From NCBI GenBank assembly GCA_015660815.1, contig JACSDF010000003.1, positions 133,704 through 197,703 on the forward strand: 64,000 nucleotides of DNA, written 5' to 3'. The translations under genes and the position numbers were made by a program. Positions within the stretch are counted from its first letter, which is position 1. Every line of letters begins with the position of its first letter. The notes beneath the pieces are model-generated. The model saw only the letters and a list, made by a program, of their open reading frames with translations. It did no database searches and was not told the DNA's origin. The DNA is from Actinomycetota bacterium. GTDB lineage: Bacteria > Actinomycetota > Actinomycetes > Nanopelagicales > Nanopelagicaceae. Below are positions 1 to 64,000 of the stretch, piece by piece.

Positions 1-72
1 AAGTTGAGGCGCACCATATGGAGACAAAGCCTTTAAATCACTGCGCAGTGGAAGCCAATTAGGCCACATCAT
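1..72 (-). CDS. hisC: Histidinol-phosphate aminotransferase, N-terminal fragment (runs off window)
   Basis: Manual translation of the minus strand gives (M)[23 protein letters not shown], matching the actinobacterial HisC N-terminus (LPLR...SPYGAPQL); start overlaps the hisD stop. Not in the ORF track. Confidence 0.85.
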
Positions 73-1379
73 GAAAGGTTTTCTAGTCTGGCAGTCATTG
101 CCTGCCCATGGGCCGGCAAATCTTCTGCAGTTGCTAATGTGATAACTGTCGGAAGAATTTCAAGAAAAGCTTTCTCCCCGTATTCAATTATATGCAGACC
201 TCGTAGGAAAGTCTGAACTGAAAGTCCACTTGAGTGACAGGCACAACCACCTGTGGGAAGTACATGGTTAGAGCCGGCCGAATAGTCCCCGAGTGAAACG
301 GGAGAATAGCGGCCAACAAAAATTGCACCCGCATTTCTAATTGCAGTGGAAACTTCTCGAGCATCCTTTGTGTGAATCTCCAGATGCTCTGCAGCATATG
401 CATTGACCACATCTATTCCCTGTTCAATCGAATCAACTAGAGCAATTGCCGATTGAATGCCGGCAAGTGCCTCACGTATTCGATCCGTGTGTTTTGTAAG
501 TGCCACACGAACTTTTAATTCCAGAGCAACCGCTTCGGCTAACTCAGGACTATCTGTAACTAGAATCGCAGCGGCAATCACATCATGCTCTGCCTGACTA
601 ATTAGATCGGCGGCGACATCGGCAGGAATCGCCGTTTTATCGGCAAGAATCGCAATCTCAGTTGGTCCAGCTTCAGAATCAATCCCAATGACACCTCGTA
701 AAGCTCGTTTTGCTGCCGCCACATAAATATTGCCTGGACCGGTTACGAGGTCACACTTTTCACAGACTCCCTCCATGCCATATGCAAAGAGAGCAACAGC
801 TTGCGCTCCACCCACTGCATACACTTCAGTTACACCAAGAAGGGCGCACGTTGCCAAAATAGTTGGATGCGGAAGACCACCAAACTCTTTCTGAGGAGGT
901 GAAGCGACTGCAATTGATGGTACTTGAGCAATTTGAGCAGGAATCACATTCATCATCACACTACTTGGATAAACAGCGCGTCCCCCAGGAACATACAGCC
1001 CAACACGATCAACGGGGATCCATTTTTGAGTGACCTCTCCCCCATCAACTACGACTGTTTTCTTGTCGCTCCTCACTTGATCTTTATGCACCGTCCTGAC
1101 TCGGGCAATGGAACGTTCGAGGGCAGAACGTATCTCTGGATCAAGTGCATTCAACGCCGCATCTAATGCGCTCTGTGGAACACGGATACTTGGTGGAACT
1201 ACGCCATCGAACTCTTCGGCCAATTTTATTAAATCACTCTCAGTGCCGAATTTTACGCGCTCAAGAATTGGTGCGATTAATTGCATTGCTTCGGCAACAT
1301 TTAAATCTGCGCGCGGCAGTTCGCTGTTATAGCCGGCCTTTGTCAGAGCTCGGCCCCTAAAATCCACGAGGCGAATCAT
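69..1379 (-). CDS. hisD: Histidinol dehydrogenase
   Basis: 436 aa; motifs [55 protein letters not shown]. Confidence 0.97.
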
Positions 1380-1385
1380 TTTCTA

Positions 1386-1391
1386 ATTATA
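1386..1391 (-). promoter_or_regulatory. -10 element TATAAT, predicted leaderless hisD transcript
   Basis: Perfect TATAAT 6 nt upstream of the hisD ATG; no Shine-Dalgarno. Confidence 0.7.
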
Positions 1392-1433
1392 ATGGAGAAA
1401 GAGATCTTCATGGAGCGAAGTTATTTGTAGCCC

Positions 1434-4400
1434 TTAGACTAGGCAGTTTGGTCCTAATATCGATTTCAAATCTGCGCTCAAACTTGGTGATGCAGTAACA
1501 AGGGCATCAATCTTCATAAATGTATCAACCCCATTTTCATTTAGTTGGAGATGAACTTCGCGCTTTCCAGGATGCGAACGCAGAATCTCTTTAATTCGCT
1601 CGACTACTGGTGGAGTGCATTGTGACATAGGTAGTGAAATTACTAATGGACCAATCGGGGCCATGGAAATATCTGGCATCGACATTTCCATAGCAGTAAA
1701 TCGGAGAGCATCATCACGACGATCAACACGTCCACGAACCGTAACAATTCGATCTTCAGTTAACGACATGGAATATTGGTTATATGTCTTTGCGAAGAAC
1801 AGAACCTCCAGTGAACCTTCAAGATCTTCAATCGTAACTACAGCCCATGAAGCACCCTGTCTTGAAACTTTCCTTGTAACACTCGTGATCAACCCGCCAA
1901 TTGTGACTATAGATTCGCTTTGTGCTCCCTCATCTACAAGTTCGCTGATAGTCATATCAGTGCTTGAGCGCAAAATATGCTCAACACCTAACAATGGATG
2001 GTCAGAGACATAGAGACCGAGCATTTCGCGCTCATAGCTAAGGAGCATAGATTTATCCCACTCTCCAATTGGGATTTCCAAATCTAAAGATTCGACATGG
2101 CTTATATTTTCTCCACCAAATAAATCAAATTGACCAATTGCTTCAGCTCGTTTTGCCTCAATTACCGAATCGATGGCTTCAAGATAGACCGCCATTAAAC
2201 CCTTTCTAGTTACTCCCATCGAGCCGAATGCTCCAGCTTTGATCAGAGATTCGATAGTTTTCTTATTACAGACTTGCGCATCAACTTTGGCCAGGAAGTC
2301 ACCAAACGAAGTAAATCGCCCCTTTGATTCGCGAGCGGTTTTTATAGAACCAACCACTCCCTCACCGACATTGCGTATTGCGGCCAATCCAAACCTAATG
2401 TCATTTCCACGCGGCGTGTATTCAGCATTAGATTCATTAATATCTGGTTCAAGAACTTTGATTCCCATACGGCGACACTCGCTCAAATAGAGTGCTGATT
2501 TATCCTTATCATCACGAACACTTGTAAGAAGTGCAGCCATGTATTCAGTTGGGAAATTAGCTTTTAAGTACGCCGTCCAATATGAAACAACCCCGTACCC
2601 TGCCGAGTGCGCACGGTTAAATGCATAGTCAGAGAAGGGAATCAACACATCCCATAACCGCTTGATCGCTGTAGTTGAGTATCCATTTTTTCTCATGCCT
2701 GCTTCAAAGGGAACATACTCTTTATCCAGAATATTTTTATCTTTCTTTCCCATAGCTTTTCTCAGTAAATCTGCGCGACCTAACGAGAATCCAGCAACTT
2801 TTTGAGCTATGGCCATTACTTGTTCTTGATAGACGATGAGGCCATATGTATCCCCAAGTATCTCCGAAAGTGCATCCACGAGTTCGGGGTGAATGGGTTC
2901 AACCGGTTTACGGGAATTCTTTCTATCGGCATAGTTATTATGTGCATTTTCTCCCATAGGTCCTGGTCTATACAGAGCTATGACCGCTGAGATATCTTGA
3001 AAAGAATCGGGAGACATCGAGCGAAGTAGAGCGCGCATTGGCCCACCATCGAGTTGGAAAACACCTAAGGTGTCACCCCGCGACAAAAGTTCATATGTTT
3101 TCTTATCATCAAGAGTTAAATCCTCAAGTACTAGTTCAATTCCTTTATTGCTTTTGATATTTATCAAAGCGTCATCTAGCACCGAGAGATTTCTGAGTCC
3201 CAGGAAATCCATTTTAAGAAGTCCCGTCGCCTCGCAGGCCCCCATGTCGAACTGCGTAATAATTGCCCCATCAGCTTCGCGTCGATGGATGGGAATTACA
3301 TCTAATAACGGCTCCCGTGAAAGAATTACGCCCGCAGCATGAACTCCCCATTGGCGCTTCAGGCCTTCTAGCCCTCGTGCTGTGTCTACTACACGTTTTG
3401 AATCGGCGTCGGATTCATACAGAGTGCGAAACTCACCTGCTTCTCCGTATCGATCATCTTTTGGATTGAAAACTCCACCGAGAGAGATGTCTTTACCCAT
3501 GACCGAAGGAGGAAGAGCCTTAGTGAGTTTTTCGCCAACAACGTACGGATATCCCAGTACTCGCGTTGAATCCTTTATAGCTTGCTTAGATTTAATAGTT
3601 CCATACGTAATAATCTGTGCAACTCGATCTTCGCCGTACTTTTTAGTGGCATAGCGAATCATTTCGCTGCGTCGTCGCTCATCAAAGTCCAAGTCAATAT
3701 CTGGCATTGAGATTCTCTCTGGGTTTAAAAATCGCTCAAAGAGGAGTCCGTGTTCGAGGGGATCGAGTCCCGTTATTCCAAGTGCATAGGCAACAAGTGA
3801 ACCGGGGGCAGAGCCTCGACCTGGTCCAACTCGGATACCCACTTCTTTTGCATGTGCAACTAAGTCAGCAACAACGAGAAAGTAGCCGGGAAAACCCATC
3901 TTCTCCATTACTCCAAGTTCATAGCTCAAACGAGCATGGTGTTCGGGCGTTACTCGCTCGCCCATTCGCAAAATCAGACCATGTTCGGCCTCGCGCTTTA
4001 GCCATGAATCCTCGGTGTGGCCTTCCGGGACTGTAAAAGCTGGTAAAAGGTTTTCCCCTTCGCGAAGGGTCACGTTGCAACGTTCAGCAATAAGTAAGGT
4101 GTTATCACAGCTCTCGGGAATCTCTTTAAAGAGCTCGCGCATCTGCGCAGGGGTCTTGACGTAAAAACTATCGTTATCAAATTTAAATCGCTTCGGATCT
4201 GCCAAAGTGGAGCCAGATTGAACACAGAGCAAGGCTTCGTGTGCTGGGGCATCGGTTTGCAACGTGTAGTGAAGATCATTAGTTGCAAGTAAAGGTAAAC
4301 CTAATTCTTTACCCAATTTTAATAGATCGGATTTTACGCGGCTTTCAATTTCAATTCCATGATCCATAATCTCTAGATAGAAATTGCCTGCACCAAAAAT

Positions 4401-4931
4401 ATCTCTGTAATCACTTGCCGCTTTTATCGCTTCTTTATATGCCCCCATGCGCAAACGTGTTTGTACTTCTCCGCCTGGGCAGCCTGTAGTTGCAATTAAT
4501 CCCGTTGAATATCTAGCTAAAATTTCTCGATCCATGCGAGGCTTGTAGTAATAGCCTTCAAGGGATGCAAGAGATGAGAGTCTGAAGAGGTTTCCTAAGC
4601 CAATATTGTTTTCAGCCAGAATTGTCATATGTGTATATGCACCACCGCCTGAAACATCATCTTCTCCACCATCTGCCCACTTGACACGCTTTTTTTCGAA
4701 TCGAGATTCCGGTGCTACATAGGCTTCAATTCCAATGATTGGTTTAACACCAGTTTTTATGGCACTCTTATAAAAGTCAAAAGCACCGAAAACATTTCCG
4801 TGGTCGGTCATTGCAATTGCGTTCATACCTTGGCGTACGACTTCATCCATGAGATCCCCGACTCGAGCGGCACCATCTAGCATCGAGTATTCGGTGTGAA
4901 CGTGGAGGTGAACGAAATTATCTTTAGTCAT
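1434..4931 (-). CDS. dnaE: DNA polymerase III alpha subunit (replicative DnaE1)
   Basis: 1165 aa; PHP motif HLHVHTEYSMLDG, catalytic PDIDLDF, KMDFLGL, clamp motif QFDLF, C-terminal OB fold; length leaves no room for an intein. Confidence 0.97.
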   Translation of the reverse strand: MTKDNFVHLHVHTEYSMLDGAARVGDLMDEVVRQGMNAIAMTDHGNVFGAFDFYKSAIKTGVKPIIGIEAYVAPESRFEKKRVKWADGGEDDVSGGGAYTHMTILAENNIGLGNLFRLSSLASLEGYYYKPRMDREILARYSTGLIATTGCPGGEVQTRLRMGAYKEAIKAASDYRDIFGAGNFYLEIMDHGIEIESRVKSDLLKLGKELGLPLLATNDLHYTLQTDAPAHEALLCVQSGSTLADPKRFKFDNDSFYVKTPAQMRELFKEIPESCDNTLLIAERCNVTLREGENLLPAFTVPEGHTEDSWLKREAEHGLILRMGERVTPEHHARLSYELGVMEKMGFPGYFLVVADLVAHAKEVGIRVGPGRGSAPGSLVAYALGITGLDPLEHGLLFERFLNPERISMPDIDLDFDERRRSEMIRYATKKYGEDRVAQIITYGTIKSKQAIKDSTRVLGYPYVVGEKLTKALPPSVMGKDISLGGVFNPKDDRYGEAGEFRTLYESDADSKRVVDTARGLEGLKRQWGVHAAGVILSREPLLDVIPIHRREADGAIITQFDMGACEATGLLKMDFLGLRNLSVLDDALINIKSNKGIELVLEDLTLDDKKTYELLSRGDTLGVFQLDGGPMRALLRSMSPDSFQDISAVIALYRPGPMGENAHNNYADRKNSRKPVEPIHPELVDALSEILGDTYGLIVYQEQVMAIAQKVAGFSLGRADLLRKAMGKKDKNILDKEYVPFEAGMRKNGYSTTAIKRLWDVLIPFSDYAFNRAHSAGYGVVSYWTAYLKANFPTEYMAALLTSVRDDKDKSALYLSECRRMGIKVLEPDINESNAEYTPRGNDIRFGLAAIRNVGEGVVGSIKTARESKGRFTSFGDFLAKVDAQVCNKKTIESLIKAGAFGSMGVTRKGLMAVYLEAIDSVIEAKRAEAIGQFDLFGGENISHVESLDLEIPIGEWDKSMLLSYEREMLGLYVSDHPLLGVEHILRSSTDMTISELVDEGAQSESIVTIGGLITSVTRKVSRQGASWAVVTIEDLEGSLEVLFFAKTYNQYSMSLTEDRIVTVRGRVDRRDDALRFTAMEMSMPDISMAPIGPLVISLPMSQCTPPVVERIKEILRSHPGKREVHLQLNENGVDTFMKIDALVTASPSLSADLKSILGPNCLV

Positions 4932-4946
4932 ATGCGTTAAAAATAC

Positions 4947-5888
4947 TTAAGGTAGGACGGCATCAGATAGCAAGGTTAAAGAGCGTGCGAGGTCGGCAGG
5001 ATAAGGGGCAGTAAAGCTGAGTTTTTCTCCAGAAATAGGGTGGTCGAAGCGCAACTCTTTGGCATGCAACCATGGTCGAGACATTTCTAGGCTCTTAGCT
5101 AAAACTGGATCTGCGCCGTACGTTGTATCCCCCACCAAAGGGTGGTTAAGCGCCGAGAAATGAACTCGAATTTGATGCGTTCGTCCGGTTTCTAATTCGA
5201 CTTTTACCAGTGAAACGGCTCGGTAAAATTCGATTACTTCATAGTGAGTAATCGATTCTTTCCCTGTACCAACAACGGCAAATCGGTGATCTTCTTTTGG
5301 ATGGCGATCAATCGGGGCATCAATTGTTCCGGTAGTTGGATCCATGTGTCCCTGAATTAGTGCATGGTAGATTTTTTCAACGCTTCGGGTGCGAAATGCA
5401 TCTTTAAGCACGGTAAATGCACGATCACTCTTTGCAACAATCATTAATCCGCTGGTTCCAACGTCTAATCTATGAACAATTCCTTGACGCTCTGCGGCGC
5501 CACTCGTTGAGATTACATACCCTGCAGCACTTAATGCGCCGACAACCGTTGGGCCAGTCCAGCCAGGACTTGGGTGCGCCGCACAGCCAACTGGTTTATT
5601 AATGACAATAATCTCATCATCCTCAAAAACAATTTCTAATCCATCGATGGGAGTCAGAGGAATTGGCGTCGCGTTAACCGGAGCTGGAAGTAAAACATCG
5701 ATTACCTGTCCTTCACTTACTCTGTCGGATTTTTGCATCGCCCTTCCTGCAGTGGTTATGTCACCTTCTTCAAGAAGTTTTACAACCGAGGTACGCGAAA
5801 GACCCAGGACTCGTGTGAGGGCGCTGTCGATTCTCTCGCCAGCAACTCCCTCTGGTACGGCCAAAGTGCGTAACTCACGATTACTCAT
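4947..5888 (-). CDS. RluA/RluD-family 23S rRNA pseudouridine synthase
   Basis: S4-like N-terminus (GERIDSAL), catalytic HRLDVGTSG, GRTHQIRVH. Start moved to the ATG at 5888 (ATGA overlap with lspA stop); the ORF-track extension to 6014 lies inside lspA. Confidence 0.92.
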   Translation of the reverse strand: MSNRELRTLAVPEGVAGERIDSALTRVLGLSRTSVVKLLEEGDITTAGRAMQKSDRVSEGQVIDVLLPAPVNATPIPLTPIDGLEIVFEDDEIIVINKPVGCAAHPSPGWTGPTVVGALSAAGYVISTSGAAERQGIVHRLDVGTSGLMIVAKSDRAFTVLKDAFRTRSVEKIYHALIQGHMDPTTGTIDAPIDRHPKEDHRFAVVGTGKESITHYEVIEFYRAVSLVKVELETGRTHQIRVHFSALNHPLVGDTTYGADPVLAKSLEMSRPWLHAKELRFDHPISGEKLSFTAPYPADLARSLTLLSDAVLP

Positions 5889-6370
5889 GACCTTGACTCC
5901 TTCGTAGAAATCGGTGAAATATTTCGTGCAGTTAAAATCATAGCCAAGCCAGCGGCAACAACGATTGCCGAGTCGGCAATATTGAAGATAGGCCAATTCG
6001 GAAGTTGCATCCAATCTATAACGTGACCTCTCAAAAAAGAGGGTTCACGAAAGATTCGATCCATAAGGTTTCCTAGAACTCCTCCAAGCACTAAACCTAA
6101 AACTACCGACCATCCTTTCGATGTTATTTTCGGAGCGAAGTAAATAACTCCTAGAGCAACAATAATGCCAAAGAGCGATAAAAATAGCGTCGCATTTGAT
6201 GCAAATGAAAATGCAGCACCAGAGTTTCGTATAAACGTGAGTTGAAAAAAACTACCAAGAATTTGAACTGGCTCTCGATTAGCTAGTTGGCTCACTGCCC
6301 ATGCCTTAGTGGCTAAATCAAGGATCCAGACTAACCAGGCAACACTTAAAAGTGTCCGCCACCTTTGCAC
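5885..6370 (-). CDS. lspA: Lipoprotein signal peptidase II
   Basis: NSGAAFS, GNLMDR, VIDW, FNIADS motifs; four hydrophobic segments. Confidence 0.95.
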   Translation of the reverse strand: MQRWRTLLSVAWLVWILDLATKAWAVSQLANREPVQILGSFFQLTFIRNSGAAFSFASNATLFLSLFGIIVALGVIYFAPKITSKGWSVVLGLVLGGVLGNLMDRIFREPSFLRGHVIDWMQLPNWPIFNIADSAIVVAAGLAMILTARNISPISTKESRS

Positions 6371-6372
6371 TG

Positions 6373-7128
6373 TTAGCGCCGTTCTTCCTTCTGCTTGCAG
6401 AGCATGCAGAGTGTTGCACGAGGGAAGACTTGTAATCGGGCTTTACCGATTGCATTTCCGCACTCTTCGCAATTTCCGTAGCGCTTCGAATCAATGCGAT
6501 CTAAGGCACGCTCGGTCTGTAAAACCATATCGCGAGCATTAATAACAAGAGACATCTCATGTTCGCGCTCGAAAGTCTTAGTACCAGCATCGGCCTGATC
6601 ATCGCCAGCGCCCTCACCAGATTCCTGGATGAGTGAATCCATTTCAAGTTCAACTATCGCTAACTCTCTTCGCAAACGCTCGAGCTCAATGACTATGTCA
6701 GTACGGACGGCCTTGAGCTCAGCCGCGCTCCATGGTGATTCAGAATCGCTGACTACAACTGGTGTGGGAGCGCTCCTGATCGGCTTTAAGGGTGCACTCT
6801 TCTTCCCATTCTTAACTGGACGAGGTGGGGGTGGCATCACCAAGCGACGTTGTTCAATTACCGGCGCTATAACTGCGGTACTTACAGTTGAAACGGAGAC
6901 GGTTTGGGATTTTTCATCTACGGTAAGAGTGGTCTTTGTCGTTGAAGCTTTACTACCCGCCTTTTTTACAGGGATACTTTTTACTGTGCTCTTCGGCGTT
7001 GCCGCCTTTTTTACAGCTGTTTTCTTGACTGGCGCCTTCGTAGCTACTGCTTTTTTGGCCGCCTTTACGGGTGTCTTCACTGCAGCGGCCTTAGTGGCAA
7101 CTGCTTTCTTTCCAGGCTTCTTGGACAT
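6373..7128 (-). CDS. TraR/DksA-family C4 zinc-finger protein with long Lys/Ala/Pro-rich N-terminal tail
   Basis: Coiled-coil tip GDDQADAG (DxxDxA-like), zinc finger CEEC...CMLC; N-terminal KKAVATKA repeats. Confidence 0.9.
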   Translation of the reverse strand: MSKKPGKKAVATKAAAVKTPVKAAKKAVATKAPVKKTAVKKAATPKSTVKSIPVKKAGSKASTTKTTLTVDEKSQTVSVSTVSTAVIAPVIEQRRLVMPPPPRPVKNGKKSAPLKPIRSAPTPVVVSDSESPWSAAELKAVRTDIVIELERLRRELAIVELEMDSLIQESGEGAGDDQADAGTKTFEREHEMSLVINARDMVLQTERALDRIDSKRYGNCEECGNAIGKARLQVFPRATLCMLCKQKEERR

Positions 7129-7220
7129 GACGCGAACCTTAATCCGTATACGTCAGGTATACCAACTGCGCCACGGGCAATCTTTTCTTCAGGAATGGCC
7201 TAGACTAGTTTAACTAACAA

Positions 7221-7394
7221 GGCATCGGCATTGACGGGGCAATCACCTCACGAGCCTGCCGGAAGAAGTGAGTGAAAACTCATCTAGAACCGGTCCTAGT
7301 TAGATTAAGAGTGGCGCGAGCGTTGCGCAAGGCGGGTGGTACCGCGAAATCTGCGATAGCAGAGTTCGTCCCTCCAGGTTTTCTTCTCGGAGGT
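7221..7394 (+). ncRNA. Translational T-box riboswitch (actinobacterial ileS type, short stem I)
   Basis: T-box AAGGCGGGTGGTACCGCG at 7329-7346; Ile specifier ATC at 7242-7244 in GACGGGGCAATCACCTCACGAGCC; GGAAGAA...TAGAACC stem II-type motifs; anti-SD CCTCC (7371-7375) can pair with SD GGAGG (7389-7393); candidate -10 TAGACT at 7201-7206. Confidence 0.92.
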
Positions 7395-7402
7395 AGGTTT
7401 AT

Positions 7403-10400
7403 ATGTCATTTCGCCCGATTTCTGCATCCGTTGATTTGCCTGCAGTTGAACATGAAATTCTCACTTTCTGGGCAGATAACGAGATTTTCCAGAAAACTGT
7501 AGATGCGCGTGCCGGTGAACTGCCATGGAGTTTTTATGAAGGCCCACCGACAGCTAATGGAATGCCTGGAACTCATCACATTGAAGCCCGTGTATTTAAG
7601 GATGTATTTCCGCGCTTTCAAACTATGAAGGGCCGTTATGTCACGCGCAAAGCGGGGTGGGACTGTCATGGCTTACCAGTAGAAATTGCCGTTGAAAAAG
7701 AGCTTGGCTTTGCAGGCAAAGGTGATATCGAAAAATTTGGGGTTGCAGCTTTTAATGAAAAATGTCGAGAGTCAGTGCAACGGCATGTGGGTGCATTTAC
7801 TCAGATGACGAATCGAATGGGCTTTTGGGTAGATTTCGATCAAGCATATTGGACGATGTCGCCTCAATATGTCGAAAGTGTGTGGTGGTCGCTGAAGGAG
7901 ATTTGGAAAAAAGGTCTACTTGTACAAGATCATCGAGTCGCACCATACTGCCCGCGCTGTGGAACGGGGTTATCAGATCATGAACTGGCCCAGGGTTATG
8001 AAACTATCACCGACCCCTCTGTATACGTTCGATTTCCAATTACTTCGGGAGAGCTCGCTCACCTTAATGCATCTCTACTTGTGTGGACGACAACGCCTTG
8101 GACTTTAGTATCTAACACCGCGATTGCAGTTAATCCAGATGTCTATTACGTAGCTCTAGAAGTTTCGGTGGATGAAAAAACCGAGGTATTAGTAGTTGCC
8201 GAAGCGTTAACTGAAAGTGTTAAAGGCGATAAAAAAGTGATTAAGAGGCTCCTCGGCAGGGATTTGGAACACATTACTTACAAACACCCTTTCGATTATG
8301 TAGAAATTCCTGATTCGCACTTTGTAGTTCTTGCCGCATACGTCACGACCGAAGATGGCACTGGATTAGTCCATCAATCGCCTGCATTTGGAGCCGACGA
8401 CTTAGCAACGTGCCGCGCATATGGACTTCCAGTTGTAAATCCAATTGCGCCAGATGGACATTTTCTCCCCGAAGTTGCTGTCGTTGGTGGAATGTTTTTT
8501 AAAGATGCCGATAAGACGTTGGTGCGCGAATTAAAATCGAGCGGAGCTCTTTATAAACACCAGCCATTCGAGCACTCATATCCGCATTGCTGGCGTTGCC
8601 ACACTGCACTCATGTATTACGCACAGCCTTCGTGGTACATACGTACAACATCGATTAAAGAGGCACTTCTACGCGAGAATGCCGCAACCGATTGGCATCC
8701 TCAGACGATTAAGGATGGTCGTTATGGCGACTGGCTCAATAACAATGTCGATTGGGCACTTTCTCGAAATCGATATTGGGGAACTCCACTACCAATTTGG
8801 CGCTGTGAAAATAAACATGAAATTTGTGTCGACTCATTAAAGGAGTTAGGGGAATTATCTGGTCAAGAACTTTCTAACCTTGACCCTCATCGCCCATTTG
8901 TAGATGACATCACAATAAAGTGTTCTGAGTGTGCTTTAACCATGGTTCGAGTTCCTGAAGTTATTGACTGCTGGTATGACTCCGGAGCTATGCCCTTTGC
9001 TCAATGGGGTTATCCGCATGTCGAAGGTTCGGTTGAGAAATTTCAAGCCTCTTATCCAGCCGATTTCATCTGTGAAGCGATCGATCAAACACGCGGTTGG
9101 TTTTACACCCTCATGACAATTGGAACTTTGGTCTTCGATAAATCTTCTTATAAGACGGTCCTGTGCCTTGGACATATTCTCGATAAAGATGGTCGAAAGA
9201 TGAGTAAGCATCTTGGAAATGTTTTAGAGCCTATGGCGCTTATGGATCAACATGGTGCCGATGCCGTTCGCTGGTACATGTTGGCGGCGGGTTCACCATG
9301 GGCTGCGCGACGCGTTGGCCACGATGCCATAAATGAAGTAGTCCGCAAAACTTTACTGACCTATTGGAATACCGTCTCATTTCACGCGCTTTATGCAAAG
9401 GCTTCAAACTTTGACTTAAGCCAAACTCCACCATTATCCGAACGCTCATTAATGGATCGTTGGATTATCTCTGAACTCAATATTCTGATCCTTGAAGTTG
9501 ATAAGGCTTTGACTGAATTTGACTCTCAGATTGCTGGACGCGCACTGGCTCGATTTATAGATGATCTCTCTAACTGGTATGTACGTCGTTCCCGTCGCCG
9601 TTTTTGGGATGGCGAAGTAGCAGCCATGGCAACTTTGCACGAATGTCTTGTGGTCTTAACTCAACTTCTAGCTCCAATGGTTCCCTTTATTACTGAACAG
9701 GTTTGGCAGGAGCTTGTGCGTCCGAACGATCTTTCCGCAGTAATCTCGGTTCACTTATCCGACTTCCCTGTGACAGATGAGAGTGCAATTAACAATCAAC
9801 TAGGAAATCAAGTTGCTTTGACGCGTCGAATTGTTGAACTCGGACGCGCTTCACGGGCTGAATCTGGAATTAAGATTCGTCAACCATTAGGTCGAGCCCT
9901 CATCGCTGCAAGCGGGTGGGCATCATTGCCTACACAGATGCGCGAACAGATAGCCGATGAACTCAATGTTATAGCCCTTGAAGATATTGCTAATGCCGAT
10001 GGGGACTTAGTAGATATCTCAATTAAGGCTAATTTTAAGAGTCTTGGCGCAAAATTTGGCGGTGCGGTTCAAGAGATTGCTAAGGAAATTGCTACCTCTG
10101 ATGCAACTGCTTTGGTCAGAACTCTTCGAAGCGAAGGAGTTACAAAAGTTGCTCAATGGGACATCGAATTGAGTGACGTTGTAATTACTGAGGTTCCAAA
10201 AAGTGGCTGGATGGTTGCATCGCATGAAGGTGAAAGTGTTGCACTAGATCTATCGCTTACGCCGACTCTTATATTGGCTGGACATGCTCGCGAAGTTATT
10301 AGATTTATTCAAGAGCGCCGCAAGAGTGATGGTTTTGAAATATCAGATCGCATCGATATCTTGTGGAATGCAACTCCTGAAATTGTTGATGCTATTGAAA

Positions 10401-10516
10401 GTGATATGGCACATATTCAGGATGAAGTTCTAGCGATTTCAATGCTGCGCGACGAATCAATGATTGTGGAAGCAAGTGAGATTGGTTTAGCTGTAAGACT
10501 TACTAAATCCCTCTAA
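7403..10516 (+). CDS. ileS: Isoleucine--tRNA ligase (type II)
   Basis: 1037 aa; EGPPTANGMPGTHH, GWDCHGLPVE, WTTTPWTL, DWALSRNRYWG, KMSKH. Confidence 0.97.
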   Translation: MSFRPISASVDLPAVEHEILTFWADNEIFQKTVDARAGELPWSFYEGPPTANGMPGTHHIEARVFKDVFPRFQTMKGRYVTRKAGWDCHGLPVEIAVEKELGFAGKGDIEKFGVAAFNEKCRESVQRHVGAFTQMTNRMGFWVDFDQAYWTMSPQYVESVWWSLKEIWKKGLLVQDHRVAPYCPRCGTGLSDHELAQGYETITDPSVYVRFPITSGELAHLNASLLVWTTTPWTLVSNTAIAVNPDVYYVALEVSVDEKTEVLVVAEALTESVKGDKKVIKRLLGRDLEHITYKHPFDYVEIPDSHFVVLAAYVTTEDGTGLVHQSPAFGADDLATCRAYGLPVVNPIAPDGHFLPEVAVVGGMFFKDADKTLVRELKSSGALYKHQPFEHSYPHCWRCHTALMYYAQPSWYIRTTSIKEALLRENAATDWHPQTIKDGRYGDWLNNNVDWALSRNRYWGTPLPIWRCENKHEICVDSLKELGELSGQELSNLDPHRPFVDDITIKCSECALTMVRVPEVIDCWYDSGAMPFAQWGYPHVEGSVEKFQASYPADFICEAIDQTRGWFYTLMTIGTLVFDKSSYKTVLCLGHILDKDGRKMSKHLGNVLEPMALMDQHGADAVRWYMLAAGSPWAARRVGHDAINEVVRKTLLTYWNTVSFHALYAKASNFDLSQTPPLSERSLMDRWIISELNILILEVDKALTEFDSQIAGRALARFIDDLSNWYVRRSRRRFWDGEVAAMATLHECLVVLTQLLAPMVPFITEQVWQELVRPNDLSAVISVHLSDFPVTDESAINNQLGNQVALTRRIVELGRASRAESGIKIRQPLGRALIAASGWASLPTQMREQIADELNVIALEDIANADGDLVDISIKANFKSLGAKFGGAVQEIAKEIATSDATALVRTLRSEGVTKVAQWDIELSDVVITEVPKSGWMVASHEGESVALDLSLTPTLILAGHAREVIRFIQERRKSDGFEISDRIDILWNATPEIVDAIESDMAHIQDEVLAISMLRDESMIVEASEIGLAVRLTKSL

Positions 10517-10784
10517 CTAAGCCCATCAAAAGCTGAACACCGAAGAAGAGCACAATAAAGCTCATATCTAAACTGACCGCCCCGATACGAAGAGGTGGAA
10601 TAAAACGACCTACAAAGGCCATAGGTCGATCAGTAATGGCATAAATTGCTTCTACTAAATAAAGAGAGAGTCCACTTGGCTTCCAGTTTCGAGCAAACAT
10701 ACGAACATAATCAAGAATTAAACGACCAAGTAGTGCAAAGAGAAATAATTGAAGAATGCCAGCTAATAGCGAACCAATCTGCAT
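10503..10784 (-). CDS. YggT/SepG-family membrane protein
   Basis: 93 aa hydrophobic; TDRPM..RFIPPLRIGAVSLDMS signature; position after sepF. Confidence 0.9.
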   Translation of the reverse strand: MQIGSLLAGILQLFLFALLGRLILDYVRMFARNWKPSGLSLYLVEAIYAITDRPMAFVGRFIPPLRIGAVSLDMSFIVLFFGVQLLMGLVRGI

Positions 10785-10791
10785 GAATTAC

Positions 10792-11265
10792 TCAGCTCTG
10801 ATTAAAGAAATTGGCTTGTGCGATCGTCGATTTATCTTCAGAGCTAACATGGAGATTGGCTGGTGAAATCAAGAAAACTTTCTTTGTAACTCTCTCGATT
10901 GTCCCGTGAAGTCCAAATGCCAGTCCGCTTGCAAAGTCGACCAAGCGCTTATGCTCGGACTCATCCATATCAGTTAAGTTAATAATTACTGGATTTCCTT
11001 CACGAAAATGTTCGCCAATTATTCGCGCTTCATTATAAAAACGTGGGTGAAGTGTGATGATGCGATCTAACACTGGAAGATCAAGCTGTGGCGCAATTTC
11101 ATTATTGGACCTGGCGACAGAGGCAACGGTGCGAGGTGCACGGGCTTTTACGGCGCCTTCACCAGATGTTGGAACCGATGGAAGTTTCGATCCAACAGGA
11201 GTGTCGAACTCTGGATCATCCATCAAACCTAAATAATTTGCGACGCGCTTCAATGCATTAGCCAT
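10792..11265 (-). CDS. sepF: Cell division protein SepF
   Basis: MANALKRVANYLGL amphipathic N-terminus; core IGEHFREGNPVIINL...RLVDFASGL. Confidence 0.95.
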   Translation of the reverse strand: MANALKRVANYLGLMDDPEFDTPVGSKLPSVPTSGEGAVKARAPRTVASVARSNNEIAPQLDLPVLDRIITLHPRFYNEARIIGEHFREGNPVIINLTDMDESEHKRLVDFASGLAFGLHGTIERVTKKVFLISPANLHVSSEDKSTIAQANFFNQS

Positions 11266-11286
11266 GTTCTAACGGTACCTGCCGGT

Positions 11287-11949
11287 CTACCTGGAACCCA
11301 GGATTTGGCTACCTATGCGTAAATGTGTCGCACCATGTGAAATAGCCGCTTCAAAATCACCGCTCATACCAGCTGAGAGGCTAGTCGCCCTTGGAAAATC
11401 TTTAAGAAAATCTAAGTGCATCTGACGGAGTCCACTAAAAACTAGATTGGGATCGCTTCCCAATGGGGCCACCGCCATTAAACCCGCCAAATTGTGTAGA
11501 GAATTAGCCTCAATTGCTTGGGCTAGCGCAAAGAGTTCTTGGATGTGCGCCCCACCTCGGTTCTTAGCGCCATCAAGGTTAATTTGTAAAAAAATTTGCA
11601 GAGGATGAGTTGCAAACTTTTCGATCATTCTAAAATGTCTTAGATCATCTAGAGAATGAATAACCTGCGACCACGAGCAGATCGACTTGAGTTTATTACT
11701 TTGAATCTGCCCCTGAAAATGCCATATTCCTTCTACCGCGACGGCCTTATAAACGCCTTCCGAATCTCTGTTCTCCCCAAAATTGCTGATTCCTAGTTTT
11801 TTAAGAATCTCTATGTCGCTGATTGGAAAATTCTTAGTCACTGCGATCAGAGTTAATTCCGCAACATCTCTTCCTGCTTGCAATGCCGCTTTCGAAATCC
11901 GTTCACGAACATCGTGCAAATTTTTTTCAATTTCAAGAGATCGATTCAT
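11287..11949 (-). CDS. yggS: YggS/PLPBP pyridoxal phosphate homeostasis protein
   Basis: LIAVTK, FGENR, WHFQGQIQSNK, LSAGMSGDF, LRIGSQILG. Confidence 0.93.
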   Translation of the reverse strand: MNRSLEIEKNLHDVRERISKAALQAGRDVAELTLIAVTKNFPISDIEILKKLGISNFGENRDSEGVYKAVAVEGIWHFQGQIQSNKLKSICSWSQVIHSLDDLRHFRMIEKFATHPLQIFLQINLDGAKNRGGAHIQELFALAQAIEANSLHNLAGLMAVAPLGSDPNLVFSGLRQMHLDFLKDFPRATSLSAGMSGDFEAAISHGATHLRIGSQILGSR

Positions 11950-12608
11950 AGCCAGACAACTCCAGCGAAACGGCCGGTGGTTGCGTCGCGACGATAAGAA
12001 AAATAATCATGATTTTCGAAGGTACAGACCGATGAAGCTTCATAACTTATTCCGACACTTGTTAAATCAGCAATTAAAGCCCGCGGTAAATCGAGAGCAG
12101 GAGTTGCAACTCTGGTCTGAGAAAGAGCTCTTGGGTGCATAAGCGAAACCTCCTCGGCCATCTCTGCAGGCACCTCATAACACTCTCCACATATCGAAGC
12201 TCCTAACTGCGCGTGAATTGCGGTGGCACCGAGAGCACGCATTCGAGCAATCACTTTTAATGAAATTTTGTTCACTAACCCTCGTCTTCCGACATGTACC
12301 GCGGCAACAACGTTAGAAGATGAAAGTAAAAGTGGAATACAGTCCGCGACTAGAACCGCTACGGCAAATCCTGGAGTAGTCGTAATGAGCGCATCACAGG
12401 ATGGATCAATCTCGGAAATCGTATCTACAATCGCGATTTCATCGCCATGGTTTTGATTCATGAATTGAATAGCTGAAACTGGCAATGTGAGTGATGCACG
12501 ATTTTCCATCACGTAAGCGCGATCATCGCCAACATGAAACGCCAAATTCAATGAGTCATAAGGCGCAAGACTTACTCCCCCGCGCCTATCTGTAAATAAC
12601 GAAGGCAA
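11946..12608 (-). CDS. pgeF: PgeF/YfiH (YlmD) purine nucleoside phosphorylase-like protein
   Basis: LNLAFHVGD, MNQNHG, VLVADCIP, VHVGRRG, FSYRR motifs. Confidence 0.9.
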   Translation of the reverse strand: MPSLFTDRRGGVSLAPYDSLNLAFHVGDDRAYVMENRASLTLPVSAIQFMNQNHGDEIAIVDTISEIDPSCDALITTTPGFAVAVLVADCIPLLLSSSNVVAAVHVGRRGLVNKISLKVIARMRALGATAIHAQLGASICGECYEVPAEMAEEVSLMHPRALSQTRVATPALDLPRALIADLTSVGISYEASSVCTFENHDYFSYRRDATTGRFAGVVWL

Positions 12609-12613
12609 AAACC

Positions 12614-13747
12614 CTACTTCATGAAGTCTGGGACGTCGATTTCATCTTCAGTAACTAACTCTTCGAATGTGACACGCCGACGAGGCGTTGGCTCATCTCC
12701 AAGTTCAAGTGCAACTGAAAGCGGATCATTAGCCGAAAGCGGATCTGCATTTCCACTCAATGTAGAAGCATCTATTACCGGCGTTGCGACTCGCTTAGGT
12801 TCGCCACCTTCAAAGCCCGCAGCAACTACGGTAATGCGCACTTCATCACCCAATGCATCATCAATAGTAGTTCCAAAAATAAACTTAGCATTTGGATGCA
12901 CTGCCGATTGAACGAGTTCGCATGCTTCGTTGACTTCAAATAATCCTAAGTCCGACCCACCTGAAATAGAGAGCAAAACTCCCATTGCGCCATCGATAGA
13001 TGCTTCAAGTAATGGAGAGGAGATAGCTAATTCAGCCGCTCGAAGTGCACGGTTTTCACCGCGCGCAGAACCAATACCCATCAATGCAGAGCCCGCACCT
13101 GACATGACCGCTTGAACATCGGCAAAATCTAAGTTAATCAAGCCTGGTTGAGTAATAATCTCTGTTATTCCCTGGACACCTGAGAGTAAAACTTGATCAG
13201 CACTCTTGAATGCATCTGCCAAAGTTATTGTTCGATCTGAGATTGCAAGTAAGCGATCATTTGGGATAACAATGAGTGTGTCGACTTCACTGCGCAAAGC
13301 CTCTATTCCAGCATCTGCCTGAGTTGCACGGAGTTTTGCTTCAAAAGAAAACGGACGTGTTACAACACCAATTGTTAAGGCCCCAAGATCTCGCGCAATT
13401 TTTGCAACAATGGGAGCTGCGCCAGTTCCGGTGCCGCCACCTTCGCCCGCTGTAACAAATACCATATCGGCACCACGAAGAATCTCTTCAATGTCATCGG
13501 CGTGATCAAGGGCGGCGGCGCGTCCCTTTTCTGGATCCATTCCAGCTCCGAGACCACGAGTCGTCTTTCGACCAATATCTAATTTCACATCGGCATCACT
13601 CATAAGTAAATGTTGTGCATCGGTATTGATCGCAATGAACTCAACACCTTTTAAGCCAACATCAATCATTCGATTAATTGCATTTACTCCACCGCCACCA
13701 ATTCCTACAACCTTGATGACTGCTAAATAATTCTGCGGTGAAGCCAC
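12614..13747 (-). CDS. ftsZ: Cell division protein FtsZ
   Basis: GGGGVNA, tubulin signature [17 protein letters not shown]-terminal DVPDFMK; SD GAGGAG. Confidence 0.99.
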
Positions 13748-13766
13748 GTTTATCCTCCTCGGGAAC

Positions 13767-13791
13767 TATAAACCTCAACTTGAGCCTTATA
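13767..13791. promoter_or_regulatory. Imperfect palindrome upstream of ftsZ, candidate MerR-type (FtsR/Rv1828-like) operator
   Basis: TATAA-AC-CTCAA-C-TTGAG-CC-TTATA, 20-44 bp upstream of the ftsZ start. Confidence 0.55.
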
Positions 13792-13878
13792 ATTCAACTC
13801 TTTTATATAGGGTGAACGTAAAGTGCTAGCGCGTCTTAAGCAAATACCGACTCAATTTATTTTTATCGTGTCGAATTA

Positions 13879-14520
13879 CTATTTCACGATAGGTGCATGA
13901 GGTGCTGAAAGATCGACTCGACGAATCTTGAAATTTTCAGGTCTTGCAATAAGTGCTTTATAAACCCTTACTTTTAAAGAGTTTTCTTCATCTTGTCCCC
14001 ACACAATTTCGATGGATTTCTTTCCTTGACTCATTTCGATTGAGTATGAATCCCCGGTCACAACTTTGAGGGTCGTAATATCATCGGCAAATTCTTTTGG
14101 TAATGAATTATAGAAATTTGTAGCGGTAATGGCTGCATCGATATTCGTCGCTTGAATATGTGGAAGTCCCTGAATGTTCTGATTGAGAAGAGGGAAACCC
14201 ACCCCTTCTTCATCAATTACTTGCTCATTATAAATGGCAATAGGTGTTCTCTCGACTATGGCAATGCTCACTTTCCCATTAATCCAATTTCTTGAAACTT
14301 CCACACTCCTGATCCACTTAACTCTTTCAAGTTCGGCAACAATCGATCTAGGTTCTACACGAGCTAACCGTTCTCCTACTTTGATGTCGGTGGTGATTGA
14401 GCTTTTAGTTCCAGTAATTTCTATAGAACTCACCGTAAAAAGCGTTGACCAACCTAAAATATAAGCGACCGCACCAAATACCAAAATCGCAAATGCAATT
14501 CCTAAACGATATCTCTTCAT
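13879..14520 (-). CDS. ftsQ: Cell division protein FtsQ/DivIB
   Basis: Single N-terminal TM, POTRA-like region (W-I..VEVSRNW...ERTP), C-terminal VDLSAPHAP; between murC and ftsZ. Confidence 0.88.
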   Translation of the reverse strand: MKRYRLGIAFAILVFGAVAYILGWSTLFTVSSIEITGTKSSITTDIKVGERLARVEPRSIVAELERVKWIRSVEVSRNWINGKVSIAIVERTPIAIYNEQVIDEEGVGFPLLNQNIQGLPHIQATNIDAAITATNFYNSLPKEFADDITTLKVVTGDSYSIEMSQGKKSIEIVWGQDEENSLKVRVYKALIARPENFKIRRVDLSAPHAPIVK

Positions 14521-15906
14521 TTAACCAAAACGTCGAATCAGTCCATCGACAATAATGGGCCCAAGAGAACTCACATCTCCAGCACCTAACGTAATTATGA
14601 CATCGCGAGGTTGTGCTGAATCGATGACACTGTCAGTAACTTCGATAAAATTCGGTATGTATTCACCGTTGTCCATCAACTCGGTTATCATTTTTGAAGT
14701 AACTCCTGCAATGGGTTTTTCGCTTGCTGCGTAGATTTCTAAAACCACGATTCGATCTGCCATCGAAAGTGAATCCGCAAATCGCTGGGCAAATGCGACC
14801 GTGCGTGTATAACGGTGAGGTTGGAATATAACTACTAAACGTCCACCATCGGCAAAACGGCGTGCAGCTTGAAGGGTCACATCAATTTCTGTTGGATGAT
14901 GCCCATAATCATCAATAACTCGCACTCCGTGCACGGTACCTTTAATCTCGAAACGTCTACCTGTTCCACGAAATACATTCAAACCTTGCAACAAATCGGG
15001 TGCGTTGAATCCAAGTTGTAACCCAGTAGCCAGAGCGGCCGCGGCATTAAGCAGATTATGGTGTCCTGGCACCTGCAAATTGATAGTGCCAATACTTTTT
15101 CCATGCCAAATAGCCCGTGCACTTGAGCCAAGGGCTAAGAGTTCAATCGTGTCGAGTTTCAAATCGCAATCTTCGCCTACGCCATAAGAGATGCAAGTAA
15201 GCAACTCCAACTTTTCTGCCAGCGCACTCGCACCTGGATCATCGGCGCAATAGGTCAAGAATCCATCTGTTTTTACGGTTGCAGCGAAAAGAGCGAAAGC
15301 TTTCTCTACAGCTTCAGGCGTTTGAAAAAAATCCACGTGGTCATGCTCGATGTTTGTAACGATGGCAGCGAATGGGCGATATTCAATAAATGAACCATCT
15401 GATTCATCGGCTTCAGCTACAAAAATCTGCCCGGTTCCACGATGCGCATTTGAGCCAGATGCTGTGATTGTTCCGCCTATTGCAAAAGATGGATCGGCTC
15501 CACAAGATTGCAAGGCAACAGCTAGCATCGAAGAAGTTGTTGTTTTCCCATGAGTTCCGGCGACTGCCACGCTTATTGACTCAGACATTAATACTGCAAG
15601 TGCGGCGGCACGAGACAGGGTTTGAATGCCTAACTCTTGAGAACAGATGAGTTCGGGGTTGCTAGGCGAAATCGCACTCGAGTAGACGACCAAGTCAGCA
15701 CCTTCGACATTGACTGCCGAGTGCGAAATCGAAATTTTTGCACCGAGTGCTACCAACGCTTTTACAACTGAGGAGTCTGTCGAATCAGAGCCACTTACAT
15801 GTATTGAATGTGATAGAGCGATTCGAGCTAATCCACTCATGCCCGCGCCGCCAATGCCAATAAAATGAACACGTTTACCAATGAGAGATTGCAAAGTTGG
15901 TCTCAT
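14521..15906 (-). CDS. murC: UDP-N-acetylmuramate--L-alanine ligase
   Basis: HFIGIGGAGMSG, GTHGKTTT, EADESDGSF, DDYGHHPTE. Confidence 0.97.
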   Translation of the reverse strand: MRPTLQSLIGKRVHFIGIGGAGMSGLARIALSHSIHVSGSDSTDSSVVKALVALGAKISISHSAVNVEGADLVVYSSAISPSNPELICSQELGIQTLSRAAALAVLMSESISVAVAGTHGKTTTSSMLAVALQSCGADPSFAIGGTITASGSNAHRGTGQIFVAEADESDGSFIEYRPFAAIVTNIEHDHVDFFQTPEAVEKAFALFAATVKTDGFLTYCADDPGASALAEKLELLTCISYGVGEDCDLKLDTIELLALGSSARAIWHGKSIGTINLQVPGHHNLLNAAAALATGLQLGFNAPDLLQGLNVFRGTGRRFEIKGTVHGVRVIDDYGHHPTEIDVTLQAARRFADGGRLVVIFQPHRYTRTVAFAQRFADSLSMADRIVVLEIYAASEKPIAGVTSKMITELMDNGEYIPNFIEVTDSVIDSAQPRDVIITLGAGDVSSLGPIIVDGLIRRFG

Positions 15907-16982
15907 TGTTGAGATACCGCAAATTCACCGAACGCTACGATTTTTTCAGCTGCAGCAAGATCTGCATCCGAACCATCAACTGGTGAAGCCGCAGCGCTTT
16001 TAATCAGATTATCTATGTGTGCAACTAGATATTTAGCATTGAATTTTGATTGCTCTACTACTTCAGCGCGCGATTCTTCTATGAGAGAGCGGGCATTGTG
16101 AAACTGTTCTCCGTTACCAATCGGCAGTGGCACAAAAAGAGCGTAGCGCCCGAGGGCTCTAAACTCACTACAGGTGACTGCGCCACTTCGAGAAATAACC
16201 AGATCGCTTGCCAAATAAGCGTCGCCCATTGCATCAACATAAGCGACTGGTCGATAACCATCCACTTTTTCAGGCAATAAATTCAACCTCCCAGTTGCGT
16301 GCAAAATCGAAATTCCTTTTGCTAAAAGATCGGGAAGGCTTTCTGCAACAACTTTATTTATCGCTATCGAGCCTTGAGATCCACCCATAATAAAAACTAG
16401 AGGTTTATTTACGTCAAAACCCAATCGTCGCTTAGCGGCCTGCCGTGCCGCTGGAAAATCAAAGCGCGATGCTGCAAAAGCCTCCGAAACATCAGTGCGA
16501 AGTGGCAGACCAGTGATGAGCGCCTTGGCAAACTCTCCCCTGTCAACGTGGGTGGCAACGGCTACATATGGAGTCAACATCGCCCCTAAGCGATTTGCCC
16601 ATCCCGGTTTGGCATTTGCCTCATGGATAAGAAAGGGGGTTTTTACTATTCGCGCAGCTAAATAAGCAGGCGCACTGACATACCCACCGAAACCAATTAA
16701 AAGTTGAGCATCTTTCAAGAGTATCCGGGAACTTGCCACCGCGCGGAATAAGTCAAAAGGAATTCGAAACCATGAAAATGAAGGGCGGCGAGAGATTTGG
16801 ACTTTAGGTATGTGAGTCAAAGTAAATCCGGCCGAAGGAACGAGCTTATTTTCAAGGCCAGCTTTCGTTCCGATAAAAACCATTGCATCATCTGGATGCG
16901 CTAATTTCCAGGCACGTGCTACGGCAAGAGCTGGTTCGATATGACCTGCAGTGCCACCACCTGCTAGAACTACCGTAGCCAT
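15903..16982 (-). CDS. murG: Lipid II GlcNAc transferase
   Basis: GGGTAGHIEP, GFGGYVS, HEANAKPGWAN, GGSQGS, GNGEQ. Confidence 0.97.
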   Translation of the reverse strand: MATVVLAGGGTAGHIEPALAVARAWKLAHPDDAMVFIGTKAGLENKLVPSAGFTLTHIPKVQISRRPSFSWFRIPFDLFRAVASSRILLKDAQLLIGFGGYVSAPAYLAARIVKTPFLIHEANAKPGWANRLGAMLTPYVAVATHVDRGEFAKALITGLPLRTDVSEAFAASRFDFPAARQAAKRRLGFDVNKPLVFIMGGSQGSIAINKVVAESLPDLLAKGISILHATGRLNLLPEKVDGYRPVAYVDAMGDAYLASDLVISRSGAVTCSEFRALGRYALFVPLPIGNGEQFHNARSLIEESRAEVVEQSKFNAKYLVAHIDNLIKSAAASPVDGSDADLAAAEKIVAFGEFAVSQQ

Positions 16983-18142
16983 CTGTGTTCACTCTTTCTT
17001 AAACTTTCAAATATTTCAGGATCTCGCCGTGCCGCTCCGATTACAAAACCAATCCCCATATACGTTGCAACAAGTGCCGATCCGCCATATGAAACAAATG
17101 GCAAGGTAACTCCAACTACTGGAAGAACACTCAATGTTGAACCGATATTAAGAATAACTTGTATTGCTAACCAGCATCCGATTCCAGAGCTTACATATCG
17201 AACCATTGTGTCTTTTGCTCTCAGTGCAATCCTGAAGATTGAAAAGAGTAGAACTGTCAGCAATGCCAGAGTAGCTAGAGTTCCAAAAAGACCTAACTCC
17301 TCTCCAATTACAGAAAAAATGAAATCGGTATGGGCTTCAGCTAAATTTCCCCACTTCTGCCGACTTGCTCCGAGTCCCACGCCAAAAAAACCGCCGCTTG
17401 CCAGTCCTAGGAGGCTATGGGCTGGTTGCCATCCTGAGTTCTTGTACTGCTCTTCTGCAAAGGGGTTGAGCAAAACCGCAAAACGCTGCATCCGATAAGG
17501 CGCAGTTACAATTAAAGCCGCTATACCTGCAAAACCAAAACTAATGAGACCGGCGAAAATTCCTAATCGAACCCCTGAAACCCAGAGCAAACCCGCCAAA
17601 ATGAAGGCAAAAACGCAGGCGGTTCCAAGGTCATTTCCTATCAAAATCAAAAGAATGCACAAGGCGAAAATGGGTGCAATCAAAGTTATTACATTTGCTT
17701 GAACCGTTCCGGAATTTTCGCGCTTTGACAAAATAAAACCTGCCCACAAAATCATGAGAAATTTAGCGATCTCACTTGGTTGAACATCTACAAAACCTAG
17801 GCTAATCCAATTGTGATTTCCATTAACACTTTTACCAATAACTTGAACCAAAATTAAGAGCAATACAGAGGTGACTGCACTGAAACGTGCAATCAATCTC
17901 CAACTTGCTAAAGGCAATCGCGATAATACCCATGCCATTGGTATTGAAACTAGAAGAAACAGGATTTGACGAATGACAATCGCATATGTGGAGCCCTTGG
18001 CATCTAGTGAGTAAATTGAAGAAGCTGAGAAGACCATAATCACACCTAATATGCTCAGGGCTAGGGTGCTCCCTATTAACATGTAGTACAAATTGATTGG
18101 CTTAGTAAAGACATTTTCCTTCGTTCTATGCTTCATCTGCAA
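16970..18142 (-). CDS. ftsW: SEDS peptidoglycan polymerase FtsW
   Basis: QPSE.AK, AHTDFIFSVIGEELG, LPFVSYGGS; exact start uncertain. Confidence 0.95.
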   Translation of the reverse strand: MQMKHRTKENVFTKPINLYYMLIGSTLALSILGVIMVFSASSIYSLDAKGSTYAIVIRQILFLLVSIPMAWVLSRLPLASWRLIARFSAVTSVLLLILVQVIGKSVNGNHNWISLGFVDVQPSEIAKFLMILWAGFILSKRENSGTVQANVITLIAPIFALCILLILIGNDLGTACVFAFILAGLLWVSGVRLGIFAGLISFGFAGIAALIVTAPYRMQRFAVLLNPFAEEQYKNSGWQPAHSLLGLASGGFFGVGLGASRQKWGNLAEAHTDFIFSVIGEELGLFGTLATLALLTVLLFSIFRIALRAKDTMVRYVSSGIGCWLAIQVILNIGSTLSVLPVVGVTLPFVSYGGSALVATYMGIGFVIGAARRDPEIFESLRKSEHRWLR

Positions 18143-19514
18143 CCAGTTTTCTTACCGCTGCAGCGAATCGATCTCCTCTATCAGCATATGAAATAAATTG
18201 ATCCATGGATGCACAAGCCGGCGCCAATAAAACCGTATCCCCAGATACGACAAATTTTTGCGCAGCTTTTACAACACCCTCCATTAGTAAATTGGATGAT
18301 TCACCCTTTGTGTGCTCTATATCAATTTTTACTATGGGTATTGCCGGAGCAATTTTCAATAAAGCCGACTCAATCAATTTCTGATCTTGTCCTATCAAAA
18401 TAACTGCTTTGATCCGATTTTTTGTTCGCTCGACAAGCCAGTCCATATCAGCGCCTTTTGCCAATCCACCTGCAATCCACACCACAGAAAGGTGCGACAT
18501 AATTGAAGCCGAAGCGGCATGCGGATTAGTGGCTTTTGAATCATCTATCCATGAAACTCCATCTGAATTCAAAATTGATTCAATGCGATGCCGGCCGGGA
18601 TGAAAATCAATCAGTGCGCTCTGAATATCTGCATATGAAACATGCACGCTTCGAGCCAAAGCTGCAGCGGCCAGTGCATTTAAAACACTATGTGGCAAAG
18701 TTGGTTGGATGTCCTTTAATGCGGCAATCATTGAGGCTTCATTCGGATCACTCACAAATGCACGATCAACCAGTAAGTCTTCCACGACACCAAGTTCGCC
18801 CGGTGCTGGCGTTCCTAATGAGAAGAAACTTTTCGGGCCATGAAATCCGTTGGCGCGAAGGACAATCTCTGAATCTTCGCCATTTAGAATTGCATATTCT
18901 GCTCGATCTAGAATTGAAAACTTTGCATCACAGTATTTCTCAAAACTGCCATGCCAGTCCAAATGGTCATCAGCAATATTCAAGATGGCGGCGCAAATAA
19001 ACCTCGCCTCTTTCATCCAATGTAGTTGGAAAGATGATAATTCAAGAATTAAGAAATCAAATGCCTCATTATGTGTAACCGCTTCAATAACCGTATTGCC
19101 GACGTTACCGCACGCAACCGCGTTAAAACCTGCACGTTGGAGCATGGCAGCGGTCATTTCGACCGTTGTGGTCTTTCCGTTTGTACCAGTCAACGCCAAC
19201 CATTTTTGGTTTGGACATATCTCTTGAGCAATCCCCCACGCGATATCAATTTCATTGTGAATTTCAATTCCGGCTGCAAAAGCTTCTAGAATTAACGGGT
19301 GATTGCGTGGCCAACCAGGGGAAACGACGACCGCCGAATAATCAGATACTTTGATATTTTTCGGATTCAGAATCGAAAAAGCGCTGTGTGCATTTGAATT
19401 CTCATCAACTAAATCGACGAGTGCTCCATTTGAAATCAAAGTTTTTGCAACCGCATTCCCTGTAACTCCGGCTCCAAGTACTAAAACTCTCTTTGACTCC
19501 CAGTTAAGCAACAT
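18126..19514 (-). CDS. murD: UDP-MurNAc-L-Ala--D-glutamate ligase
   Basis: GTNGKTTT, ELSSFQL, DHLDWH, DDSKATN, LAPACASMDQF. Confidence 0.96.
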   Translation of the reverse strand: MLLNWESKRVLVLGAGVTGNAVAKTLISNGALVDLVDENSNAHSAFSILNPKNIKVSDYSAVVVSPGWPRNHPLILEAFAAGIEIHNEIDIAWGIAQEICPNQKWLALTGTNGKTTTVEMTAAMLQRAGFNAVACGNVGNTVIEAVTHNEAFDFLILELSSFQLHWMKEARFICAAILNIADDHLDWHGSFEKYCDAKFSILDRAEYAILNGEDSEIVLRANGFHGPKSFFSLGTPAPGELGVVEDLLVDRAFVSDPNEASMIAALKDIQPTLPHSVLNALAAAALARSVHVSYADIQSALIDFHPGRHRIESILNSDGVSWIDDSKATNPHAASASIMSHLSVVWIAGGLAKGADMDWLVERTKNRIKAVILIGQDQKLIESALLKIAPAIPIVKIDIEHTKGESSNLLMEGVVKAAQKFVVSGDTVLLAPACASMDQFISYADRGDRFAAAVRKLVADEA

Positions 19515-19519
19515 CGTAT

Positions 19520-20578
19520 CTACTTAACTACCCACTGGGCGTAGAAAAGACCAAGACCTAAAGCAACGGAGAGTCCAGCAATTATCCAAAATCTAATCAC
19601 AATTGTGACTTCACCCCATCCTAAAAGTTCAAAGTGATGTTGCAATGGGGCCATCTTAAATACACGTTTTCCGCCACTAATTTTGAAATAGAGGCGTTGA
19701 ATAACAACGGACATCGTAATAATTACAAAAAGTCCGCCGAGTGGAATTAGTAGCAGTTCAACGCGCAGTGTTGCCGCTAATCCAGCCAATGCCCCACCGA
19801 GTGCAAGTGAACCGGTATCGCCCATAAATATTTTTGCTGGAGATGCATTCCACCAAAGGAAACCGGTACAGGAACCTGCAAATGCAGCGGCCAATACCGC
19901 TAGATCCAGCGGATCTCGAACTTGATAGCACCCTGTGCCAGAATTTATTGCGCAACCTTGTCCAAACTCCCACACGCCTATCAAAATAAAGGCTAAAAAC
20001 GTCATAACAGATGCGCCGGTTGCAAGACCATCTAAACCATCTGCAAGATTTACTCCATTGCTCGCCGACATCACCATTAGAACTACCCAAGCAACTGCAA
20101 TTATTGGACCAAGATATAAAGAGGTTTCGCGAACACCAGAGAGGTAGTATGAAATTGGCGTAAGGGAGGAAGTATCCGCAAAATTAACTCCAAGACCTCC
20201 GAAAATTGCTGCTATTGATGCCTGTCCAAAGAGTTTTTGTTTAGCCGTCAATCCTAAGGATTTTTGTCGTGAAACTTTTAGCCAATCATCAACAAAGCCG
20301 AGCGCTCCCAATGCAATCACTAAACCTAAAACCAGCACCGCAGAAATTGTGAGCGAGTTTCGTGTTAGAAGGTGCGCCGTTAAATACCCGACAAGAGCGG
20401 CAGCAATGAGAATTATGCCTCCCATCGTTGGGGTGCCTCGTTTAATATGGTGACTACTTGGTCCATCATCACGAATAATCTGTCCATAACCGCGAGTTGC
20501 AAGAATCTTTATTAATCCCCGAGTACCGAAAAGTGAAAACAAAAGCGCAATTGCGCCGGCAATTAAGATTTGTCTCAT
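19520..20578 (-). CDS. mraY: Phospho-MurNAc-pentapeptide transferase
   Basis: [38 protein letters not shown]. Confidence 0.97.
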
Positions 20579-21951
20579 TCTTGGCTACTCACTTTAATCG
20601 TCCACAGCTCACGTATCTCTTGAGCGAGAAGTTCAAAATGTTCGGCGCGCGAAGCTTTTACTAAAACTGTGTCACCCTGCGCAAAATAATTAACGAAACT
20701 AGTAGCCTCCGCAAAATTTGCTACATGGTGAAATTGCATAGGACCGACTCCAGTTCCATATTCAGGGGCGTTCACGATTACTAAATGGTCAATACCAATC
20801 TCAGATGCAAGGGTGCCAATATCTCTGCTCGCAGCCTCACCTGACTCGCCGAGTTCATGCATTTTTCCTAGAAATCCCCACGATTGACCCCCACGTTCTT
20901 GGGCAAAAAAAGCCAGAGAACGAAGTGCTGCCTCCATTGATGCTGGGTTGGCATTGTAAGAATCATTTATTAAAAGTAACTCGTCTAGCTCAACCAACTC
21001 CATTCTCCACTTGCTGTGTGCTTCTGCCGTTGATAAAGAACTTGCTATGAGTTCTAGCGGGAGCGAGAGCGCGGTTCCCACCGCAGCGGCAGCTAAGGCG
21101 TTCGAAACTTGGTGGGCACCAATTAACCGCATTCCTACAGCATCACGACCTGCATTCGTCACCAGATCAAAGTGCGGTCTGCCTTCTCGAATTTCAACAT
21201 CCGCCCCACGAACATCAACGTCACTTTTTTCACCAAATGTAATGACCGCGCCATCGTGAAGTGAAGCCATCGCCGGCGTAAATCCATCATAACTTCCAAG
21301 TACTGCAATCCCCTTTTTCCCCAACGCCTGAATAAGCTCGCTCTTAGTTTCAGCGATTGCGAGCTGTGAACCAAACTCACTAAAGTGAGCGGTACCTACA
21401 ACCAATACAACTCCTATATCTGGCTTAGCAATTTCACATAATCGCGCAATATCTCCCTTATGGCGCGCCCCCATTTCCAAAATACAGAAACGCGTTCGCT
21501 CATCGCACTCAAGAAGTGTAATTGGCAATCCTAAATCATTATTAAATGAGCCAAACGGAGCAACGGTTGGACCGACTGCAGCCAACATATGAGCCAATAA
21601 ATCCTTCGTACTCGTTTTGCCCTGCGAGCCCGTAATTGCGACAACGGACAAGTTGGTCAACCGAGCCCGAACAAAGGCGGCAAGTATGGATGTTGCAGAT
21701 ATTACGTCATTAACAATTATGCAGGGACCATCGATTAAGTGAGTAGTAAGTGAAAATACCGATCCAAGACGATACGCCTCAGCAACGAACTCATGGCCAT
21801 CATTATTTTCACCTTTTAAAGCAAGAAAAAAACTACCGGGCGTTGCTAATCTCGAATCAAACACTGGAGCTTTTGATATTAGTAAATTAGCATCGCAATG
21901 AAGCTTTCCACCAACAAGTAGAGCAATCTCGCCAGCAGTTAAAGTGATCAT
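20575..21951 (-). CDS. murF: UDP-MurNAc-tripeptide--D-Ala-D-Ala ligase
   Basis: [40 protein letters not shown]. Confidence 0.96.
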
Positions 21952-23444
21952 CTCTTATCTTCAATCGCTCGGGCTAATTCGATTCGATCATCAAAGGAAT
22001 AAATAACACCATCAATTTCCTGTCCCTTTTCATGACCTTTGCCTAAGATAATCACGACATCACCGCTCTTTGCGTGATTGACGGCGGTTTTAATTGCCAT
22101 GGTGCGATCAGTGATGACTTGATTCGGCGCTAAAATCTCAATATTTTCAACCATTTGTTTCAGAATTACTTCAGGATCTTCACTTCGGGGATTATCGCTA
22201 GTAAAAATCGCTATATCCGCGCCATTTCGAAGCGCCATTCCCATTAATGACCTTTTTGATGTATCCCTATCTCCACCGCAGCCCAAAACCGCGATGACAT
22301 TTCCATCTGAAATTTCATGGGCGGTTTCTAGAACACGCGCAACAGCATCGGGAGAGTGAGCGTAATCAACTAACGCAGTAAATTTTTGTCCTAGACGAAC
22401 AGCCTCTAGTCGACCTTTCGCTCCAGTTAGTTTCGGAATTATTGCAGCCACGTCTATCGGGTCGACTCCACTTTCTACAGCAATTGCTACAGCCATAAGT
22501 AGATTGTCATAATTGAATCCGCCGTAAAGGGATGTCTTGCACTCGATGAGAATTCCACCGCTACCCCTAATTGAAACTGAAGCGCCAATATAGTCAGGAG
22601 TAATTGATGTGTAGTGCCAAGTCGCCTTTGAGTTGGAACGAGAAAGCGTTATTACTGGAAGTTGGGTCAAATCCGCCAGTCTCGCGCCATATTGGTCGTC
22701 TATATTAATGACAGCAAGATCGGCAAACTCGAAAGTAAATAGTTCAGCCTTGACTTTAAAATAGCTCTCCATTGACTTATGAAAATCCAAGTGGTCTTGA
22801 GAAAGATTTGTGAATCCAACGACAGCGAAGTGGCTACCTCGAACTCGTTCTAAACTTATTGCGTGACTTGAAACCTCCATGATGATATTGCGCATATGAC
22901 GCTCTCGCATAAGTGCACAGAGGGCCTGTAACTCTGAACTTTCCGGTGTAGTCCTTTTACTTGATAGTGCTTCAATACCTATCCGAGTTTCCACTGTACC
23001 GATGAGCCCGCTCTCTCGCCCTGCGGCTTGCATAATCTGGTGCAACAAAGTCGTTACGGTAGTTTTACCGTTAGTACCAGTAATTCCAATGCTATATAAA
23101 TCTCGCATAGGTTCGCTATAGAACCAAGCACTTAACACCCCTGCTGATCGCCGCGGATTCGAACTAATCAGAACTGGTACTCCACTGATCTTTGATGCTC
23201 CTAAAGCATCGGTAAGAACTACCACAGCGCCTCTGGCAATTGCATCGGGTGCAAAATCTGCACCATGGAAATTCTCACCCGGCAACGCTACAAAGATATC
23301 TCCAGCAACGATGTTGCTGCTAGTTTGTGAGACTCCAGTTATTTCAATCAACGATAACTCTTCTTTAGTCATCTTTGACGTTGCACCAACTACAGAGAGA
23401 ATTGAAGCAAGATTTTTGCTGGAGTTACTTAGTGGTCTTTGCAC
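21948..23444 (-). CDS. murE: UDP-MurNAc-dipeptide--diamino acid ligase
   Basis: GTNGKTT, TTPES, MEVSSHA, DYAHSPD, DNPRSE, GKGHE. Confidence 0.96.
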   Translation of the reverse strand: MQRPLSNSSKNLASILSVVGATSKMTKEELSLIEITGVSQTSSNIVAGDIFVALPGENFHGADFAPDAIARGAVVVLTDALGASKISGVPVLISSNPRRSAGVLSAWFYSEPMRDLYSIGITGTNGKTTVTTLLHQIMQAAGRESGLIGTVETRIGIEALSSKRTTPESSELQALCALMRERHMRNIIMEVSSHAISLERVRGSHFAVVGFTNLSQDHLDFHKSMESYFKVKAELFTFEFADLAVINIDDQYGARLADLTQLPVITLSRSNSKATWHYTSITPDYIGASVSIRGSGGILIECKTSLYGGFNYDNLLMAVAIAVESGVDPIDVAAIIPKLTGAKGRLEAVRLGQKFTALVDYAHSPDAVARVLETAHEISDGNVIAVLGCGGDRDTSKRSLMGMALRNGADIAIFTSDNPRSEDPEVILKQMVENIEILAPNQVITDRTMAIKTAVNHAKSGDVVIILGKGHEKGQEIDGVIYSFDDRIELARAIEDKR

Positions 23445-25224
23445 TCGCCACCCTCTTTGCTACTAATTCTCTTTCCGTCAGTGCCACCGGAATAACAGTT
23501 GTACCAGTTGGTGCAATGTGTCGACTCTGCAAAACAAAAGACATGACCTGTTTAAAGACTGGACCACCAAGTGCACCGCCCCAATGCATACCCTTAGGAT
23601 CTTGAATCGTTACGCTGATTACATAGGCAGGTTTATCTGCAGGTGCAAAGCCAATAAATGAAGCGGTGTAGCCGCGATAACATCCGCACGTGTCATCAAT
23701 GCGCATTGCAGTTCCGGTTTTTCCAGCGACTCGATAGCCATTTATAGCCGCGCTAGGCGCAGTTCCTGCAGATGAAACAACACTCTCCATCATTATTCGC
23801 ATCGCCTTAGCGGTTTCAATACTTACAACTCGTTCACTCGTGCGACCTTGCGCTGGGGTGTAGTTACCGCTGGAATCACTCGTACCAGCAATTACGGTTG
23901 GAGAGACTCGTACACCGTTATTTGCAATTGTCGCGAAAATACTGGTGGCCTGCATCGACGTTAAGGAGTAGCCCTGACCAAATGCCACCGTTGGAGCAGT
24001 TGTACCTGACCAATCAGCTACTTCCGGCAGAATTCCGCGGGATTCACCTGGAAGCCCCGAACCAGTTTTAACTCCAACACCGAACTTCGAAAGATAGTCA
24101 TAAAGTACTTGGTTAGGTAGAAGTTCACCGATCTTTATTGTTCCAGTATTGCTGGATACCGCTAAAACACCTGAGACAGTCAGACGTTGAGTGGGATGTT
24201 TTTCATGGTCACGAAAAACTTCATTAGAACGCTTAAGTTTATAAGGAATCGTAAATACCGTATCGGAGGTTATTTTCTTCTCCTCTAAAGCCGCGGCGAC
24301 TGTCATAATCTTCCCCGTTGACCCAGGTTCGTAAACATCTTGAACGGATGGATTTCGCATCGCAACCAGAGATACTTTAGACGTGTGATTTGGATTGAAA
24401 GTTGGAGCTGTTGCATGGGCTAAAATTTCACCTGTTGCAGGATCCATAACAATGACGGTCCCGCTAATAGCTCTAGATGATTTAACGGCGTCAGAGATTG
24501 CCCTGGAAGCCACCCATTGAATATCACGGTCAATAGTTAAACGCACCGACGTTCCTGCCTGGGCTGGAATTATTTCAGACTGAGATCCCGGAATTTCGGC
24601 CCCATAGCCATTGGCATAGGAGTATTTGCCCTCAACTCCTGAAATTATTGAGTTCATGCTGGATTCAAGACCCGTTGCTCCCACGCCACTGCGATTAACA
24701 AAGCCAACAAGTGAAGCTACGAGTGAACCGGAGGGATATTCGCGAATGTAGCTGTTCTCTGGATAAAAACCAATGATGCGATCAGGACTCATCGCTGGAA
24801 ACTTTTCATTATATGTTGATATCTCTGAGTTCAATTTCTGCCAGGTTGCAGGTTTAGCATTTTGAAAGACCATGCTCCATTTACGATCACCAGAAATACT
24901 TGATTTAACTTCTTCCACAGTTAATCCTAAAATAGGTGCAACAAAACTCGCTACACGCGAAGGATTTGTGATCTGTGTTTGATCTACAACAATACTTGTG
25001 GCCGCCACGCTTCGCGCGAAAGCAACGCCATTTACATCGGTTATTTCACCGCGTGGAGCCAAAAGAGAACGAGTATTTTCCATTTCATTGACTGCGCGCA
25101 AACGGTAGTCCTCAGCTTGTAAGGCTTGAACTTGAACCAGGCGAACTCCAAACAAAAGCATGAAGACAGTAATTACAAGTACTAAGAGTCGAATGCGGCT
25201 GTGCGCAAGGGCAAAATTACCCAT
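23425..25224 (-). CDS. ftsI: Class B penicillin-binding protein FtsI (PBP3)
   Basis: SxxK (GSTGK), SxN (SSN), KTG motifs; start placed at ATG 25224 overlapping the ftsL stop (ORF track extends to 25257). Confidence 0.93.
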   Translation of the reverse strand: MGNFALAHSRIRLLVLVITVFMLLFGVRLVQVQALQAEDYRLRAVNEMENTRSLLAPRGEITDVNGVAFARSVAATSIVVDQTQITNPSRVASFVAPILGLTVEEVKSSISGDRKWSMVFQNAKPATWQKLNSEISTYNEKFPAMSPDRIIGFYPENSYIREYPSGSLVASLVGFVNRSGVGATGLESSMNSIISGVEGKYSYANGYGAEIPGSQSEIIPAQAGTSVRLTIDRDIQWVASRAISDAVKSSRAISGTVIVMDPATGEILAHATAPTFNPNHTSKVSLVAMRNPSVQDVYEPGSTGKIMTVAAALEEKKITSDTVFTIPYKLKRSNEVFRDHEKHPTQRLTVSGVLAVSSNTGTIKIGELLPNQVLYDYLSKFGVGVKTGSGLPGESRGILPEVADWSGTTAPTVAFGQGYSLTSMQATSIFATIANNGVRVSPTVIAGTSDSSGNYTPAQGRTSERVVSIETAKAMRIMMESVVSSAGTAPSAAINGYRVAGKTGTAMRIDDTCGCYRGYTASFIGFAPADKPAYVISVTIQDPKGMHWGGALGGPVFKQVMSFVLQSRHIAPTGTTVIPVALTERELVAKRVASAKTTK

Positions 25225-25618
25225 TACTCGCCCTCTGCGATTCATTACTTTCGGCATCTAAGTTTAAAAATACTGGGGATTCTGAAGGTTTCATTCCAAG
25301 TGCGGCAGCGGATCGAGCAAGTGCCTCAGGGGATGATTGAGCATCGATTTGACGTGCGATCGCCTCTCGCTGATCACTTACCATCTTCACTTCCAGTTTA
25401 AGGTTCGTAAGTTCAAAAGCATCCTGTGCCAAAAGAGTATTTATAGTAAGGAGTACAAGTAATCCAATTGCCCCTACAGTAGAAACAAAGATTGCGAAGA
25501 ATTTTCTATCTGCCTGTGCACCAGGAGAAATATCAGGAACAAGTTTTAGGGCTGCCTTCGTCGATTTTTGTGCAAGCTTTTCTCGTGAACGAGAAACTGT
25601 CGATGCCGTCAATGCCAT
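25217..25618 (-). CDS. ftsL: FtsL-like cell division protein
   Basis: 133 aa, one TM followed by leucine heptads; between rsmH and ftsI. Confidence 0.75.
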   Translation of the reverse strand: MALTASTVSRSREKLAQKSTKAALKLVPDISPGAQADRKFFAIFVSTVGAIGLLVLLTINTLLAQDAFELTNLKLEVKMVSDQREAIARQIDAQSSPEALARSAAALGMKPSESPVFLNLDAESNESQRASNG

Positions 25619-26571
25619 TATGCGGCCACTCTTTCTATAGCACGCAAACGCACAGATGCCGAACGTGAGTTTTCATCTAGTTCTTGGGCATTCGGTTTTT
25701 CGCTTCCGCGAAAGACAAGCGAAAACTTAGCTGCTAATTCAGGTAACTCAAATGGAAGTTCGCGAGGTGTTCCTGATGTTGTCGATTCAACAAAGAGATT
25801 TTTTACAATTCGATCTTCAAGAGATTGAAAAGACATAACAACAAGTCGTCCTCCAACGCAGAGCAGTTTTAGTGCAATTGGCAGAGCTCGAGTTATCGCA
25901 CCAAGCTCATCGTTGGTTTCTATACGAAGGGCTTGAAATGTTCGCTTAGCTGGGTTACCACCGGTACGACGAGTAGCTGCTGGAATAGCATTCTTGACCA
26001 ATGTTGCAAGTTGGGTAGTTGAGTTAAGGGGTGCCACTGCACGTGCCTTTACAATCGATTCAACTACGCGGGTTGCAAATTTCTCTTCCCCGTATAAACG
26101 CAAAATTCGAACTAATTGACCGGGTTCATAGGTGTTGATGATTTCGGCGGCGGTTAAACTTTGGCTCTGATCCATTCGCATATCAAGTGGAGCATCATGT
26201 GAGTATGAAAAACCACGATTAGTTTCATCCAACTGCATTGATGAAACTCCAAGATCGAAAAGTGCACCAGTAATTTGCGTGTAGCCAAATGATTCAACAA
26301 CGCTGCCTATTGAATCAAAGCTGGCATGAGAAGTAAGTAACCGATCAGAGAATGCTGCCAGTCTGTGAGTTGCTTTGACCAATGCATCGTGATCGCGATC
26401 GATACCAATAACTGTTAGTGCAGGAAACTTTTCTAGCAAGGCTTCAGTGTGTCCTCCGAGGCCTAAAGTCGCATCAACAATTACTGGATTCTCAGTCGCC
26501 ATAATTGCAGGTTCGAGGAGTTCGATGCATCGATCACGCATTACAGATATGTGTGCATTTTTATCAATCAT
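25618..26571 (-). CDS. rsmH: 16S rRNA m4C1402 methyltransferase RsmH (MraW)
   Basis: HISVM, DATLGLGGH, DLGVSSMQLD, PLDMRM, FQALRI, SFQSLEDR. Confidence 0.97.
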   Translation of the reverse strand: MIDKNAHISVMRDRCIELLEPAIMATENPVIVDATLGLGGHTEALLEKFPALTVIGIDRDHDALVKATHRLAAFSDRLLTSHASFDSIGSVVESFGYTQITGALFDLGVSSMQLDETNRGFSYSHDAPLDMRMDQSQSLTAAEIINTYEPGQLVRILRLYGEEKFATRVVESIVKARAVAPLNSTTQLATLVKNAIPAATRRTGGNPAKRTFQALRIETNDELGAITRALPIALKLLCVGGRLVVMSFQSLEDRIVKNLFVESTTSGTPRELPFELPELAAKFSLVFRGSEKPNAQELDENSRSASVRLRAIERVAA

Positions 26572-26620
26572 TACTCCCCCTTTACTTGAAATTTAATTTC
26601 TATTTACTTTCATTGTTTTC

Positions 26621-26726
26621 AACTCTCATCTCTGGTCACCGCCGGCCGACGGATCTATTTAGTAGCGGCGCCGGGGAAGGGGCGCCGATACGTTCGAAAG
26701 GTCGGCGGTGGCCACAAATGAGAGTT
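26621..26726 (-). ncRNA. mraW RNA motif (long hairpin with CUUCCCC loop)
   Basis: Inner hairpin CGGCGCC-CCTTCCCC-GGCGCCG (26666-26687), flanked by paired arms TGGCCACCGCCGAC / CGGCGGTGACCA and AACTCTCAT / ATGAGAGTT; lies between mraZ and mraW, the known location of this actinobacterial motif. Confidence 0.8.
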
Positions 26727-26728
26727 AG

Positions 26729-27160
26729 TTAAAACAAACCTGGAAATACCTCCTCAGAAACATCTGCAAAACTCTTTTCGCGATCTGTTAAATACTCATT
26801 CCATGATGTTGAATCCCAAATTTCAACGCGTGTGTTCGCTCCGATGACAACGCAATCTTTTTCGAGTCCGGCATAAGTACGAAGATTTTGCGGAATTGTT
26901 ATGCGACCTTGTCGATCAGGAATCTCATCGTGCGCGCCGGCAAACATCACTCGGCTGTAATCGCGAGCTGCTTTAGCAGTGACTGGCGCTTGTTTTAACG
27001 TCTGTGTTATAACTTCAAATTCACTTGAAGGGAAAACATAAAGGCAACGTTCTTGACCTTTTGTAATGACTAAACCAGATGCCAACTCTTCACGAAATTT
27101 TGCGGGGAGAATGAGTCGGCCTTTTTCATCTAGACGTGGTTCATGGGTACCAAGAAACAT
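26729..27160 (-). CDS. mraZ: Division/cell wall cluster transcriptional repressor MraZ
   Basis: [23 protein letters not shown]; second repeat DRQGRITIP; VEIWD. Confidence 0.98.
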
Positions 27161-27210
27161 ATGTACCCCTTCCCCAAGGTCCTTCGCCGTGTGAAACTTC
27201 GGCTTATTTC

Positions 27211-27286
27211 CCCACTTTACTCCATTTTCCCCCTTTTTGCACCACTTTTAGCCAAATATTTGCTCTTTCCATCCACATTGCCCCAC
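27211..27286 (-). promoter_or_regulatory. MraZ-binding GTGGG-type direct repeats
   Basis: Plus-strand CCCAC(27211), TCCAT(27221), degenerate CCC(27231), ACCAC(27241), GCCAA(27251) in 10-bp phase, plus TCCAC(27272) and CCCAC(27282). Confidence 0.75.
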
Positions 27287-27295
27287 CTTAAAGGC

Positions 27296-27328
27296 AAAAA
27301 AATGGCCCCCCTATGTACGGGAGGCCAT
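27296..27328 (-). terminator. Intrinsic terminator downstream of the DUF3040 gene
   Basis: Minus strand ATGGCCTCCC-GTACATA-GGGGGGCCAT (10-bp stem with one G-U) followed by a U-tract. Confidence 0.8.
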
Positions 27329-27345
27329 CTCATAGAAACTAGTAG

Positions 27346-27693
27346 TTATTGATTATTACGCTCATCCCAACGCTGTTCAAGGCGAGAACCAAGACCTGCG
27401 CCCTTGCGAGCGCCTTTTATGCGAGGGCTACGCGTTCCCACAGAGGAGACGATTGCAATTACTCCAGTGAGTGCGATGAGAAAGCCAAGAACTCCGATGG
27501 GTGTTGTTTTGGACACTAAGCCAGCAAAGAGCGTCACTACACCAATGAGAATGAAAGCGGCTCCAACCAGAGTTCGCTTTCGTCGCGGCGGCCGAGCTTC
27601 ACCAGATAAGGCTGAAAATAGGCGTGGATCCTCGGTTAAGAGCGCAGCTTCCATCTCCTGGAGCATCCGCTTCTCATGATCAGATAATGGCAT
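27346..27693 (-). CDS. DUF3040 family membrane protein
   Basis: MPLSDHEKRMLQEMEAALLTEDPRL N-terminus, two TMs, C-terminal LEQRWDER; usual position upstream of mraZ. Confidence 0.88.
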   Translation of the reverse strand: MPLSDHEKRMLQEMEAALLTEDPRLFSALSGEARPPRRKRTLVGAAFILIGVVTLFAGLVSKTTPIGVLGFLIALTGVIAIVSSVGTRSPRIKGARKGAGLGSRLEQRWDERNNQ

Positions 27694-27729
27694 ATGGCCA
27701 TAATAGAGAATTTTTCTCGCAGGTGCTAC

Positions 27730-28905
27730 TTATTCATTCTCTGGTGCCGTGGGTTTAATCAATCGGGCTGGACGCACGCTTCCGGCGCCAAATCGAGCCC
27801 TTGCACGGTCAATAGCACCATCGGCTTGGCGCCAACCACTCTCCCGTGCTCCTAAAACCAGCTGCTCTGGAGCACCCCCGCTTAAATTCTCAAGGCTGAC
27901 TCCGACTAATCGAAGGCGAGCCCGGCCGATTTTGAGCGCGTCATAGAGGACCTTTACAACCTCATAAATCTCATGTGTTCCATTGATCGGAAGTGCAAGA
28001 GTTTTAGATCTATTAATAGTTGAAAAATCGGCAAAGCGAACTTTTATTGAAATAGTTTTAGTAAAGAGTTCTTTATCGCGAAGCCTCGCTGATGCACGTT
28101 CGGTTAAGCGCAAAAATTCAGTCAAAATTTCAGCAGGGTTATCTAGATCTCGGGCGAAAGTTTCGGCTGCGCTAATACTCTTTTCAGCATCATGTGGAGT
28201 CACATCGCGATAGTCGCGACCCCACGCAAGTTCATGGAGTGATGCCCCACTGGCCTGTCCCAATGCACGAATCAAAGTAGCGCGTGGCAGGTTCGCGATA
28301 TCTTCAATTGTGCGTAGACCTAAACGCTCAAGAGTTTGTGCTGTTTTTTCTCCTACTCCCCACATCGCTTGAATCGGTAATGGATGTAAGAAAGTTAGAA
28401 TCCGATCTGCTGTAATTTCAAGCATTCCATTAGGTTTGCAGTTCTGCGATGCAAGTTTTGCAATGAACTTTGATGGTGCGATTCCAACTGAACATGTTAT
28501 GCCCTCTTGCGCCTCTACCTTTGCTCGTATCAATGTTGCAATTTCGCGCGGTGAGCCAATTAAGCGTTCTACCCCGCTCACATCTAAGAAGGCCTCATCG
28601 AGAGAGATGGGTTCGACCCATGGAGTAAAACTTTCGAAAATCTTCATAACGTGTGATGAGACTTCTTTATAGCGCGCCATATCTACCGGTAAAAAGATTG
28701 CGTGAGGTGCTAACCGGCGAGCTCGACCTACCGGCATCGCTGCATGTATTCCAAATTTACGAGCCTCATAATTAGCGGCCGAAACAACGCCACGCACACC
28801 CATTCCAATGACTACTGCTTTACCTTTTAGTTCGGGGTTGTCGCGCTCGGCAACGGAGGCAAAAAACGCATCCATGTCCACATGAAGAATCGAGGCCGAA
28901 CTCAT
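27730..28905 (-). CDS. dinB: DNA polymerase IV (Y-family), catalytic residues intact
   Basis: HVDMDAFFAS, SAANYEAR, SLDEAFLD, clamp-like QLVL near the C-terminus. Confidence 0.95.
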   Translation of the reverse strand: MSSASILHVDMDAFFASVAERDNPELKGKAVVIGMGVRGVVSAANYEARKFGIHAAMPVGRARRLAPHAIFLPVDMARYKEVSSHVMKIFESFTPWVEPISLDEAFLDVSGVERLIGSPREIATLIRAKVEAQEGITCSVGIAPSKFIAKLASQNCKPNGMLEITADRILTFLHPLPIQAMWGVGEKTAQTLERLGLRTIEDIANLPRATLIRALGQASGASLHELAWGRDYRDVTPHDAEKSISAAETFARDLDNPAEILTEFLRLTERASARLRDKELFTKTISIKVRFADFSTINRSKTLALPINGTHEIYEVVKVLYDALKIGRARLRLVGVSLENLSGGAPEQLVLGARESGWRQADGAIDRARARFGAGSVRPARLIKPTAPENE

Positions 28906-31900
28906 ATTGCCAGCGTACTTTCTTTAGTACGCCACGTTTCATATGCCGCGCGCAAATCCCAGGCGCCTGTTCCATTAATTGAAATTCCACGCGCACCTGT
29001 TCGGCGGGTAATGCCCCGAACCAGCAACAGGGATGATGAATACAGAACGCTGGCATAGTCGGTCTGTACATCGCTAAAGAATGCCGAGTCGCTACAGCCA
29101 TAGCCATCATCGAGAGTTAAAAAGATAACTCGTTTACCTGAGCGCACGGGTGGCGTCTGCATCGCAACTTTAATGCCAGCTACAAGAACACTAGAGCGTG
29201 AACGAGCCTCTAGTAACTGCGATGATCGAACAGCGCCGATAGCATTAAGAAAATCGCTATAAAACTCAATTAAATGGCGGGACATGTCAATGCCTAAGCG
29301 ATCAACTTCATGGCGCACGCTTTCGGCAGAGTTCATATCGGGAAGACCGCTGCTAATGAGAGCGGGCGGGGCAAATGCTAAGTTCATTTGTGCGCCAGAG
29401 ATAGTTTTATTCGGCGAGCGTTCTAAATCAGATAGATGAAGCAAAAGATCACGGCGGTTAACATCGGTATGTAAGCGGTCAAAGGCTCCTGTAAGAATCA
29501 TGCTTTCAGTAACTGGAGCACTGCTACCAGAACGATGTATGAAGTCAGAGAGATCCGTGTAAGGACGACCAGCGATAATCGATGCAATCTCACCATCACT
29601 AATCTTTGAAATAGTCGATAGCGCAATACGGATTGCTCTCCCTTTTTCTTCAACACGATATAGGGAATCCGATTCATTAACATCTAGTGGTGCGATAGCA
29701 ATCGACATCTGACGCGCCTCATCGACGATTAAACGTTTGGGATACATGCCCGGCTCGTGCGTGAGAACCCCTGCCAAAAAAGCTGCGGGGTAATGTGTTT
29801 TAAGCCAAGCTGATTGGTATGTGGGCATGGCAAAGGCGGCGGCATGGGCTTTGCAAAAACCAAAAGATGCAAAGGCGCGCAAAAGCTCCCAAATCTCATT
29901 GATGATGGGTAGTTCATATCCGCGCGATGTCGCGGCGGGGAAAAACCAGTCACAGACCTCTTGCGCACCGCTCTTATCTCCCAACGCGCGACGTTTTTCA
30001 TCGGCGCTAGCTAAAGAAGCACCTGTCATCGCTGCAATGATTTGGATTACTTGCTCGTGAAAGACAACGACTCCCTCAGTATCTCGCAAGATTTCATAGA
30101 GATCGGGGTGAATAATCTGGGCTTTGCTCCACCCATGACGTGCCTTTAAAAAAGGCGTAATCATGTCACCTTTAACCGGGCCTGGACGAAAGAGGGAGAT
30201 ATCGATAATCAAATCAGTAAAGGTTTTAGGCTCGAGTTTGCCAACTAGTTCGCGCTGGCCCGGACTTTCAACTTGGAAAATTCCAAGGGTACGTGTTGAT
30301 TGAATCAACTCATATGTCCGTGCATCATCTAGTGGTACTGCATCGATATCGATCTTCATATCCTGTGTGCGTTCGATTTCAGTGAGAGCATATGAAATAG
30401 CAGATTGCATGCGCACACCCAGTACATCGAGTTTTAATAAGCCAATTGCTTCGACATCATCTTTATCAAAGATGGACATCGGATAACCGCTAGCGTTAGC
30501 AACCAGTGGCGTGCGATCTAGTAGGCCACCATCAGATAAAACGATCGCGCATGGATGCATTGCTAAATGCCTTGGTAGTCCATCAAGGCGCTCGGCTAGG
30601 GCGATCGTCATCGCAGTAAGCGGGGCTTTAACATTAAGAGATTTAAGTTCAGGCAGGTTTTCAAGTGCGCTAGATATATTGCGTGCACGTACATGTGGCA
30701 TTGACTTTGCCAACATATCAATCTCCATCGCAGGAAGGCCAAGGGCCGCCCCGGCATCGCGAATTGCATGCCTGGCTCGATATGTATCGACCATCGCAAC
30801 GGTTGCGCAGCGCGATTGATTATTGGGTGTGTCCCAGTTTGTATCGCCATAGCGTTTGAAAACCATGTCATAGATTTCAAGGCGTCGATGAGATTCAACA
30901 TCGATATCGATATCAGGCAGAGCTCTGCGAAGCGGTGAACAAAAGCGCTCCATTAATAAGCCGTGCGCCATGGGTTCAACACCTGAGATTCCAAGTAAGT
31001 GACAGATAAGTGAGCCCGCACCACTACCGCGAGCGGCCACGCGGATACCAGCACCCCGCGCCATGTCGCAGATATCGGCAACGGTTAAAAAATACGATTC
31101 AAAACCCAGTGTCGCAATCGTTGATAGTTCATCATCTAAACGTACGCGCGCTTTTTTAATCGCACCACTATCGCTATAGCGCCAGTTGATTCCGGCTTCA
31201 CTTCGAGTGCGCAATACCATGCGCATCTCATGTGCAGATTGCGCACCGACGACATGGGGCTCGGGTAAGTGCGCGCCACCCAAACCAATATCGCGTGCAG
31301 GAGATAATAAAGCGCGCTCGGCCCACGCCCGAGTCGTTGCAAGTAATTGACGCGGTGTGCGCTCTCCAGCTGCACGCGCAATTTCTCCAGCTAATAAAAC
31401 CATCTCATCGCCGGATTTTAAAAAGCCCTCAGCATTACGGCGCTCAACATGGCGCGGATGCAGTGGTACTAACTGGCGAGCGCAATCTAAAACATCTGCC
31501 ACCGGTCCGTCAGCGCGATCTCGCATGCGTACAGCATTTGTAATAACGGCATCGATATCGTGATCGCGAGCAAAAATTAGTGACTTAGCAGCATGTACCA
31601 TCGAGCGCGGGCCTTTGCCTGCAACTACATGTGATACACATTCAATGGCATTGCCGGCAAATAAATCTCGTGTTGTATTAAATGCAGTAAAAGCTGCATC
31701 GATACGGTTATCGGTTAGTAGCGCGCCCACTGGTGATTCGGGGCCATGCAGTGCGTAGAGATGTGAACTGTAATGGTTAAAGCGTTGCAGGAATTCAAGG
31801 GTAAGAACGGGGTTACGATTATCACTCACCATGGCAAGGGATGTAAGTAATCGGCACAACGCCGACCATCCCCCATCACTATGAGCAAGTAGTGTGATGC

Positions 31901-32129
31901 GGTTTTTAACACTCCCTACATCAATACCGAGATTGACTCCGATGATTGGTGCAATGCCATAGTCAAGACAGCTTTGTGCAAAGCGAACTGCGCCAGCTAA
32001 ACCATCGCGATCGGTCAGCGCTAGAGCTGGCATCTCAAACTCGGCTGCGCGCGCAACTAAATCACGTGGCTGGGTTGTGCCGTATTTGAGTGAGTAGGCA
32101 CTTGCAACATTGAGGTGAATAAAACTCAT
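28902..32129 (-). CDS. dnaE2: Error-prone DNA polymerase III alpha DnaE2 (ImuC)
   Basis: 1075 aa second alpha subunit; degenerate PHP (HLNVASAYS), PDIDID, LKLDVLG, GFCKAHAAAFA. Confidence 0.93.
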   Translation of the reverse strand: MSFIHLNVASAYSLKYGTTQPRDLVARAAEFEMPALALTDRDGLAGAVRFAQSCLDYGIAPIIGVNLGIDVGSVKNRITLLAHSDGGWSALCRLLTSLAMVSDNRNPVLTLEFLQRFNHYSSHLYALHGPESPVGALLTDNRIDAAFTAFNTTRDLFAGNAIECVSHVVAGKGPRSMVHAAKSLIFARDHDIDAVITNAVRMRDRADGPVADVLDCARQLVPLHPRHVERRNAEGFLKSGDEMVLLAGEIARAAGERTPRQLLATTRAWAERALLSPARDIGLGGAHLPEPHVVGAQSAHEMRMVLRTRSEAGINWRYSDSGAIKKARVRLDDELSTIATLGFESYFLTVADICDMARGAGIRVAARGSGAGSLICHLLGISGVEPMAHGLLMERFCSPLRRALPDIDIDVESHRRLEIYDMVFKRYGDTNWDTPNNQSRCATVAMVDTYRARHAIRDAGAALGLPAMEIDMLAKSMPHVRARNISSALENLPELKSLNVKAPLTAMTIALAERLDGLPRHLAMHPCAIVLSDGGLLDRTPLVANASGYPMSIFDKDDVEAIGLLKLDVLGVRMQSAISYALTEIERTQDMKIDIDAVPLDDARTYELIQSTRTLGIFQVESPGQRELVGKLEPKTFTDLIIDISLFRPGPVKGDMITPFLKARHGWSKAQIIHPDLYEILRDTEGVVVFHEQVIQIIAAMTGASLASADEKRRALGDKSGAQEVCDWFFPAATSRGYELPIINEIWELLRAFASFGFCKAHAAAFAMPTYQSAWLKTHYPAAFLAGVLTHEPGMYPKRLIVDEARQMSIAIAPLDVNESDSLYRVEEKGRAIRIALSTISKISDGEIASIIAGRPYTDLSDFIHRSGSSAPVTESMILTGAFDRLHTDVNRRDLLLHLSDLERSPNKTISGAQMNLAFAPPALISSGLPDMNSAESVRHEVDRLGIDMSRHLIEFYSDFLNAIGAVRSSQLLEARSRSSVLVAGIKVAMQTPPVRSGKRVIFLTLDDGYGCSDSAFFSDVQTDYASVLYSSSLLLVRGITRRTGARGISINGTGAWDLRAAYETWRTKESTLAI

Positions 32130-32407
32130 ATCGATCTAATAATCCATTGACCGCTGAGTTCGTCGCGTTCTAATTCGAAGGTTGTAAGAGCTCCAATCGG
32201 GGCCGCCTCAACGCGCCACACTGCACGAGCGGCATCATCGGGGCGATACTTTCCATCGCTAATTCGATTCCACCACCCTCCGGCTTCACACCATCTGGAT
32301 AAAACTGCGTGGATACGAAAGCGCTTGCCCTTGAAAGTAAACTCGATAGGAGTAGTTGCGCCATCGATCATGACATCGTGGGCGGAGTTAATCTGAGGGG
32401 CTGACAT
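32126..32407 (-). CDS. DUF6504-like small protein (resembles the ImuB C-terminal domain)
   Basis: 93 aa; P..F.FKGKRFRIHAVLSRW...GGWW...WRVE...FEL......W pattern; ATGA overlap with the dnaE2 start. Confidence 0.75.
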   Translation of the reverse strand: MSAPQINSAHDVMIDGATTPIEFTFKGKRFRIHAVLSRWCEAGGWWNRISDGKYRPDDAARAVWRVEAAPIGALTTFELERDELSGQWIIRSI

Positions 32408-32439
32408 TTCTACGGTGTGCTCCTTGTAGCTGTGGATAT

Positions 32440-32455
32440 TCGAACAGGTGTTCGA
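32440..32455. promoter_or_regulatory. LexA (SOS) box
   Basis: Perfect TCGAAC-AGGT-GTTCGA, the actinobacterial LexA consensus; directly downstream of a candidate minus-strand promoter TTGCTA(32480-32485)-18 nt-TAGTTT(32456-32461). Confidence 0.92.
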
Positions 32456-32502
32456 AAACTAGCCCCTTGGGCTGACAGATAGCAAGTGGCTATGGCGTGT
32501 CG

Positions 32503-32540
32503 CCTAGAATATTAGTTGAAAGTTCAACTAATATTCTAGG
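32503..32540. promoter_or_regulatory. Perfect 18-bp inverted repeat, probable repressor operator of the DoxX gene
   Basis: CCTAGAATATTAGTTGAA-AG-TTCAACTAATATTCTAGG; contains candidate -10 TAGAAT (32505-32510). Confidence 0.7.
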
Positions 32541-32574
32541 AAGCATGTTAACCCCTCGCTAAGGAGAGAAATCC

Positions 32575-32988
32575 ATGGACGCTGTTCTCGTTGTAGGTCG
32601 TATCCTCTTTGCGCTGATCTTCATCAACATGGGCGTCATTCACGTCACCAAAGTTGCGGTGATGGCTGGCTATGCCACGAGCAAGAAGGTGCCAGCCGCA
32701 AAGCTCGCAACCATCGTTACGGGTCTGATGATTTTAGTTGGTGGTCTCTATATTGCATTTGGTGTGTATGCCGATCTCGGTGCGCTTCTTATTGCAATCT
32801 TCCTTATTCCAACTGCGTTCATGATGCATGCATTCTGGAAAGAAACTGATGAAACAGCTAAGCAGAATGAGATAAACGGCTTCTTTAAAGATATTGCACT
32901 CGCCGGTGCTGCACTAATTATCTTTGTACTTGTTGGTTCTGGTGCAGATTTCGGCCCAAGTATTACGGGTACTTTTTTTAATTTTTAA
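32575..32988 (+). CDS. DoxX family membrane protein
   Basis: VGRILFALIF..G..H, four TMs, H.FWK, FFKDIALAG; SD AAGGAG. Confidence 0.88.
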   Translation: MDAVLVVGRILFALIFINMGVIHVTKVAVMAGYATSKKVPAAKLATIVTGLMILVGGLYIAFGVYADLGALLIAIFLIPTAFMMHAFWKETDETAKQNEINGFFKDIALAGAALIIFVLVGSGADFGPSITGTFFNF

Positions 32989-32995
32989 ATCTCTT

Positions 32996-34192
32996 CTACT
33001 TTTTAATTATGTGAGATTGATACCCGGCCAGTAATAACATTAAAATCGGATACGTCATTGCAATTGGCAAAGAGGTTAACTGCGCAAATGCACCGGTGAC
33101 CGAAGGACCGATGAAATATCCTGCCAATCCAATAACACCTACACGAGCAATCGCCACCGAAGATGCAATACCTGGTATTTGTGAAGCGGCCAAAATATAT
33201 GCTGGAAACATTGGCCCGATTCCGAGACCTGCGCAGGCAAAACCGATATTTACAATTATTAGAGCAAGCAATGGATGCGAGTCAGATAACGGAACACCAA
33301 TTGCTATTCCAAGACCTAAACCAAATCCACCTAAATAACCCCCGTATAAGACGGTTTTTCGAGGACCAAATCGATCCAATGCCCTGTCCCCCAAAAAGCG
33401 GGCAGTAATCATCGCTAAAGAGAAAGTTGCAAATGCAGATGCATTGACACCAACTTCGTAACCCATGTCATCTCGTAAAAGTATTGCGCCCCAATCACTT
33501 ACTGCCCCCTCAGCAATGAGACCCCCCAATAATCCAATTCCCATTCCCCATAGAGGCAGCACGTCCTTACCAAAAAATGGAATCTTGACCTGAGTCTCTT
33601 CTTCTCCTCCGCTGTGATCATCGAGCTTAGGTGGCAACAAATGCATCGTAGAAGGGATGAAAAGAATCAAGCATGCAATACCAACTCCAACTAAGTTATC
33701 GCGAGGTGAAACATGTTTTGCTATGGCTCCACCTAAAATAGTTGTCGCAAATGCACCGCAGCTCCATAAAGCGTGAAATGAAGACATCACACGCTTTCCT
33801 AAAAGTTTTTCTATGACAACAGCTTGGGTATTAGATGCGATGTCCATACTGGAATATCCCAGACCCATCACAAATAAACCCACGATTAAAGTGATTGGTG
33901 AATTTGAAAATCCCATCACAATAAGACCAATCGGCATGATAAAGACTGCACCATTTATGATTGGTTTAGTTCCAAATGTGTGAATAAGGCGGCCAGCAAG
34001 TTGTGCACCAAGGACCGCACCAATAGTGCTAGATAATAGGATTAATCCGAGTTGGCCATTGTTTAATCCATTAGCATCACGAATTTCGGGAATGCGTGCG
34101 ACCCATGCCATCGATACAACACCCATAAAGAAAAAAGTTGCCCATAGGCCATTTCGAGCGCGGATTGCAGATTCAATTAAATCATTACTCAT
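32996..34192 (-). CDS. MFS transporter (YbjJ-like sugar/unknown substrate)
   Basis: About 12 TMs; WVARIPEIR, GRLIHTFG, SSFHALWSCG, EGAVSDW; start may be 34192 (ATG) or 34216 (TTG). Confidence 0.85.
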   Translation of the reverse strand: MSNDLIESAIRARNGLWATFFFMGVVSMAWVARIPEIRDANGLNNGQLGLILLSSTIGAVLGAQLAGRLIHTFGTKPIINGAVFIMPIGLIVMGFSNSPITLIVGLFVMGLGYSSMDIASNTQAVVIEKLLGKRVMSSFHALWSCGAFATTILGGAIAKHVSPRDNLVGVGIACLILFIPSTMHLLPPKLDDHSGGEEETQVKIPFFGKDVLPLWGMGIGLLGGLIAEGAVSDWGAILLRDDMGYEVGVNASAFATFSLAMITARFLGDRALDRFGPRKTVLYGGYLGGFGLGLGIAIGVPLSDSHPLLALIIVNIGFACAGLGIGPMFPAYILAASQIPGIASSVAIARVGVIGLAGYFIGPSVTGAFAQLTSLPIAMTYPILMLLLAGYQSHIIKK

Positions 34193-34244
34193 AAGAGGGA
34201 CAACGGTAACTGACAAGCGCGTTTAAGTCTGCTTACATAGATAC

Positions 34245-35492
34245 ATGTTCTTCTCCTTCTGGCCGCACAGAAGTGAGTTTTCAAATAATCGTCGGGATCT
34301 CATCTCAGATCTAATCGCAGGATTAACCGTTGCCATTATTGCCTTGCCACTAGCTATCGGCTTTGGCATAACATCCGGCATGTCAGCGGCGGCAGGTCTA
34401 ACAACTGCAATTATCGCTGGATTTCTAGCCGCGGTATTTGGTGGATCAAAATATCAAGTGAGCGGCCCAACGGGTGCGATGACGGTCATATTAATCCCCG
34501 TCATCAACGACTTTGGCGTTAGCGCAATCCCGGCGCTGGGCTTAATGGCTGGCATCATGGTCATTGCGATGGCGGTTTTTAAGTTAGGCGCAATTATTAA
34601 TCGAGTTCCATGGACAGTGGTTGAAGGCTTCACTGTGGGAATTGCTCTTATTATTTCTCTACAACAAGTTCCGCTCGCACTAGGAATTGAAAAAGGTGAG
34701 GGCGAAAAAAGCTTTATTGTTGCCTGGAATACTATAAAGAACGCATTTGATGCCGGGCTTAATTACGCCTCTCTTTTCATTGTTGTTATTACCTTATTTA
34801 TTAAGTTCTCCTGGCCCCACCTTGTCCGTCGATATAAAATGAAGCTTCATATTCCAGCAAGCTTTGTCGCACTTGTTTTGGTCACTATCATCGTAAGAGT
34901 TTTCTCAATAGATATTGCAACTATTGGAAATATCCCGCGCTCTCTTGGTAGTTATCAAAGCCCAATATTTGAAAACCTAAGTGCTTTATTAATTCCCGCA
35001 CTGTGGATTGCTCTGCTTGCCGCAGTTGAGTCACTTCTATCTGCACGTGTTGCCGATGGTTTAGCCCACAATAAGGAGAAATTTGAACCTAACCGCGAAC
35101 TCTTTGGTCAGGGTTTAGCAACCGTGGCGGCATCCCTTTTTGGCGGAATGCCTGCAACCGGTGCTATTGCTCGCACCAGCGTCAATGTACGATCTCATGC
35201 GATATCTCGGTTGGCTGCGGTATTTCACGCTGCTGTGCTTCTTTTTATCGCACTTGTTGCGGCTCCAATGGTGAGTCAGATTCCGACGGCAGTGATCGCT
35301 GGTCTATTACTCGGAACAAGTTACAGAATTCTCAATCCAGTCTCGATAATGGAGTCACTTAGAACGACTAAATCTGAAGCTACCGCTTTCGTTGTCACCG
35401 CAATTAGCACAGTTGTCATCGACTTAATATGGGGATTGGCAATTGGCATTGCCCTGCATGTACTCCTTACCCGCTACTCTAAAAAGCCTTAA
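34245..35492 (+). CDS. SulP/SLC26 anion transporter without STAS domain
   Basis: DLIAGLTVAIIALPLAIGF, VSGPTGAM, ELFGQG, TGAIARTSVN; ends right after the last TM. Confidence 0.88.
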   Translation: MFFSFWPHRSEFSNNRRDLISDLIAGLTVAIIALPLAIGFGITSGMSAAAGLTTAIIAGFLAAVFGGSKYQVSGPTGAMTVILIPVINDFGVSAIPALGLMAGIMVIAMAVFKLGAIINRVPWTVVEGFTVGIALIISLQQVPLALGIEKGEGEKSFIVAWNTIKNAFDAGLNYASLFIVVITLFIKFSWPHLVRRYKMKLHIPASFVALVLVTIIVRVFSIDIATIGNIPRSLGSYQSPIFENLSALLIPALWIALLAAVESLLSARVADGLAHNKEKFEPNRELFGQGLATVAASLFGGMPATGAIARTSVNVRSHAISRLAAVFHAAVLLFIALVAAPMVSQIPTAVIAGLLLGTSYRILNPVSIMESLRTTKSEATAFVVTAISTVVIDLIWGLAIGIALHVLLTRYSKKP

Positions 35493-35533
35493 GCGCTATA
35501 GAATCTATTTATTCAATTAATCAAGGAGCCACC

Positions 35534-36712
35534 GTGGACAACATCACCGCTTTTAATAACCATCTCCCAGTAAAAGTTCGCTTTGGAGAAGGAGTAGCAG
35601 AAACTCTGCCGGCAGTTGTCGCAGAGCTCGGTGCAAGCAGAGTTTTTTTGATGGTTGATAAAGATATTGAAAAGTTCAACCCAGCTGCAGCGCAATTAAT
35701 TGATCAGATGAAAATCGCCTCAGGCATTTCCCTTACTCTCTTTGAAAAGCCTGCGGGAGAACCAACAATTCAAATGGTTGATGATGCAATTGCTGCACTA
35801 AAAGCCGCAGGCTCTGATGTCGTTGTAGCACTCGGTGGTGGATCGGTAATTGACACGGCAAAGGCCGCGCGTTTGTGCGCACAGCTCAACTGCACATTTA
35901 GAGAATTCCAATCTCAGCCACCCGTCTATCCTGTGGCAACGCTTCCGCTTATTGCCCTTCCAACTTCAGCGGGTACCGGCTCTGAAGTATCCGGCGGCTC
36001 AGTAATCTCTGACCCTGAGGCCGGCCGCAAAGCCGGTATTGCTAATGGAAATCTGCGCGCGCAAGTTGCCCTTGTTGACCCAGTACTTACGTATTCAATG
36101 CCGCCATCAATGACTGCCAACACTGGCATCGATGCTTTAGCCCAAGCTATTGCAGGAATTATCGCAAAGTGCAGCACTCCGATTGGTGATGCAATTGGCT
36201 ACGAAGCCGTTCGAATGATGACACCTGCTCTTGTTGCCGCCTTTAAAGATGGCAACGATAAAACCGCACGAGCCGGAATGGCAGCAGGCAGCATGATGGC
36301 GGGATTAACAATGAATATCTCGGACTGCACTGCCGAACACTCTTTAGGTCAGGCCATTGGCGGACTCAAGCATGTTCCACATGGTTTAACTATTGGTTTA
36401 GTACTCGTTGAAACCCTTACTCGCGAAGCAAAAATCGTTCCTGGAAAAATGGAGCGCATTGCCGATGCTATGGGCGTGCCGCAAGATGGCACCACAGATG
36501 GATCTCGCTGCGTTAACGCAGTGCGAAAGATTCTGGCCGAGCTCCAATTCCCCGTTCTTTCCTCCCTTGGCTTCGTCGAAGGCGATATCGACGAGTTAGC
36601 CGAGATTGCCCTAAAAGATTTCTTCATCACAATGGCACCAAAGCCTTGGAGCAAGCAGGAAGTCGTCGATGCCTTTATGTCAGCACTCAAACTTGAAAAC
36701 CGTGTTGCTTAA
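35534..36712 (+). CDS. Iron-containing (type III) alcohol dehydrogenase family protein
   Basis: GGGSVIDTAK, PTSAGTGSEV, DALAQ, VPHG; SD AAGGAG. Confidence 0.9.
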   Translation: MDNITAFNNHLPVKVRFGEGVAETLPAVVAELGASRVFLMVDKDIEKFNPAAAQLIDQMKIASGISLTLFEKPAGEPTIQMVDDAIAALKAAGSDVVVALGGGSVIDTAKAARLCAQLNCTFREFQSQPPVYPVATLPLIALPTSAGTGSEVSGGSVISDPEAGRKAGIANGNLRAQVALVDPVLTYSMPPSMTANTGIDALAQAIAGIIAKCSTPIGDAIGYEAVRMMTPALVAAFKDGNDKTARAGMAAGSMMAGLTMNISDCTAEHSLGQAIGGLKHVPHGLTIGLVLVETLTREAKIVPGKMERIADAMGVPQDGTTDGSRCVNAVRKILAELQFPVLSSLGFVEGDIDELAEIALKDFFITMAPKPWSKQEVVDAFMSALKLENRVA

Positions 36713-36715
36713 CTA

Positions 36716-37204
36716 GTGGAAGAGGTTCTTGCTAACCCTTCAGTTGTTCGAGTTACTGCACTCCTGAAAGAGCTAGGTTGTACAGGCGATGTCACAATTC
36801 TTTCAGACCCAGCCCGAACTGCTTTAGATGCGGCCAATGCTTTAGGAATTGAAGTGGGACAAGTTGCTTCTTCCATCGTTTTTAAATTACCAAGCGGAAA
36901 TGCATTGCTGGTCATTACTAGCGGGCGCCATCGAGTTGATACAGAACTTGTTGCAAAAAACTTAGGAGTGGAGAAACTCCACCGCGCCGACGCCGACTTT
37001 GTAAAGAACGCATCAGGTTTTTCGATTGGCGGCGTATCCCCTGTGGGTTGGGCTAATTCACCTGAAATCACATTGCTGGATGTGGCCCTCGACGAACATG
37101 AAGTTGCATGGGCCGCTGCTGGACATCCGCATTCGGTTTATCCAACAACTTTTGAAGAATTACTCCGAGTTACTGGCGCAACTCCTATGATCGTGGGCGA
37201 TTAA
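36716..37204 (+). CDS. YbaK/EbsC-family aminoacyl-tRNA deacylase
   Basis: TALDAANALG, VASSIVF, GFSIGGVSPVG, WAAAGHP. Confidence 0.88.
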   Translation: MEEVLANPSVVRVTALLKELGCTGDVTILSDPARTALDAANALGIEVGQVASSIVFKLPSGNALLVITSGRHRVDTELVAKNLGVEKLHRADADFVKNASGFSIGGVSPVGWANSPEITLLDVALDEHEVAWAAAGHPHSVYPTTFEELLRVTGATPMIVGD

Positions 37205-39333
37205 TCTTTTAATTGGAACTTCCTACTCCATTTGGGTGCCCACCAGTTGTATTTTCCAGCGACTTTCATAAAAGCCGGAACCAGAAGCGCACGAACGATG
37301 GTTGCATCAAGCAAAATTGCAAGTGCAGTTCCAAAACCTAACTGCTTAATATTTGTAACGCCGCTTGTGACAAAAGCCATAAACGTTACTGAGATAATTA
37401 AGGCTGCGGCGGTAACAATTCTTCCAATTCTCTGAAGGCCAATCGCTACTGCATCAGTCGTATCTTTGCCCAAATCATGCTCTTCTTTAATGCGGCTGAG
37501 GAGGAATAACTCATAATCCATTGACAACCCAAAAGCTAATATGGCAATCAGCACAATCATGGATGTATCGACAGTGCCTGTGTTTATAAAACTACCGACA
37601 AGCCACGTGGCATTTCCAGTAGTAAATACCCACGTTAGCGCACCAATCGTGGCAGAAAGGGATAAGACGTTTAAAATGAGAGCTTTAATCGGCAAAAGAA
37701 TTGACCCGGTAAATAGAAAGAGAATAATAAAGGTAAAGAATCCGATCCAAATAAAGACAAATGGTAAAGTCCTTTTTATTGCATCTTGAGAATCAATGAA
37801 TACTGCGCTGACTCCCCCAACAAGAACCTGATTGTCACTCGTACTCAGGGATCGAATCTCTCCTATGAGCTCATTTGCCTCCCCTGAAAATCGTTCAACA
37901 TTCAAAATGATTGAAAGTCTTTCATACGAATCAGATTCGAAACCACTCTGGATTGGGGTTAAAGTTCGAACGCCTTCAACGAATACTCCGTCTCTACTTT
38001 GTACACGGACTACACCTTGCAACTTAGATATTTGTGTGGCATAAGTATCAATACTTTCTTCACTTTGTATTAAAACATCTACGGGTGTGGATTCCCAACC
38101 AGCGAAACGTTTTTCTATTACTTGCCCCGCCACCACTGCCCTGTTATTTGCCGGCAACACGCGTTCATCGACAGAGCCAAAAGTTATATCTTTTATTGGG
38201 GATGCTAGTGCGAGCAGAATCAGAGTTGATATAGCAATAACGGGTAATGGTCGTTTCATCACAAATTTCGTTAGTTTGAACCAAAAACCCTCATCATGGG
38301 GCTTTAAATTGCGCTTAAATACCCTCAAGGAATCGACCTTGTCGCCCAAAATATTCATTAAAGCCGGAAGTGCAAAAATCGTTCCGAGGACTGCTAAGAC
38401 GACGACTGATACGCCGGCATAACCAAATGATTTTAGAAAATACTGCGGGAAAGCTATAAGGGAGAGTAGAACTAAGGCAACCGTGCTTCCCGAGAACAAG
38501 ACAGTACGCCCAGCCGTCATAACCGTGGTTTCAATTGCCTCTTGATTACTTCGACCTTTAGATTTTTCTTCTCTGAATCTATATACAACAAGAAGTGCAT
38601 AATCAATTCCGAGACCAATACCGAGACCAGTTATAAGATTAATTGAGAATATTGAAACATCTGTAACCATAGCCAGTGCCCAGAGAACAAAGAATGTACC
38701 AAGAATCGCACCAACTGACACAAGCAAAGGTAAGCCAGCTGCGACTAAACTTCCAAATACGACAAGTTGAATCAAGAAAGTCAATGGAATTGCAAATGCT
38801 TCTGCTTTAGCTAAGTCTTTTGAAATTGTCTCATTTATTTCGTGGCTAATGATTCCATCACCAGAGTAGTAAAGAGCTGTGCCTTGATAATTATCACCGT
38901 ACTTTTCGGAAATTAACTGACTCGATACTTCTGCATCGACTTTTTGATCAAAATATACAAGGACATAAATCGCATTGCCGTCTTTACTTTTCAGTGAAGC
39001 AGGGGCACCCAGTGAGTAGTAACTATTAACATTGGCGACCCCAGGCTCTGACGAAATGGATTGGACCAACGAGTTAGTTTTGTCTTGATTAGTAAGGAGA
39101 TCAACATCGCTTCCAAAATCCGCAACTAATATGAGTTCCGGAGTTTCGATATTGAAATCACCGGCCAGAATTTGCTCAACCTTTGCAGAATCAGAGTTTG
39201 GGTCGTTATAGCCCTGAGTCGCCAAACTAGAGAACACCCCCATTCCAAAGATCGCCATAAACGCGACTACTACGATGTAAAGTGCAAGCACCAGCTTACT
39301 TTTATGGATAACAAGGTTGGCGATACGTTTCAT
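37201..39333 (-). CDS. MMPL-family (RND) transporter
   Basis: Two repeats of TM1 + extracytoplasmic loop + 5 TMs; GIDYALL and GLSMDYELFLL motifs; start placed at ATG 39333 (SD AAAGGGA). Confidence 0.9.
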   Translation of the reverse strand: MKRIANLVIHKSKLVLALYIVVVAFMAIFGMGVFSSLATQGYNDPNSDSAKVEQILAGDFNIETPELILVADFGSDVDLLTNQDKTNSLVQSISSEPGVANVNSYYSLGAPASLKSKDGNAIYVLVYFDQKVDAEVSSQLISEKYGDNYQGTALYYSGDGIISHEINETISKDLAKAEAFAIPLTFLIQLVVFGSLVAAGLPLLVSVGAILGTFFVLWALAMVTDVSIFSINLITGLGIGLGIDYALLVVYRFREEKSKGRSNQEAIETTVMTAGRTVLFSGSTVALVLLSLIAFPQYFLKSFGYAGVSVVVLAVLGTIFALPALMNILGDKVDSLRVFKRNLKPHDEGFWFKLTKFVMKRPLPVIAISTLILLALASPIKDITFGSVDERVLPANNRAVVAGQVIEKRFAGWESTPVDVLIQSEESIDTYATQISKLQGVVRVQSRDGVFVEGVRTLTPIQSGFESDSYERLSIILNVERFSGEANELIGEIRSLSTSDNQVLVGGVSAVFIDSQDAIKRTLPFVFIWIGFFTFIILFLFTGSILLPIKALILNVLSLSATIGALTWVFTTGNATWLVGSFINTGTVDTSMIVLIAILAFGLSMDYELFLLSRIKEEHDLGKDTTDAVAIGLQRIGRIVTAAALIISVTFMAFVTSGVTNIKQLGFGTALAILLDATIVRALLVPAFMKVAGKYNWWAPKWSRKFQLKD

Positions 39334-39346
39334 TGGAGTCCCTTTC

Positions 39347-39395
39347 ATCTGAACAGTGTTCAAATTGTGCCCCATAATCTGAACATTGTCAAGAT
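39347..39395. promoter_or_regulatory. mmpL promoter with two candidate TetR operators
   Basis: Minus-strand TTGACA(39387-39392)-17 nt-CACAAT(39364-39369); palindrome TGAACA-G-TGTTCA (39350-39362) and variant TGAACA-T-TGTCAA (39380-39392), both preceded by ATC, 30 bp apart. Confidence 0.72.
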
Positions 39396-39414
39396 AGTGT
39401 GAGATGATGTCACC

Positions 39415-39999
39415 ATGAAAGCCCCATACCACCATGGTCATTTAGCCTCCGAACTTGTGAGGGTGGCGATTGCTCAGCTCAATGACAATGGAGTTGAGTC
39501 AATAACTCTTCGTGGTGTTTGTGGCGAGCTTGGTGTCTCTCAATCCGCCGCTTACCACCATTTCAAAAATAAGGATGCCTTACTACAGGCAATGTCGAGC
39601 CAAGGCGAAGTAGAACTGACCCGCCGCTTTAAAGTGGCCATAAATGGAATTGGCAAGAAAACAGATAAAGCTGCAATCTTGCGTTTTGATGCACTGGGAA
39701 GGGAATATATTAATTTCGCAATAGAGGAACCACATCTTTTTTCTTTGACTTTTGGTCCAATGTGTAATTTCCATTCAGATGATATTGACGCTGAGTCAAT
39801 GGAAATGCTGAGACAATCCGTGAGTGAGCTTGCCGAACGTGGTTTGATCTCTCCAAAAAGTATTGAGCCACTTGCACTTCTAGCATGGACTTCGGTGCAT
39901 GGTTTTTCTCAACTTGTAATTAGTGGATTGATGTCCAAGGAATTAGTCGAGCCACTTCTAGCCTCGATTCGCCATTTAGTATTAAAACAAGAGATTTAA
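39415..39999 (+). CDS. TetR/AcrR-family transcriptional regulator
   Basis: YHHGHL..ELV, HTH TLRGVCGELGVSQSAAYHHFKNK, C-terminal AWTSVHG. Confidence 0.93.
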   Translation: MKAPYHHGHLASELVRVAIAQLNDNGVESITLRGVCGELGVSQSAAYHHFKNKDALLQAMSSQGEVELTRRFKVAINGIGKKTDKAAILRFDALGREYINFAIEEPHLFSLTFGPMCNFHSDDIDAESMEMLRQSVSELAERGLISPKSIEPLALLAWTSVHGFSQLVISGLMSKELVEPLLASIRHLVLKQEI

Positions 40000-40011
40000 T
40001 ATTGGCATGCC

Positions 40012-40668
40012 ATGATCGTTGCCTATTTTTGGAGGATTAAACCGCGTGCAATTCCATTCGCTTTGGCAGCAATGGCGCTTGATCGTTTTGTTTTACGAAG
40101 TTCTCCAAATGTGGGTTTCTTTAAATCACTTGGAACGGGCAAGGGCGAAACATTTACTCCGCGCGATGCCAATCCGCTTCGTTGGGGATTAATTGCAGAG
40201 GTTAGCGACGTTGAAGTTTTTGATAACTCCTTTGTGGTTAAGCGATGGCGCACGAATTCGGTACATGAGTTTCGAGCAATCATCGAACCAATCTCTGCCC
40301 ATGGAAAGTGGGCTGGACAGGAGCCTTTTACACCAACGGTTAAAGACTGGGGCGGCCAAGTGATTGCCGTGACCAGAGCGCGCATCCGGTGGTCTCAAAG
40401 CCTTCGTTTTTGGCGAGCCGTTCCCCCCGTCACGGCATCGCTCACATCGGCACCTGGCTTAATTGCCGCCATCGGAATCGGCGAAGCACCGATTGGTTTA
40501 CAAGGTACTTTTTCCATCTGGGAATCAACCGCAGCCTTGCGAGATTTCGCGTATCGGGGTGAAGCCCATAATGAGGCCATCGCCGCTACTGCGAAGTACA
40601 ACTGGTACTCAGAAGAGCTTTTTTCACGCTTTGCGGTGCAAGAAATTCGAGGTTCGATTAATAACTAA
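40012..40668 (+). CDS. crtA: CrtA-like (spheroidene monooxygenase family) carotenoid oxygenase
   Basis: F.K.LGTGKG, TRARIR, GIGEAPIGLQGTFSIW, FAY..H..AI, WYSEELFSRF. Confidence 0.75.
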   Translation: MIVAYFWRIKPRAIPFALAAMALDRFVLRSSPNVGFFKSLGTGKGETFTPRDANPLRWGLIAEVSDVEVFDNSFVVKRWRTNSVHEFRAIIEPISAHGKWAGQEPFTPTVKDWGGQVIAVTRARIRWSQSLRFWRAVPPVTASLTSAPGLIAAIGIGEAPIGLQGTFSIWESTAALRDFAYRGEAHNEAIAATAKYNWYSEELFSRFAVQEIRGSINN

Positions 40669-40694
40669 GGCTTGATATAGGGCAGACTTAATCC

Positions 40695-41498
40695 ATGTCG
40701 ATCCGCCACTATTCCCCGCGCCGAAATCGACGCAGGGGAAATTCAAGGCGGATGAATACTCTTCTCATTGCAGTTTTATCGATTGCAATTGCCCTGCAAA
40801 TTGCTTATCCATTAGTCGAAGGTGAATCGCTGCGGGTTTTGACTTTGGCAACCGTCTATTGGGGCGCTGGCGCAATGCTCTTGCATGCCCTCTTTGCATA
40901 TGGTGCGCGCTATGCATTTATATATCTTGTCGTAACTTTCTCGTTTGCTCTGGCCATTGAGAATGTTGGTGTTTTAACCTCATGGCCTTTTGGTGAGTAC
41001 TCTTATTCGCCAGATTTGGGCTTTAGAATATTCTCTGTTCCATTTGTTGTTCCTTTTGCGTGGATTATGATGGTGCATCCAGTTCTTGTTGCATCACGCA
41101 GAGTCGCCGGAAATTGGGTTTTTCTCTATGGTGGAACCGCACTTGCCGCGTGGGATTTGTTTTTAGATCCGTTGATGGTCGCTTCGGGTCGATGGACTTG
41201 GGTGGTAACTGGAGCTCATGTTCCTTTTCAGCCAGAGATTCCACTTTCAAATACTTTTGGTTGGTTATTGACTGGAATGGGATTGATCGGCATTTTGCAT
41301 CTGATACTTCCTCGTGATCGACGCAAAGTAGGTGCATCTTTTTCTGCAATTGATATCTTCTTAGTGTGGACTCTATTTTCAGGCATTGTCGGAAATCTCT
41401 TCTTCTTTGATCGACCGGGAATTGCACTCTTTGCTGGAGGAGTTTTTGGAGTTGTATTGACCCCTTACCTATTTACTCGTTGGTTGGGGCGTCCTTAG
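40695..41498 (+). CDS. cruF: CruF-family carotenoid 1,2-hydratase (DUF422)
   Basis: E..GV.T.WPFG.Y.Y, VP..VPFAW, WDLFLDP, IPLSNTFGW; multiple TMs. Confidence 0.8.
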   Translation: MSIRHYSPRRNRRRGNSRRMNTLLIAVLSIAIALQIAYPLVEGESLRVLTLATVYWGAGAMLLHALFAYGARYAFIYLVVTFSFALAIENVGVLTSWPFGEYSYSPDLGFRIFSVPFVVPFAWIMMVHPVLVASRRVAGNWVFLYGGTALAAWDLFLDPLMVASGRWTWVVTGAHVPFQPEIPLSNTFGWLLTGMGLIGILHLILPRDRRKVGASFSAIDIFLVWTLFSGIVGNLFFFDRPGIALFAGGVFGVVLTPYLFTRWLGRP

Positions 41499-41504
41499 AA
41501 ATCT

Positions 41505-42578
41505 ATGCCTTGGCTAATTGTTCTACCTACTTTTATTGCGCTTTTTCTCTCACTCATTAATTTCATTACAATCCGTAAGCCTCTGGCTGATAGCGAAATC
41601 TCCGACTTTGTGAGCGTAATTGTGCCACTTCGTAATGAGGCGAATAATGTCATTGAACTCATTGAAAATTTACGTTCACAGAATTCTCTTGCCAACGTCG
41701 AGTTTATTCTCCTGGATGATAACTCTGATGATTCAACTTTTGATTTAGTCAGTGCGGCAATCGAGAAAAAACCTAACTTTCGATTGATTCAGGGAGAACC
41801 GCTGCCATTTGGATGGATCGGTAAAGTATGGGCATTGCATCAACTTTTAGCTCAAACACATGGAGAAATAATCGTCTCTATCGATGCCGACGTCCGCCTG
41901 ACACACGATGCCCTAAGCAAATCAATAACTTTAATGAAATCGATTCAGTTAGATTTTCTTTCGCCATATCCTCGTCAAATTGCTCAGACTTTAGGTGAGC
42001 GGCTAATTCAACCGCTTTTGCAATGGTCTTGGATGAGCACACTCTTACTTCGCCTCTCAGAGCGCACCGCATTTTCATCAATGGCAGTTGCAAATGGTCA
42101 GTTCTTTGTAGTTAAAAAGCGGGCTTTAGATGCAGCCGGTGGTTATGAAGCCGTTAAAAACGCGGTTTTAGATGATGTATTTCTTGCCCGACGATTGATT
42201 AAAACAGGATCACATGGGGCGGTTGTTTCTGGTGCAAAAATCGCTGAGTGCCGAATGTACTCATCCTGGAGCGAAATCGAGGCCGGTTACGGCAAATCTC
42301 TGCGGCATGGTTTTGGATCAATTTTCGGTTCAGTCAGCGCCATAGTTTTTATCTTTCTTACCGGAGTTGCACCGCTAATTTTGGCGCTCTCAGGATCACT
42401 GTGGGGTTGGCTGGCTTTTGCATCTATGACGATAACTCGCATTCTGAGCGCTCACCGCTCACGTATGAGAATCTTTGATTCACTACTACATCCAATTTCA
42501 AGTACATTGCTTATCTATCTAATTCTCTATTCATATGTAAAGCGTGGAGATGTTCAGTGGAAAGGCCGCACGGTATGA
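41505..42578 (+). CDS. GT2 glycosyltransferase, probable carotenoid glycosyltransferase (CruG-like)
   Basis: VPLRNE, DDNSDD, GWIGK, DAD, ANGQ, LDD, CRMY, C-terminal WKGR. Confidence 0.8.
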   Translation: MPWLIVLPTFIALFLSLINFITIRKPLADSEISDFVSVIVPLRNEANNVIELIENLRSQNSLANVEFILLDDNSDDSTFDLVSAAIEKKPNFRLIQGEPLPFGWIGKVWALHQLLAQTHGEIIVSIDADVRLTHDALSKSITLMKSIQLDFLSPYPRQIAQTLGERLIQPLLQWSWMSTLLLRLSERTAFSSMAVANGQFFVVKKRALDAAGGYEAVKNAVLDDVFLARRLIKTGSHGAVVSGAKIAECRMYSSWSEIEAGYGKSLRHGFGSIFGSVSAIVFIFLTGVAPLILALSGSLWGWLAFASMTITRILSAHRSRMRIFDSLLHPISSTLLIYLILYSYVKRGDVQWKGRTV

Positions 42579-44086
42579 AAATTGCTGTAATTGGTGCAGG
42601 GATGGGTGGGATGACAGCGGCAGCTCGCTTAGCTCGCGCCGGTCACTCGGTTAGCCTTTACGAAGCATCTGATACCTACGGTGGGAAACTGCGTACCGAA
42701 TGGATAGGTAAATTTGCTTTCGATACCGGCCCATCACTTTTAACTCTTCCTGCCGTATATAAAGATTTTTTTATTCGTACCGGCAAACCACTCGGTCTGC
42801 TCTGTGAAATTCTCCCAGTAGATCCATCATTTGATTATCGATTTGCAGATGGTACGCAAGTGAAGTTTGCAAACCTTTCACGTCATCAGACCCTTAATGC
42901 CATCAGAGGTGTCTTCGGAGAAGTTGGTGCCAAACAATGGGACCAGATGATGAAACGCGCAACACGTATGTGGGATGTCTCGCGCGAACCTTTCGTTGAG
43001 TCAGAGTTGAAATCTCCACTTGGACTTCTCAAGCGAAAAACGCTAATCCGAGATATTTTCATCATTGCCCCGTGGAAATCACTGCGTAGATTTGCCAATG
43101 AGAATCTTCCTGATCAGCGACTTCGATATATTCTCGATCGTTATGCGACATATAGCGGTTCTGATCCGCGCAAAGCCCCTGCAGTTTTAGCCACTATCGC
43201 GTATGTGGAAGAGGCTTTCGGTGCTTGGCATATAAAAGGTGGAATTGGAACTTTAGCAACCTTGGTCTATCAACGTTGTTTAGATGTGGGAGTGAAGTTT
43301 CACTTCAATAGCAAAGTCGAAGAGATAGTTATAGAAAAGGGAGAAGTTATTGGAATTCGATTAGCGAATCGGTCAGGGATTGAATCTGAAGCCGTTGTTG
43401 CCAATGCAGATGCTTCGCTGATTTATAACCACCTAATAAAGGCAGAAAATCGAAAACTACGTAAAGTCCGGAAAAACATTGCTCGAGCCGATGCCTCTAT
43501 CGCTGGGTTTACACTTCTATTGGGTCTTCGAAAATCTGAAACTTCTGTGCTTAGCCACCACACCATTTTATTCACTCACGATTATGATGCAGAATTCAAT
43601 TCGATTTTTTCAGAGAAATTGCCCTCAGAAAATCCTACAATCTATATTTGCGCTCCAAATGATGACCAAATGGTGAAGGGTGAAAATCTTGAAAGCTGGT
43701 CAGTGCTGGTAAATGTGCCGCCCCATGGCTCAGGTGGATTTGATTGGAACGATGAAAACTTTAATCGAAAATATGCCAACTCAATAATTGATCAGATTGA
43801 AGCTCAAGGAATTTCGGTTCGCGATCGCCTCGAATCTTTAACGATTAGAACACCGGCCGATTTAGAGCGCGCCGTATCCGCACCTGGAGGCTCAATTTAT
43901 GGAACATCAAGTAATGGCGCTCGTGCAGCGTTCATGCGAGCTAAGAATCGCTCTCCGATCAAGGGGCTTTACTGTGTCGGTGGATCTGCACACCCGGGTG
44001 GCGGATTGCCTTTAGTTGGGATGAGCGGTGAAATTGTCGCTAACGCAATTGGGCGCGTGCATAACGAATTACCATCGCAAAACTAA
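42575..44086 (+). CDS. CrtI-family desaturase, probable CrtD-like hydroxycarotenoid 3,4-desaturase
   Basis: VIGAGMGG, FDTGPSLLTLP, RYATYSG.DP, HPGGGLPLV; start at ATG 42575 (ATGA overlap). Confidence 0.8.
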   Translation: MKIAVIGAGMGGMTAAARLARAGHSVSLYEASDTYGGKLRTEWIGKFAFDTGPSLLTLPAVYKDFFIRTGKPLGLLCEILPVDPSFDYRFADGTQVKFANLSRHQTLNAIRGVFGEVGAKQWDQMMKRATRMWDVSREPFVESELKSPLGLLKRKTLIRDIFIIAPWKSLRRFANENLPDQRLRYILDRYATYSGSDPRKAPAVLATIAYVEEAFGAWHIKGGIGTLATLVYQRCLDVGVKFHFNSKVEEIVIEKGEVIGIRLANRSGIESEAVVANADASLIYNHLIKAENRKLRKVRKNIARADASIAGFTLLLGLRKSETSVLSHHTILFTHDYDAEFNSIFSEKLPSENPTIYICAPNDDQMVKGENLESWSVLVNVPPHGSGGFDWNDENFNRKYANSIIDQIEAQGISVRDRLESLTIRTPADLERAVSAPGGSIYGTSSNGARAAFMRAKNRSPIKGLYCVGGSAHPGGGLPLVGMSGEIVANAIGRVHNELPSQN

Positions 44087-44660
44087 TTACCTGCAAAACC
44101 AAAAAGAGCCAGGATAAGAGAACAATTCCTGGAATATTTAGTTGCCACATAATTAAAGCGGTAAAGAGAATGCTTGCGCGAACTGGACGTTCAGCCGGAG
44201 TCACCACTCCAATATCTTTAATTTTGAGCGAACTCAATTTTGCACGTGCATACTCTTGAAAGGCGGCAACGCTCCATATAGCAATTGCTAACCAAGCAGG
44301 TACTCCGATTACATAGAGGGCATATAACCAAAATGCTTCACTAATCCGATCGACTACTGAGTCAAGCGTTGCACCCCATGCACTGTCTCGCTTCTGAAAA
44401 ATTGCAACACTTCCATCTATTCCATCGCAAAAGAGGGAGAAAACAAGGAAAAATACGGCCCACCATGTGGTTGCAGTCAAAGCGCTCATTGCCGCACTAA
44501 TAAGCCCTAATAAAGTTAAAACATTTGGAGAGATTCGAAGCAGCGTTGCAATGAGACCAAAGCGATAAGAGATTTTGAGCCACCATGCCACCGCGCCTGT
44601 AATGGGAGCATCACTATGGAGTTGACTCCACTTACTATAGAACTCGTCTTTAGTGAGCAT
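44040..44660 (-). CDS. CDP-alcohol phosphatidyltransferase family protein
   Basis: SPNVLT, DGIDGSVA...WGATLDSVVDR, EYARA, ERPVR. Confidence 0.85.
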   Translation of the reverse strand: MLTKDEFYSKWSQLHSDAPITGAVAWWLKISYRFGLIATLLRISPNVLTLLGLISAAMSALTATTWWAVFFLVFSLFCDGIDGSVAIFQKRDSAWGATLDSVVDRISEAFWLYALYVIGVPAWLAIAIWSVAAFQEYARAKLSSLKIKDIGVVTPAERPVRASILFTALIMWQLNIPGIVLLSWLFLVLQVISFAMVIRYARAQLR

Positions 44661-45504
44661 TATTTAAGTTCCCATAAATCTGACTAGTGGCCTTTGAACT
44701 ATTCATCGTATAGAAGTGGAGGCTCGGAGCGCCAGCGCGCAATAAATCCTCGCACAGCGTGCTAGCAAGTTCGATTCCTAAGGCATGAACGGCATCGGAG
44801 TCATCTTCTACCTTTGAAAAAGCCTCTGAAACCGAGGGCGGAATTGGTGTTCCTCCAAGTTCTGCCATTCGGTGTAACTGCTTCACATTTGTAATAGGCA
44901 AAATCCCCGGAATGATTGGCATCTTCGAGCCTCGTGCTTGGAGGGCATAAACAAGTTGCTCCCACTTTGCGACCTCAAAGAAAAATTGAGTAGTCGCAAA
45001 TGTTGCTCCTAAATGCTCTTTACGCAACAACACATCAACATCTTTCTTCGTATCACCGTTTGAGCCTGGATGCCCATCTGGAAAAGCAGCGACTCCGATA
45101 TCGAATCCACCGAACTCGTGAATTAACGCCACTAATTCATCTGCATGAGTAAAACCATAAGATGTTGGTGTCCACGCAGCTCGCGGTCCACCCGGAGGAT
45201 CTCCACGTAAGGCGAGTACTCCGCGAATACCGGCGCTGCGATACATGTGCAAAATTGAGATCAACTCTTGGCGACTTGAACCAACACATGTTAAATGTGC
45301 CACTGTGGGAATCTTTGTTCTATGGGTGACTTCTTCAGTCACACCGATTGTTCTGTTCCTGGTGGAACCTCCCGCACCGTAAGTTACAGAGACGAACTCT
45401 GGGGCAATATGTTCTAGAGCCTCAAGAGCGCTCCACAATCGTTGTTCACCCTCACTGTCTTTGGGGGGAAAGAACTCTAAGGAATACGAAGTGCGGACTA
45501 CCAC
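44650..45504 (-). CDS. metF: 5,10-methylenetetrahydrofolate reductase
   Basis: SLEFFPPK, VSVTYGAGG, HLTCV, LALRGDPP, TTQFFF, LHFYTMN. Confidence 0.96.
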   Translation of the reverse strand: MVVRTSYSLEFFPPKDSEGEQRLWSALEALEHIAPEFVSVTYGAGGSTRNRTIGVTEEVTHRTKIPTVAHLTCVGSSRQELISILHMYRSAGIRGVLALRGDPPGGPRAAWTPTSYGFTHADELVALIHEFGGFDIGVAAFPDGHPGSNGDTKKDVDVLLRKEHLGATFATTQFFFEVAKWEQLVYALQARGSKMPIIPGILPITNVKQLHRMAELGGTPIPPSVSEAFSKVEDDSDAVHALGIELASTLCEDLLRAGAPSLHFYTMNSSKATSQIYGNLNNAH

Positions 45505-45510
45505 GGTGTG

Positions 45511-45520
45511 AGGGTATCGT
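45511..45520. promoter_or_regulatory. Back-to-back -10 elements (TACCCT minus / TATCGT plus) sharing a TA, for leaderless metF and crtE
   Basis: Each hexamer lies exactly 6 nt from the GTG start of its gene in a 22-bp intergenic region. Confidence 0.7.
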
Positions 45521-45526
45521 TAAAGA

Positions 45527-46603
45527 GTGAGTTCTCAGGCCAAGGCAGCGCTTCAAGAGATTCGTGATGCCGTAGAGATTGAGCTAACAAGTTTTCTCTC
45601 CCAGCAGGCCCGCTTTTTAGAGAGCATCTCCTCGGATTTAGCGCCGGTTTCGCAGGCACTCTCTTCATTCTTGCTCGATAGTGGAAAGCGATTGCGACCA
45701 CTCTTTGCATATAGCGGTTACGTGAGTGCGGGAGCCAATCTAACGCCATCCGTCGTGAAGGCCATTGCAAGCCTTGAACTACTGCAGGCTTGTGCACTTA
45801 TTCACGATGACCTCATGGACGGCTCAGATACGCGTCGAGGTAAGCCATCAATTCACCGCCACTTTGAATCGATGCATGTTCAAGAGGAGCTCGAAGGTTT
45901 TGCTCCAGCGTACGGACTTGCCGCTGCCGTCCTCTTGGGGGATTTGGCTTTGGTCTGGTCGAGCCAAATGTTAAATGAAGCGGGTCTTTCAACTCGAGCC
46001 TTTAACCACTCTCAGCCCATTCACGATGAGATGCGAGTTGAGTTAATGGCAGGTCAATTCCTAGATATTTTTGAGCAGACTCAAAAAACTACTGATTTGA
46101 ATCGATCAATAAGAGTTGCACAATATAAATCTGGTAAATACACAATTGAGCGACCACTTCTCATTGGCGCAGTTCTCTCAGAGCGTCATTCCCCCGAACT
46201 CTTAAGGGATTTATCAGGCTATGGCTTACCTCTTGGTGAGGCATTTCAATATCGCGATGATTTGTTAGGAGTTTTTGGGGATTCAAGCCTTACTGGAAAG
46301 CCAGCAGGTGATGATTTACGAGAAGGTAAGCGGACTGTGCTCATTGCATTAACAGATCTCGAATCCTCAGATGCGATGCGTGAAGAGAGCAAGAAGTATT
46401 TTGGATCACCTAATTTAGATGCCAATGGTATTTCGATCTTGCAAGAGATTATTGTTTCGAGTGGTGCTAAAGAAAAACTTGAATCAATGATTGAGCGACT
46501 GACCGATCAAGCACTTCGCTCGGCCGAAAGTGAATTCATAGACGAAAGAGCACATCCTCTTTTACTTGAACTCGCAAAAATCGCTACTAAAAGGAGCACA
46601 TAG
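45527..46603 (+). CDS. crtE: Polyprenyl (geranylgeranyl) diphosphate synthase
   Basis: GKRLRP, FARM HDDLMD, GQFLD, KSGKYT, SARM RDDLLG, GDDLREGK. Confidence 0.85.
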   Translation: MSSQAKAALQEIRDAVEIELTSFLSQQARFLESISSDLAPVSQALSSFLLDSGKRLRPLFAYSGYVSAGANLTPSVVKAIASLELLQACALIHDDLMDGSDTRRGKPSIHRHFESMHVQEELEGFAPAYGLAAAVLLGDLALVWSSQMLNEAGLSTRAFNHSQPIHDEMRVELMAGQFLDIFEQTQKTTDLNRSIRVAQYKSGKYTIERPLLIGAVLSERHSPELLRDLSGYGLPLGEAFQYRDDLLGVFGDSSLTGKPAGDDLREGKRTVLIALTDLESSDAMREESKKYFGSPNLDANGISILQEIIVSSGAKEKLESMIERLTDQALRSAESEFIDERAHPLLLELAKIATKRST

Positions 46604-48088
46604 ATGGTTGCACGAGTCAAAGGTCCAACAGATCACGTAGTGATTGTTGGCGCTGGCCTCGCAGGATTAAGTGCGGCGCTTCGCTTAGCCGGTGCCGGAC
46701 GTAAAGTTACGGTCATTGAGCGAGAAGGCGTTCCTGGTGGGCGTAATGGTTTATTGCTCAAGGATGGTTACTCCTTTGATACGGGCCCAAGCGTTCTAAC
46801 AATGCCATCTCTTATTCAAGATGCATTTAGCTGCGTGGGCGAAGACTTGAAGGATTGGTTAGAGCTAATGCCAGTTACTCCGTTGTATCGCGCTTTTTAT
46901 GCCGATGGTTCGCAGATCGATGTGCATGCAGATACCAAGCAGATGGAGGAAGAGATTGCAAGTAAAATCAGCTCCTCCGAGGCCGACGGTTATCGTAGAT
47001 ATGTAGAGTTTGTTACCAAGTTATACAAGTATGAAATGAATGACTTTATTGACCGCAACATAGATTCACCTTTAAATTTATTAACGCCTAATCTTGCGCG
47101 TTTAATAGCTCTTGGTGGTTTCAGGAGGTTATCTCCAAAGGTCAATCAATTCATGAAGGATCCCCGCCTTCAGAAGGTTTACTCCTTTCAAGCAATGTAC
47201 GCTGGAGTAAGTCCACAGCAAGCACTGGCAATTTACGCGGTAATTGCATATATGGACTCAGTTAATGGAGTCTTTTTTCCTAAGGGTGGGATGCATGCGG
47301 TGCCTCGCGCGCTCGCTGCTGCCGCCGAAAAACATGGTGTAGTTTTCAAATACAACACTACTGTTTCAAAAATTGAAGTTGAGCATGGCCGAGCTAAAGC
47401 AGTACTGACTCAGGATGGTCAACGCATTGAATGTGATGCCGTTATTTTAAATCCAGATCTACCAGTAGCCTGGCGCGATCTCTTGGGTAAAACTCCTCTA
47501 TCTGTTAAGCGATTGAATTACTCACCGTCGTGTGTAACGATGTTAGTGGGATCAACTAAAAGCTATGGGTTTGCCGCACATCACAATATCCATTTTGGAA
47601 AGTCATGGGATGGAGTATTTGACGAGCTGATTAAAAAGAAAAAACTGATGAGTGATCCAAGTTTGCTCGTGACTATTCCCTCCAAAGATGATCCAACTTT
47701 GGCACCGGCTGGTAAACACTCATATTACGTTCTCTTTCCAACACCAAATTTGGATGCAGATATTGATTGGACAACGCAGGCAGAGCCATATCGAAATCAT
47801 ATGATTGAGGTTTTGGAACAACGTGGATACACCGGTTTTGGAGATGCGATTGAAACGCAGGTGTTAACTACTCCCCTTGATTGGCAGGCTCAGGGAATGG
47901 AGCGTGGCGCACCATTTGCTAGCGCACACACCTTCTTCCAAACTGGTCCATTTAGACCACGAAATATGGCGGCAGGAATTGAAAACGTTGTCTTTGCTGG
48001 ATCTGGCACCCAACCCGGAGTTGGAGTGCCTATGGTCCTCATTTCCGGGCGTCTTGCCGCTGAGCGAATCGTTGGTCCGGTCGCATAA
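46604..48088 (+). CDS. crtI: Phytoene desaturase
   Basis: VGAGLAG, FDTGPSVLTMP, FQAMYAG..P, GSGTQPGVGVPMVLISG. Confidence 0.92.
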   Translation: MVARVKGPTDHVVIVGAGLAGLSAALRLAGAGRKVTVIEREGVPGGRNGLLLKDGYSFDTGPSVLTMPSLIQDAFSCVGEDLKDWLELMPVTPLYRAFYADGSQIDVHADTKQMEEEIASKISSSEADGYRRYVEFVTKLYKYEMNDFIDRNIDSPLNLLTPNLARLIALGGFRRLSPKVNQFMKDPRLQKVYSFQAMYAGVSPQQALAIYAVIAYMDSVNGVFFPKGGMHAVPRALAAAAEKHGVVFKYNTTVSKIEVEHGRAKAVLTQDGQRIECDAVILNPDLPVAWRDLLGKTPLSVKRLNYSPSCVTMLVGSTKSYGFAAHHNIHFGKSWDGVFDELIKKKKLMSDPSLLVTIPSKDDPTLAPAGKHSYYVLFPTPNLDADIDWTTQAEPYRNHMIEVLEQRGYTGFGDAIETQVLTTPLDWQAQGMERGAPFASAHTFFQTGPFRPRNMAAGIENVVFAGSGTQPGVGVPMVLISGRLAAERIVGPVA

Positions 48089-48991
48089 GTGGATGAGTTA
48101 ACGGCGGCAGGTATCACTGAGCCAGGTTTGCGCGCATCGTATGCAGAGTGCAAACGACTCAATGCCCTGCATGGGAAAACATATTTCCTTGCCACCTTGC
48201 TGCTCCCAAAAGCGAAACGCCCATTTGTACATGCCCTGTATGGCTTTGCCAGATTTGCCGATGAGATCGTTGACGATTTAGCCTCCCAACTGAGCACTGA
48301 AGAAAAAGCTCAAGCACTTTCAAACTGGGGAAATAACGTGCTAAAGGATCTTCGACGCGGATCTAGCGAAGACTTAGTCGGTGGCGCATTGATAGATACC
48401 GTTAATCGATTTGCTATCCCTCATGAATATTTTGAAGCTTTTTTACACTCAATGACAATGGATTTAACGGTCCAGGAGTATGAAACTTTTGATGATTTAA
48501 TGGAATATGTCTATGGATCTGCAGCCGTCATTGGTCTTGAGATGGCACCAATCCTGGGCTTTTCCGACGTCGCGGCTTTAGATTCCGCGAAAAAACTTGG
48601 GACTGCATTTCAGCTTGCAAATTTTATTCGCGATGTTGATGAAGATCTAGATCGTGGCAGAATTTATCTGCCAATTCAAGAGCTTGCACTTCATGGCGTA
48701 ACTCGTGAAATGTTGGAGGCTCGAGTATTGACACCCCAAATTATTGATGCGCTCAAATTCCAAATTGCACGAGTAAGAAAGCTTCAAGCCCAGGCAGCTC
48801 CTGGAATCGCCCTTTTAGATGCATCAAGTCGCCCTTGCATTGAAGCTGCAAGTGAATTGTACTGCGGGATTGTAGACGAAGTTGAGAAAATTGGTTACGA
48901 CATTTTTAATAGACGCGCAAAAACATCAACTATTCGTCGCTTACGAGTTGCTGGCGCTGCTTTTTTAAAGCGTCAATTCGTATCCAGTTAG
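48089..48991 (+). CDS. crtB: Phytoene synthase
   Basis: HGKTY, LYGFARFADEIVD, SMTMDL, FQLANFIRDVDED..RGRIYLP. Confidence 0.94.
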   Translation: MDELTAAGITEPGLRASYAECKRLNALHGKTYFLATLLLPKAKRPFVHALYGFARFADEIVDDLASQLSTEEKAQALSNWGNNVLKDLRRGSSEDLVGGALIDTVNRFAIPHEYFEAFLHSMTMDLTVQEYETFDDLMEYVYGSAAVIGLEMAPILGFSDVAALDSAKKLGTAFQLANFIRDVDEDLDRGRIYLPIQELALHGVTREMLEARVLTPQIIDALKFQIARVRKLQAQAAPGIALLDASSRPCIEAASELYCGIVDEVEKIGYDIFNRRAKTSTIRRLRVAGAAFLKRQFVSS

Positions 48992-49253
48992 ATAGAACTC
49001 CTAACACGAGAGCGAAACCAAAGAGTAGGTCTTCAACGGGTGCAGAAGCTATACGAACTCCAGTTATTACATTTGGGTCATACATGACAATGTTTCGAGA
49101 GGTTAGCCACCAATTAGTCAGCAACTGAAAGCCCAAGATAATTGCATAAGAGGTCCAGAAAACTCTGCGTCTCATTAAACGAATCTCTGTTATGTAGTAG
49201 TCAAAGACAATGGCGCAAAGAACGGCAAAGATCGCTAATTGTGTGTAACTCAT
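48930..49253 (-). CDS. crtYd: Heterodimeric lycopene cyclase subunit (CrtYd-type)
   Basis: Small hydrophobic protein with PVEDLLFG motif; start placed at ATG 49253. Confidence 0.8.
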   Translation of the reverse strand: MSYTQLAIFAVLCAIVFDYYITEIRLMRRRVFWTSYAIILGFQLLTNWWLTSRNIVMYDPNVITGVRIASAPVEDLLFGFALVLGVLSNWIRIDALKKQRQQLVSDE

Positions 49254-49255
49254 CT

Positions 49256-49576
49256 CTAAACTGGCCAATCTTTTTTAACACGTCTGACCGCCTCGATTGT
49301 CATAATCGCTGCAATAGGAACAATGATGAAAAACAGGTATTCCTCAAGTGGAATCCCGAAGGGACCAAAAATTCCGAGTATTTGATCCCCATCAAATCGC
49401 CAGTGCCCACTTCGAATTGCATAGGCATCCCATGCAATAAATAGAAAGGAAATCGGAGCAACTGCCAATATCACACGCTTAATGCGCTTAAGCACTCCAA
49501 CTTTCAAAAAGAGCTCTAACCAGAAAGAACCAATGATTGTGAAGACAATCATGGTGAGATAGCCAAATTTAAGCAC
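49256..49576 (-). CDS. crtYc: Heterodimeric lycopene cyclase subunit (CrtYc-type)
   Basis: FIAWD..AI..GHW.F, GIPLEEYLFF motif. Confidence 0.82.
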   Translation of the reverse strand: MLKFGYLTMIVFTIIGSFWLELFLKVGVLKRIKRVILAVAPISFLFIAWDAYAIRSGHWRFDGDQILGIFGPFGIPLEEYLFFIIVPIAAIMTIEAVRRVKKDWPV

Positions 49577-49598
49577 GGGGTAACGCTACTCTACGAAC

Positions 49599-49680
49599 TA
49601 CGGGAGCCCATCAAGGCTGAGAGGGTCTGAAATTCAGACCGACCGTTTGACCAATCCGGTAATGCGGATGTGGAAAGGAA
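49599..49680 (+). ncRNA. TPP-class riboswitch, variant with altered P4/P5 (pyrophosphate-sensor) region
   Basis: P2 CGG/CCG, P3 AGCC/GGCT, conserved CTGAGA, P3a GGTCTGA/TCAGACC, L5 GTAATG, P4 CCA/TGG; J4/5 and J5/4 deviate from the GAU/CGU consensus; upstream of pnuC. Confidence 0.85.
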
Positions 49681-49686
49681 TCAATC

Positions 49687-50262
49687 ATGTCAACAATTCT
49701 CTTCACTGCTTGGGGCTACGGCGTATCAATTTTGGAAGCCGTTGCCGCATTAGTCTCCTTCATTGGAGTCTGGCTAGGTACAACTGGTAAGCGCATCACA
49801 TGGCCTTGGTGGGCTGCAAGTAGCACTCTCTATATGATCTTCTTTTATCAAGCAGATCTATTTGCAAGTGCAGCCGCCCAGATAGTTTTTATTATCGCCG
49901 CATATTTAGGGTGGCGGGATTGGGCACCGACAGGTGCTAAACCAGGTCCATTATCTAATCGCAACCGCGCACAATGGGCAGCTCTAACCATAGTTAGCGT
50001 TGCTCTACTTACACCTTTGCTCACAAGTTTAGGTGCGGCGGCAACGTGGCAGGATGCAATTTTATTTGTTGGAAGTTTGATCGCCCAAATATTGATGGTC
50101 TATGAAAAAATTGAATCCTGGGTTGTATGGCTAATCGTAGATGCTGCAGCGACTTATCTTTATGCCAGTCTGGGATATTGGTTCACAGCGCTTTTGTATT
50201 TTGCTTTTACTATCATTGCACTCATTGGATGGAAGCGCTGGAATGACTCTTATAGCCATTGA
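49687..50262 (+). CDS. pnuC: PnuC-family vitamin transporter (probable thiamine transporter, PnuT-like)
   Basis: 7 TMs, WPWW, YLGWRDW, WQDA, K.ESWVVWLIVD; preceded by a TPP-class riboswitch. Confidence 0.88.
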   Translation: MSTILFTAWGYGVSILEAVAALVSFIGVWLGTTGKRITWPWWAASSTLYMIFFYQADLFASAAAQIVFIIAAYLGWRDWAPTGAKPGPLSNRNRAQWAALTIVSVALLTPLLTSLGAAATWQDAILFVGSLIAQILMVYEKIESWVVWLIVDAAATYLYASLGYWFTALLYFAFTIIALIGWKRWNDSYSH

Positions 50263-50734
50263 CGGTCCTGCTGGGGCCGGGAAAACAACTTTGGCTACCA
50301 AATTTGAAAGGGATTTGTCACTCAATAATTCGGTCTCGGTCATTCACATGGATGATTTATATGCTGGCTGGGAAAATGCACTTGATGAGCAATTAACGCA
50401 AAAACTCAAAGTGATCGTCGAAGCATTCACATCACACAACGCCTTCACGATTTCAATTTTCAACTGGAGTTCAAACTCCTTTGATTCATTTCGAACAATA
50501 GAGCCGACCGACATCCTAATTATTGAAGGCGTTGGAGCGGGTCAAAAAGTAGTTCGTGATGCTGGCGCAACGCTGTATTGGCTCGATATCGAACCCTCCA
50601 TTGGCTTGGAGCGAGTTCTTGCCCGTGATGGTCTCCGCATTGAACTCCAGATGCAAACATGGCAAATCGACCAGGCGAGTTTCTTCGAGAGTGATTTAAC
50701 ACGCAACCATGCAGACCACATCATTACTTCATAG
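50243..50734 (+). CDS. Small P-loop kinase (uridine kinase/NRK-like fold)
   Basis: IAIDGPAGAGKTT, IHMDDLY, IIEGVGA, RDG; start placed at ATG 50243, overlapping the pnuC end by 20 bp. Confidence 0.8.
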   Translation: MTLIAIDGPAGAGKTTLATKFERDLSLNNSVSVIHMDDLYAGWENALDEQLTQKLKVIVEAFTSHNAFTISIFNWSSNSFDSFRTIEPTDILIIEGVGAGQKVVRDAGATLYWLDIEPSIGLERVLARDGLRIELQMQTWQIDQASFFESDLTRNHADHIITS

Positions 50735-50790
50735 CTCCTCTTGGCGCGCCCCGAGCACTTCTTTAAGGTCGAATCCATAAAATTACCCAC

Positions 50791-52686
50791 ATGTCGGATC
50801 TATCGGGTGAGCTCATTGATAGCCGCTATCAATTAATTCGACAGGTAGCCAATGGTGGGATGGCATCTATATATGAGGCCATAGATACTCGCCTAGATCG
50901 CAAAGTTGCCGTAAAAATCATGCACCCACATCTTGCTCAAGACGATGTCTATGTCACGCGTTTCATTCGTGAAGCTAAAGCGGCAGCAGCGCTTTCGCAC
51001 CCCAATATTGTCGCCGTACAGGATCAAGGTTGGAATCAAAATGGAGTCCCAGCAGTCTTCCTAGTCATGGAGCTGATTGAAGGAAGTACATTACGTGAAT
51101 ACTTTAATGAGCGCGGACGCTTCGAAATCAAGGATGCACTTAATTATCTAACTCCAATCTTGAGCGCACTGAGTGCAGCACACTCGATTGGAATAGTGCA
51201 TAGAGATATTAAGCCAGAAAATATCTTGGTCTCACATGAAGGTCGCGTCAAAATCGCTGACTTTGGTTTAGCACGCGGTGACGTCATCGGTTCGACCATG
51301 ACTGCAGAGTCGAGTGTCATTCTAGGTTCGGTCTCATACCTTTCCCCCGAACAAGTCCAGCGAGGAATTGCCGATGCACGAAGTGACGTCTATGCCGTCG
51401 GGATAGTCGCCTTTGAGATGCTCACGGGCGAGAAACCATTCTCAGGTGATACACCAATCCAAATTGCTTATATGCATGTCAATGAAGATGTTCCATCGGT
51501 ACGATCAAAGCGCAGAGAGATTCCCCAAGCATTGGATGAGTTAATATCTCGCGCCACTAACCGTGATCCAGATTTGCGACCTCGAAACGCCGGCGAGTTT
51601 CTCAAGGATTTAGAAGTAATTGCATTGGGGTTAGATCCTAAGAAGAACCAGATGAGACTTGACCTTGATTTACCGGTTGAACCTATTCGTGTGCCATCAC
51701 GCACAAAAGTAAAGCCCGCAATTATTCCTGAAGCGAGCGTTGAAATCAAAGAGACGACTAAACAAATTCGACGAAGAGATGAAAAGAAACATCGAACGAG
51801 CAATCGAGTACGACGAAATAGAAAAATCGCACTCTTGCTTGCAGTCGCGCTAGGAGTGGGCGGTTGGTACACACTTGTAGGACCGGGCTCACGCATAGTT
51901 GTGCCCTCTGTGGTTGGAGGCACTTACGATGATGCGGTTTCTGCATTCACTCCTCTTGGAATTACGAATATTTCCGTGGTAAATCGCTTTGATGAAGAAA
52001 ACTCTTCTGGAACGATTATTGAATCCATACCACCTGGTGGAGGCCGTATCGAAACTGGTGAGAAAGTTACATTAATTATCTCCAAAGGAGCAGAGCGCTA
52101 TACGATCACATCGCTAGTTGGATTAACTCCTGCGGCAGCAGCTGCATCGATCAATAAAAGCCCTTTGAAGGTTGGTAAGAACATTGAGGTATTCAACAAT
52201 GCGATCCCAAAGGGTTTTGTCATTGGCTCGAAACCCAAAGTAGGTACCAAGGTTAAGCGAAATTCAGTGGTGAATATTATTGTGAGTAAAGGCATCGAAA
52301 CCTTTCTAATTCCATCCTACGTTGGTCTTAGTGGTGAGCAGGCACTCAATGAATTGACCGAATCGGGTTTTAATGTGGAAAGCATTTATTCCTTTAATGA
52401 AAACATTCTGGCGGGAACAGTAATATCCCAAAACCCACTAGGAAATTCACAAGCAGCTAAAGGGAGTTCAATTAACCTCATCGTCTCAAAGGGAACAGAA
52501 TTTGTTTTTGTTCCAAATGTCTTCTCATTAGACGAGGTAACTTCAGTGAGAATGCTTGAGGATTTGGATCTTAAAGTTATAGTGAAAAGAGTAGGAGTGA
52601 TGACAACGAAAAAAACCACCACTATCTCCCCTAAAGTGGGCAGTAAAGTTAAACGTGGCAGCACTATCACAATTACCGTAAGGTAG
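50791..52686 (+). CDS. PASTA-domain Ser/Thr protein kinase (PknL/PkaF-like)
   Basis: GGMA, VAVK, HRDIKPEN, DFG, YLSPEQ; one TM; several PASTA repeats. Confidence 0.93.
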   Translation: MSDLSGELIDSRYQLIRQVANGGMASIYEAIDTRLDRKVAVKIMHPHLAQDDVYVTRFIREAKAAAALSHPNIVAVQDQGWNQNGVPAVFLVMELIEGSTLREYFNERGRFEIKDALNYLTPILSALSAAHSIGIVHRDIKPENILVSHEGRVKIADFGLARGDVIGSTMTAESSVILGSVSYLSPEQVQRGIADARSDVYAVGIVAFEMLTGEKPFSGDTPIQIAYMHVNEDVPSVRSKRREIPQALDELISRATNRDPDLRPRNAGEFLKDLEVIALGLDPKKNQMRLDLDLPVEPIRVPSRTKVKPAIIPEASVEIKETTKQIRRRDEKKHRTSNRVRRNRKIALLLAVALGVGGWYTLVGPGSRIVVPSVVGGTYDDAVSAFTPLGITNISVVNRFDEENSSGTIIESIPPGGGRIETGEKVTLIISKGAERYTITSLVGLTPAAAAASINKSPLKVGKNIEVFNNAIPKGFVIGSKPKVGTKVKRNSVVNIIVSKGIETFLIPSYVGLSGEQALNELTESGFNVESIYSFNENILAGTVISQNPLGNSQAAKGSSINLIVSKGTEFVFVPNVFSLDEVTSVRMLEDLDLKVIVKRVGVMTTKKTTTISPKVGSKVKRGSTITITVR

Positions 52687-52690
52687 GCCG

Positions 52691-53554
52691 ATGCCTAAGC
52701 AAATCTCCCGAATCGGTGCCCACACTCCTACTACTGGGGGTATGGCTAAGCGCTCGATTGAATACGCTAAAACGACTGGTGCAGAAGTCATTCAAGTTTT
52801 CGCATCGAATCCGCGCATGTGGGCGATGACAGCGCCAAAACCAGATTTAGATGCTGCCTTTAAAGAAAAAGCAGTCGAGTTAGATATCCATACATATGTT
52901 CATGCACCATTTTTAATTAATTTGGGCTCTCCCACAGAAGCTACGTATTTAAATTCCCTAGCGTCAACTTCATACTCCCTCCAACGTGGAGCCGATATAG
53001 GCGCTCTCGGTGTTGTTATACACACGGGTTCTGCCGTCGATACGAGCCATGTTGAGAAAGCTTGGAAACAGATTCATGAAGGAATGATGCCAATTCTTAA
53101 TGCCTTAAGTGATGATTCCCCATTTCTGCTTCTAGAACCAACCGCTGGACAAGGTCAATCACTGGTAAAAAAATTAGATGACCTCGAACACTATTTAAAA
53201 GCTCTCGAATACCATCCAAAAGTGGGGATTTGTTTAGATACATGTCATGTATTCGCAGCTGGCCACGATATTGCAGTAAAGGGAGGGATGAGTAAAACTC
53301 TCGACCTTCTCGTTGAAATCGCAGGGATTGAGCGATTCAAATTAGTTCACGCTAATGACTCGATGGACATCTGTGGCGCACTTAAAGATCGTCATCAAAA
53401 TATCGGTGATGGACACATTGGGATCGATCCTTTTGCCGAACTTCTCGCTCACCCAGCAACTGCAGGAGTTCCATTAGTTCTGGAAACACCCGGCATGGAG
53501 GAAAAACATACGGTCGAAGTTGCACTTCTTAAGGCACTTCGTGATAAAAAGTGA
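52691..53554 (+). CDS. nfo: Endonuclease IV (AP endonuclease family 2)
   Basis: HAPFLINLGS, VIHTGS, LLEPTAGQG, CLDTCH, HANDS, DRHQNIG, LETP. Confidence 0.93.
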   Translation: MPKQISRIGAHTPTTGGMAKRSIEYAKTTGAEVIQVFASNPRMWAMTAPKPDLDAAFKEKAVELDIHTYVHAPFLINLGSPTEATYLNSLASTSYSLQRGADIGALGVVIHTGSAVDTSHVEKAWKQIHEGMMPILNALSDDSPFLLLEPTAGQGQSLVKKLDDLEHYLKALEYHPKVGICLDTCHVFAAGHDIAVKGGMSKTLDLLVEIAGIERFKLVHANDSMDICGALKDRHQNIGDGHIGIDPFAELLAHPATAGVPLVLETPGMEEKHTVEVALLKALRDKK

Positions 53555-54417
53555 GCAACGCTAAACATCTTTTCAAAATAAAGTTTGCACCTTGGGCCTT
53601 GTTAGCCGTTGCAATGGCATGGGGCTGGTCCTTCGTAATAATGAAAGATGCAATCGGTCGACAGAGCGTGAGTAACTTTCTCTTCACTCGGTTCAGTGTT
53701 GCCGTCGTTGTTATGGTATTGATTCGTCCAAATATTTTGCGGTTAATGAACCGGGATCTGGTCGTTCGCGCCGGTGCCGCTGGCATTTTTCTTGGAAGTG
53801 GTTATATTTTTCAGACTTTGGGGCTTGAACGTACAGGCGCTGCGATAACGGGCTTTGTTACAGGTCTATATATTGTTCTTACACCGATTTTTGCCTCGAT
53901 ATTCTTGCGACAACGCGTCGATCGGTTTACTTGGATTTGTATTGCTATTGCAACTATCGGACTTGCTTTCTTATCTATACGTGGGTGGTCAGTTGGCTTT
54001 GGCGAACTCTTAACCTTTATCAGTGCCATCTTTTTCGCCATCCATATTATCGCGCTGAGCAAATGGAGTTCGGGTCGAGATGCCTACGCAATGACTGTCG
54101 TGCAGTTAGCGATGTGTGCATTTGTATCTGGAATCGCTTCAATTTCTGGTGGTTACTCGCTTCCTCCTGATTTAGGCGTCTGGGCAGTTGTAATTTTCAC
54201 TGCCGTCTTTGCAACCGCTGTCGCTTTTATAATTCAAACATGGTCTCAAGCACATATGAGTGCGACAAAGGTTGCAGTCATTTTAACTATGGAAGTCGTC
54301 TTCGCGGCCCTCTTTGCAATTCTTTTCGGTGGCGAAAGCTTAACTCTGCAAAGCATAATTGGTGGCTTAATGGTCATTACAGCAATGTATTTGATAGTCA
54401 TTAGGCAAGAGAAGTAG
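53551..54417 (+). CDS. DMT/EamA-family transporter
   Basis: Two EamA repeats, about 10 TMs; WGWSF, Q..GL..T, E.VFA. Confidence 0.9.
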   Translation: MSNAKHLFKIKFAPWALLAVAMAWGWSFVIMKDAIGRQSVSNFLFTRFSVAVVVMVLIRPNILRLMNRDLVVRAGAAGIFLGSGYIFQTLGLERTGAAITGFVTGLYIVLTPIFASIFLRQRVDRFTWICIAIATIGLAFLSIRGWSVGFGELLTFISAIFFAIHIIALSKWSSGRDAYAMTVVQLAMCAFVSGIASISGGYSLPPDLGVWAVVIFTAVFATAVAFIIQTWSQAHMSATKVAVILTMEVVFAALFAILFGGESLTLQSIIGGLMVITAMYLIVIRQEK

Positions 54418-54426
54418 GCTCACGAC

Positions 54427-55464
54427 ATGGCAATAGATCTTCGCTCAGATACAGTAACTCAACCATCGCACGGTATGCGAGATGCAATCGCACATGCTCC
54501 TGTGGGTGATGATGTTTATGGTGATGATCCAACGGTCAACTCTCTTGAGTCGCGCGTCGCGGCAATGTTTGGAATGGAGGCGGGAGTATTCACTCCAACA
54601 GGCTCACTCGCCAATCAACTTGCTATTCGAACGCTTGTAGCGCCAGGTGAAGAGTTACTTGCAGAATCCAACTCACATATTGTGCGCGCCGAACTTGGTG
54701 CCGCCGCAGTTTTTAGCGGAATTACAACTAGAACATGGCACTCAGTCAATGGACGATTGAAAGCATCTGATGTTATAGATCTCGCACGTCCCGACTCTGG
54801 TCCATATCTCGTCTCAACAACTGCTATCGCCGTGGAAAATACCCATAACTTTGGCGGCGGAACGGTTCAGTCAATCAAAGAAATCGCCGAGTTGCGGGCA
54901 AAGGCCGATGTGTTGGGGTTAGCACTTCATTTAGATGGAGCACGCATTTGGAATGCTCATATCGCAAGTGGTGTTTCCTTCCTTGAATATGGAAAGTACT
55001 TCGACACTATAAGCGTCTGCTTATCTAAGGGGTTAGGCGCACCCGTAGGTTCAGTAATGATTTCAAATAAGGAGCGCGTCAGCAAAGCTCGGGTTTGGCG
55101 CAAACGATATGGCGCGGGGATGCGACAAGTTGGTATTTTAGCGGCGGCCGGACACTACGCCCTAGATAATAATCTTGAACGATTAGCCGAGGATCATCGA
55201 CTCGCTAAAAAATTAGCCGTTGCAATCGCGGCTATCGATTCAACATTAATTGATCCATCAACCGTTGAGACCAATATTGTTGGCTTGGACCTAACTTCAA
55301 TGTCCTTCTCGGCCGCTGAATTAGCAAAACGTACCCGCGAAGCCGGACTTTGGATAAGCTCACTTGGTCCACATTATGCCCGCTTAGTCACACATATGGA
55401 TTTTGATGATGGGCAATGCGATGAGGCGATTGAAATATTAAAAATAGCCCTCGTGACGAAGTAG
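54427..55464 (+). CDS. ltaE: Low-specificity L-threonine aldolase
   Basis: DLRSDTVT, GDDVYGDDPT, ENTHN, HLDGARIWNA, CLSKGLGAPVGS. Confidence 0.93.
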   Translation: MAIDLRSDTVTQPSHGMRDAIAHAPVGDDVYGDDPTVNSLESRVAAMFGMEAGVFTPTGSLANQLAIRTLVAPGEELLAESNSHIVRAELGAAAVFSGITTRTWHSVNGRLKASDVIDLARPDSGPYLVSTTAIAVENTHNFGGGTVQSIKEIAELRAKADVLGLALHLDGARIWNAHIASGVSFLEYGKYFDTISVCLSKGLGAPVGSVMISNKERVSKARVWRKRYGAGMRQVGILAAAGHYALDNNLERLAEDHRLAKKLAVAIAAIDSTLIDPSTVETNIVGLDLTSMSFSAAELAKRTREAGLWISSLGPHYARLVTHMDFDDGQCDEAIEILKIALVTK

Positions 55465-55911
55465 CCACTCTTTCTTATCTACACCACCAGCGTAGTTTCC
55501 TAAAGCTCCACCGGTTTTTACAATTCGATGACATGGCACAACTAGCATGATTGCATTATTAGCACATGCACTTCCCGCTGCACGAACCGCCGCCGGTGAG
55601 CCCGCCTTTTCTGCAAGATCGGCATAAGAAATAGTTTTGCCAGCCCGAACTTTACGCATTACTTTCCATGCACCCTGTGAAAATGCGGCACCACTCTGAC
55701 GGACTTTTATCGCGTTAATTGCAGAAAAATCTCCATCGAAGTAATCATTTATGAGTTCGCTAATAACTGGAATTGACTTAACAATTTTTACTTCACTACC
55801 AGCATTAAAAGCCGAGATTGTGGTGAGATTTGTACCGATAAGGATTTGATCATCGGCCAATAGATTAAGGGTCCCGATTGGAGTTTTTATTGAGGTTGCA
55901 AGAAGAGTCAC
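55438..55911 (-). CDS. ogt: Methylated-DNA--protein-cysteine methyltransferase
   Basis: TPIG, SYADLA, RAAGSAC..N, active site PCHR, GNYAGG; start placed at GTG 55911. Confidence 0.93.
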   Translation of the reverse strand: MTLLATSIKTPIGTLNLLADDQILIGTNLTTISAFNAGSEVKIVKSIPVISELINDYFDGDFSAINAIKVRQSGAAFSQGAWKVMRKVRAGKTISYADLAEKAGSPAAVRAAGSACANNAIMLVVPCHRIVKTGGALGNYAGGVDKKEWLLRHEGYF

Positions 55912-55921
55912 GTGGGCTAAA

Positions 55922-57268
55922 TTAGCGCTCACGCAACATTTCAGCAACCAAGAAAGCTAGCTCGAGAGACTGCGCGTGATTTAGTCGTGGATCACATGCG
56001 CTTTCATACTTTGTCGCTAAATCCTCATGCGAAATCTTTTCGCCTCCACCGACACACTCAGTCACGTCATCCCCCGTGAGCTCAATATGGATTCCGCCAG
56101 GATGTGTACCGAGCGCTTTATGAACTTCGAAAAAGCCTTTAACTTCATCCAAAACATCGTCAAAACTACGTGTTTTGTAGCCACTCGGTGCCTCGTAAGT
56201 ATTTCCATGCATCGGATCGCAGACCCACAAAACTTTGGCTCCGGATTTAGTAACTCCATCAACTAGACCAGGTAACACCTCACGTATTTTTCCAGCACCC
56301 ATACGCGTGATAAATGTAATTCGACCCGGTTCGCGCTCTGGATCTAATTTTTCAATGAGCGCTAGCGCCGCCTCAACCGTTGTTTGAGGTCCAAGTTTGA
56401 CGCCAATTGGGTTGCGAATCTTAGAAGCAAAATCAATATGTGCGCCATCTAATTGACGAGTACGCTCACCTATCCAGATGAAGTGCGCCGAAACATCGTA
56501 AGGCTCACCTGTACGAGAATCGATGCGAGTAAGCGCCTTCTCGTACTCCAAAATAAGCCCTTCATGACTGGAGAAGAAGTCAACTGATTTAAAAGACTCA
56601 GGATCAACTCCAGCTGATTTCATAAAGGATAAGGCGCGCCCGATTTCATTGGCCATCTGCTCGTAACGAACACCAACTGAAGAGCCACGGATAAATCCTT
56701 TATTCCATTCATGAACTTGGCGAAGATCGGCAAATCCGCCTTGAGTAAAGGCGCGTACTAGATTTAGGGTTGCAGCAGATGTGTTATAGACGCGCACTAA
56801 GCGATGAGGATCCGGGGTGCGCGAAGCCTCATTGAACTCTAAGTCATTGACCGCATCACCGCGATATGCCGGCAACGTAATCTCGCCACGGGTTTCCATA
56901 TCGTTTGAACGAGGCTTAGCAAACTGCCCAGCCATACGTCCGACTTTCACTACCGGAAGACTGGAGTGATACTGCAAAACCGCGGCCATTTGTAGGATCG
57001 TCTTAATCCTATTTCGAATCGAATCGGCAGTGGCCGCTGCAAATGTTTCAGCACAATCTCCACCTTGTAGCCAGAAAGCTTTACCATCTGCAGCCAAAGC
57101 AATGCGAGCCTTCAAATCATCGCACTCTCCAGCAAAGACTAATGGCGGAAAAGATTTCAGCTCGGCGACCGCTGATTTTATCGCCGCTCCCTCTGGGCCA
57201 CCTGGCCAGTTAGGTTGCTGCGCCGCAACCAGGCCAGGTGTGAAGAGAGAATCCAAAGAAGCGTTCAT
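55922..57268 (-). CDS. aroH: Class II DAHP synthase
   Basis: QGGDCAE, GRMAGQFAKPRS, WIGERTRQ, CDPMHGNT, CDPRLN. Confidence 0.95.
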   Translation of the reverse strand: MNASLDSLFTPGLVAAQQPNWPGGPEGAAIKSAVAELKSFPPLVFAGECDDLKARIALAADGKAFWLQGGDCAETFAAATADSIRNRIKTILQMAAVLQYHSSLPVVKVGRMAGQFAKPRSNDMETRGEITLPAYRGDAVNDLEFNEASRTPDPHRLVRVYNTSAATLNLVRAFTQGGFADLRQVHEWNKGFIRGSSVGVRYEQMANEIGRALSFMKSAGVDPESFKSVDFFSSHEGLILEYEKALTRIDSRTGEPYDVSAHFIWIGERTRQLDGAHIDFASKIRNPIGVKLGPQTTVEAALALIEKLDPEREPGRITFITRMGAGKIREVLPGLVDGVTKSGAKVLWVCDPMHGNTYEAPSGYKTRSFDDVLDEVKGFFEVHKALGTHPGGIHIELTGDDVTECVGGGEKISHEDLATKYESACDPRLNHAQSLELAFLVAEMLRER

Positions 57269-57310
57269 GAGGATAAGAGTAGAGAGTTCAAAGGTAGGCG
57301 CGAGATGCGA

Positions 57311-58336
57311 TTAACCAAAGAAAATCTCGGCCTCCTTATAGCGCTCTAGTGGGACAAGCTTCAATTTTTCAGTGGCAGATTCGAGCGGGACACGGACAAT
57401 ATTGGTGCCATGTAGGGCGACCATCTTTCCCCAGTCGCCTTCATGGGCGGCGGTGATTGCATTCAATCCAAAACGCGTCGCGAGAACACGATCAAAGGCA
57501 GTTGGTGTTCCACCACGTTGAATGTGTCCAAGTACCGACGTACGCGCCTCTTTGCCCGTCTTATGCTCAATCTGCTGTGCAAGCCAATCGCCTATTCCAG
57601 CGAGCTTTACGTGACCGAATGAATCTAAGGATTGATCTTTAACGGCCATATCTCCATCTTGAGGAATTGCGCCCTCTGCAATGACGATAATTGGTGAGTA
57701 ATGTGATTTAAAACGAGATTCAACCCAATCGCAGACTTTTTCAACGGAGAATTTTTGTTCTGGAATTAAAATGCAAGCGGCTCCTCCTGCTAGACCCGCG
57801 TGCAGGGCAATCCACCCAGCATGACGACCCATTACTTCAACGATTAATGCACGATGATGGGATTCAGCGGTTGTGTGTAGACGATCAATGGCTTCTACGG
57901 CGATATTAACTGCGGTATCAAAACCAAATGTGTAGTCAGTATTGTCTAAGTCATTATCGATTGTCTTTGGTACGCCAATAACCTTGACGCCTAGTGAATC
58001 TAACTTTGTTGCAACACCTAGCGTGTCTTCTCCGCCAATTGCAATGAGGGCATCGATTCCAGCTTTAGCTAAGTTCTCTTTAATTTTTTCTACGCCACCC
58101 TCGATTTTAAAGGGGTTTGTGCGAGATGAACCTAAGATCGTTCCGCCTCGTGGCAAAATTCCACGCGTTGTTTCAATCGTAAGCGGCATTGTTAAACCCT
58201 CAAGTGGGCCTTTCCAGCCATCGCGAAAACCGACAAACTCATGTCCATACTCTTTAACACCCTTGCGGACAACGGCACGGATAACTGCATTGAGTCCAGG
58301 GCAATCTCCGCCACCTGTAAGCACACCAATACGCAT
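57311..58336 (-). CDS. pfkA: 6-phosphofructokinase (PPi-type signature)
   Basis: MRIGVLTGGGDCPGLN, GGEDT, PKTIDND, MGRHAGWIA, LGHIQRGG; start placed at ATG 58336 (SD GGAG). Confidence 0.93.
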   Translation of the reverse strand: MRIGVLTGGGDCPGLNAVIRAVVRKGVKEYGHEFVGFRDGWKGPLEGLTMPLTIETTRGILPRGGTILGSSRTNPFKIEGGVEKIKENLAKAGIDALIAIGGEDTLGVATKLDSLGVKVIGVPKTIDNDLDNTDYTFGFDTAVNIAVEAIDRLHTTAESHHRALIVEVMGRHAGWIALHAGLAGGAACILIPEQKFSVEKVCDWVESRFKSHYSPIIVIAEGAIPQDGDMAVKDQSLDSFGHVKLAGIGDWLAQQIEHKTGKEARTSVLGHIQRGGTPTAFDRVLATRFGLNAITAAHEGDWGKMVALHGTNIVRVPLESATEKLKLVPLERYKEAEIFFG

Positions 58337-58435
58337 ATTCAACTCCACTAGATAAGAAACATTGATGAAGGGCTGCGTCAATCATTATCGCCCCACCTGT
58401 GGTCAACGCTGACTAGGACAGTCTAGCCTTGCGCT

Positions 58436-59845
58436 ATGGCTAATCGACAACTCATCGCTGGCGTGGATTCTTCGACCCAGTCGGTAAAGGTAGTAATACG
58501 AGATGCCAATACTGGAGAGTTGCTACGAGAAGGTCGCGCTCCACATCCAGATGGAACGCAGATAGATCCAGCCCTCTGGAAAACCGCCCTTGATAATGCC
58601 ATGCATCAAGCAGGCGGAATTGCCGACGTTTCCGCAATCTCCATCGCGGCTCAGCAGCATGGAATGGTGGCGCTAGATCTCAATGGCCAGGTTATACGTC
58701 CGGCCATATTATGGAATGACACGCGTTCGGCGCAAGCCGCGCTCGATTTAAATCGAGAAGAGGGTGGAAATTCAGAGATCGCAAGAAAAGTTGGCTCGCT
58801 CTTAGTCGCATCGTTCACCGCTACCAAACTACGATGGATGGCAGATAATGAACCAGAGAACGCCGCCAACACTGCCGCTATTGCACTTCCCCATGATTGG
58901 CTCTCATGGCAATTGCAAGGTGGTAAAGATTTAAATACTCTCTTTACAGATCGAAGTGATGCTTCTGGCACTGGATATTTCGATCCAACTACTTCGCACT
59001 ACCGCGAAGATATTGTGCGTCTTGCACTTCGCCATGACTCTGAAATTACTCTCCCCCGAATAATTCCGCCTAATGAATTCGGTGGAACATCAATATCAGG
59101 CATTCCCATATCGGCAGGTCTTGGCGACAACGCAGGCGCTGCTCTTGGAGTTCAAGCCCAACAAGGTGATGTTGTTATATCCCTTGGAACAAGTGGCACA
59201 GCTTTTGCAGTATCAGATACCGCAACACATGATCCAAGTGGCGCAGTTGCAGGTTTTGCCGATGGAACTGGACGCTTTTTACCGCTCGTTTGCACTCTCA
59301 ATGCGGCTCGGATTTTAGATGCGGCAACGGGAATTTTAGGTGTATCCCATAATGATGTGGGTCAATTAGCAATGACATCAAAGCCAGGTGCCAATGGCTT
59401 AACGCTCTTGCCATATTTTGAAGGTGAGCGCACTCCTAATCGTCCTAATGCAAAGGGTGTTTTTGCTGGAATGAACACTAAAAATTCAAATCAGGCCGAC
59501 ATCGCGCGAGCAATGATTGAAGGAATGTTGTGCGGTTTAACCGATGCCGTTGATGCTCTCATCGCATTAGGGGTTAGAGTTAATCGAATCTTAATTATCG
59601 GAGGAGCGGCAAAAAATCCTGCCATCCCTGTCATTGCAAGTGCATTGATTGGACGTGAAGTTATCGTTCCGCCAACTGGTGAATATGTGGCAAACGGCGC
59701 AGCTAAGCAAGCGGCATGGGCGCTCTTAGGAGATTTACCTTCATGGGATCTCGGTGAAGTATCACATTTCGAATCGACACCTACTCCAGAAGTCATGGAT
59801 CGATATCGAATACTTAGGGACAACACCGCAGACTGGGATTACTAA
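58436..59845 (+). CDS. xylB: Xylulokinase (FGGY family)
   Basis: GVDSSTQSVK, AQQHG, LWNDTRS, TDRSDASGT, GDNA, SLGTSG, GERTP. Confidence 0.85.
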   Translation: MANRQLIAGVDSSTQSVKVVIRDANTGELLREGRAPHPDGTQIDPALWKTALDNAMHQAGGIADVSAISIAAQQHGMVALDLNGQVIRPAILWNDTRSAQAALDLNREEGGNSEIARKVGSLLVASFTATKLRWMADNEPENAANTAAIALPHDWLSWQLQGGKDLNTLFTDRSDASGTGYFDPTTSHYREDIVRLALRHDSEITLPRIIPPNEFGGTSISGIPISAGLGDNAGAALGVQAQQGDVVISLGTSGTAFAVSDTATHDPSGAVAGFADGTGRFLPLVCTLNAARILDAATGILGVSHNDVGQLAMTSKPGANGLTLLPYFEGERTPNRPNAKGVFAGMNTKNSNQADIARAMIEGMLCGLTDAVDALIALGVRVNRILIIGGAAKNPAIPVIASALIGREVIVPPTGEYVANGAAKQAAWALLGDLPSWDLGEVSHFESTPTPEVMDRYRILRDNTADWDY

Positions 59846-61069
59846 TTACGCGGTAACTCGAACACCTTTACCCACAACGATTATCCCACCTGGACTAATA
59901 GTAAAACGTTGGCGATCGCGTTCTAAATCAACGCCGATTTGTGCACCTGGTTCGACATATACATTCTTATCAAGAATTGCTTTTCGAACTATCGCCCTAT
60001 CTCCGATATGCACGGAGGGCATCAAAACGGAGCCTTCAATAAGTGAGCCTCGCCCTACGGCTACATCGTAGGAAACAACTGAGTTGTGCAGAATTCCGCC
60101 TGAAATAATCGAGCCAGCGCCGACGATTGAATCATGCGCAGCGCCGCCTTCACTAAATTTTGCAGGCGGCAATGAAGGTGGATTTGTTAACAGTGGCCAG
60201 TCACGGTTGTAGAGATTAAAGATTGGATGAACAGACACTAGATCCATATGTGCATCGTAATAAGCATCAATTGATCCAACATCGCGCCAATAGCCTTTAT
60301 CTCGCTCGGTTTCACCTGGCACTACGTTATGCGCAAAATCGTAGACTTTAGCGACACCATTTTTTGTAAGATATGGAATTATGTTTGCACCTAAGTCATG
60401 ACGCGACTCAATATCTTGCGCATCGATTAAAAGTGTTTCCTCCATGACATCGCGTTTAAAAATGTAATTGCCCATCGAAACAAGGCATAAATCGGGATGT
60501 CCGGGCATGGCTGGTGGATCTGATGGTTTTTCATGAAAGGCCTTTATGGTTATTCCATCTTCTGCTAATTCAATAACGCCAAACTCATGGGCCTCTGATC
60601 GAGGCATTCGAATAGCTGCAACGGTTACGCCCGCGCCAGATTCCACATGCTGTTCAAACATCTGACCTGGATCCATTCGATACACGTGGTCTGCACCAAA
60701 AACTAAAACATGCTTCGGATCTTCATCGTGAATCAAATTGAAGTTTTGCAAAATCGCATCGGCACTACCTGTATACCAGCGCGGACCCAACCGTTGCTGA
60801 GCTGGTACGGGAGTGACGTAATTGCTAAGTAAAGCCGACATGCGCCACGTCGTGGTGATATGTCTATCAAGTGAGTGAGATTTGTACTGAGTTAATACTG
60901 CAATTTTTAACATATTGGCATTAACTAAATTTGATAAAACAAAGTCAATCAACCTATAAGAGCCACCAAATGGAACAGCGGGTTTAGCTCGGTCCGCGGT
61001 GAGCGGCATTAAACGCTTGCCTTCACCACCAGCAAGGACAATACCGAGTGGTAGTTTCAGGTTTGCCAT
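59846..61069 (-). CDS. glgC: Glucose-1-phosphate adenylyltransferase
   Basis: [36 protein letters not shown]. Confidence 0.96.
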
Positions 61070-61115
61070 GCGCTAACGATAGCCTGTGCCCCTTAGCCAG
61101 GGTAGGGGGAATGCG

Positions 61116-62276
61116 ATGAACAGATTGAAAATTGCAATCATTACTAAAGAGTGGCCCCCTGCTATTTATGGTGGTGCCGGCGTACATGTTGTAGAGCTCA
61201 CCCAAGCAATTCGCGCAGCAGATGGAACCACTGTTGACGTTCACTGCTTTGGCGGTCCACGTGAGGATGCTTTTGGATACGCAACCCCTTCAGAATTTAA
61301 CGATGCAAACCCTGCCGTTCAAGCTCTGGCCACCGATCTTGAGATTGCATCTCACTTAGATGGAATCGATGTTGTGCACTCACATACGTGGTACGCCAAT
61401 ATGGCCGGGCATATTGGCGCATTGCAGTACAAAATTCCACATATTGTCAGCGCTCATTCACTGGAACCATTACGACCTTGGAAGAGTGAGCAGCTGGGGG
61501 GCGGATATGCAATCTCTTCTTGGGCTGAAAAAACTGCATTTGAAGCGGCGGCTGCAATTATTGCGGTGAGTGATGGAATGCGCGCCGATGTGCTGGCCGC
61601 TTATCCGACAATTGATCCGCAAAAAGTTGTCACGATTCGAAATGGTGTTGATACAACAAGATTCTCGCCAAATCACGATAGTTCAGTGGCCGCGAAATTC
61701 GGCGTGACTGGCGCATACGCAATTTTCGTAGGTCGTATCACCCGCCAAAAGGGTTTGGCACATCTTTTGCGCGCTTGGAAAGAAGTTCCTGAAGAGTACG
61801 GATTGGTTTTGGCAGCGGGAAGTCCCGATGAAGCTGGAATCGGAAATGAAGTCGCTGAGTTGATCGCCGAACTACAAAAAACTCGTTCAAATGTTTGGTG
61901 GATCAAAGATATGTTGCCCCATAAAGAATTAACGGCAATGTTAACTGGCGCTGAACTCTTTATCTGCCCTTCGGTTTATGAACCACTTGGAATCGTGAAC
62001 TTAGAGGCGATGGCATGTGAAACGGCCGTCCTTGCATCTCGTGTTGGTGGAATCCCTGAAGTTGTTGAGCACACAGTGACCGGAGAGCTCGTTGATTACA
62101 ATGGTGATGCCGTGCCATTCGAAAAATCTCTTACCGAATCAATTACTCGTTTGATGTCGCAACCAGAACTTCTTGAAAAGTATGGGGCAGCCGGGCGCAT
62201 GCGTACCGTAACTGAGTTTGGCTGGGATGAAGTCGCGGCCGCGACAATCGCCCTTTATCGCCGTGTGATTGCTTAA
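61116..62276 (+). CDS. glgA: GT4 glycosyltransferase, actinobacterial GlgA/GlgM (maltose-1-phosphate synthase) type
   Basis: TKEWPP.IYGGAGVHV, HSHTWY, HSLEPLRPWK.EQLGGGY, GRITRQKG, YEPLGIVNLEAM; start uncertain (61086-61125). Confidence 0.9.
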   Translation: MNRLKIAIITKEWPPAIYGGAGVHVVELTQAIRAADGTTVDVHCFGGPREDAFGYATPSEFNDANPAVQALATDLEIASHLDGIDVVHSHTWYANMAGHIGALQYKIPHIVSAHSLEPLRPWKSEQLGGGYAISSWAEKTAFEAAAAIIAVSDGMRADVLAAYPTIDPQKVVTIRNGVDTTRFSPNHDSSVAAKFGVTGAYAIFVGRITRQKGLAHLLRAWKEVPEEYGLVLAAGSPDEAGIGNEVAELIAELQKTRSNVWWIKDMLPHKELTAMLTGAELFICPSVYEPLGIVNLEAMACETAVLASRVGGIPEVVEHTVTGELVDYNGDAVPFEKSLTESITRLMSQPELLEKYGAAGRMRTVTEFGWDEVAAATIALYRRVIA

Positions 62277-63158
62277 ATGAGTCGTAAATCCTGGATTCAA
62301 TTTGGCATAGTCGGCTTCCTATGGGGAATCCCCTATTTATTAATGAAGGTCGCGGTAGAAGACATTCCGCCAGCCTTAATTGTCGCCGGTCGAACACTTA
62401 TTGGCGCAGCGATATTAATTCCCATTGCAGTTTTTAATAAAACTTTTATGGATGCAGTGCGCGGAATTAAATATGTTTTGCCATATGCATTTCTTGAAAT
62501 GGTAGGACCCTGGATTCTCATTACAAGTGCTGAAAAAGAGATCTCATCAGGATTGGCTGGACTTCTCGTTGCCACTGTCCCGATTTTTGCCACGATTTTC
62601 ACATCGATGCGCGGTGATCATTCAGTATGGCAACCCAAACGTATCTTCGGTTTAGTCGTTGGATTCATTGGAATAATTGCACTCGTCGGAATCGAATCAA
62701 TTACTGGAAGCAGTAATCCAAAGGCCATCGCAATGGTCATTCTGGCATCAATTCTTTATGCATATGCCGTATTAATGGTTACATCCAATCTTCCCGGTGT
62801 TGATGGCGTGGCTATAAATGGCTTGGCAATGGCGATCACCGCTCTCTTCTACATGCCAATTGCCATCGTTGTTTGGCCAAGTAATCCAGTCTCATTCAAT
62901 GCCATTGCATCCCTGATTGCACTTGGCGTCTTTTCCACCGCAATTGCCTTCATGCTCTTCTTCATAGTGATCGCCGAAATTGGACCTGCTCGCGGCTCAC
63001 TTACAACCTATGTAAATACTGCAGTTGCCGTTGTTCTCGGGATCATTATTTTGAATGAGCCAATAACTCTCGGAATTATTGTTGGTCTGCCGCTGGTCTT
63101 GCTCGGCTCTTTCTTAGCTAGTCGCAAATCCAAACTAGTGGTTATCGCCGAAGCCTAA
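62277..63158 (+). CDS. DMT/EamA-family transporter
   Basis: WGIPYLLMK, two EamA repeats, TYVN. Confidence 0.9.
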   Translation: MSRKSWIQFGIVGFLWGIPYLLMKVAVEDIPPALIVAGRTLIGAAILIPIAVFNKTFMDAVRGIKYVLPYAFLEMVGPWILITSAEKEISSGLAGLLVATVPIFATIFTSMRGDHSVWQPKRIFGLVVGFIGIIALVGIESITGSSNPKAIAMVILASILYAYAVLMVTSNLPGVDGVAINGLAMAITALFYMPIAIVVWPSNPVSFNAIASLIALGVFSTAIAFMLFFIVIAEIGPARGSLTTYVNTAVAVVLGIIILNEPITLGIIVGLPLVLLGSFLASRKSKLVVIAEA

Positions 63159-64000
63159 ACGCTCGAGAAGTCTTGGATCGCGCTGCCACTCTTTTGAAAC
63201 TTTAATATGTAATCCTAAGAAAATCTTGGCCTCCAGTGCACGTTCGATATCTGCCCGTGCGCGAATGCCTATCTCTTTTAGTCGGACGCCTTGATGACCC
63301 AGCAAAATGGCGCGCTGTGTATCTCGCTCAACATGAATCGTTGCATGAACGTCATAGAAGGGTCGCGAACCTTTTTCTTCTCGCTCGCCAAACTCATCAA
63401 TTGTCACCATGATCGAATGCGGAAGTTCTTCGCGCACATCTTGCAAAGCGGCTTCACGGATAAATTCACAGATTAACTGTTCGATAGCTTGATCACTCGT
63501 TGTTCCCGCTGGGTAATATGCTGGACCCTCTGGAAGGTTATCTCCAATAAGTGTGTTTAATAAATCAATTTGATTATGAATTGCAGCCGATACCGGAATG
63601 ATTTCATCCCACACAAAACCCTTAGCTAGGTCCATGATTCCCACAAGGCGAAGCGCTAACTTTTCCTTAGAAATCAAATCAGTTTTAGTGATGACGGCAA
63701 ATTTTTTAGCTCGTGGATGTTTTGCAATCTCAGCAGAGATAAATAAATCACCAGCACCTGAAGTCTCATCGGCTGGAATACACATAATGACGATATCAAC
63801 TGAGTCCATGCTCTGATCTACAACAGCATTGAGACGATGCCCTAACAGCGTTTTAGGCTTATGAACTCCGGGGGTATCCACCAATACGGCTTGAAAATCT
63901 GAACCATGGACGATGCCTCGAATTGCGCTTCGAGTCGTATTGGGGTGATGCGATGTAATTGCAATCTTGCTACCGACTAAAGCGTTAATAAGCGTAGATT
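63135..64000 (-). CDS. era: GTPase Era (N-terminus outside window)
   Basis: Frame continues to the window edge: STLINALVGSKIAITSHHPNTTR, DTPG, TKTD, SA, KH domain ILLGHQG. Confidence 0.95.
   Translation of the reverse strand, partial: STLINALVGSKIAITSHHPNTTRSAIRGIVHGSDFQAVLVDTPGVHKPKTLLGHRLNAVVDQSMDSVDIVIMCIPADETSGAGDLFISAEIAKHPRAKKFAVITKTDLISKEKLALRLVGIMDLAKGFVWDEIIPVSAAIHNQIDLLNTLIGDNLPEGPAYYPAGTTSDQAIEQLICEFIREAALQDVREELPHSIMVTIDEFGEREEKGSRPFYDVHATIHVERDTQRAILLGHQGVRLKEIGIRARADIERALEAKIFLGLHIKVSKEWQRDPRLLERLGFGDNH

What the first reader, a model, noticed from the sequence alone, without database searches (positions are those of the whole stretch)
27730..32485. LexA-controlled DUF6504-dnaE2-dinB cassette: a mutasome with a stand-alone ImuB-C adaptor and an active Pol IV instead of ImuA/ImuB
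Seen: a perfect SOS box overlaps the predicted start of transcription. Three genes follow, linked by ATGA stop/start overlaps. There is no imuA or full imuB in the window. DinB keeps its catalytic residues (DMDAF, SLDE) and a clamp-like QLVL. DnaE2 has QMNLAF at a position comparable to the internal clamp motif (QFDLF) of DnaE1. The 93-aa first protein shows the P..F.(W/F).G....I....W....WW...WRV...FEL...W pattern that, by my recollection, resembles the ImuB C-terminal extension. Established: in the M. tuberculosis mutasome the catalytically dead ImuB supplies clamp binding and its C-terminal region binds DnaE2. Inference: here ImuB functions are split, with a free adaptor bridging DnaE2 and an active DinB. 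Retention in a streamlined, probably UV-exposed freshwater genome suggests selection.
Basis: partly seen in the sequence, partly recalled or inferred. Interest (0 to 1): 0.65.

Follow-up and report, generated by a model that had tools for sequence, protein, structure and literature searches.

The report
SOS-controlled ImuB-C/DnaE2B/Pol IV operon

Summary
On the minus strand, a perfect LexA box (TCGAAC-N4-GTTCGA, 32440-32455) lies directly after a conserved -35/-10 pair. Three genes joined by ATGA overlaps follow: a 93-aa DUF6504 protein, a 1075-aa DnaE2 and a 391-aa DinB with intact catalytic residues.

The genome is 98% complete. It has no other Y-family polymerase, and its only match to the ImuA model is RecA.

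The interpretation also holds:
- DUF6504 is the ImuB C-terminal domain (ImuB-C). Named ImuB proteins carry PF20114 at their C-termini, and profile-profile comparison gives 95.5% probability.
- The DnaE2 falls in the DnaE2B clade, apart from mycobacterial and rhizobial DnaE2A.
- The DinB has a clamp motif (QLVLGA) followed by a RecA-N-terminus-like tail.
- The DinB is 46% identical over its full length to the published Tessaracoccus exemplar.

This is therefore the DnaE2B-PolY-[ImuB-C]-RecA putative mutasome of Timinskas and Venclovas (NAR 2019; NAR 2026). The 2026 supplement already tallies Ca. Planktophila genomes with one DnaE2B and one PolY-core.

The operon is conserved across the genus under strong purifying selection. 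It is a compact form that lacks the small-ORF and methyltransferase genes seen in relatives. No experiment has tested the complex. Novelty is low.

The parts
32480..32485 (-). Candidate -35 hexamer TTGCTA
   Evidence: Read from the sequence. Conserved as TTGC(T/C)A in 31 distinct upstream regions (window plus Ca. Planktophila loci) while the flanks vary. Not reported by the consensus scan.
32456..32461 (-). Candidate -10 hexamer TAGTTT, 18 nt after the -35
   Evidence: Read from the sequence. Conserved as TA(G/T)TTT. The LexA box begins on the next base.
32440..32455 (.). LexA (SOS) box TCGAAC-N4-GTTCGA, a perfect palindrome
   Evidence: Only match in the window and only perfect copy in the genome. 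Related sites lie upstream of lexA, recA and uvrA. The GAAC-N4-GTTC core is present upstream in 79 of 80 related loci; the exception has only 33 nt of upstream sequence.
32126..32407 (-). imuB-C: 93-aa stand-alone ImuB C-terminal domain protein (Pfam DUF6504)
   Evidence: PF20114 at 39.2 bits. hhalign against rhizobial ImuB C-termini gives 95.5% probability, E 1.4e-8. BLASTP against a published ImuB-C exemplar gives E 7e-8. AF2 model is all-beta with pLDDT 73. dN/dS about 0.05.
28902..32129 (-). dnaE2 (DnaE2B group): 1075-aa C-family polymerase
   Evidence: Has the PHP, polymerase III alpha, finger, HhH and OB domains. Scores below the cut-offs of both the replicative and the 'error-prone' NCBIfam models. 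Sits in a fully supported clade with Streptomyces DnaE2B, apart from DnaE2A and DnaE1. PDIDID and KLDVLG are kept, while the PHP H-x-H motif reads H-L-N.
29373..29390 (-). QMNLAF, clamp-binding-like motif of DnaE2 (residues 914-919)
   Evidence: Aligns with QFDLF of the window's DnaE1. A Q-x-x-[LF]-x-[LFV]-type motif occupies this position in most DnaE2B-clade rows, and DnaE2A rows have a gap there.
27730..28905 (-). polY/dinB: 391-aa Y-family polymerase with intact catalytic residues, the only one in the genome
   Evidence: IMS, IMS_HHH and IMS_C domains. NCBIfam Pol IV PRK03858 at 384 bits against a cut-off of 367. Single PF00817 hit in the genome. 46% identity over the full length to Tessaracoccus lapidicaptus VEP41451.
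27847..27864 (-). QLVLGA, beta-clamp-binding motif of PolY (residues 348-353)
   Evidence: Read from the sequence. A glutamine-led Q-x-x-L-type motif stands at this position in nearly all PolY orthologues of the module. From my own knowledge, E. coli Pol IV has QLVLGL.
27757..27834 (-). RecA-N-terminus-like (RecA-NT/DUF4113-like) tail of PolY (residues 358-383)
   Evidence: hhalign of 29 orthologous tails against RecA residues 7-29 gives E 4.9e-5. DUF4113 is the only Pfam hit of the tail, at E 0.21. Aligns with the tail of the published exemplar.

Best explanation
This is the LexA-repressed operon imuB-C / dnaE2 (DnaE2B) / polY of Candidatus Planktophila. It is a compact member of the DnaE2B-PolY-[ImuB-C]-RecA putative mutasome.

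Shown here:
- The operator sequence and its conservation.
- The three coupled genes.
- Homology of the 93-aa protein to the ImuB C-terminal domain.
- The DnaE2B clade assignment.
- A PolY with intact catalytic residues, a clamp motif and a RecA-NT-like tail.
- Absence of ImuA and ImuB from the genome, and presence of RecA.
- Strong purifying selection on all three genes.

Inferred from established SOS biology and from the published AlphaFold models:
- DNA damage activates RecA, LexA cleaves itself, and the operon is transcribed from a promoter whose start lies inside the box.
- The ImuB-C beta-barrel binds the PHP domain of DnaE2B and links it to PolY.
- The PolY tail binds a RecA protomer in the place that ImuA occupies in the canonical system.
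- PolY, and probably DnaE2B through its own motif, dock on the beta clamp.
- The complex carries out error-prone lesion bypass and gap filling.

Because this PolY is the genome's only Y-family polymerase, it presumably also does ordinary Pol IV work.
For: - Operator. It is the only perfect copy in the genome, and sibling sites lie at lexA, recA and uvrA. The box and the -35/-10 footprint are conserved across the genus.
- DUF6504 equals ImuB-C. PF20114 matches residues 430-502 of a 505-aa rhizobial ImuB. Named ImuB proteins carry PF20114 in the precomputed domains. hhalign gives 95.5% probability, E 1.4e-8. BLASTP against a published ImuB-C gives E 7e-8.
- DnaE2B. Identity is 44-51% to Streptomyces-type DnaE2 but about 30-33% to mycobacterium-like and rhizobial DnaE2A. 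The tree places it in a fully supported clade. It scores 637 bits against a cut-off of 939 on the 'error-prone' NCBIfam model.
- PolY. Catalytic motifs, clamp motif and RecA-NT-like tail are conserved in 29 orthologues. It is 46% identical to the published exemplar, tail included.
- Genome content. One PolY, two DnaE, no ImuA, and RecA present.
- Gene order. ImuB-C, DnaE2, PolY on one strand and in that order in 24 of 40 loci from diverse Actinomycetota families, and in every Ca. Planktophila locus long enough to show it.
- Selection. dN/dS is 0.05-0.08 for all three genes.
- Literature. PMC6511836 and PMC12926913 describe this module, and Ca. Planktophila rows show DnaE2B=1 and PolY-core=1.
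Against: - No interaction, induction or mutagenesis data exist for this module in any organism. The complex rests on AlphaFold models in the 2026 paper, and I could not run a multimer model.
- The RecA-NT assignment rests on a short motif, with modest statistics (68% hhalign probability, DUF4113 at E 0.21).
- The promoter hexamers are weak by E. coli consensus and the scan did not call them.
- The ImuB-C model has only moderate confidence (pLDDT 73) and no PDB relative, so the fold adds little beyond the sequence homology.
Confidence: 0.8

Rival explanations
1. The three genes share SOS control but do not form a complex. DinB acts as an ordinary stand-alone Pol IV, DnaE2 as a separate damage-induced polymerase, and the DUF6504 protein has an unrelated or purely regulatory role, for example inhibiting or chaperoning one polymerase.
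For: - PolY is the only Y-family polymerase in the genome, so it must at least carry out Pol IV functions.
- ImuB-C also occurs without DnaE2, in lexA-imuB-C-polY loci (L136, L137), and alone in five of 40 loci.
- No physical interaction was tested.
Against: - 4-nt start/stop overlaps imply translational coupling.
- The ImuB-C-DnaE2-PolY order persists across many Actinomycetota families.
- ImuB-C is homologous to the domain that binds DnaE2 in the mycobacterial mutasome (PMC6511836).
- The 2026 paper reports a confident AlphaFold tetramer for the Tessaracoccus orthologues.
Confidence: 0.12
2. The DnaE2-like gene is a second accurate, replicative-type DnaE paralogue rather than an error-prone polymerase. 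On this view the cassette supplies back-up replication or gap filling after damage without mutagenesis.
For: - Its NCBIfam score on the replicative DnaE model (653 bits) is about the same as on the error-prone model (637 bits), and both are below their cut-offs.
- It keeps a clamp-motif-like hexapeptide at the DnaE1 position.
- No DnaE2B enzyme has had its fidelity measured, as far as the papers I read say.
Against: - It groups with DnaE2 lineages, not with the DnaE1 clade that holds the window's true DnaE1.
- Its PHP H-x-H metal-binding motif is degenerate (H-L-N), whereas the window's DnaE1 has HLHVH.
- It is under a LexA box and is coupled to a Y-family polymerase and ImuB-C.
Confidence: 0.06
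3. The cassette is a canonical ImuA'-ImuB-DnaE2 system whose imuA'/imuB genes lie in the unassembled 2% of the genome.
For: The assembly has 64 contigs and is estimated 98% complete, so a gap is possible in principle.
Against: - The DnaE2 is outside the DnaE2A clade, the only clade found with ImuA/ImuB (PMC12926913).
- The published table for complete Ca. Planktophila genomes shows a single Y-family polymerase.
- A stand-alone ImuB-C would be redundant alongside a full ImuB.
Confidence: 0.02

Closest known systems
DnaE2B-PolY-[ImuB-C]-RecA putative mutasome of Actinobacteria (Timinskas and Venclovas; PMC6511836, 2019; PMC12926913, 2026; exemplar Tessaracoccus lapidicaptus VEP41449-41451 plus RecA)
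   Same: - Stand-alone ImuB-C, DnaE2 of the B group, and a PolY with intact catalytic residues and a RecA-NT tail.
- No ImuA or ImuB in the genome.
- PolY is 46% identical over its full length to the exemplar.
- Ca. Planktophila genomes are already in that survey's tables, with DnaE2B=1 and PolY-core=1.
   Different: - This is a compact form: three genes with 4-nt overlaps, lacking the small ORF between imuB-C and dnaE2 and the methyltransferase between dnaE2 and polY that several relatives carry.
- The PolY is the cell's only Y-family polymerase.
- The LexA operator and promoter footprint are described here. I did not find them mentioned in the passages I read.
Mycobacterial ImuA'-ImuB-DnaE2 mutasome (M. 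tuberculosis Rv3395c/Rv3394c/Rv3370c; PMC10421592, PMC11791113)
   Same: SOS-inducible. A C-family DnaE2 works with a Y-family scaffold, an ImuB-C domain that contacts DnaE2, a RecA-NT motif that recruits a RecA-fold partner, and a clamp-binding motif on the Y-family protein.
   Different: - Here the Y-family protein keeps its catalytic residues.
- ImuB-C is a separate 93-aa protein.
- There is no ImuA', and RecA is the inferred substitute.
- The DnaE2 is in a different clade (B, not A) and carries its own clamp-motif-like hexapeptide, which DnaE2A lacks.
Streptomyces DnaE2B-scDinB2 (inactive PolY) pair (PMC3273824; PMC12926913)
   Same: The nearest DnaE2 relatives are here, at 44-51% identity. 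The gene order, dnaE2 followed by a Y-family gene, is the same.
   Different: The Streptomyces PolY is truncated or inactive, with a weak IMS N-terminal domain, and has no ImuB-C partner. No DUF6504 was found in the Streptomyces-like genomes sampled.
Geobacter-type lexA-imuB-C-polY operon (PMC6511836)
   Same: A stand-alone ImuB-C is coupled to an active PolY under SOS control. Actinobacterial examples were seen here at L136 and L137.
   Different: That operon has no DnaE2.
[quoted passage not shown]
   Same: An SOS-induced Y-family polymerase that needs a small accessory subunit and a RecA protomer, bound through a RecA-NT-like motif in the polymerase tail.
   Different: The accessory subunit is unrelated: UmuD' has an SH3-like barrel and ImuB-C a different barrel (per PMC12926913). 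Pol V has no C-family polymerase partner.

Membership tests
DnaE2B-PolY-[ImuB-C]-RecA module (PMC12926913) | [quoted passage not shown] | tested here: met
   PF20114 at 39.2 bits against a cut-off of 24.2. PF20114 lies at the C-terminus of named ImuB proteins. hhalign gives 95.5% probability. BLASTP against the published ImuB-C QBR94233 gives E 7e-8.
DnaE2B-PolY-[ImuB-C]-RecA module (PMC12926913) | DnaE2 of the DnaE2B group, not DnaE2A | tested here: met
   The tree puts it in a fully supported clade with Streptomyces DnaE2B and all ImuB-C-linked DnaE2s, apart from the rhizobial and mycobacterium-like DnaE2A clade. Identities are 44-51% against about 30-33%. The paper's table lists DnaE2B=1 for Ca. 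Planktophila.
DnaE2B-PolY-[ImuB-C]-RecA module (PMC12926913) | Apparently active Y-family polymerase | tested here: met
   DMDAFF and SLDEAF acidic residues are kept and conserved in 29 orthologues. Pol IV NCBIfam model scores above its cut-off. Enzyme activity itself was not assayed.
DnaE2B-PolY-[ImuB-C]-RecA module (PMC12926913) | RecA-NT motif in the PolY C-terminal tail | tested here: met
   The tail profile aligns to RecA residues 7-29 (E 4.9e-5, 68% probability). DUF4113 is the sole Pfam hit, at E 0.21. The tail aligns with that of the published exemplar. The support is moderate because the motif is short.
DnaE2B-PolY-[ImuB-C]-RecA module (PMC12926913) | Genome lacks imuA and imuB but has recA | tested here: met
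   One PF00817 hit in the genome. NF033429 hits only recA. tblastn with rhizobial ImuA and ImuB is negative, and RecA is found on contig C53. The assembly is 98% complete.
DnaE2B-PolY-[ImuB-C]-RecA module (PMC12926913) | The four proteins form a physical complex | not testable with these tools
   No multimer modelling or experiment was available here. The paper reports an AlphaFold tetramer for the Tessaracoccus orthologues.
Canonical ImuA(')-ImuB-DnaE2 mutasome | Catalytically dead ImuB with a fused ImuB-C domain | tested here: not met
   The only Y-family protein keeps its catalytic residues, and ImuB-C is a separate gene.
Canonical ImuA(')-ImuB-DnaE2 mutasome | ImuA or ImuA' partner | tested here: not met
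   No match other than RecA. A very divergent ImuA' could escape these searches, but it would have no ImuB to bind.
LexA (SOS) regulon | LexA operator in the promoter region | tested here: met
   Perfect TCGAAC-N4-GTTCGA at 32440-32455. Related sites lie upstream of lexA, recA and uvrA in the same genome. The site is conserved in relatives.
LexA (SOS) regulon | LexA binding and damage induction | not testable with these tools
   This needs EMSA and expression data.

The most novel reading that the evidence does not exclude
The Ca. Planktophila operon is the minimal natural form of the ImuA/ImuB-free mutasome. It would consist of just ImuB-C, DnaE2B and the cell's only Y-family polymerase, plus housekeeping RecA. 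Both polymerases would carry their own clamp motif, and PolY would do double duty as Pol IV and as an ImuB-like scaffold. The small ORF and the methyltransferase embedded in relatives' operons would then be dispensable accessories. This would be the simplest version of the system to reconstitute.
Probability: 0.5. Interest if true: 0.35.

Novelty: already known. Interest (0 to 1): 0.2.

Why it matters
DnaE2 mutasomes drive damage-induced mutagenesis, including chromosomal drug-resistance mutations in mycobacteria. The ImuA/ImuB-free variants are known only from comparative genomics and AlphaFold models.

This window adds a clean, compact example:
- The organism is one of the most abundant freshwater bacterial lineages.
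- The LexA operator is well defined, and the SOS regulon appears to be very small.
- The genome has no competing Y-family polymerase.

That makes it a convenient template for a first biochemical reconstitution. It does not change what is known about the kind of system.

Tried and rejected
- A full-text search for 'DUF6504' found no paper. The relevant literature uses the name 'ImuB-C'.
- A single-sequence phmmer search of the 93-aa protein against 1.84 billion representatives returned almost only small stand-alone proteins and no ImuB-sized protein with a C-terminal match. The link to ImuB needed the Pfam profile and profile-profile comparison.
A narrower alignment worked but returned almost only Ca. 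Planktophila and close Nanopelagicaceae relatives, so the wider contexts came from the genome search and the fetch from genomes.
- The consensus promoter/terminator scan found nothing upstream of imuB-C and no terminator after polY.
- Foldseek of the AF2 model against the PDB gave no match better than E 1.8. This agrees with the 2026 paper's statement that ImuB-C has no close structural relative.
- I looked for the leader RNA hairpin that earlier notes report in relatives. The 32-nt leader here has none. The only stem is the LexA palindrome itself, with a z-score of -1.45.
- The strong hairpin-like palindrome at 32510-32547 goes with the divergent DoxX gene rather than the cassette. It is absent wherever that neighbour is absent.

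Full report
**What is there.** The finding lies on the minus strand. Reading 5' to 3' from 32485:
- A candidate -35 hexamer, TTGCTA (32485-32480).
- An 18-nt spacer.
- A candidate -10 hexamer, TAGTTT (32461-32456).
- Directly next, the palindrome TCGAACACCTGTTCGA (32455-32440).
- A 32-nt leader containing AAGGAG.
- Three open reading frames: 32407-32126 (93 aa), 32129-28902 (1075 aa) and 28905-27730 (391 aa).

Each junction between reading frames is a 4-nt ATGA overlap.

Pfam assigns the three proteins as follows:
- 93 aa: DUF6504 (PF20114, 39.2 bits, cut-off 24.2).
- 1075 aa: a complete DnaE-type polymerase, with PHP, polymerase III alpha, finger, HhH and OB domains.
- 391 aa: a complete Y-family polymerase, with IMS, IMS_HHH and IMS_C domains.

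NCBIfam calls the 391-aa protein Pol IV (PRK03858, 384 bits against a cut-off of 367). The DnaE protein falls below both the replicative model (653 bits, cut-off 1002) and the 'error-prone' model (637 bits, cut-off 939).

**The organism.** The 93-aa protein is 100% identical to one in a MAG labelled uncultured Candidatus Planktophila sp., and the closest 80 loci are almost all from Ca. Planktophila or other Nanopelagicaceae. The assembly holds 1.585 Mb in 64 contigs and is estimated 98% complete.

**Is the SOS box real?**
- The 16-mer is the only match in the window, even allowing one mismatch.
- It is the only perfect copy in the whole genome.
- The other sites with the CGAAC-N4-GTTCG core that lie upstream of a gene belong to three genes: lexA (55 nt upstream of the ORF's first possible start), recA (165 nt upstream) and uvrA (78 nt upstream; this site also falls inside a long open frame on the same strand). 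These are the classic SOS genes, which identifies the motif as this organism's LexA operator.
- The GAAC-N4-GTTC core is present upstream of the gene in 79 of 80 related loci. The one exception has only 33 nt of upstream sequence.
- In an alignment of 31 distinct upstream regions (the window and 30 Ca. Planktophila loci), the two hexamers, the spacer and the box are conserved while the flanks diverge.
- The consensus scan does not call this promoter. 'The box overlaps the transcription start' is therefore an inference from a phylogenetic footprint, not a demonstrated fact.

**No ImuA or ImuB in the genome.**
- PF00817 finds exactly one Y-family gene in the genome, the cassette's own.
- PF07733 finds two DnaE genes. 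One is the 1165-aa DnaE1, also in this window at roughly 1436-4930 on the minus strand. The other is the cassette gene.
- The ImuA model NF033429 hits only recA.
- tblastn with a rhizobial ImuA and ImuB finds nothing, and RecA is present on contig C53.

**DUF6504 is the ImuB C-terminal domain.**
- The first hint was that PF20114 also matched Caulobacter, which has imuAB-dnaE2, in the control panel.
- In a 505-aa ImuB from a Sinorhizobium imuA-imuB-dnaE2 operon, PF20114 matches residues 430-502, the extreme C-terminus after IMS_C (E 0.0012).
- Several proteins that their sources name ImuB carry PF20114 among their precomputed domains.
- A profile of 86 stand-alone DUF6504 proteins aligns to a profile of 116 rhizobial ImuB C-termini with 95.5% probability and E 1.4e-8.
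- The 93-aa protein aligns to a protein that the 2026 NAR paper labels ImuB-C, QBR94233, with E 7e-8.
- The AlphaFold2 model has six strands and one short helix, at mean pLDDT 72.8. It has no PDB match better than E 1.8. Both points agree with the paper's description of ImuB-C as a beta-barrel without close structural relatives.

**The DnaE2 is a DnaE2B.**
- It is 44-51% identical to Streptomyces-type DnaE2.
- It is only about 30-33% identical both to the two DnaE paralogues of mycobacterium-like genomes and to rhizobial DnaE2.
- In a maximum-likelihood tree of 49 DnaE proteins, it sits in a fully supported clade. That clade holds the Streptomyces DnaE2 proteins and most of the ImuB-C-linked DnaE2 proteins I collected. 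The clade is separate from the DnaE2A clade (Sinorhizobium plus mycobacterium-like genomes) and from DnaE1.
- The polymerase aspartate motifs PDIDID and KLDVLG are present. The PHP H-x-H motif reads H-L-N, against HLHVH in the window's DnaE1.
A Q-x-x-[LF]-x-[LFV]-type motif stands at this position in most DnaE2B-clade rows, while DnaE2A rows have a gap there.

**The PolY.**
- The catalytic motifs are intact here and in 28 orthologues from other families.
- After the little-finger domain comes QLVLGA (residues 348-353), and then W-x-x-A-x-x-A-I-D-R-x-x-x-R-F-G-x-G-S-V.
- The tail profile aligns to RecA residues 7-29, the N-terminal helix and strand that mediate RecA-RecA contacts (E 4.9e-5).
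- DUF4113 is the only Pfam hit of the tail (E 0.21).
- The whole protein, tail included, is 46% identical (E 6e-117) to Tessaracoccus lapidicaptus VEP41451. That protein is the PolY of the published DnaE2B-PolY-ImuBC-RecA exemplar, for which the paper's supplement records a 'good tetramer complex modeled'.

**How common is it?**
- PF20114 is found in 149 of 401 sampled Actinomycetota genomes. None of the Streptomyces-like or mycobacterium-like genomes listed in that output has a match.
- In 40 loci from many families, 24 have ImuB-C, DnaE2 and PolY in that order on one strand. Two more have a convergent PolY.
- Six loci have ImuB-C and DnaE2 only.
- Two have lexA-imuB-C-polY without DnaE2, five have ImuB-C alone, and one (L131) showed LexA and a DnaE2 but no ImuB-C match.
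- Every Ca. Planktophila locus long enough to show it has the full trio.
- dN/dS against three relatives is 0.05-0.08 for each gene.
- Several relatives carry an extra small ORF between imuB-C and dnaE2 and a class-I methyltransferase between dnaE2 and polY. Earlier notes of this scan call the small ORF HEPN-like.
- Neither extra gene has a homologue anywhere in this genome. The Planktophila operon is therefore a compact form, as are six of the 40 loci.

**Comparison with what is known.**
- PMC6511836 (2019) reported ImuA-ImuB-DnaE2 variants that lack ImuA. [quoted passage not shown]
- PMC12926913 (February 2026) divides DnaE2 into A, B and X groups and states that DnaE2B genomes lack imuA and imuB.
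- It names an actinobacterial group made of DnaE2B, an apparently active PolY, a stand-alone ImuB-C and RecA. It places ImuB-C against the DnaE2 PHP domain in AlphaFold models of the mycobacterial mutasome.
- Its supplementary table lists Ca. Planktophila dulcis and sulfonica with DnaE1=1, DnaE2B=1, PolA1-core=1 and PolY-core=1.
- Earlier notes of this scan on other genomes reached the same identification.

**Verdict.**
- The system is already known at the level of comparative genomics, for this genus as well.
- What remains open everywhere is experimental proof of the complex and of the division of labour between the two polymerases.
- The compact Planktophila operon has a single Y-family polymerase and a clear operator, so it would be a convenient system for that test.

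Noticed in passing
window 32510-32547, between the cassette promoter and the divergent DoxX gene at 32575: A perfect palindrome with 17-bp arms (CCTAGAATATTAGTTGA ACTT TCAACTAATATTCTAGG) folds far better than shuffled sequence (z -7.8). Its core, TA(G/A)TTGAA-N-TTTCAACTA, is conserved in relatives only where the DoxX-family gene is the divergent neighbour, and the outer arms are complementary in only some genomes. It looks like an operator or leader element of the DoxX gene, not part of the mutasome operon.
   Followed up: partly
own genome: C25:2633 (lexA), C53:12604 (recA), C39:100664 (uvrA), C39:166145 (this cassette): Apart from one intergenic near-match with no gene beside it (C39:55952), only four sites with the CGAAC-N4-GTTCG core lie upstream of genes in the 1.585-Mb genome. 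The SOS regulon of this streamlined bacterium may therefore be reduced to lexA, recA, uvrA and the mutasome operon. Weaker sites were not searched with a weight matrix.
   Followed up: partly
window 29373-29390 and the aligned position in loci L118-L168: Most members of the DnaE2B clade keep a Q-x-x-[LF]-x-[LFV] hexapeptide at the position of the internal clamp-binding motif of DnaE1. The DnaE2A clade (mycobacterium-like and rhizobial) has a gap there. This suggests that DnaE2B can dock on the clamp itself, unlike DnaE2A, which relies on ImuB. I did not find this stated in the passages I read.
   Followed up: partly
window 27346-27729 and downstream: polY ends 36 nt before a DUF3040 gene, which is followed by mraZ and rsmH, the start of the cell-division (dcw) cluster, all on the same strand. 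No terminator-like site was found between them. SOS-driven read-through into the dcw leader genes is possible but untested.
   Followed up: no
proteins P0146 (1440 aa), P0149 (378 aa), P0186 (690 aa): A few long proteins match the 93-aa ImuB-C protein in three to six separate stretches. They may carry repeated ImuB-C-like or tryptophan-rich modules. Their nature was not examined.
   Followed up: no
loci L120 3313-3780, L121 11135-11635 and 6143-7003, L118 7661-8842: In same-class relatives the operon holds an extra small ORF of about 140-165 aa with no NCBIfam hit between imuB-C and dnaE2, and a class-I SAM methyltransferase (best hit CmoM-like) between dnaE2 and polY. Both are absent from the whole Planktophila genome.
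   Followed up: partly
loci L136 and L137 (genomes G146 and G172): These are lexA-imuB-C-polY operons without DnaE2 in one Actinomycetota family. Their PolY is only 29-32% identical to the window's. They resemble the Geobacter-type operon described in PMC6511836.
   Followed up: no

Follow-up and report, generated by a model that had tools for sequence, protein, structure and literature searches.

Bacteria of the acI lineage (Nanopelagicales) are among the most abundant in fresh water and are obligate vitamin B1 auxotrophs. Kang et al. (2017) found, with the Rfam model RF00059, a THI element upstream of a pnuC-like gene of acI, which was the basis for the PnuT proposal, and acI strains were described as thiamine auxotrophs that lack nearly all enzymes of thiamine synthesis and salvage (PMC5301498). 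In the TPP riboswitch class to which that element was simply assigned (RF00059; E. coli thiM aptamer, PDB 2GDI), G60, C77 and G78 contact the metal and the pyrophosphate and rank with the best-conserved bases (PMC3764141), and aptamers in which A61, C63, C77 or G78 has been changed are unresponsive to TPP (bioRxiv 10.1101/2025.01.21.634073). The passage on variants in McCown et al. [quoted passage not shown] Our literature search found no full published study of the Breaker laboratory variants, and Rfam 15 holds no separate family for them, so that the riboswitch field has mentioned this kind of variant without a detailed description. A further thiamine-related class, the HMP-PP riboswitch (thiS motif; Atilho et al., 2019), is functionally also a minimalist relative, but it is a small terminator-embedded hairpin upstream of thiS and thiazole genes (PMC6478431).

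The window, that is, the whole stretch of 64,000 nucleotides that was analysed, comes from the Nanopelagicales (Ca. Planktophila) and contains an element of the same locus type and lineage as that of Kang et al. (2017), and such leaders are the only thiamine-responsive regulators of acI/Nanopelagicales reported so far. Infernal alignment to RF00059, the minimum free energy (MFE) fold and the homologues together identify 49600-49673 (plus strand) as an aptamer derived from the TPP riboswitch. It lies in an intergenic gap of 110 nt, with a lycopene-cyclase gene (49256-49576, minus strand, divergent) on one side and, on the other, an ORF on the plus strand with its start at 49687. The features of the leader and of the two genes downstream are as follows.

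49587-49592, plus strand: candidate -10 hexamer TACTCT, read from the sequence, which predicts a transcription start at about 49597-49600
49600-49646, plus strand: pyrimidine-sensor arm (Infernal alignment to RF00059)
49600-49603 with 49643-49646, plus strand: P2, A49600-G49603 with C49643-U49646 (Infernal alignment)
49606-49608 with 49615-49617, plus strand: P3, G49606-C49608 with G49615-C49617 (Infernal alignment)
49617-49622, plus strand: J3-2 T-loop CUGAGA (Infernal alignment)
49624-49630 with 49634-49640, plus strand: P3a (Infernal alignment)
49647-49650, plus strand: J2-4 UUGA, with G49649 and A49650 conserved and A49650 corresponding to the junction adenosine A53
49651-49673, plus strand: collapsed P4-P5 arm of eight continuous base pairs with the L5 hexaloop and one bulged G (MFE fold)
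49651-49658, plus strand: 5' side of the arm, CCA-A-UCCG
49659-49664, plus strand: L5, GUAAUG
49665-49673, plus strand: 3' side of the arm, CGGA-U at 49665-49669, bulged G49670 and UGG at 49671-49673
49674-49675, plus strand: AA tail, corresponding to canonical G83/A84
49676-49679, plus strand: Shine-Dalgarno (SD) sequence AGGA, immediately after the AA tail, with the AUG at 49687
49687-50262, plus strand: Pnu-family transporter gene, 191 aa (PF04973, 5.4e-37; TIGR01528, 5.7e-21)
50243-50734, plus strand: P-loop kinase gene, uridine-kinase-like, 163 aa, overlapping the pnu stop codon by 20 nt

At gathering thresholds, the window as a whole gave no match in a default scan with Rfam 15. The RF00059 search that a preliminary description of this DNA had proposed was run as a sensitive scan of 49450-49800 (351 nt), and RF00059 was the sole credible Rfam match there, covering 49590-49692 with 37.2 bits (E = 6.4e-6), which is below the gathering score of 54.3 bits. 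Seventeen further elements with a collapsed arm, scored individually against RF00059, reached 28-43 bits, all below the threshold, and 20 diverse loci gave zero matches at the gathering threshold. The canonical relative L092 and the near-canonical L091 scored 63.2 and 58.9 bits against the same model. The Rfam gathering threshold thus misses the entire lineage of elements. When the 64-kb window was searched with a model of the lineage, only the one element was found, with no second copy.

The alignment to RF00059 is clean over P2, P3, CUGAGA and P3a, and it requires deletions in J4-5 and J5-4. The preliminary description had called the pyrimidine-sensor arm canonical and L5 present, which agrees with the clean alignment and with the homologues, where CUGAGA and RUAAUG are invariant; its reading of the other arm (CCA-AT-CCG-GTAATG-CGG-ATG-TGG) reproduces the letters of the window exactly. 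It had further suggested that this arm zips into one helix with a single bulged G. The same structure appears in the MFE fold of 49599-49689, which consists of P2, P3, P3a and a continuous 8-bp P4-P5 hairpin with G49670 bulged (z = -2.05), and 76/76 distinct sequences form the pair that has taken the place of the pocket. In the window this pair is A49654-U49669, sitting in place of the canonical J4-5/J5-4 pyrophosphate pocket, where U62 and C77 face the pyrophosphate. In the fold of 49599-49689, GGAAAGGAAUCAAUCAUG is unpaired, and both the SD sequence and the AUG are free. MFE folds that include the coding region also contain a long-range pairing of AGCCC in P3 (49605-49609) with UGGGGCU (49712-49718; codons 9-11, Trp-Gly-Tyr), which was rejected as an expression platform because it needs a Gly wobble base that varies in homologues, and which is probably coincidental. 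Compared with the TPP riboswitch, the element shares P2-P3-P3a with the invariant aminopyrimidine-binding CUGAGA T-loop, J2-4 and the adenosines after P4, the L5 motif NUAAUG, the two arms and the link to a thiamine uptake gene. However, it lacks the J4-5/J5-4 loop (G60 and A61 are deleted, C77 and G78 replaced or absent), and it lacks P1, the transcript being predicted to start at P2 and the SD sequence taking the place of the P1 3' strand.

A protein-guided scan with one genome per species gave 80 loci, all from Nanopelagicales or Ca. Planktophila MAGs or isolates (Pnu identity 54-94%), and the element lies upstream of pnu in 80/80 of them, the aptamer being complete in 79 and cut by the contig end in one (L077). 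A metagenome scan anchored on one distant Pnu protein added 80 loci, with the element present in 79/80 as well as at five loci fetched by protein look-up; outgroup Pnu loci were obtained by a 50% representative search and contig look-ups. The element is kept at about 164 pnu loci, with Pnu proteins down to about 41% identical. In a MAFFT alignment of the window and 73 distinct homologues (alignment A1, 74 sequences), the named structure was paired in 95.4% of cells and the covariation score was 0.296, compared with 0.143 for shuffled alignments (0/500 shuffles reached the observed value), and shifting the pair partners abolished the covariation signal. A wider alignment was made with Infernal from 76 distinct sequences. 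Two-sided variation was seen at 16 of the 22 pairs, 0/500 shuffles matched any measure, and 95-96% of cells were paired over both alignments. All seven pairs of P3a show two-sided change and the end pair of P2 alternates between AU and GC, while CUGAGA, the P2 and P3 cores and the flanking G-C pairs do not vary among the 74 sequences. In alignment A1 the A of J2-4 is invariant and its G nearly so, and the G-A-A after P4 is invariant or nearly so. L5 is invariably RUAAUG, with G in 54 and A in 20 of the 74 sequences at its first position; its docking onto P3 is assumed from the class.

The preliminary description had read the change of P4 from CCU/AGG to CCA/UGG as a sign that the structure is under selection. 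Selection on the structure is upheld by the covariation, but this specific change is a weaker argument than was claimed, because, owing to the sliding bulge, no pair of the arm is less regular than the third pair of P4. Restriction of the changes to this one genome, which the same description had named as an outcome that would speak against it, was not found, as about 160 of the 164 pnu-linked homologues have the collapsed helical arm. The covariation among homologues shows that the collapsed arm is under selection across the whole lineage and is neither decayed nor private to one genome. A TPP riboswitch in decay, no longer functional, would account for the sub-threshold Rfam score and for the missing P1. 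Nevertheless, retention upstream of pnu at about 164 loci with Pnu identity down to about 41%, pairing in 95-96% of cells, compensatory change at 16/22 pairs and invariant ligand-contact bases leave this reading hardly credible, and the covariation effectively refutes it.

The position of A49654-U49669 is paired in 73/74 sequences of the MAFFT set (27 AU, 28 GU and 18 GC) and in 76/76 of the wider Infernal set (31 GU, 29 GC, 13 AU and 3 UA). The next 5' nucleotide pairs with either of two 3' nucleotides in 74/74, so the arm is helical throughout, with a single bulge that slides on the 3' side. When the 164 pnu-linked elements were classed by the unpaired nucleotides within the arm, 129 had one unpaired 3' nucleotide, 26 had none, three had two unpaired 3' nucleotides, two had one unpaired 5' nucleotide (L081 and L091), three had other irregular forms, and one, L092, had the canonical loop. 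In 160/164 the J4-5/J5-4 loop with G60, C77 and G78 is absent, and the arm is helical, with a Watson-Crick or wobble pair and a bulge of 0-2 nt whose base and position vary and which lies on either strand in the outgroups. The three bulge-free elements L084-86 have a perfect 8-bp CCAGUUCG/CGAAUUGG hairpin. The arm of L092 reads CCUG-U-CCGG GUAAUG CCGG-CGU-AGG, and this canonical relative as well as the intermediates L091, L081 and L097 all stand in front of homologous pnu genes. The length of the arm is strictly kept, and the helix is rich in G-U pairs. Infernal places G49670 on G78, so that a G78 equivalent is arguable for this single sequence; among the 74 sequences the position holds G in 36, C in 21, U in 15 and A in 2, and it is absent in 26/164 elements. 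These counts agree with the earlier statement that the equivalents of G60, C77 and G78, whose role is taken from PMC3764141, are missing or replaced. Because the contact bases are variable or absent and the role of G60, C77 and G78 is known, canonical pyrophosphate recognition is absent in the lineage. Judged by the alignments, the canonical pyrophosphate pocket is lost, and the HMP pocket, L5 and the junction adenosines are under strong constraint.

The aptamers might still be selective for TPP, with the pyrophosphate read anew, for example by hydrated Mg2+ bound at the bulge or within the major groove of the helix with its many G-U pairs, so that the structure would have drifted and the ligand would be unchanged. 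TPP is a physiologically sensible feedback signal for an importer, L092 with its canonical aptamer has the identical leader layout, the arm length and L5 are strictly kept, and 28/74 sequences (31/76 in the wider set) have G-U at the pair that stands in for the pocket. However, the candidate contact bases are unconserved, the bulge being G, C, U, A or, as in the perfect 8-bp hairpin of L084-86, absent; a mutated canonical pocket discriminates against TPP (bioRxiv 10.1101/2025.01.21.634073); and similar variants reportedly bind thiamin about equally to TPP, according to the passage on them in PMC5473149. We regard retained TPP selectivity as unlikely.

With moderate confidence we favour a sensor of the thiamine family that would discriminate the phosphorylation state less or not at all and would repress translation of the pnuT-kinase operon. 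In the passage of McCown et al. (2017) on the variants, which refers to Roth et al. (in preparation), the mutations are confined to the P4-P5 core, as they are here; the likeness is one of description, since that passage gives no sequences, structures or taxa, and it makes no mention of a helical arm, an absent P1 or the Nanopelagicales pnuT-kinase context (PMC5473149). For the THI element of Kang et al., likewise, neither the change in the arm nor the absence of P1 nor the linked kinase was noted (PMC5301498). The element and the concept are each on record already, and the preliminary description overstated the novelty. What is new is the explicit link of the acI element to the variant concept, together with the anatomy (an arm that is helical with a variable bulge, the absence of P1 and an SD sequence at the P1 position), the series from canonical to collapsed arms and the linked kinase. 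Since the Breaker laboratory had already put forward non-discrimination between thiamin and TPP in 2017, the advance lies in documentation and context and is not a new principle. The more than 140 distinct sequences form a natural series of a riboswitch that retains one half of its ligand pocket and drops the other, and the set provides a ready test of the share that pyrophosphate recognition has in TPP riboswitch function.

The preliminary description had also proposed a start of transcription that leaves almost no P1. In 127/140 distinct elements, the last base of a TANNNT hexamer lies 6-9 nt upstream of where P2 begins, the sequence in between being unconserved, and this spacing predicts a transcription start at P2 or within 1-3 nt of it; the P1 pairs were flagged as non-standard by Infernal, so that the proposal holds with the start site as a prediction. 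A P1 formed from the few nucleotides before P2 was rejected, as the two nucleotides 5' of P2 show no covariation with the tail. A scan with the E. coli-type sigma-70 consensus gave zero matches, this consensus being uninformative for Actinobacteria, and the RNA-seq reads found form small contigs within the coding region, with no 5' ends. The start codon lies 17-27 nt past L5 in 139/140 distinct elements, about 10-14 nt past P4, and the SD sequence starts 1-5 nt past the conserved G-A-A among the homologues. The placement of the SD sequence directly after P4, as previously described, is therefore confirmed for the window (AGGA at 49676-49679, after AA) and kept among homologues. No terminator was found in 49400-49800, including the stretch between the aptamer and the start codon. 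Because the SD sequence adjoins P4, control is probably exerted at translation, as was proposed earlier, and the terminator-free leader is consistent with this. No covarying anti-SD helix was found, and the SD sequence is unpaired in the MFE fold; an anti-SD pairing through the P2 3' strand and J2-4 (CCGUUUG), which is occasional in the ensemble, was rejected because it shows no covariation. Since the SD sequence is free in every secondary-structure model, switching would have to rest on tertiary or steric effects. The result is a minimal design, a P1-free aptamer with an adjoining SD sequence.

The element with the canonical pocket, L092 (L092:791-897), also has the SD-abutting layout and no good P1 according to Infernal. 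It has no TANNNT within 4-13 nt of P2, and a TACTGT lies about 20 nt upstream. Since L092 shares the layout, the P1-poor, SD-abutting design predates the collapse of the arm, and in L092 it presumably works as a TPP-repressed translational switch. In the L104 group, a tRNA gene lies just upstream and there is no TANNNT within 13 nt of P2.

The ORF at 49687-50262 belongs to the Pnu family by PF04973 and TIGR01528, in line with the importer suggested earlier, and its product is a candidate thiamine uniporter PnuT, the assignment following PMC5301498. The kinase gene is translationally coupled to pnu and lies directly downstream of it in 80/80 genome loci. Its product matches Pfam AAA_18 and PRK, and NCBIfam PRK06547 below the cut-off; a profile of 20 homologues matched PDB 1rz3 (1e-14), uridine kinases (3e-10) and NRK1 (3e-5) and also phosphoribulokinases, and a single-sequence AlphaFold model had a pLDDT of 33. 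As Pnu transporters work by facilitated diffusion with trapping by a kinase (PMC5749112), the operon looks like a thiamine uniporter with its trapping kinase. On this reasoning from gene order and domain content, the 163-aa protein is a candidate thiamine-trapping kinase. The uridine-kinase fold is not known for thiamine kinase activity, and the operon offers a candidate new thiamine kinase. In L092, L091 and L081, with canonical or intermediate arms, pnu is followed by an AAA_28-type kinase, as it is for the riboswitch-free pnu genes L082 and L089, and the uridine-kinase-like kinase is present at all tested loci with a collapsed arm. This coupling of aptamer type and kinase family may be simple co-inheritance or a functional link.

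Under the favoured reading of a sensor with little or no discrimination, the leader would be a descendant of the TPP riboswitch that is shared by the whole lineage and stands at the very 5' end of the Nanopelagicales (acI) pnuT-kinase mRNA. It has retained the aminopyrimidine arm (P2, P3, CUGAGA, P3a), the P3-docking L5 and the junction adenosines and has lost the Mg2+-pyrophosphate pocket and P1. Compounds of the thiamine family would be bound through the HMP ring with little or no dependence on the pyrophosphate, and the readout would be the summed pool of thiamine, TMP and TPP and not TPP alone. Sensing of the pool would suffice where, as in this auxotroph, there are no biosynthetic intermediates with an HMP moiety to be excluded. 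Side-by-side docking of the two arms, driven by the ligand, would pin the GAA tail and the SD sequence that adjoins P4, and the pinned SD sequence would lower translation initiation of the transporter and the coupled kinase, giving an OFF switch in which the SD sequence is occluded by tertiary or steric means. Pyrophosphate contacts give much of the affinity of canonical aptamers, so the collapsed aptamer might bind too weakly unless new contacts have evolved; the G-U-rich arm of fixed length could serve as an alternative metal-phosphate site.

The preliminary description had also admitted a pyrimidine precursor as the ligand, which is unlikely because acI reportedly lacks nearly all enzymes of thiamine synthesis and salvage (PMC5301498). 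More broadly, another HMP-containing compound imported by Pnu (HMP, AmMP or a degradation product) might be sensed, and the aminopyrimidine pocket is indeed the only one that is clearly retained. We consider this very improbable, as a precursor would be useless to acI with nearly all thiamine synthesis and salvage enzymes missing (PMC5301498), the kept two-arm architecture with L5 and P3 points to a ligand whose length lets it span both arms, and the HMP-PP class is quite different and embedded in a terminator (PMC6478431). The window element, in contrast to that class, has two full arms, a terminator-free leader and a Pnu transporter gene downstream.

Selectivity for unphosphorylated thiamine, the transport substrate, against TPP is another reading, possibly with inverted logic in which the substrate would induce importer and kinase; for example, folding with the ligand might protect the 5' end or let an SD/anti-SD duplex stack at the place of P1. 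A negative pyrophosphate beside an unbroken helix with no metal pocket would be disfavoured, and the thiazolium cation would not; the aptamer begins at the predicted 5' end of the transcript with the SD sequence in place of the P1 3' strand; and the kinase family switches together with the full collapse of the arm. However, canonical L092 with an equal layout argues for unchanged OFF logic, and a trapping kinase should keep free intracellular thiamine very low, so that we judge thiamine selectivity to be quite unlikely. Its most far-reaching form, in which the collapse was an adaptive change of both signal and mechanism towards a TPP-discriminating, P1-free sensor of unphosphorylated thiamine with the SD sequence as the missing strand, is speculative and in our estimation improbable. 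The SD sequence would act as that strand either because the GAA-SD tail docks in a ligand-dependent manner or because an SD/anti-SD duplex stacks at the P1 position. If this is true, the most abundant freshwater bacteria would control a uniporter-kinase pair in response to its substrate.

Several minor observations concern the variety of the elements and the neighbouring genes. In some lineages there is a P3a insertion or a longer P3 (L130:806-896, L160:343-434, L104, L135, L142 and L155). Upstream in the window, a carotenoid cluster (46604-49576) is divergent from the riboswitch promoter region, with crtI at 46604-48088, crtB at 48089-48991 and lycopene-cyclase half-genes at 48930-49268 and 49256-49576, on the minus strand. 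After the pnuT-kinase pair, in the same orientation, follows a gene for a PknB-like Ser/Thr kinase with PASTA domains (50791-52686), and the same order and orientation recur in distant relatives (L084:1961-3871).

Follow-up and report, generated by a model that had tools for sequence, protein, structure and literature searches.

We propose, with a probability of roughly 0.6, that a conserved gene pair of freshwater actinobacteria is a thiamine uptake-and-trap operon under TPP-riboswitch control, in which a Pnu-family channel would admit the vitamin and a non-orthologous candidate thiamine kinase of the uridine-kinase fold would feed an orphan ThiL. No group of freshwater bacterioplankton is more abundant than the acI actinobacteria, which are thiamine auxotrophs. 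The pair lies in a 64,000-nucleotide stretch of DNA (hereafter the window) from an acI/Nanopelagicales-like genome of 1.585 Mb that is 98% complete. Judging by the names on homologous proteins, its relatives are freshwater acI ('Candidatus Planktophila', Nanopelagicales-like), and the DNA sequencing runs in which the stretch occurs come from freshwater metagenomes. What the analysis shows directly is the gene order, the overlap, the conservation of the riboswitch, the fold and the gap in the pathway. The locus comprises the following features:

49590..49692, + strand: divergent TPP (THI-box) riboswitch aptamer, RF00059 37.2 bits
49687..50262, + strand: pnuT, a Pnu-family facilitator and predicted thiamine channel, 191 aa, PF04973 127.9 bits, TIGR01528 75.3 bits
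50243..50262, + strand: overlap of the pnuT 3' end and the kinase 5' end, 20 bp, read as translational coupling
50243..50734, + strand: P-loop kinase of the uridine-kinase fold, 163 aa, candidate thiamine kinase (thiamine to TMP)
50791..52686, + strand: PknL/PknB-like PASTA Ser/Thr kinase, a conserved downstream neighbour outside the module

An earlier note on this DNA had described a PnuC-family gene overlapping by 20 bp a gene for a 163-aa P-loop protein of the uridine-kinase/NRK type. The overlap was confirmed at 50243-50262, with the kinase ATG at 50243 and the pnuT stop codon TGA at 50260-50262, and the protein class was borne out by Pfam matches and fold; the kinase stop codon occupies 50732-50734. 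A 197-aa kinase frame starting at 50141 was discarded, the ATG/GTG at -20 being the only start common to all 26 close relatives. The first usable start of the kinase was located in 46 pnuT-kinase pairs representing 12 genera and falls within the 3' end of pnuT in every case, with an overlap of 1-40 nt; the length of the overlap and the N-terminus of the kinase vary among genera, yet the overlap itself is present in 46/46 pairs. The Pfam match of the pnuT product covers its full length, and NCBIfam, through TIGR01528, names the transporter PnuC. It is the sole PnuT-type gene of its own genome. Some relatives carry a second, distant PnuC-family paralogue (~30% identity to PnuT) away from any kinase (G070 contig 44: 74747-75310; G054 contig 1: 1392573-1393136), which may be the PnuX-type riboflavin transporter known in one acI strain from the work of Kang et al. 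2017. Upstream of the locus, crtYc (48930-49268, -), which encodes a lycopene cyclase subunit, converges on crtB (48089-48991, +), the two genes sharing 62 nt at their 3' ends (48930-48991), and the two lycopene cyclase subunit genes overlap at 49256-49268.

No Rfam family matched anywhere in the window at the gathering score. The TPP element appeared at relaxed thresholds (E 1e-5, local search), and by gathering score neither it (37.2 vs 54.3 bits) nor its counterparts in relatives (32-48 bits) belong to RF00059. It is the only TPP match in its own genome. A sub-threshold match of 32-47 bits nevertheless lies directly 5' of pnuT in 28/28 further loci from 12 genera, which are all the genera sampled in the order, and a match of 48.4 bits occurs in a metagenomic contig unrelated to the order's loci (L116). 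When 29 leaders were aligned, the CUGAGA and GGUAAUGC cores were invariant, and compensatory changes occurred in 9 of the 19 RNAalifold pairs, in P3, its extension and P4/P5. Judged by the conserved core (CUGAGA, ACC..GGUAAUGC) and by P2/P3/P4-P5 helices with covariation, the leader does belong to the family. Because its position is conserved and its helices covary across the 29 leaders, we regard the divergent riboswitch as a real element on comparative grounds. The earlier description of pnuC as riboswitch-led thus stands as regards a conserved, covarying TPP element upstream, but not as regards the Rfam cut-off.

The Shine-Dalgarno sequence GGAAAGGA (49672-49679) sits in the 3' tail of the riboswitch, 7 nt 5' of the pnuT ATG, and no terminator follows the riboswitch; control is therefore likely to be translational. 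The P1/anti-SD pairing is strong in some relatives and weak in the window (mean z -0.4). Sites returned by a promoter and terminator scan of the locus were no more frequent than expected by chance, and a weak hairpin is found 3' of the kinase stop codon (50740-50755).

The leader also bears on nicotinamide riboside, which the earlier note had offered as an alternative substrate and which would make the pair an NAD salvage unit comparable to PnuC-NadR. NCBIfam does call the transporter a PnuC equivalog (75 bits), and the kinase profile weakly resembles human NRK1 (38 bits), in a match confined to the N-terminal two thirds. But the leader is a TPP-type aptamer that covaries as such, not an NAD+-II/pnuC-motif RNA (PMC7749635). 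In addition, as detailed below, the unit stands in place of thi genes at a thi locus, the kinase persists with ThiB-type thiamine importers, and it lacks the ribose-binding motif common to Udk and NRK. Since the switch is a TPP switch, we disfavor this substrate and consider a nicotinamide riboside kinase extremely improbable, leaving thiamine as the proposed vitamin.

We then examined the thiamine pathway around the locus. The earlier note had proposed to search the rest of the genome for thiL, thiN and thiK, and this search found ThiL (206 bits, above its cut-off) on contig 53 (357-1160), away from pnuT and the kinase gene. Profile searches of the same genome found neither TPK, ThiE, ThiD nor canonical Udk, and no true ThiK. 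The same holds across the order, where ThiL is present in 149/151 genomes, ThiE in 4/151 and TPK (PF04263) in 0/151. With ThiL present almost order-wide, ThiE rare and TPK missing, the conversion of thiamine to TMP has no assigned enzyme, and ThiL is left an orphan. Judged by this gene content, acI cells depend on imported thiamine, which they have to turn into TMP.

Two genes of the APH fold were considered as the missing thiamine kinase and rejected. One, choline-kinase-like (L092), reached 58 bits against the ThiK model, whose cut-off is 299, and occurs in 51/151 genomes; the other (L091) reached 30.6 bits against the same cut-off and occurs in ~44/151. Their distribution in the order is patchy, some of the copies are pseudogenised, and many closed genomes have neither gene; a requirement shared by the whole order is therefore unlikely to be covered by them. 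In the window's own genome the choline-kinase-like gene lies on contig 27 (29831-30805; L092:1306-2280, -), divergent from a sarcosine/dimethylglycine-dehydrogenase-like gene. Among the 51 relatives that have it, many copies carry 1-3 in-frame stops, and the gene is apparently under loss across the order.

The kinase itself matches Pfam families AAA_18 (34.5 bits) and PRK/uridine kinase (27.5 bits) weakly. It scores 85.6 bits over its full length against NF005115 (PRK06547, 'hypothetical protein'), whose cut-off is 173, and 24.7 bits against TIGR00235 (Udk), whose cut-off is 220; it is thus a member of neither, and by these profile scores it forms a divergent subfamily of the superfamily that includes NF005115/PRK06547. 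Its motifs are a Walker A (GPAGAGKTT), HMDDLY-GW, IIEGVG and R..RDG; among homologues the segments HMDDLY-GW, (L/I)(I/L)EGVG and R..RDG are conserved, and positions D7, G8, G13, K14, G42, W43, W75, G96 and R128 are invariant. An AlphaFold (AF2) model built with 93 homologues had a pLDDT of 97.9, and Foldseek grouped it with uridine-cytidine kinases and phosphoribulokinases (TM ~0.78, 20-22% identity); the value for UCK2/Udk, again ~0.78, points to a small-molecule kinase fold in the model. When PDB sequences were searched by profile, the uncharacterised 1RZ3 came first (77 bits), ahead of Thermus Udk (57), UCK2 (47) and NRK1 (38). The kinase had no match in Pfam or NCBIfam to ThiK (TIGR02721, APH fold), its own fold being P-loop, and none to the TPK catalytic domain (PF04263/ThiN). 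The NadR-type RNK family was likewise absent from its Pfam and NCBIfam matches, and it does not qualify as NRK1-like. Family searches and fold therefore agree with the earlier view that this protein is neither ThiK, ThiN nor ThiL.

Profile alignments showed that the Udk segment 'NYDHPDAFD' is an insertion relative to the kinase family, where it is absent, and that the residue aligned with the base-reading His varies; neither the ribose-binding (Y/F)DHPDAFD motif of Udk nor the base-reading His/Tyr is found in the kinase. From UCK2 structures, we take this segment to hold the ribose hydroxyls, and the His presumably reads the base. The missing segment and the variable His speak against a nucleoside or nicotinamide riboside as substrate. 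In their place the kinase has the invariant W43 and W75, two tryptophans of the acceptor region that would be well matched to a ligand both cationic and aromatic, as thiamine is.

Within the order, the kinase is present in 149/151 genomes, and in ~134 of these 149 it is immediately preceded by a PnuT orthologue in the same orientation. The neighbourhood survey that the earlier note had called for found the order riboswitch, pnuT, kinase kept across the whole order, together with the start overlap in all the pairs. Thirteen of the 149 genomes have the kinase without PnuT, and eight of these were examined: all carry another importer led by a TPP riboswitch, seven of them a ThiB-type thiamine-binding protein with a permease and one a YkoE-type component. 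The ThiB-type protein was scored against NCBIfam in one copy, that of G054, and reached 227.7 bits (TIGR01254). Since PnuT-less genomes keep the kinase with a riboswitch-led thiamine importer, the kinase appears to follow thiamine import, whatever the transporter. Occurrence of the kinase independently of pnuC, which the earlier note had set against its own proposal, is thus literally observed in 13/149 genomes, but the thiamine role is not refuted by it, given the importers found in 8/8.

One PnuT-less genome, G058, preserves the trace of the loss. There (L084:5290-5485, -; contig 39) an in-frame deletion removed pnuT and left 8 N-terminal and ~13 C-terminal codons, while the riboswitch, the Shine-Dalgarno sequence, the ATG and the overlapping GTG of the kinase were kept, so that a mini-ORF of ~21 codons now stands behind an intact TPP-type leader. 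In two genomes, G051 and G054, the kinase occurs without a riboswitch.

The only genus in the order without the kinase, g8 (two genomes, G070 and G112), yielded a P-loop fragment only when searched with the kinase family profile. In this genus the slot between crtYd and pknL, exactly the position of riboswitch, pnuT and kinase in other genera, holds thiE, an Rv2175c-like gene, a TPP riboswitch, thiO, (thiS) and thiG:

L082:9147-14680: thi slot of G070
L083:5458-10974: thi slot of G112

Scores in the slot were 187.6 bits for thiE, 57-61 bits for the canonical TPP riboswitch, 328 bits for thiO and 345 bits for thiG. The arrangement presumably resembles that of other actinobacteria. The acI leader and the thiO leader of this genus have at least the aptamer core in common; the P4/P5 region of the acI leader is unlike that of the canonical thiO leader. 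An HMP permease, CytX-like and riboswitch-led, is likewise present in the genus, and the search for a thiamine importer found none there. Because g8 has the thi genes and pknL but lacks the kinase, we read the kinase as going with salvage and not with pknL, and a single riboswitch-bearing slot would carry either biosynthesis or salvage genes.

The relation with pknL is the basis of another explanation, in which the kinase is a housekeeping small-molecule kinase, for example a nucleoside kinase, of the pknL neighbourhood, and the riboswitch-pnuT cassette landed upstream without conferring any thiamine role. The kinase gene lies directly upstream of pknL in all 50 order loci and also in a relative with 34% identity that lacks pnuT, and it persists without pnuT and, in the two genomes named above, without the riboswitch. 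Its nearest fold is that of the uridine-cytidine kinases, its own genome has no canonical udk, and the wider family is found without thiamine context. Against this, pknL is present in g8 without the kinase; coupling of the kinase start to pnuT was seen in 46/46 pairs, while a spacer of ~56 nt separates the kinase from pknL in the window; and the pnuT deletion in G058 retained the riboswitch before the kinase. A metagenomic contig of GC ~54% (L116:4-1285) further carries, in order, a tRNA, the TPP riboswitch, pnuT (53% identity), the kinase (36% identity) and a convergent SDR gene, with neither pknL nor crt genes, showing the module outside the crt-pknL neighbourhood; when kinases of this type were searched in species genomes, one distant Corynebacterium MAG was the only find. 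The protein has neither the ribose motif nor the base-reading His of Udk, and a housekeeping kinase would leave the thiamine to TMP gap unfilled order-wide. Altogether, we consider this explanation unlikely.

Part of the conservation of the kinase may still be plain synteny with pknL, because the two always adjoin in the order and an RNA-library contig bridges both. This 331-nt metatranscriptome contig, 98% identical to window positions 50563-50893, comprises the 3' end of the kinase gene, the 56-nt spacer and the start of pknL, and hints at read-through transcription, although its source may include DNA carry-over. Short RNA-library contigs also cover parts of pnuT and of the kinase gene, and none among them, where DNA carry-over is likewise possible, bridges the two by at least 31 nt on each side. 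The synteny all comes from one order and so reflects a small number of independent events: the kinase was gained or lost once, pnuT was lost a few times, and the pair is known in one other setting.

We further investigated the kinase family outside the order. It was present in 54/121 sampled genomes of the class (~45%), including genomes of Streptomyces size, and in the C. glutamicum control. Distant homologues from other actinobacteria (25-33% identity) stood in varied contexts, and no pnuC or thiamine context was found among them. The kinase domain also forms an N-terminal fusion with a chorismate-binding enzyme resembling anthranilate/aminodeoxychorismate synthase, which was seen in one actinobacterial genus and among metagenomic proteins:

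P0228, P0267: kinase-chorismate-binding fusion proteins
L043:1-1989, - strand: kinase-chorismate-binding fusion
L086:5001-7028: kinase-chorismate-binding fusion

These fusions suggested a shikimate kinase role, which was rejected in view of the presence of aroK in the window's own genome (134 bits). Class-wide, the family showed no link with ThiB, being present in 13/24 ThiB-positive and 41/97 ThiB-negative genomes, and in 4/8 ThiB-positive families of the sample. Because the wider family neither has a thiamine neighbourhood nor tracks ThiB, the acI kinases may be a specialised subfamily. That the whole PRK06547/1RZ3-like branch of the uridine-kinase superfamily consists of unrecognised thiamine kinases is an improbable extension; if it were true, there would be a general actinobacterial route from imported thiamine to TMP, whose role the acI operon merely exposes. 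PF04263 (TPK_catalytic) also gave matches above its cut-off in half of the class genomes sampled, but these are short (model positions 9-44) and lie in ORFs of ~400 aa; by their extent they are not true TPKs, and automatic pathway calls could mistake them for thiamine pyrophosphokinase.

The small kinase is thus the strongest candidate for the trapping enzyme, which would turn imported thiamine into thiamine monophosphate, and we infer its substrate and product on this basis. Neighbourhood, pathway gap, family and fold results support the earlier proposal of a non-orthologous thiamine kinase, which we hold to be somewhat better than an even bet. The locus has the makeup of a Pnu-type module: a facilitator of the 7-8 TM Pnu/PnuC family that PF04973 spans in full, directly upstream a TPP riboswitch that is a marker of thiamine specificity (below the gathering score), and a co-operonic kinase gene coupled to pnuT and predicted to phosphorylate the vitamin. 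When TPP is scarce, the leader would let the ribosome start on pnuT, and the kinase would be translated by coupling from the end of that gene. PnuT, as a passive channel, would let thiamine diffuse in; the kinase would phosphorylate its hydroxyethyl group with ATP, yielding TMP. The TMP would not be carried out again by PnuT, leaving the thiamine trapped, and ThiL, encoded elsewhere, would convert it to TPP. The kinase would in this way be a non-orthologous replacement of ThiK (EC 2.7.1.89) on the uridine-kinase/NRK P-loop fold. Consistent with trapping, the Shewanella PnuT transports thiamine, and neither TMP nor TPP (PMC5749112).

A role in thiamine metabolism could also concern another substrate or step: PnuT might bring in a thiamine analogue or breakdown product on which the kinase acts, or the kinase might be an additional TMP kinase. 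TPP-riboswitch control and coupling to pnuT indicate a thiamine-related role only, not the exact substrate, and pyrithiamine and oxythiamine are also carried by PnuT (PMC5749112). However, HMP and HET would be useless without ThiE and ThiD, the step from TMP to TPP is already covered by ThiL, and the one unassigned essential step is that from thiamine to TMP. Such a role seems to us quite unlikely, and phosphorylation of thiamine to TMP remains our proposal.

The proposed module can be compared with several known systems. PnuT-TPK modules (Bacteroides OMthi-PnuT-Tnr3; Shewanella PnuT) share with it a Pnu-family thiamine facilitator under TPP-riboswitch control and, as proposed for acI, a co-operonic cytoplasmic enzyme that phosphorylates the vitamin and blocks its exit (PMC5749112, PMC5613172). 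Unlike in those modules, the acI trapping candidate is a P-loop kinase and not a TPK, a family found in none of the order's genomes; it would be expected to add one phosphate, so that a separate ThiL is needed, and its gene starts inside pnuT. PnuC-NadR similarly combines a facilitator with a P-loop kinase that traps the vitamin as its monophosphate, but the acI vitamin would differ (TPP switch, thi locus), and the acI kinase is Udk/PRK-like, with no NadR-type Pfam match and no adenylyltransferase domain. E. coli ThiK (YcfN) carries out the reaction proposed here, thiamine + ATP -> TMP + ADP, and feeds ThiL; its APH/choline-kinase fold shows no similarity to the P-loop Udk fold of the acI kinase, which would be a case of non-orthologous displacement. 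With UCK2, NRK1 and the 1RZ3 'possible uridine kinase' (PF00485 superfamily), the acI kinase shares the fold, as modelled, the Walker A, the catalytic Asp of DD(L/F)Y, the (L/I)IEG strand and the R..RD lid. Unlike them, it is ~40 residues shorter, lacks the 'NYDHPDAFD' insert and a conserved base-reading His, has the invariant tryptophans, and falls far below the udk and PRK06547 cut-offs.

The novelty of the module lies in the kinase. In the passages that deal with acI PnuT, Kang et al. 2017 proposed the THI-element-led pnuC of acI as PnuT and stated thiamine auxotrophy (PMC5301498); the same passages make no mention of the downstream kinase. In a full-text literature search, no paper came up in which a thiamine kinase of the P-loop or uridine-kinase-like type is put forward. 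The earlier claim of a new uptake-and-trap module therefore gives way for its PnuT part, which these passages had already published, and is kept for the kinase idea. On balance we would place the module alongside PnuT-TPK and PnuC-NadR, with a published PnuT assignment and a newly proposed kinase role.

The locus offers a clear example of in-place replacement, salvage genes having taken over the slot of a biosynthetic operon (thiE, thiO-thiG), with a TPP riboswitch in both states. Current reconstructions of acI metabolism contain a channel (PnuT) and a TMP kinase (ThiL) with no enzyme between them, and a named candidate makes this gap directly testable. If the proposal is true, the kinase would join ThiK and TPK as a third way of phosphorylating thiamine, with a structure unrelated to either, and 'uridine kinase' and 'AAA family ATPase' annotations would be corrected on thousands of metagenomic proteins. 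It would also allow better predictions of vitamin B1 auxotrophy and cross-feeding in aquatic microbiomes.
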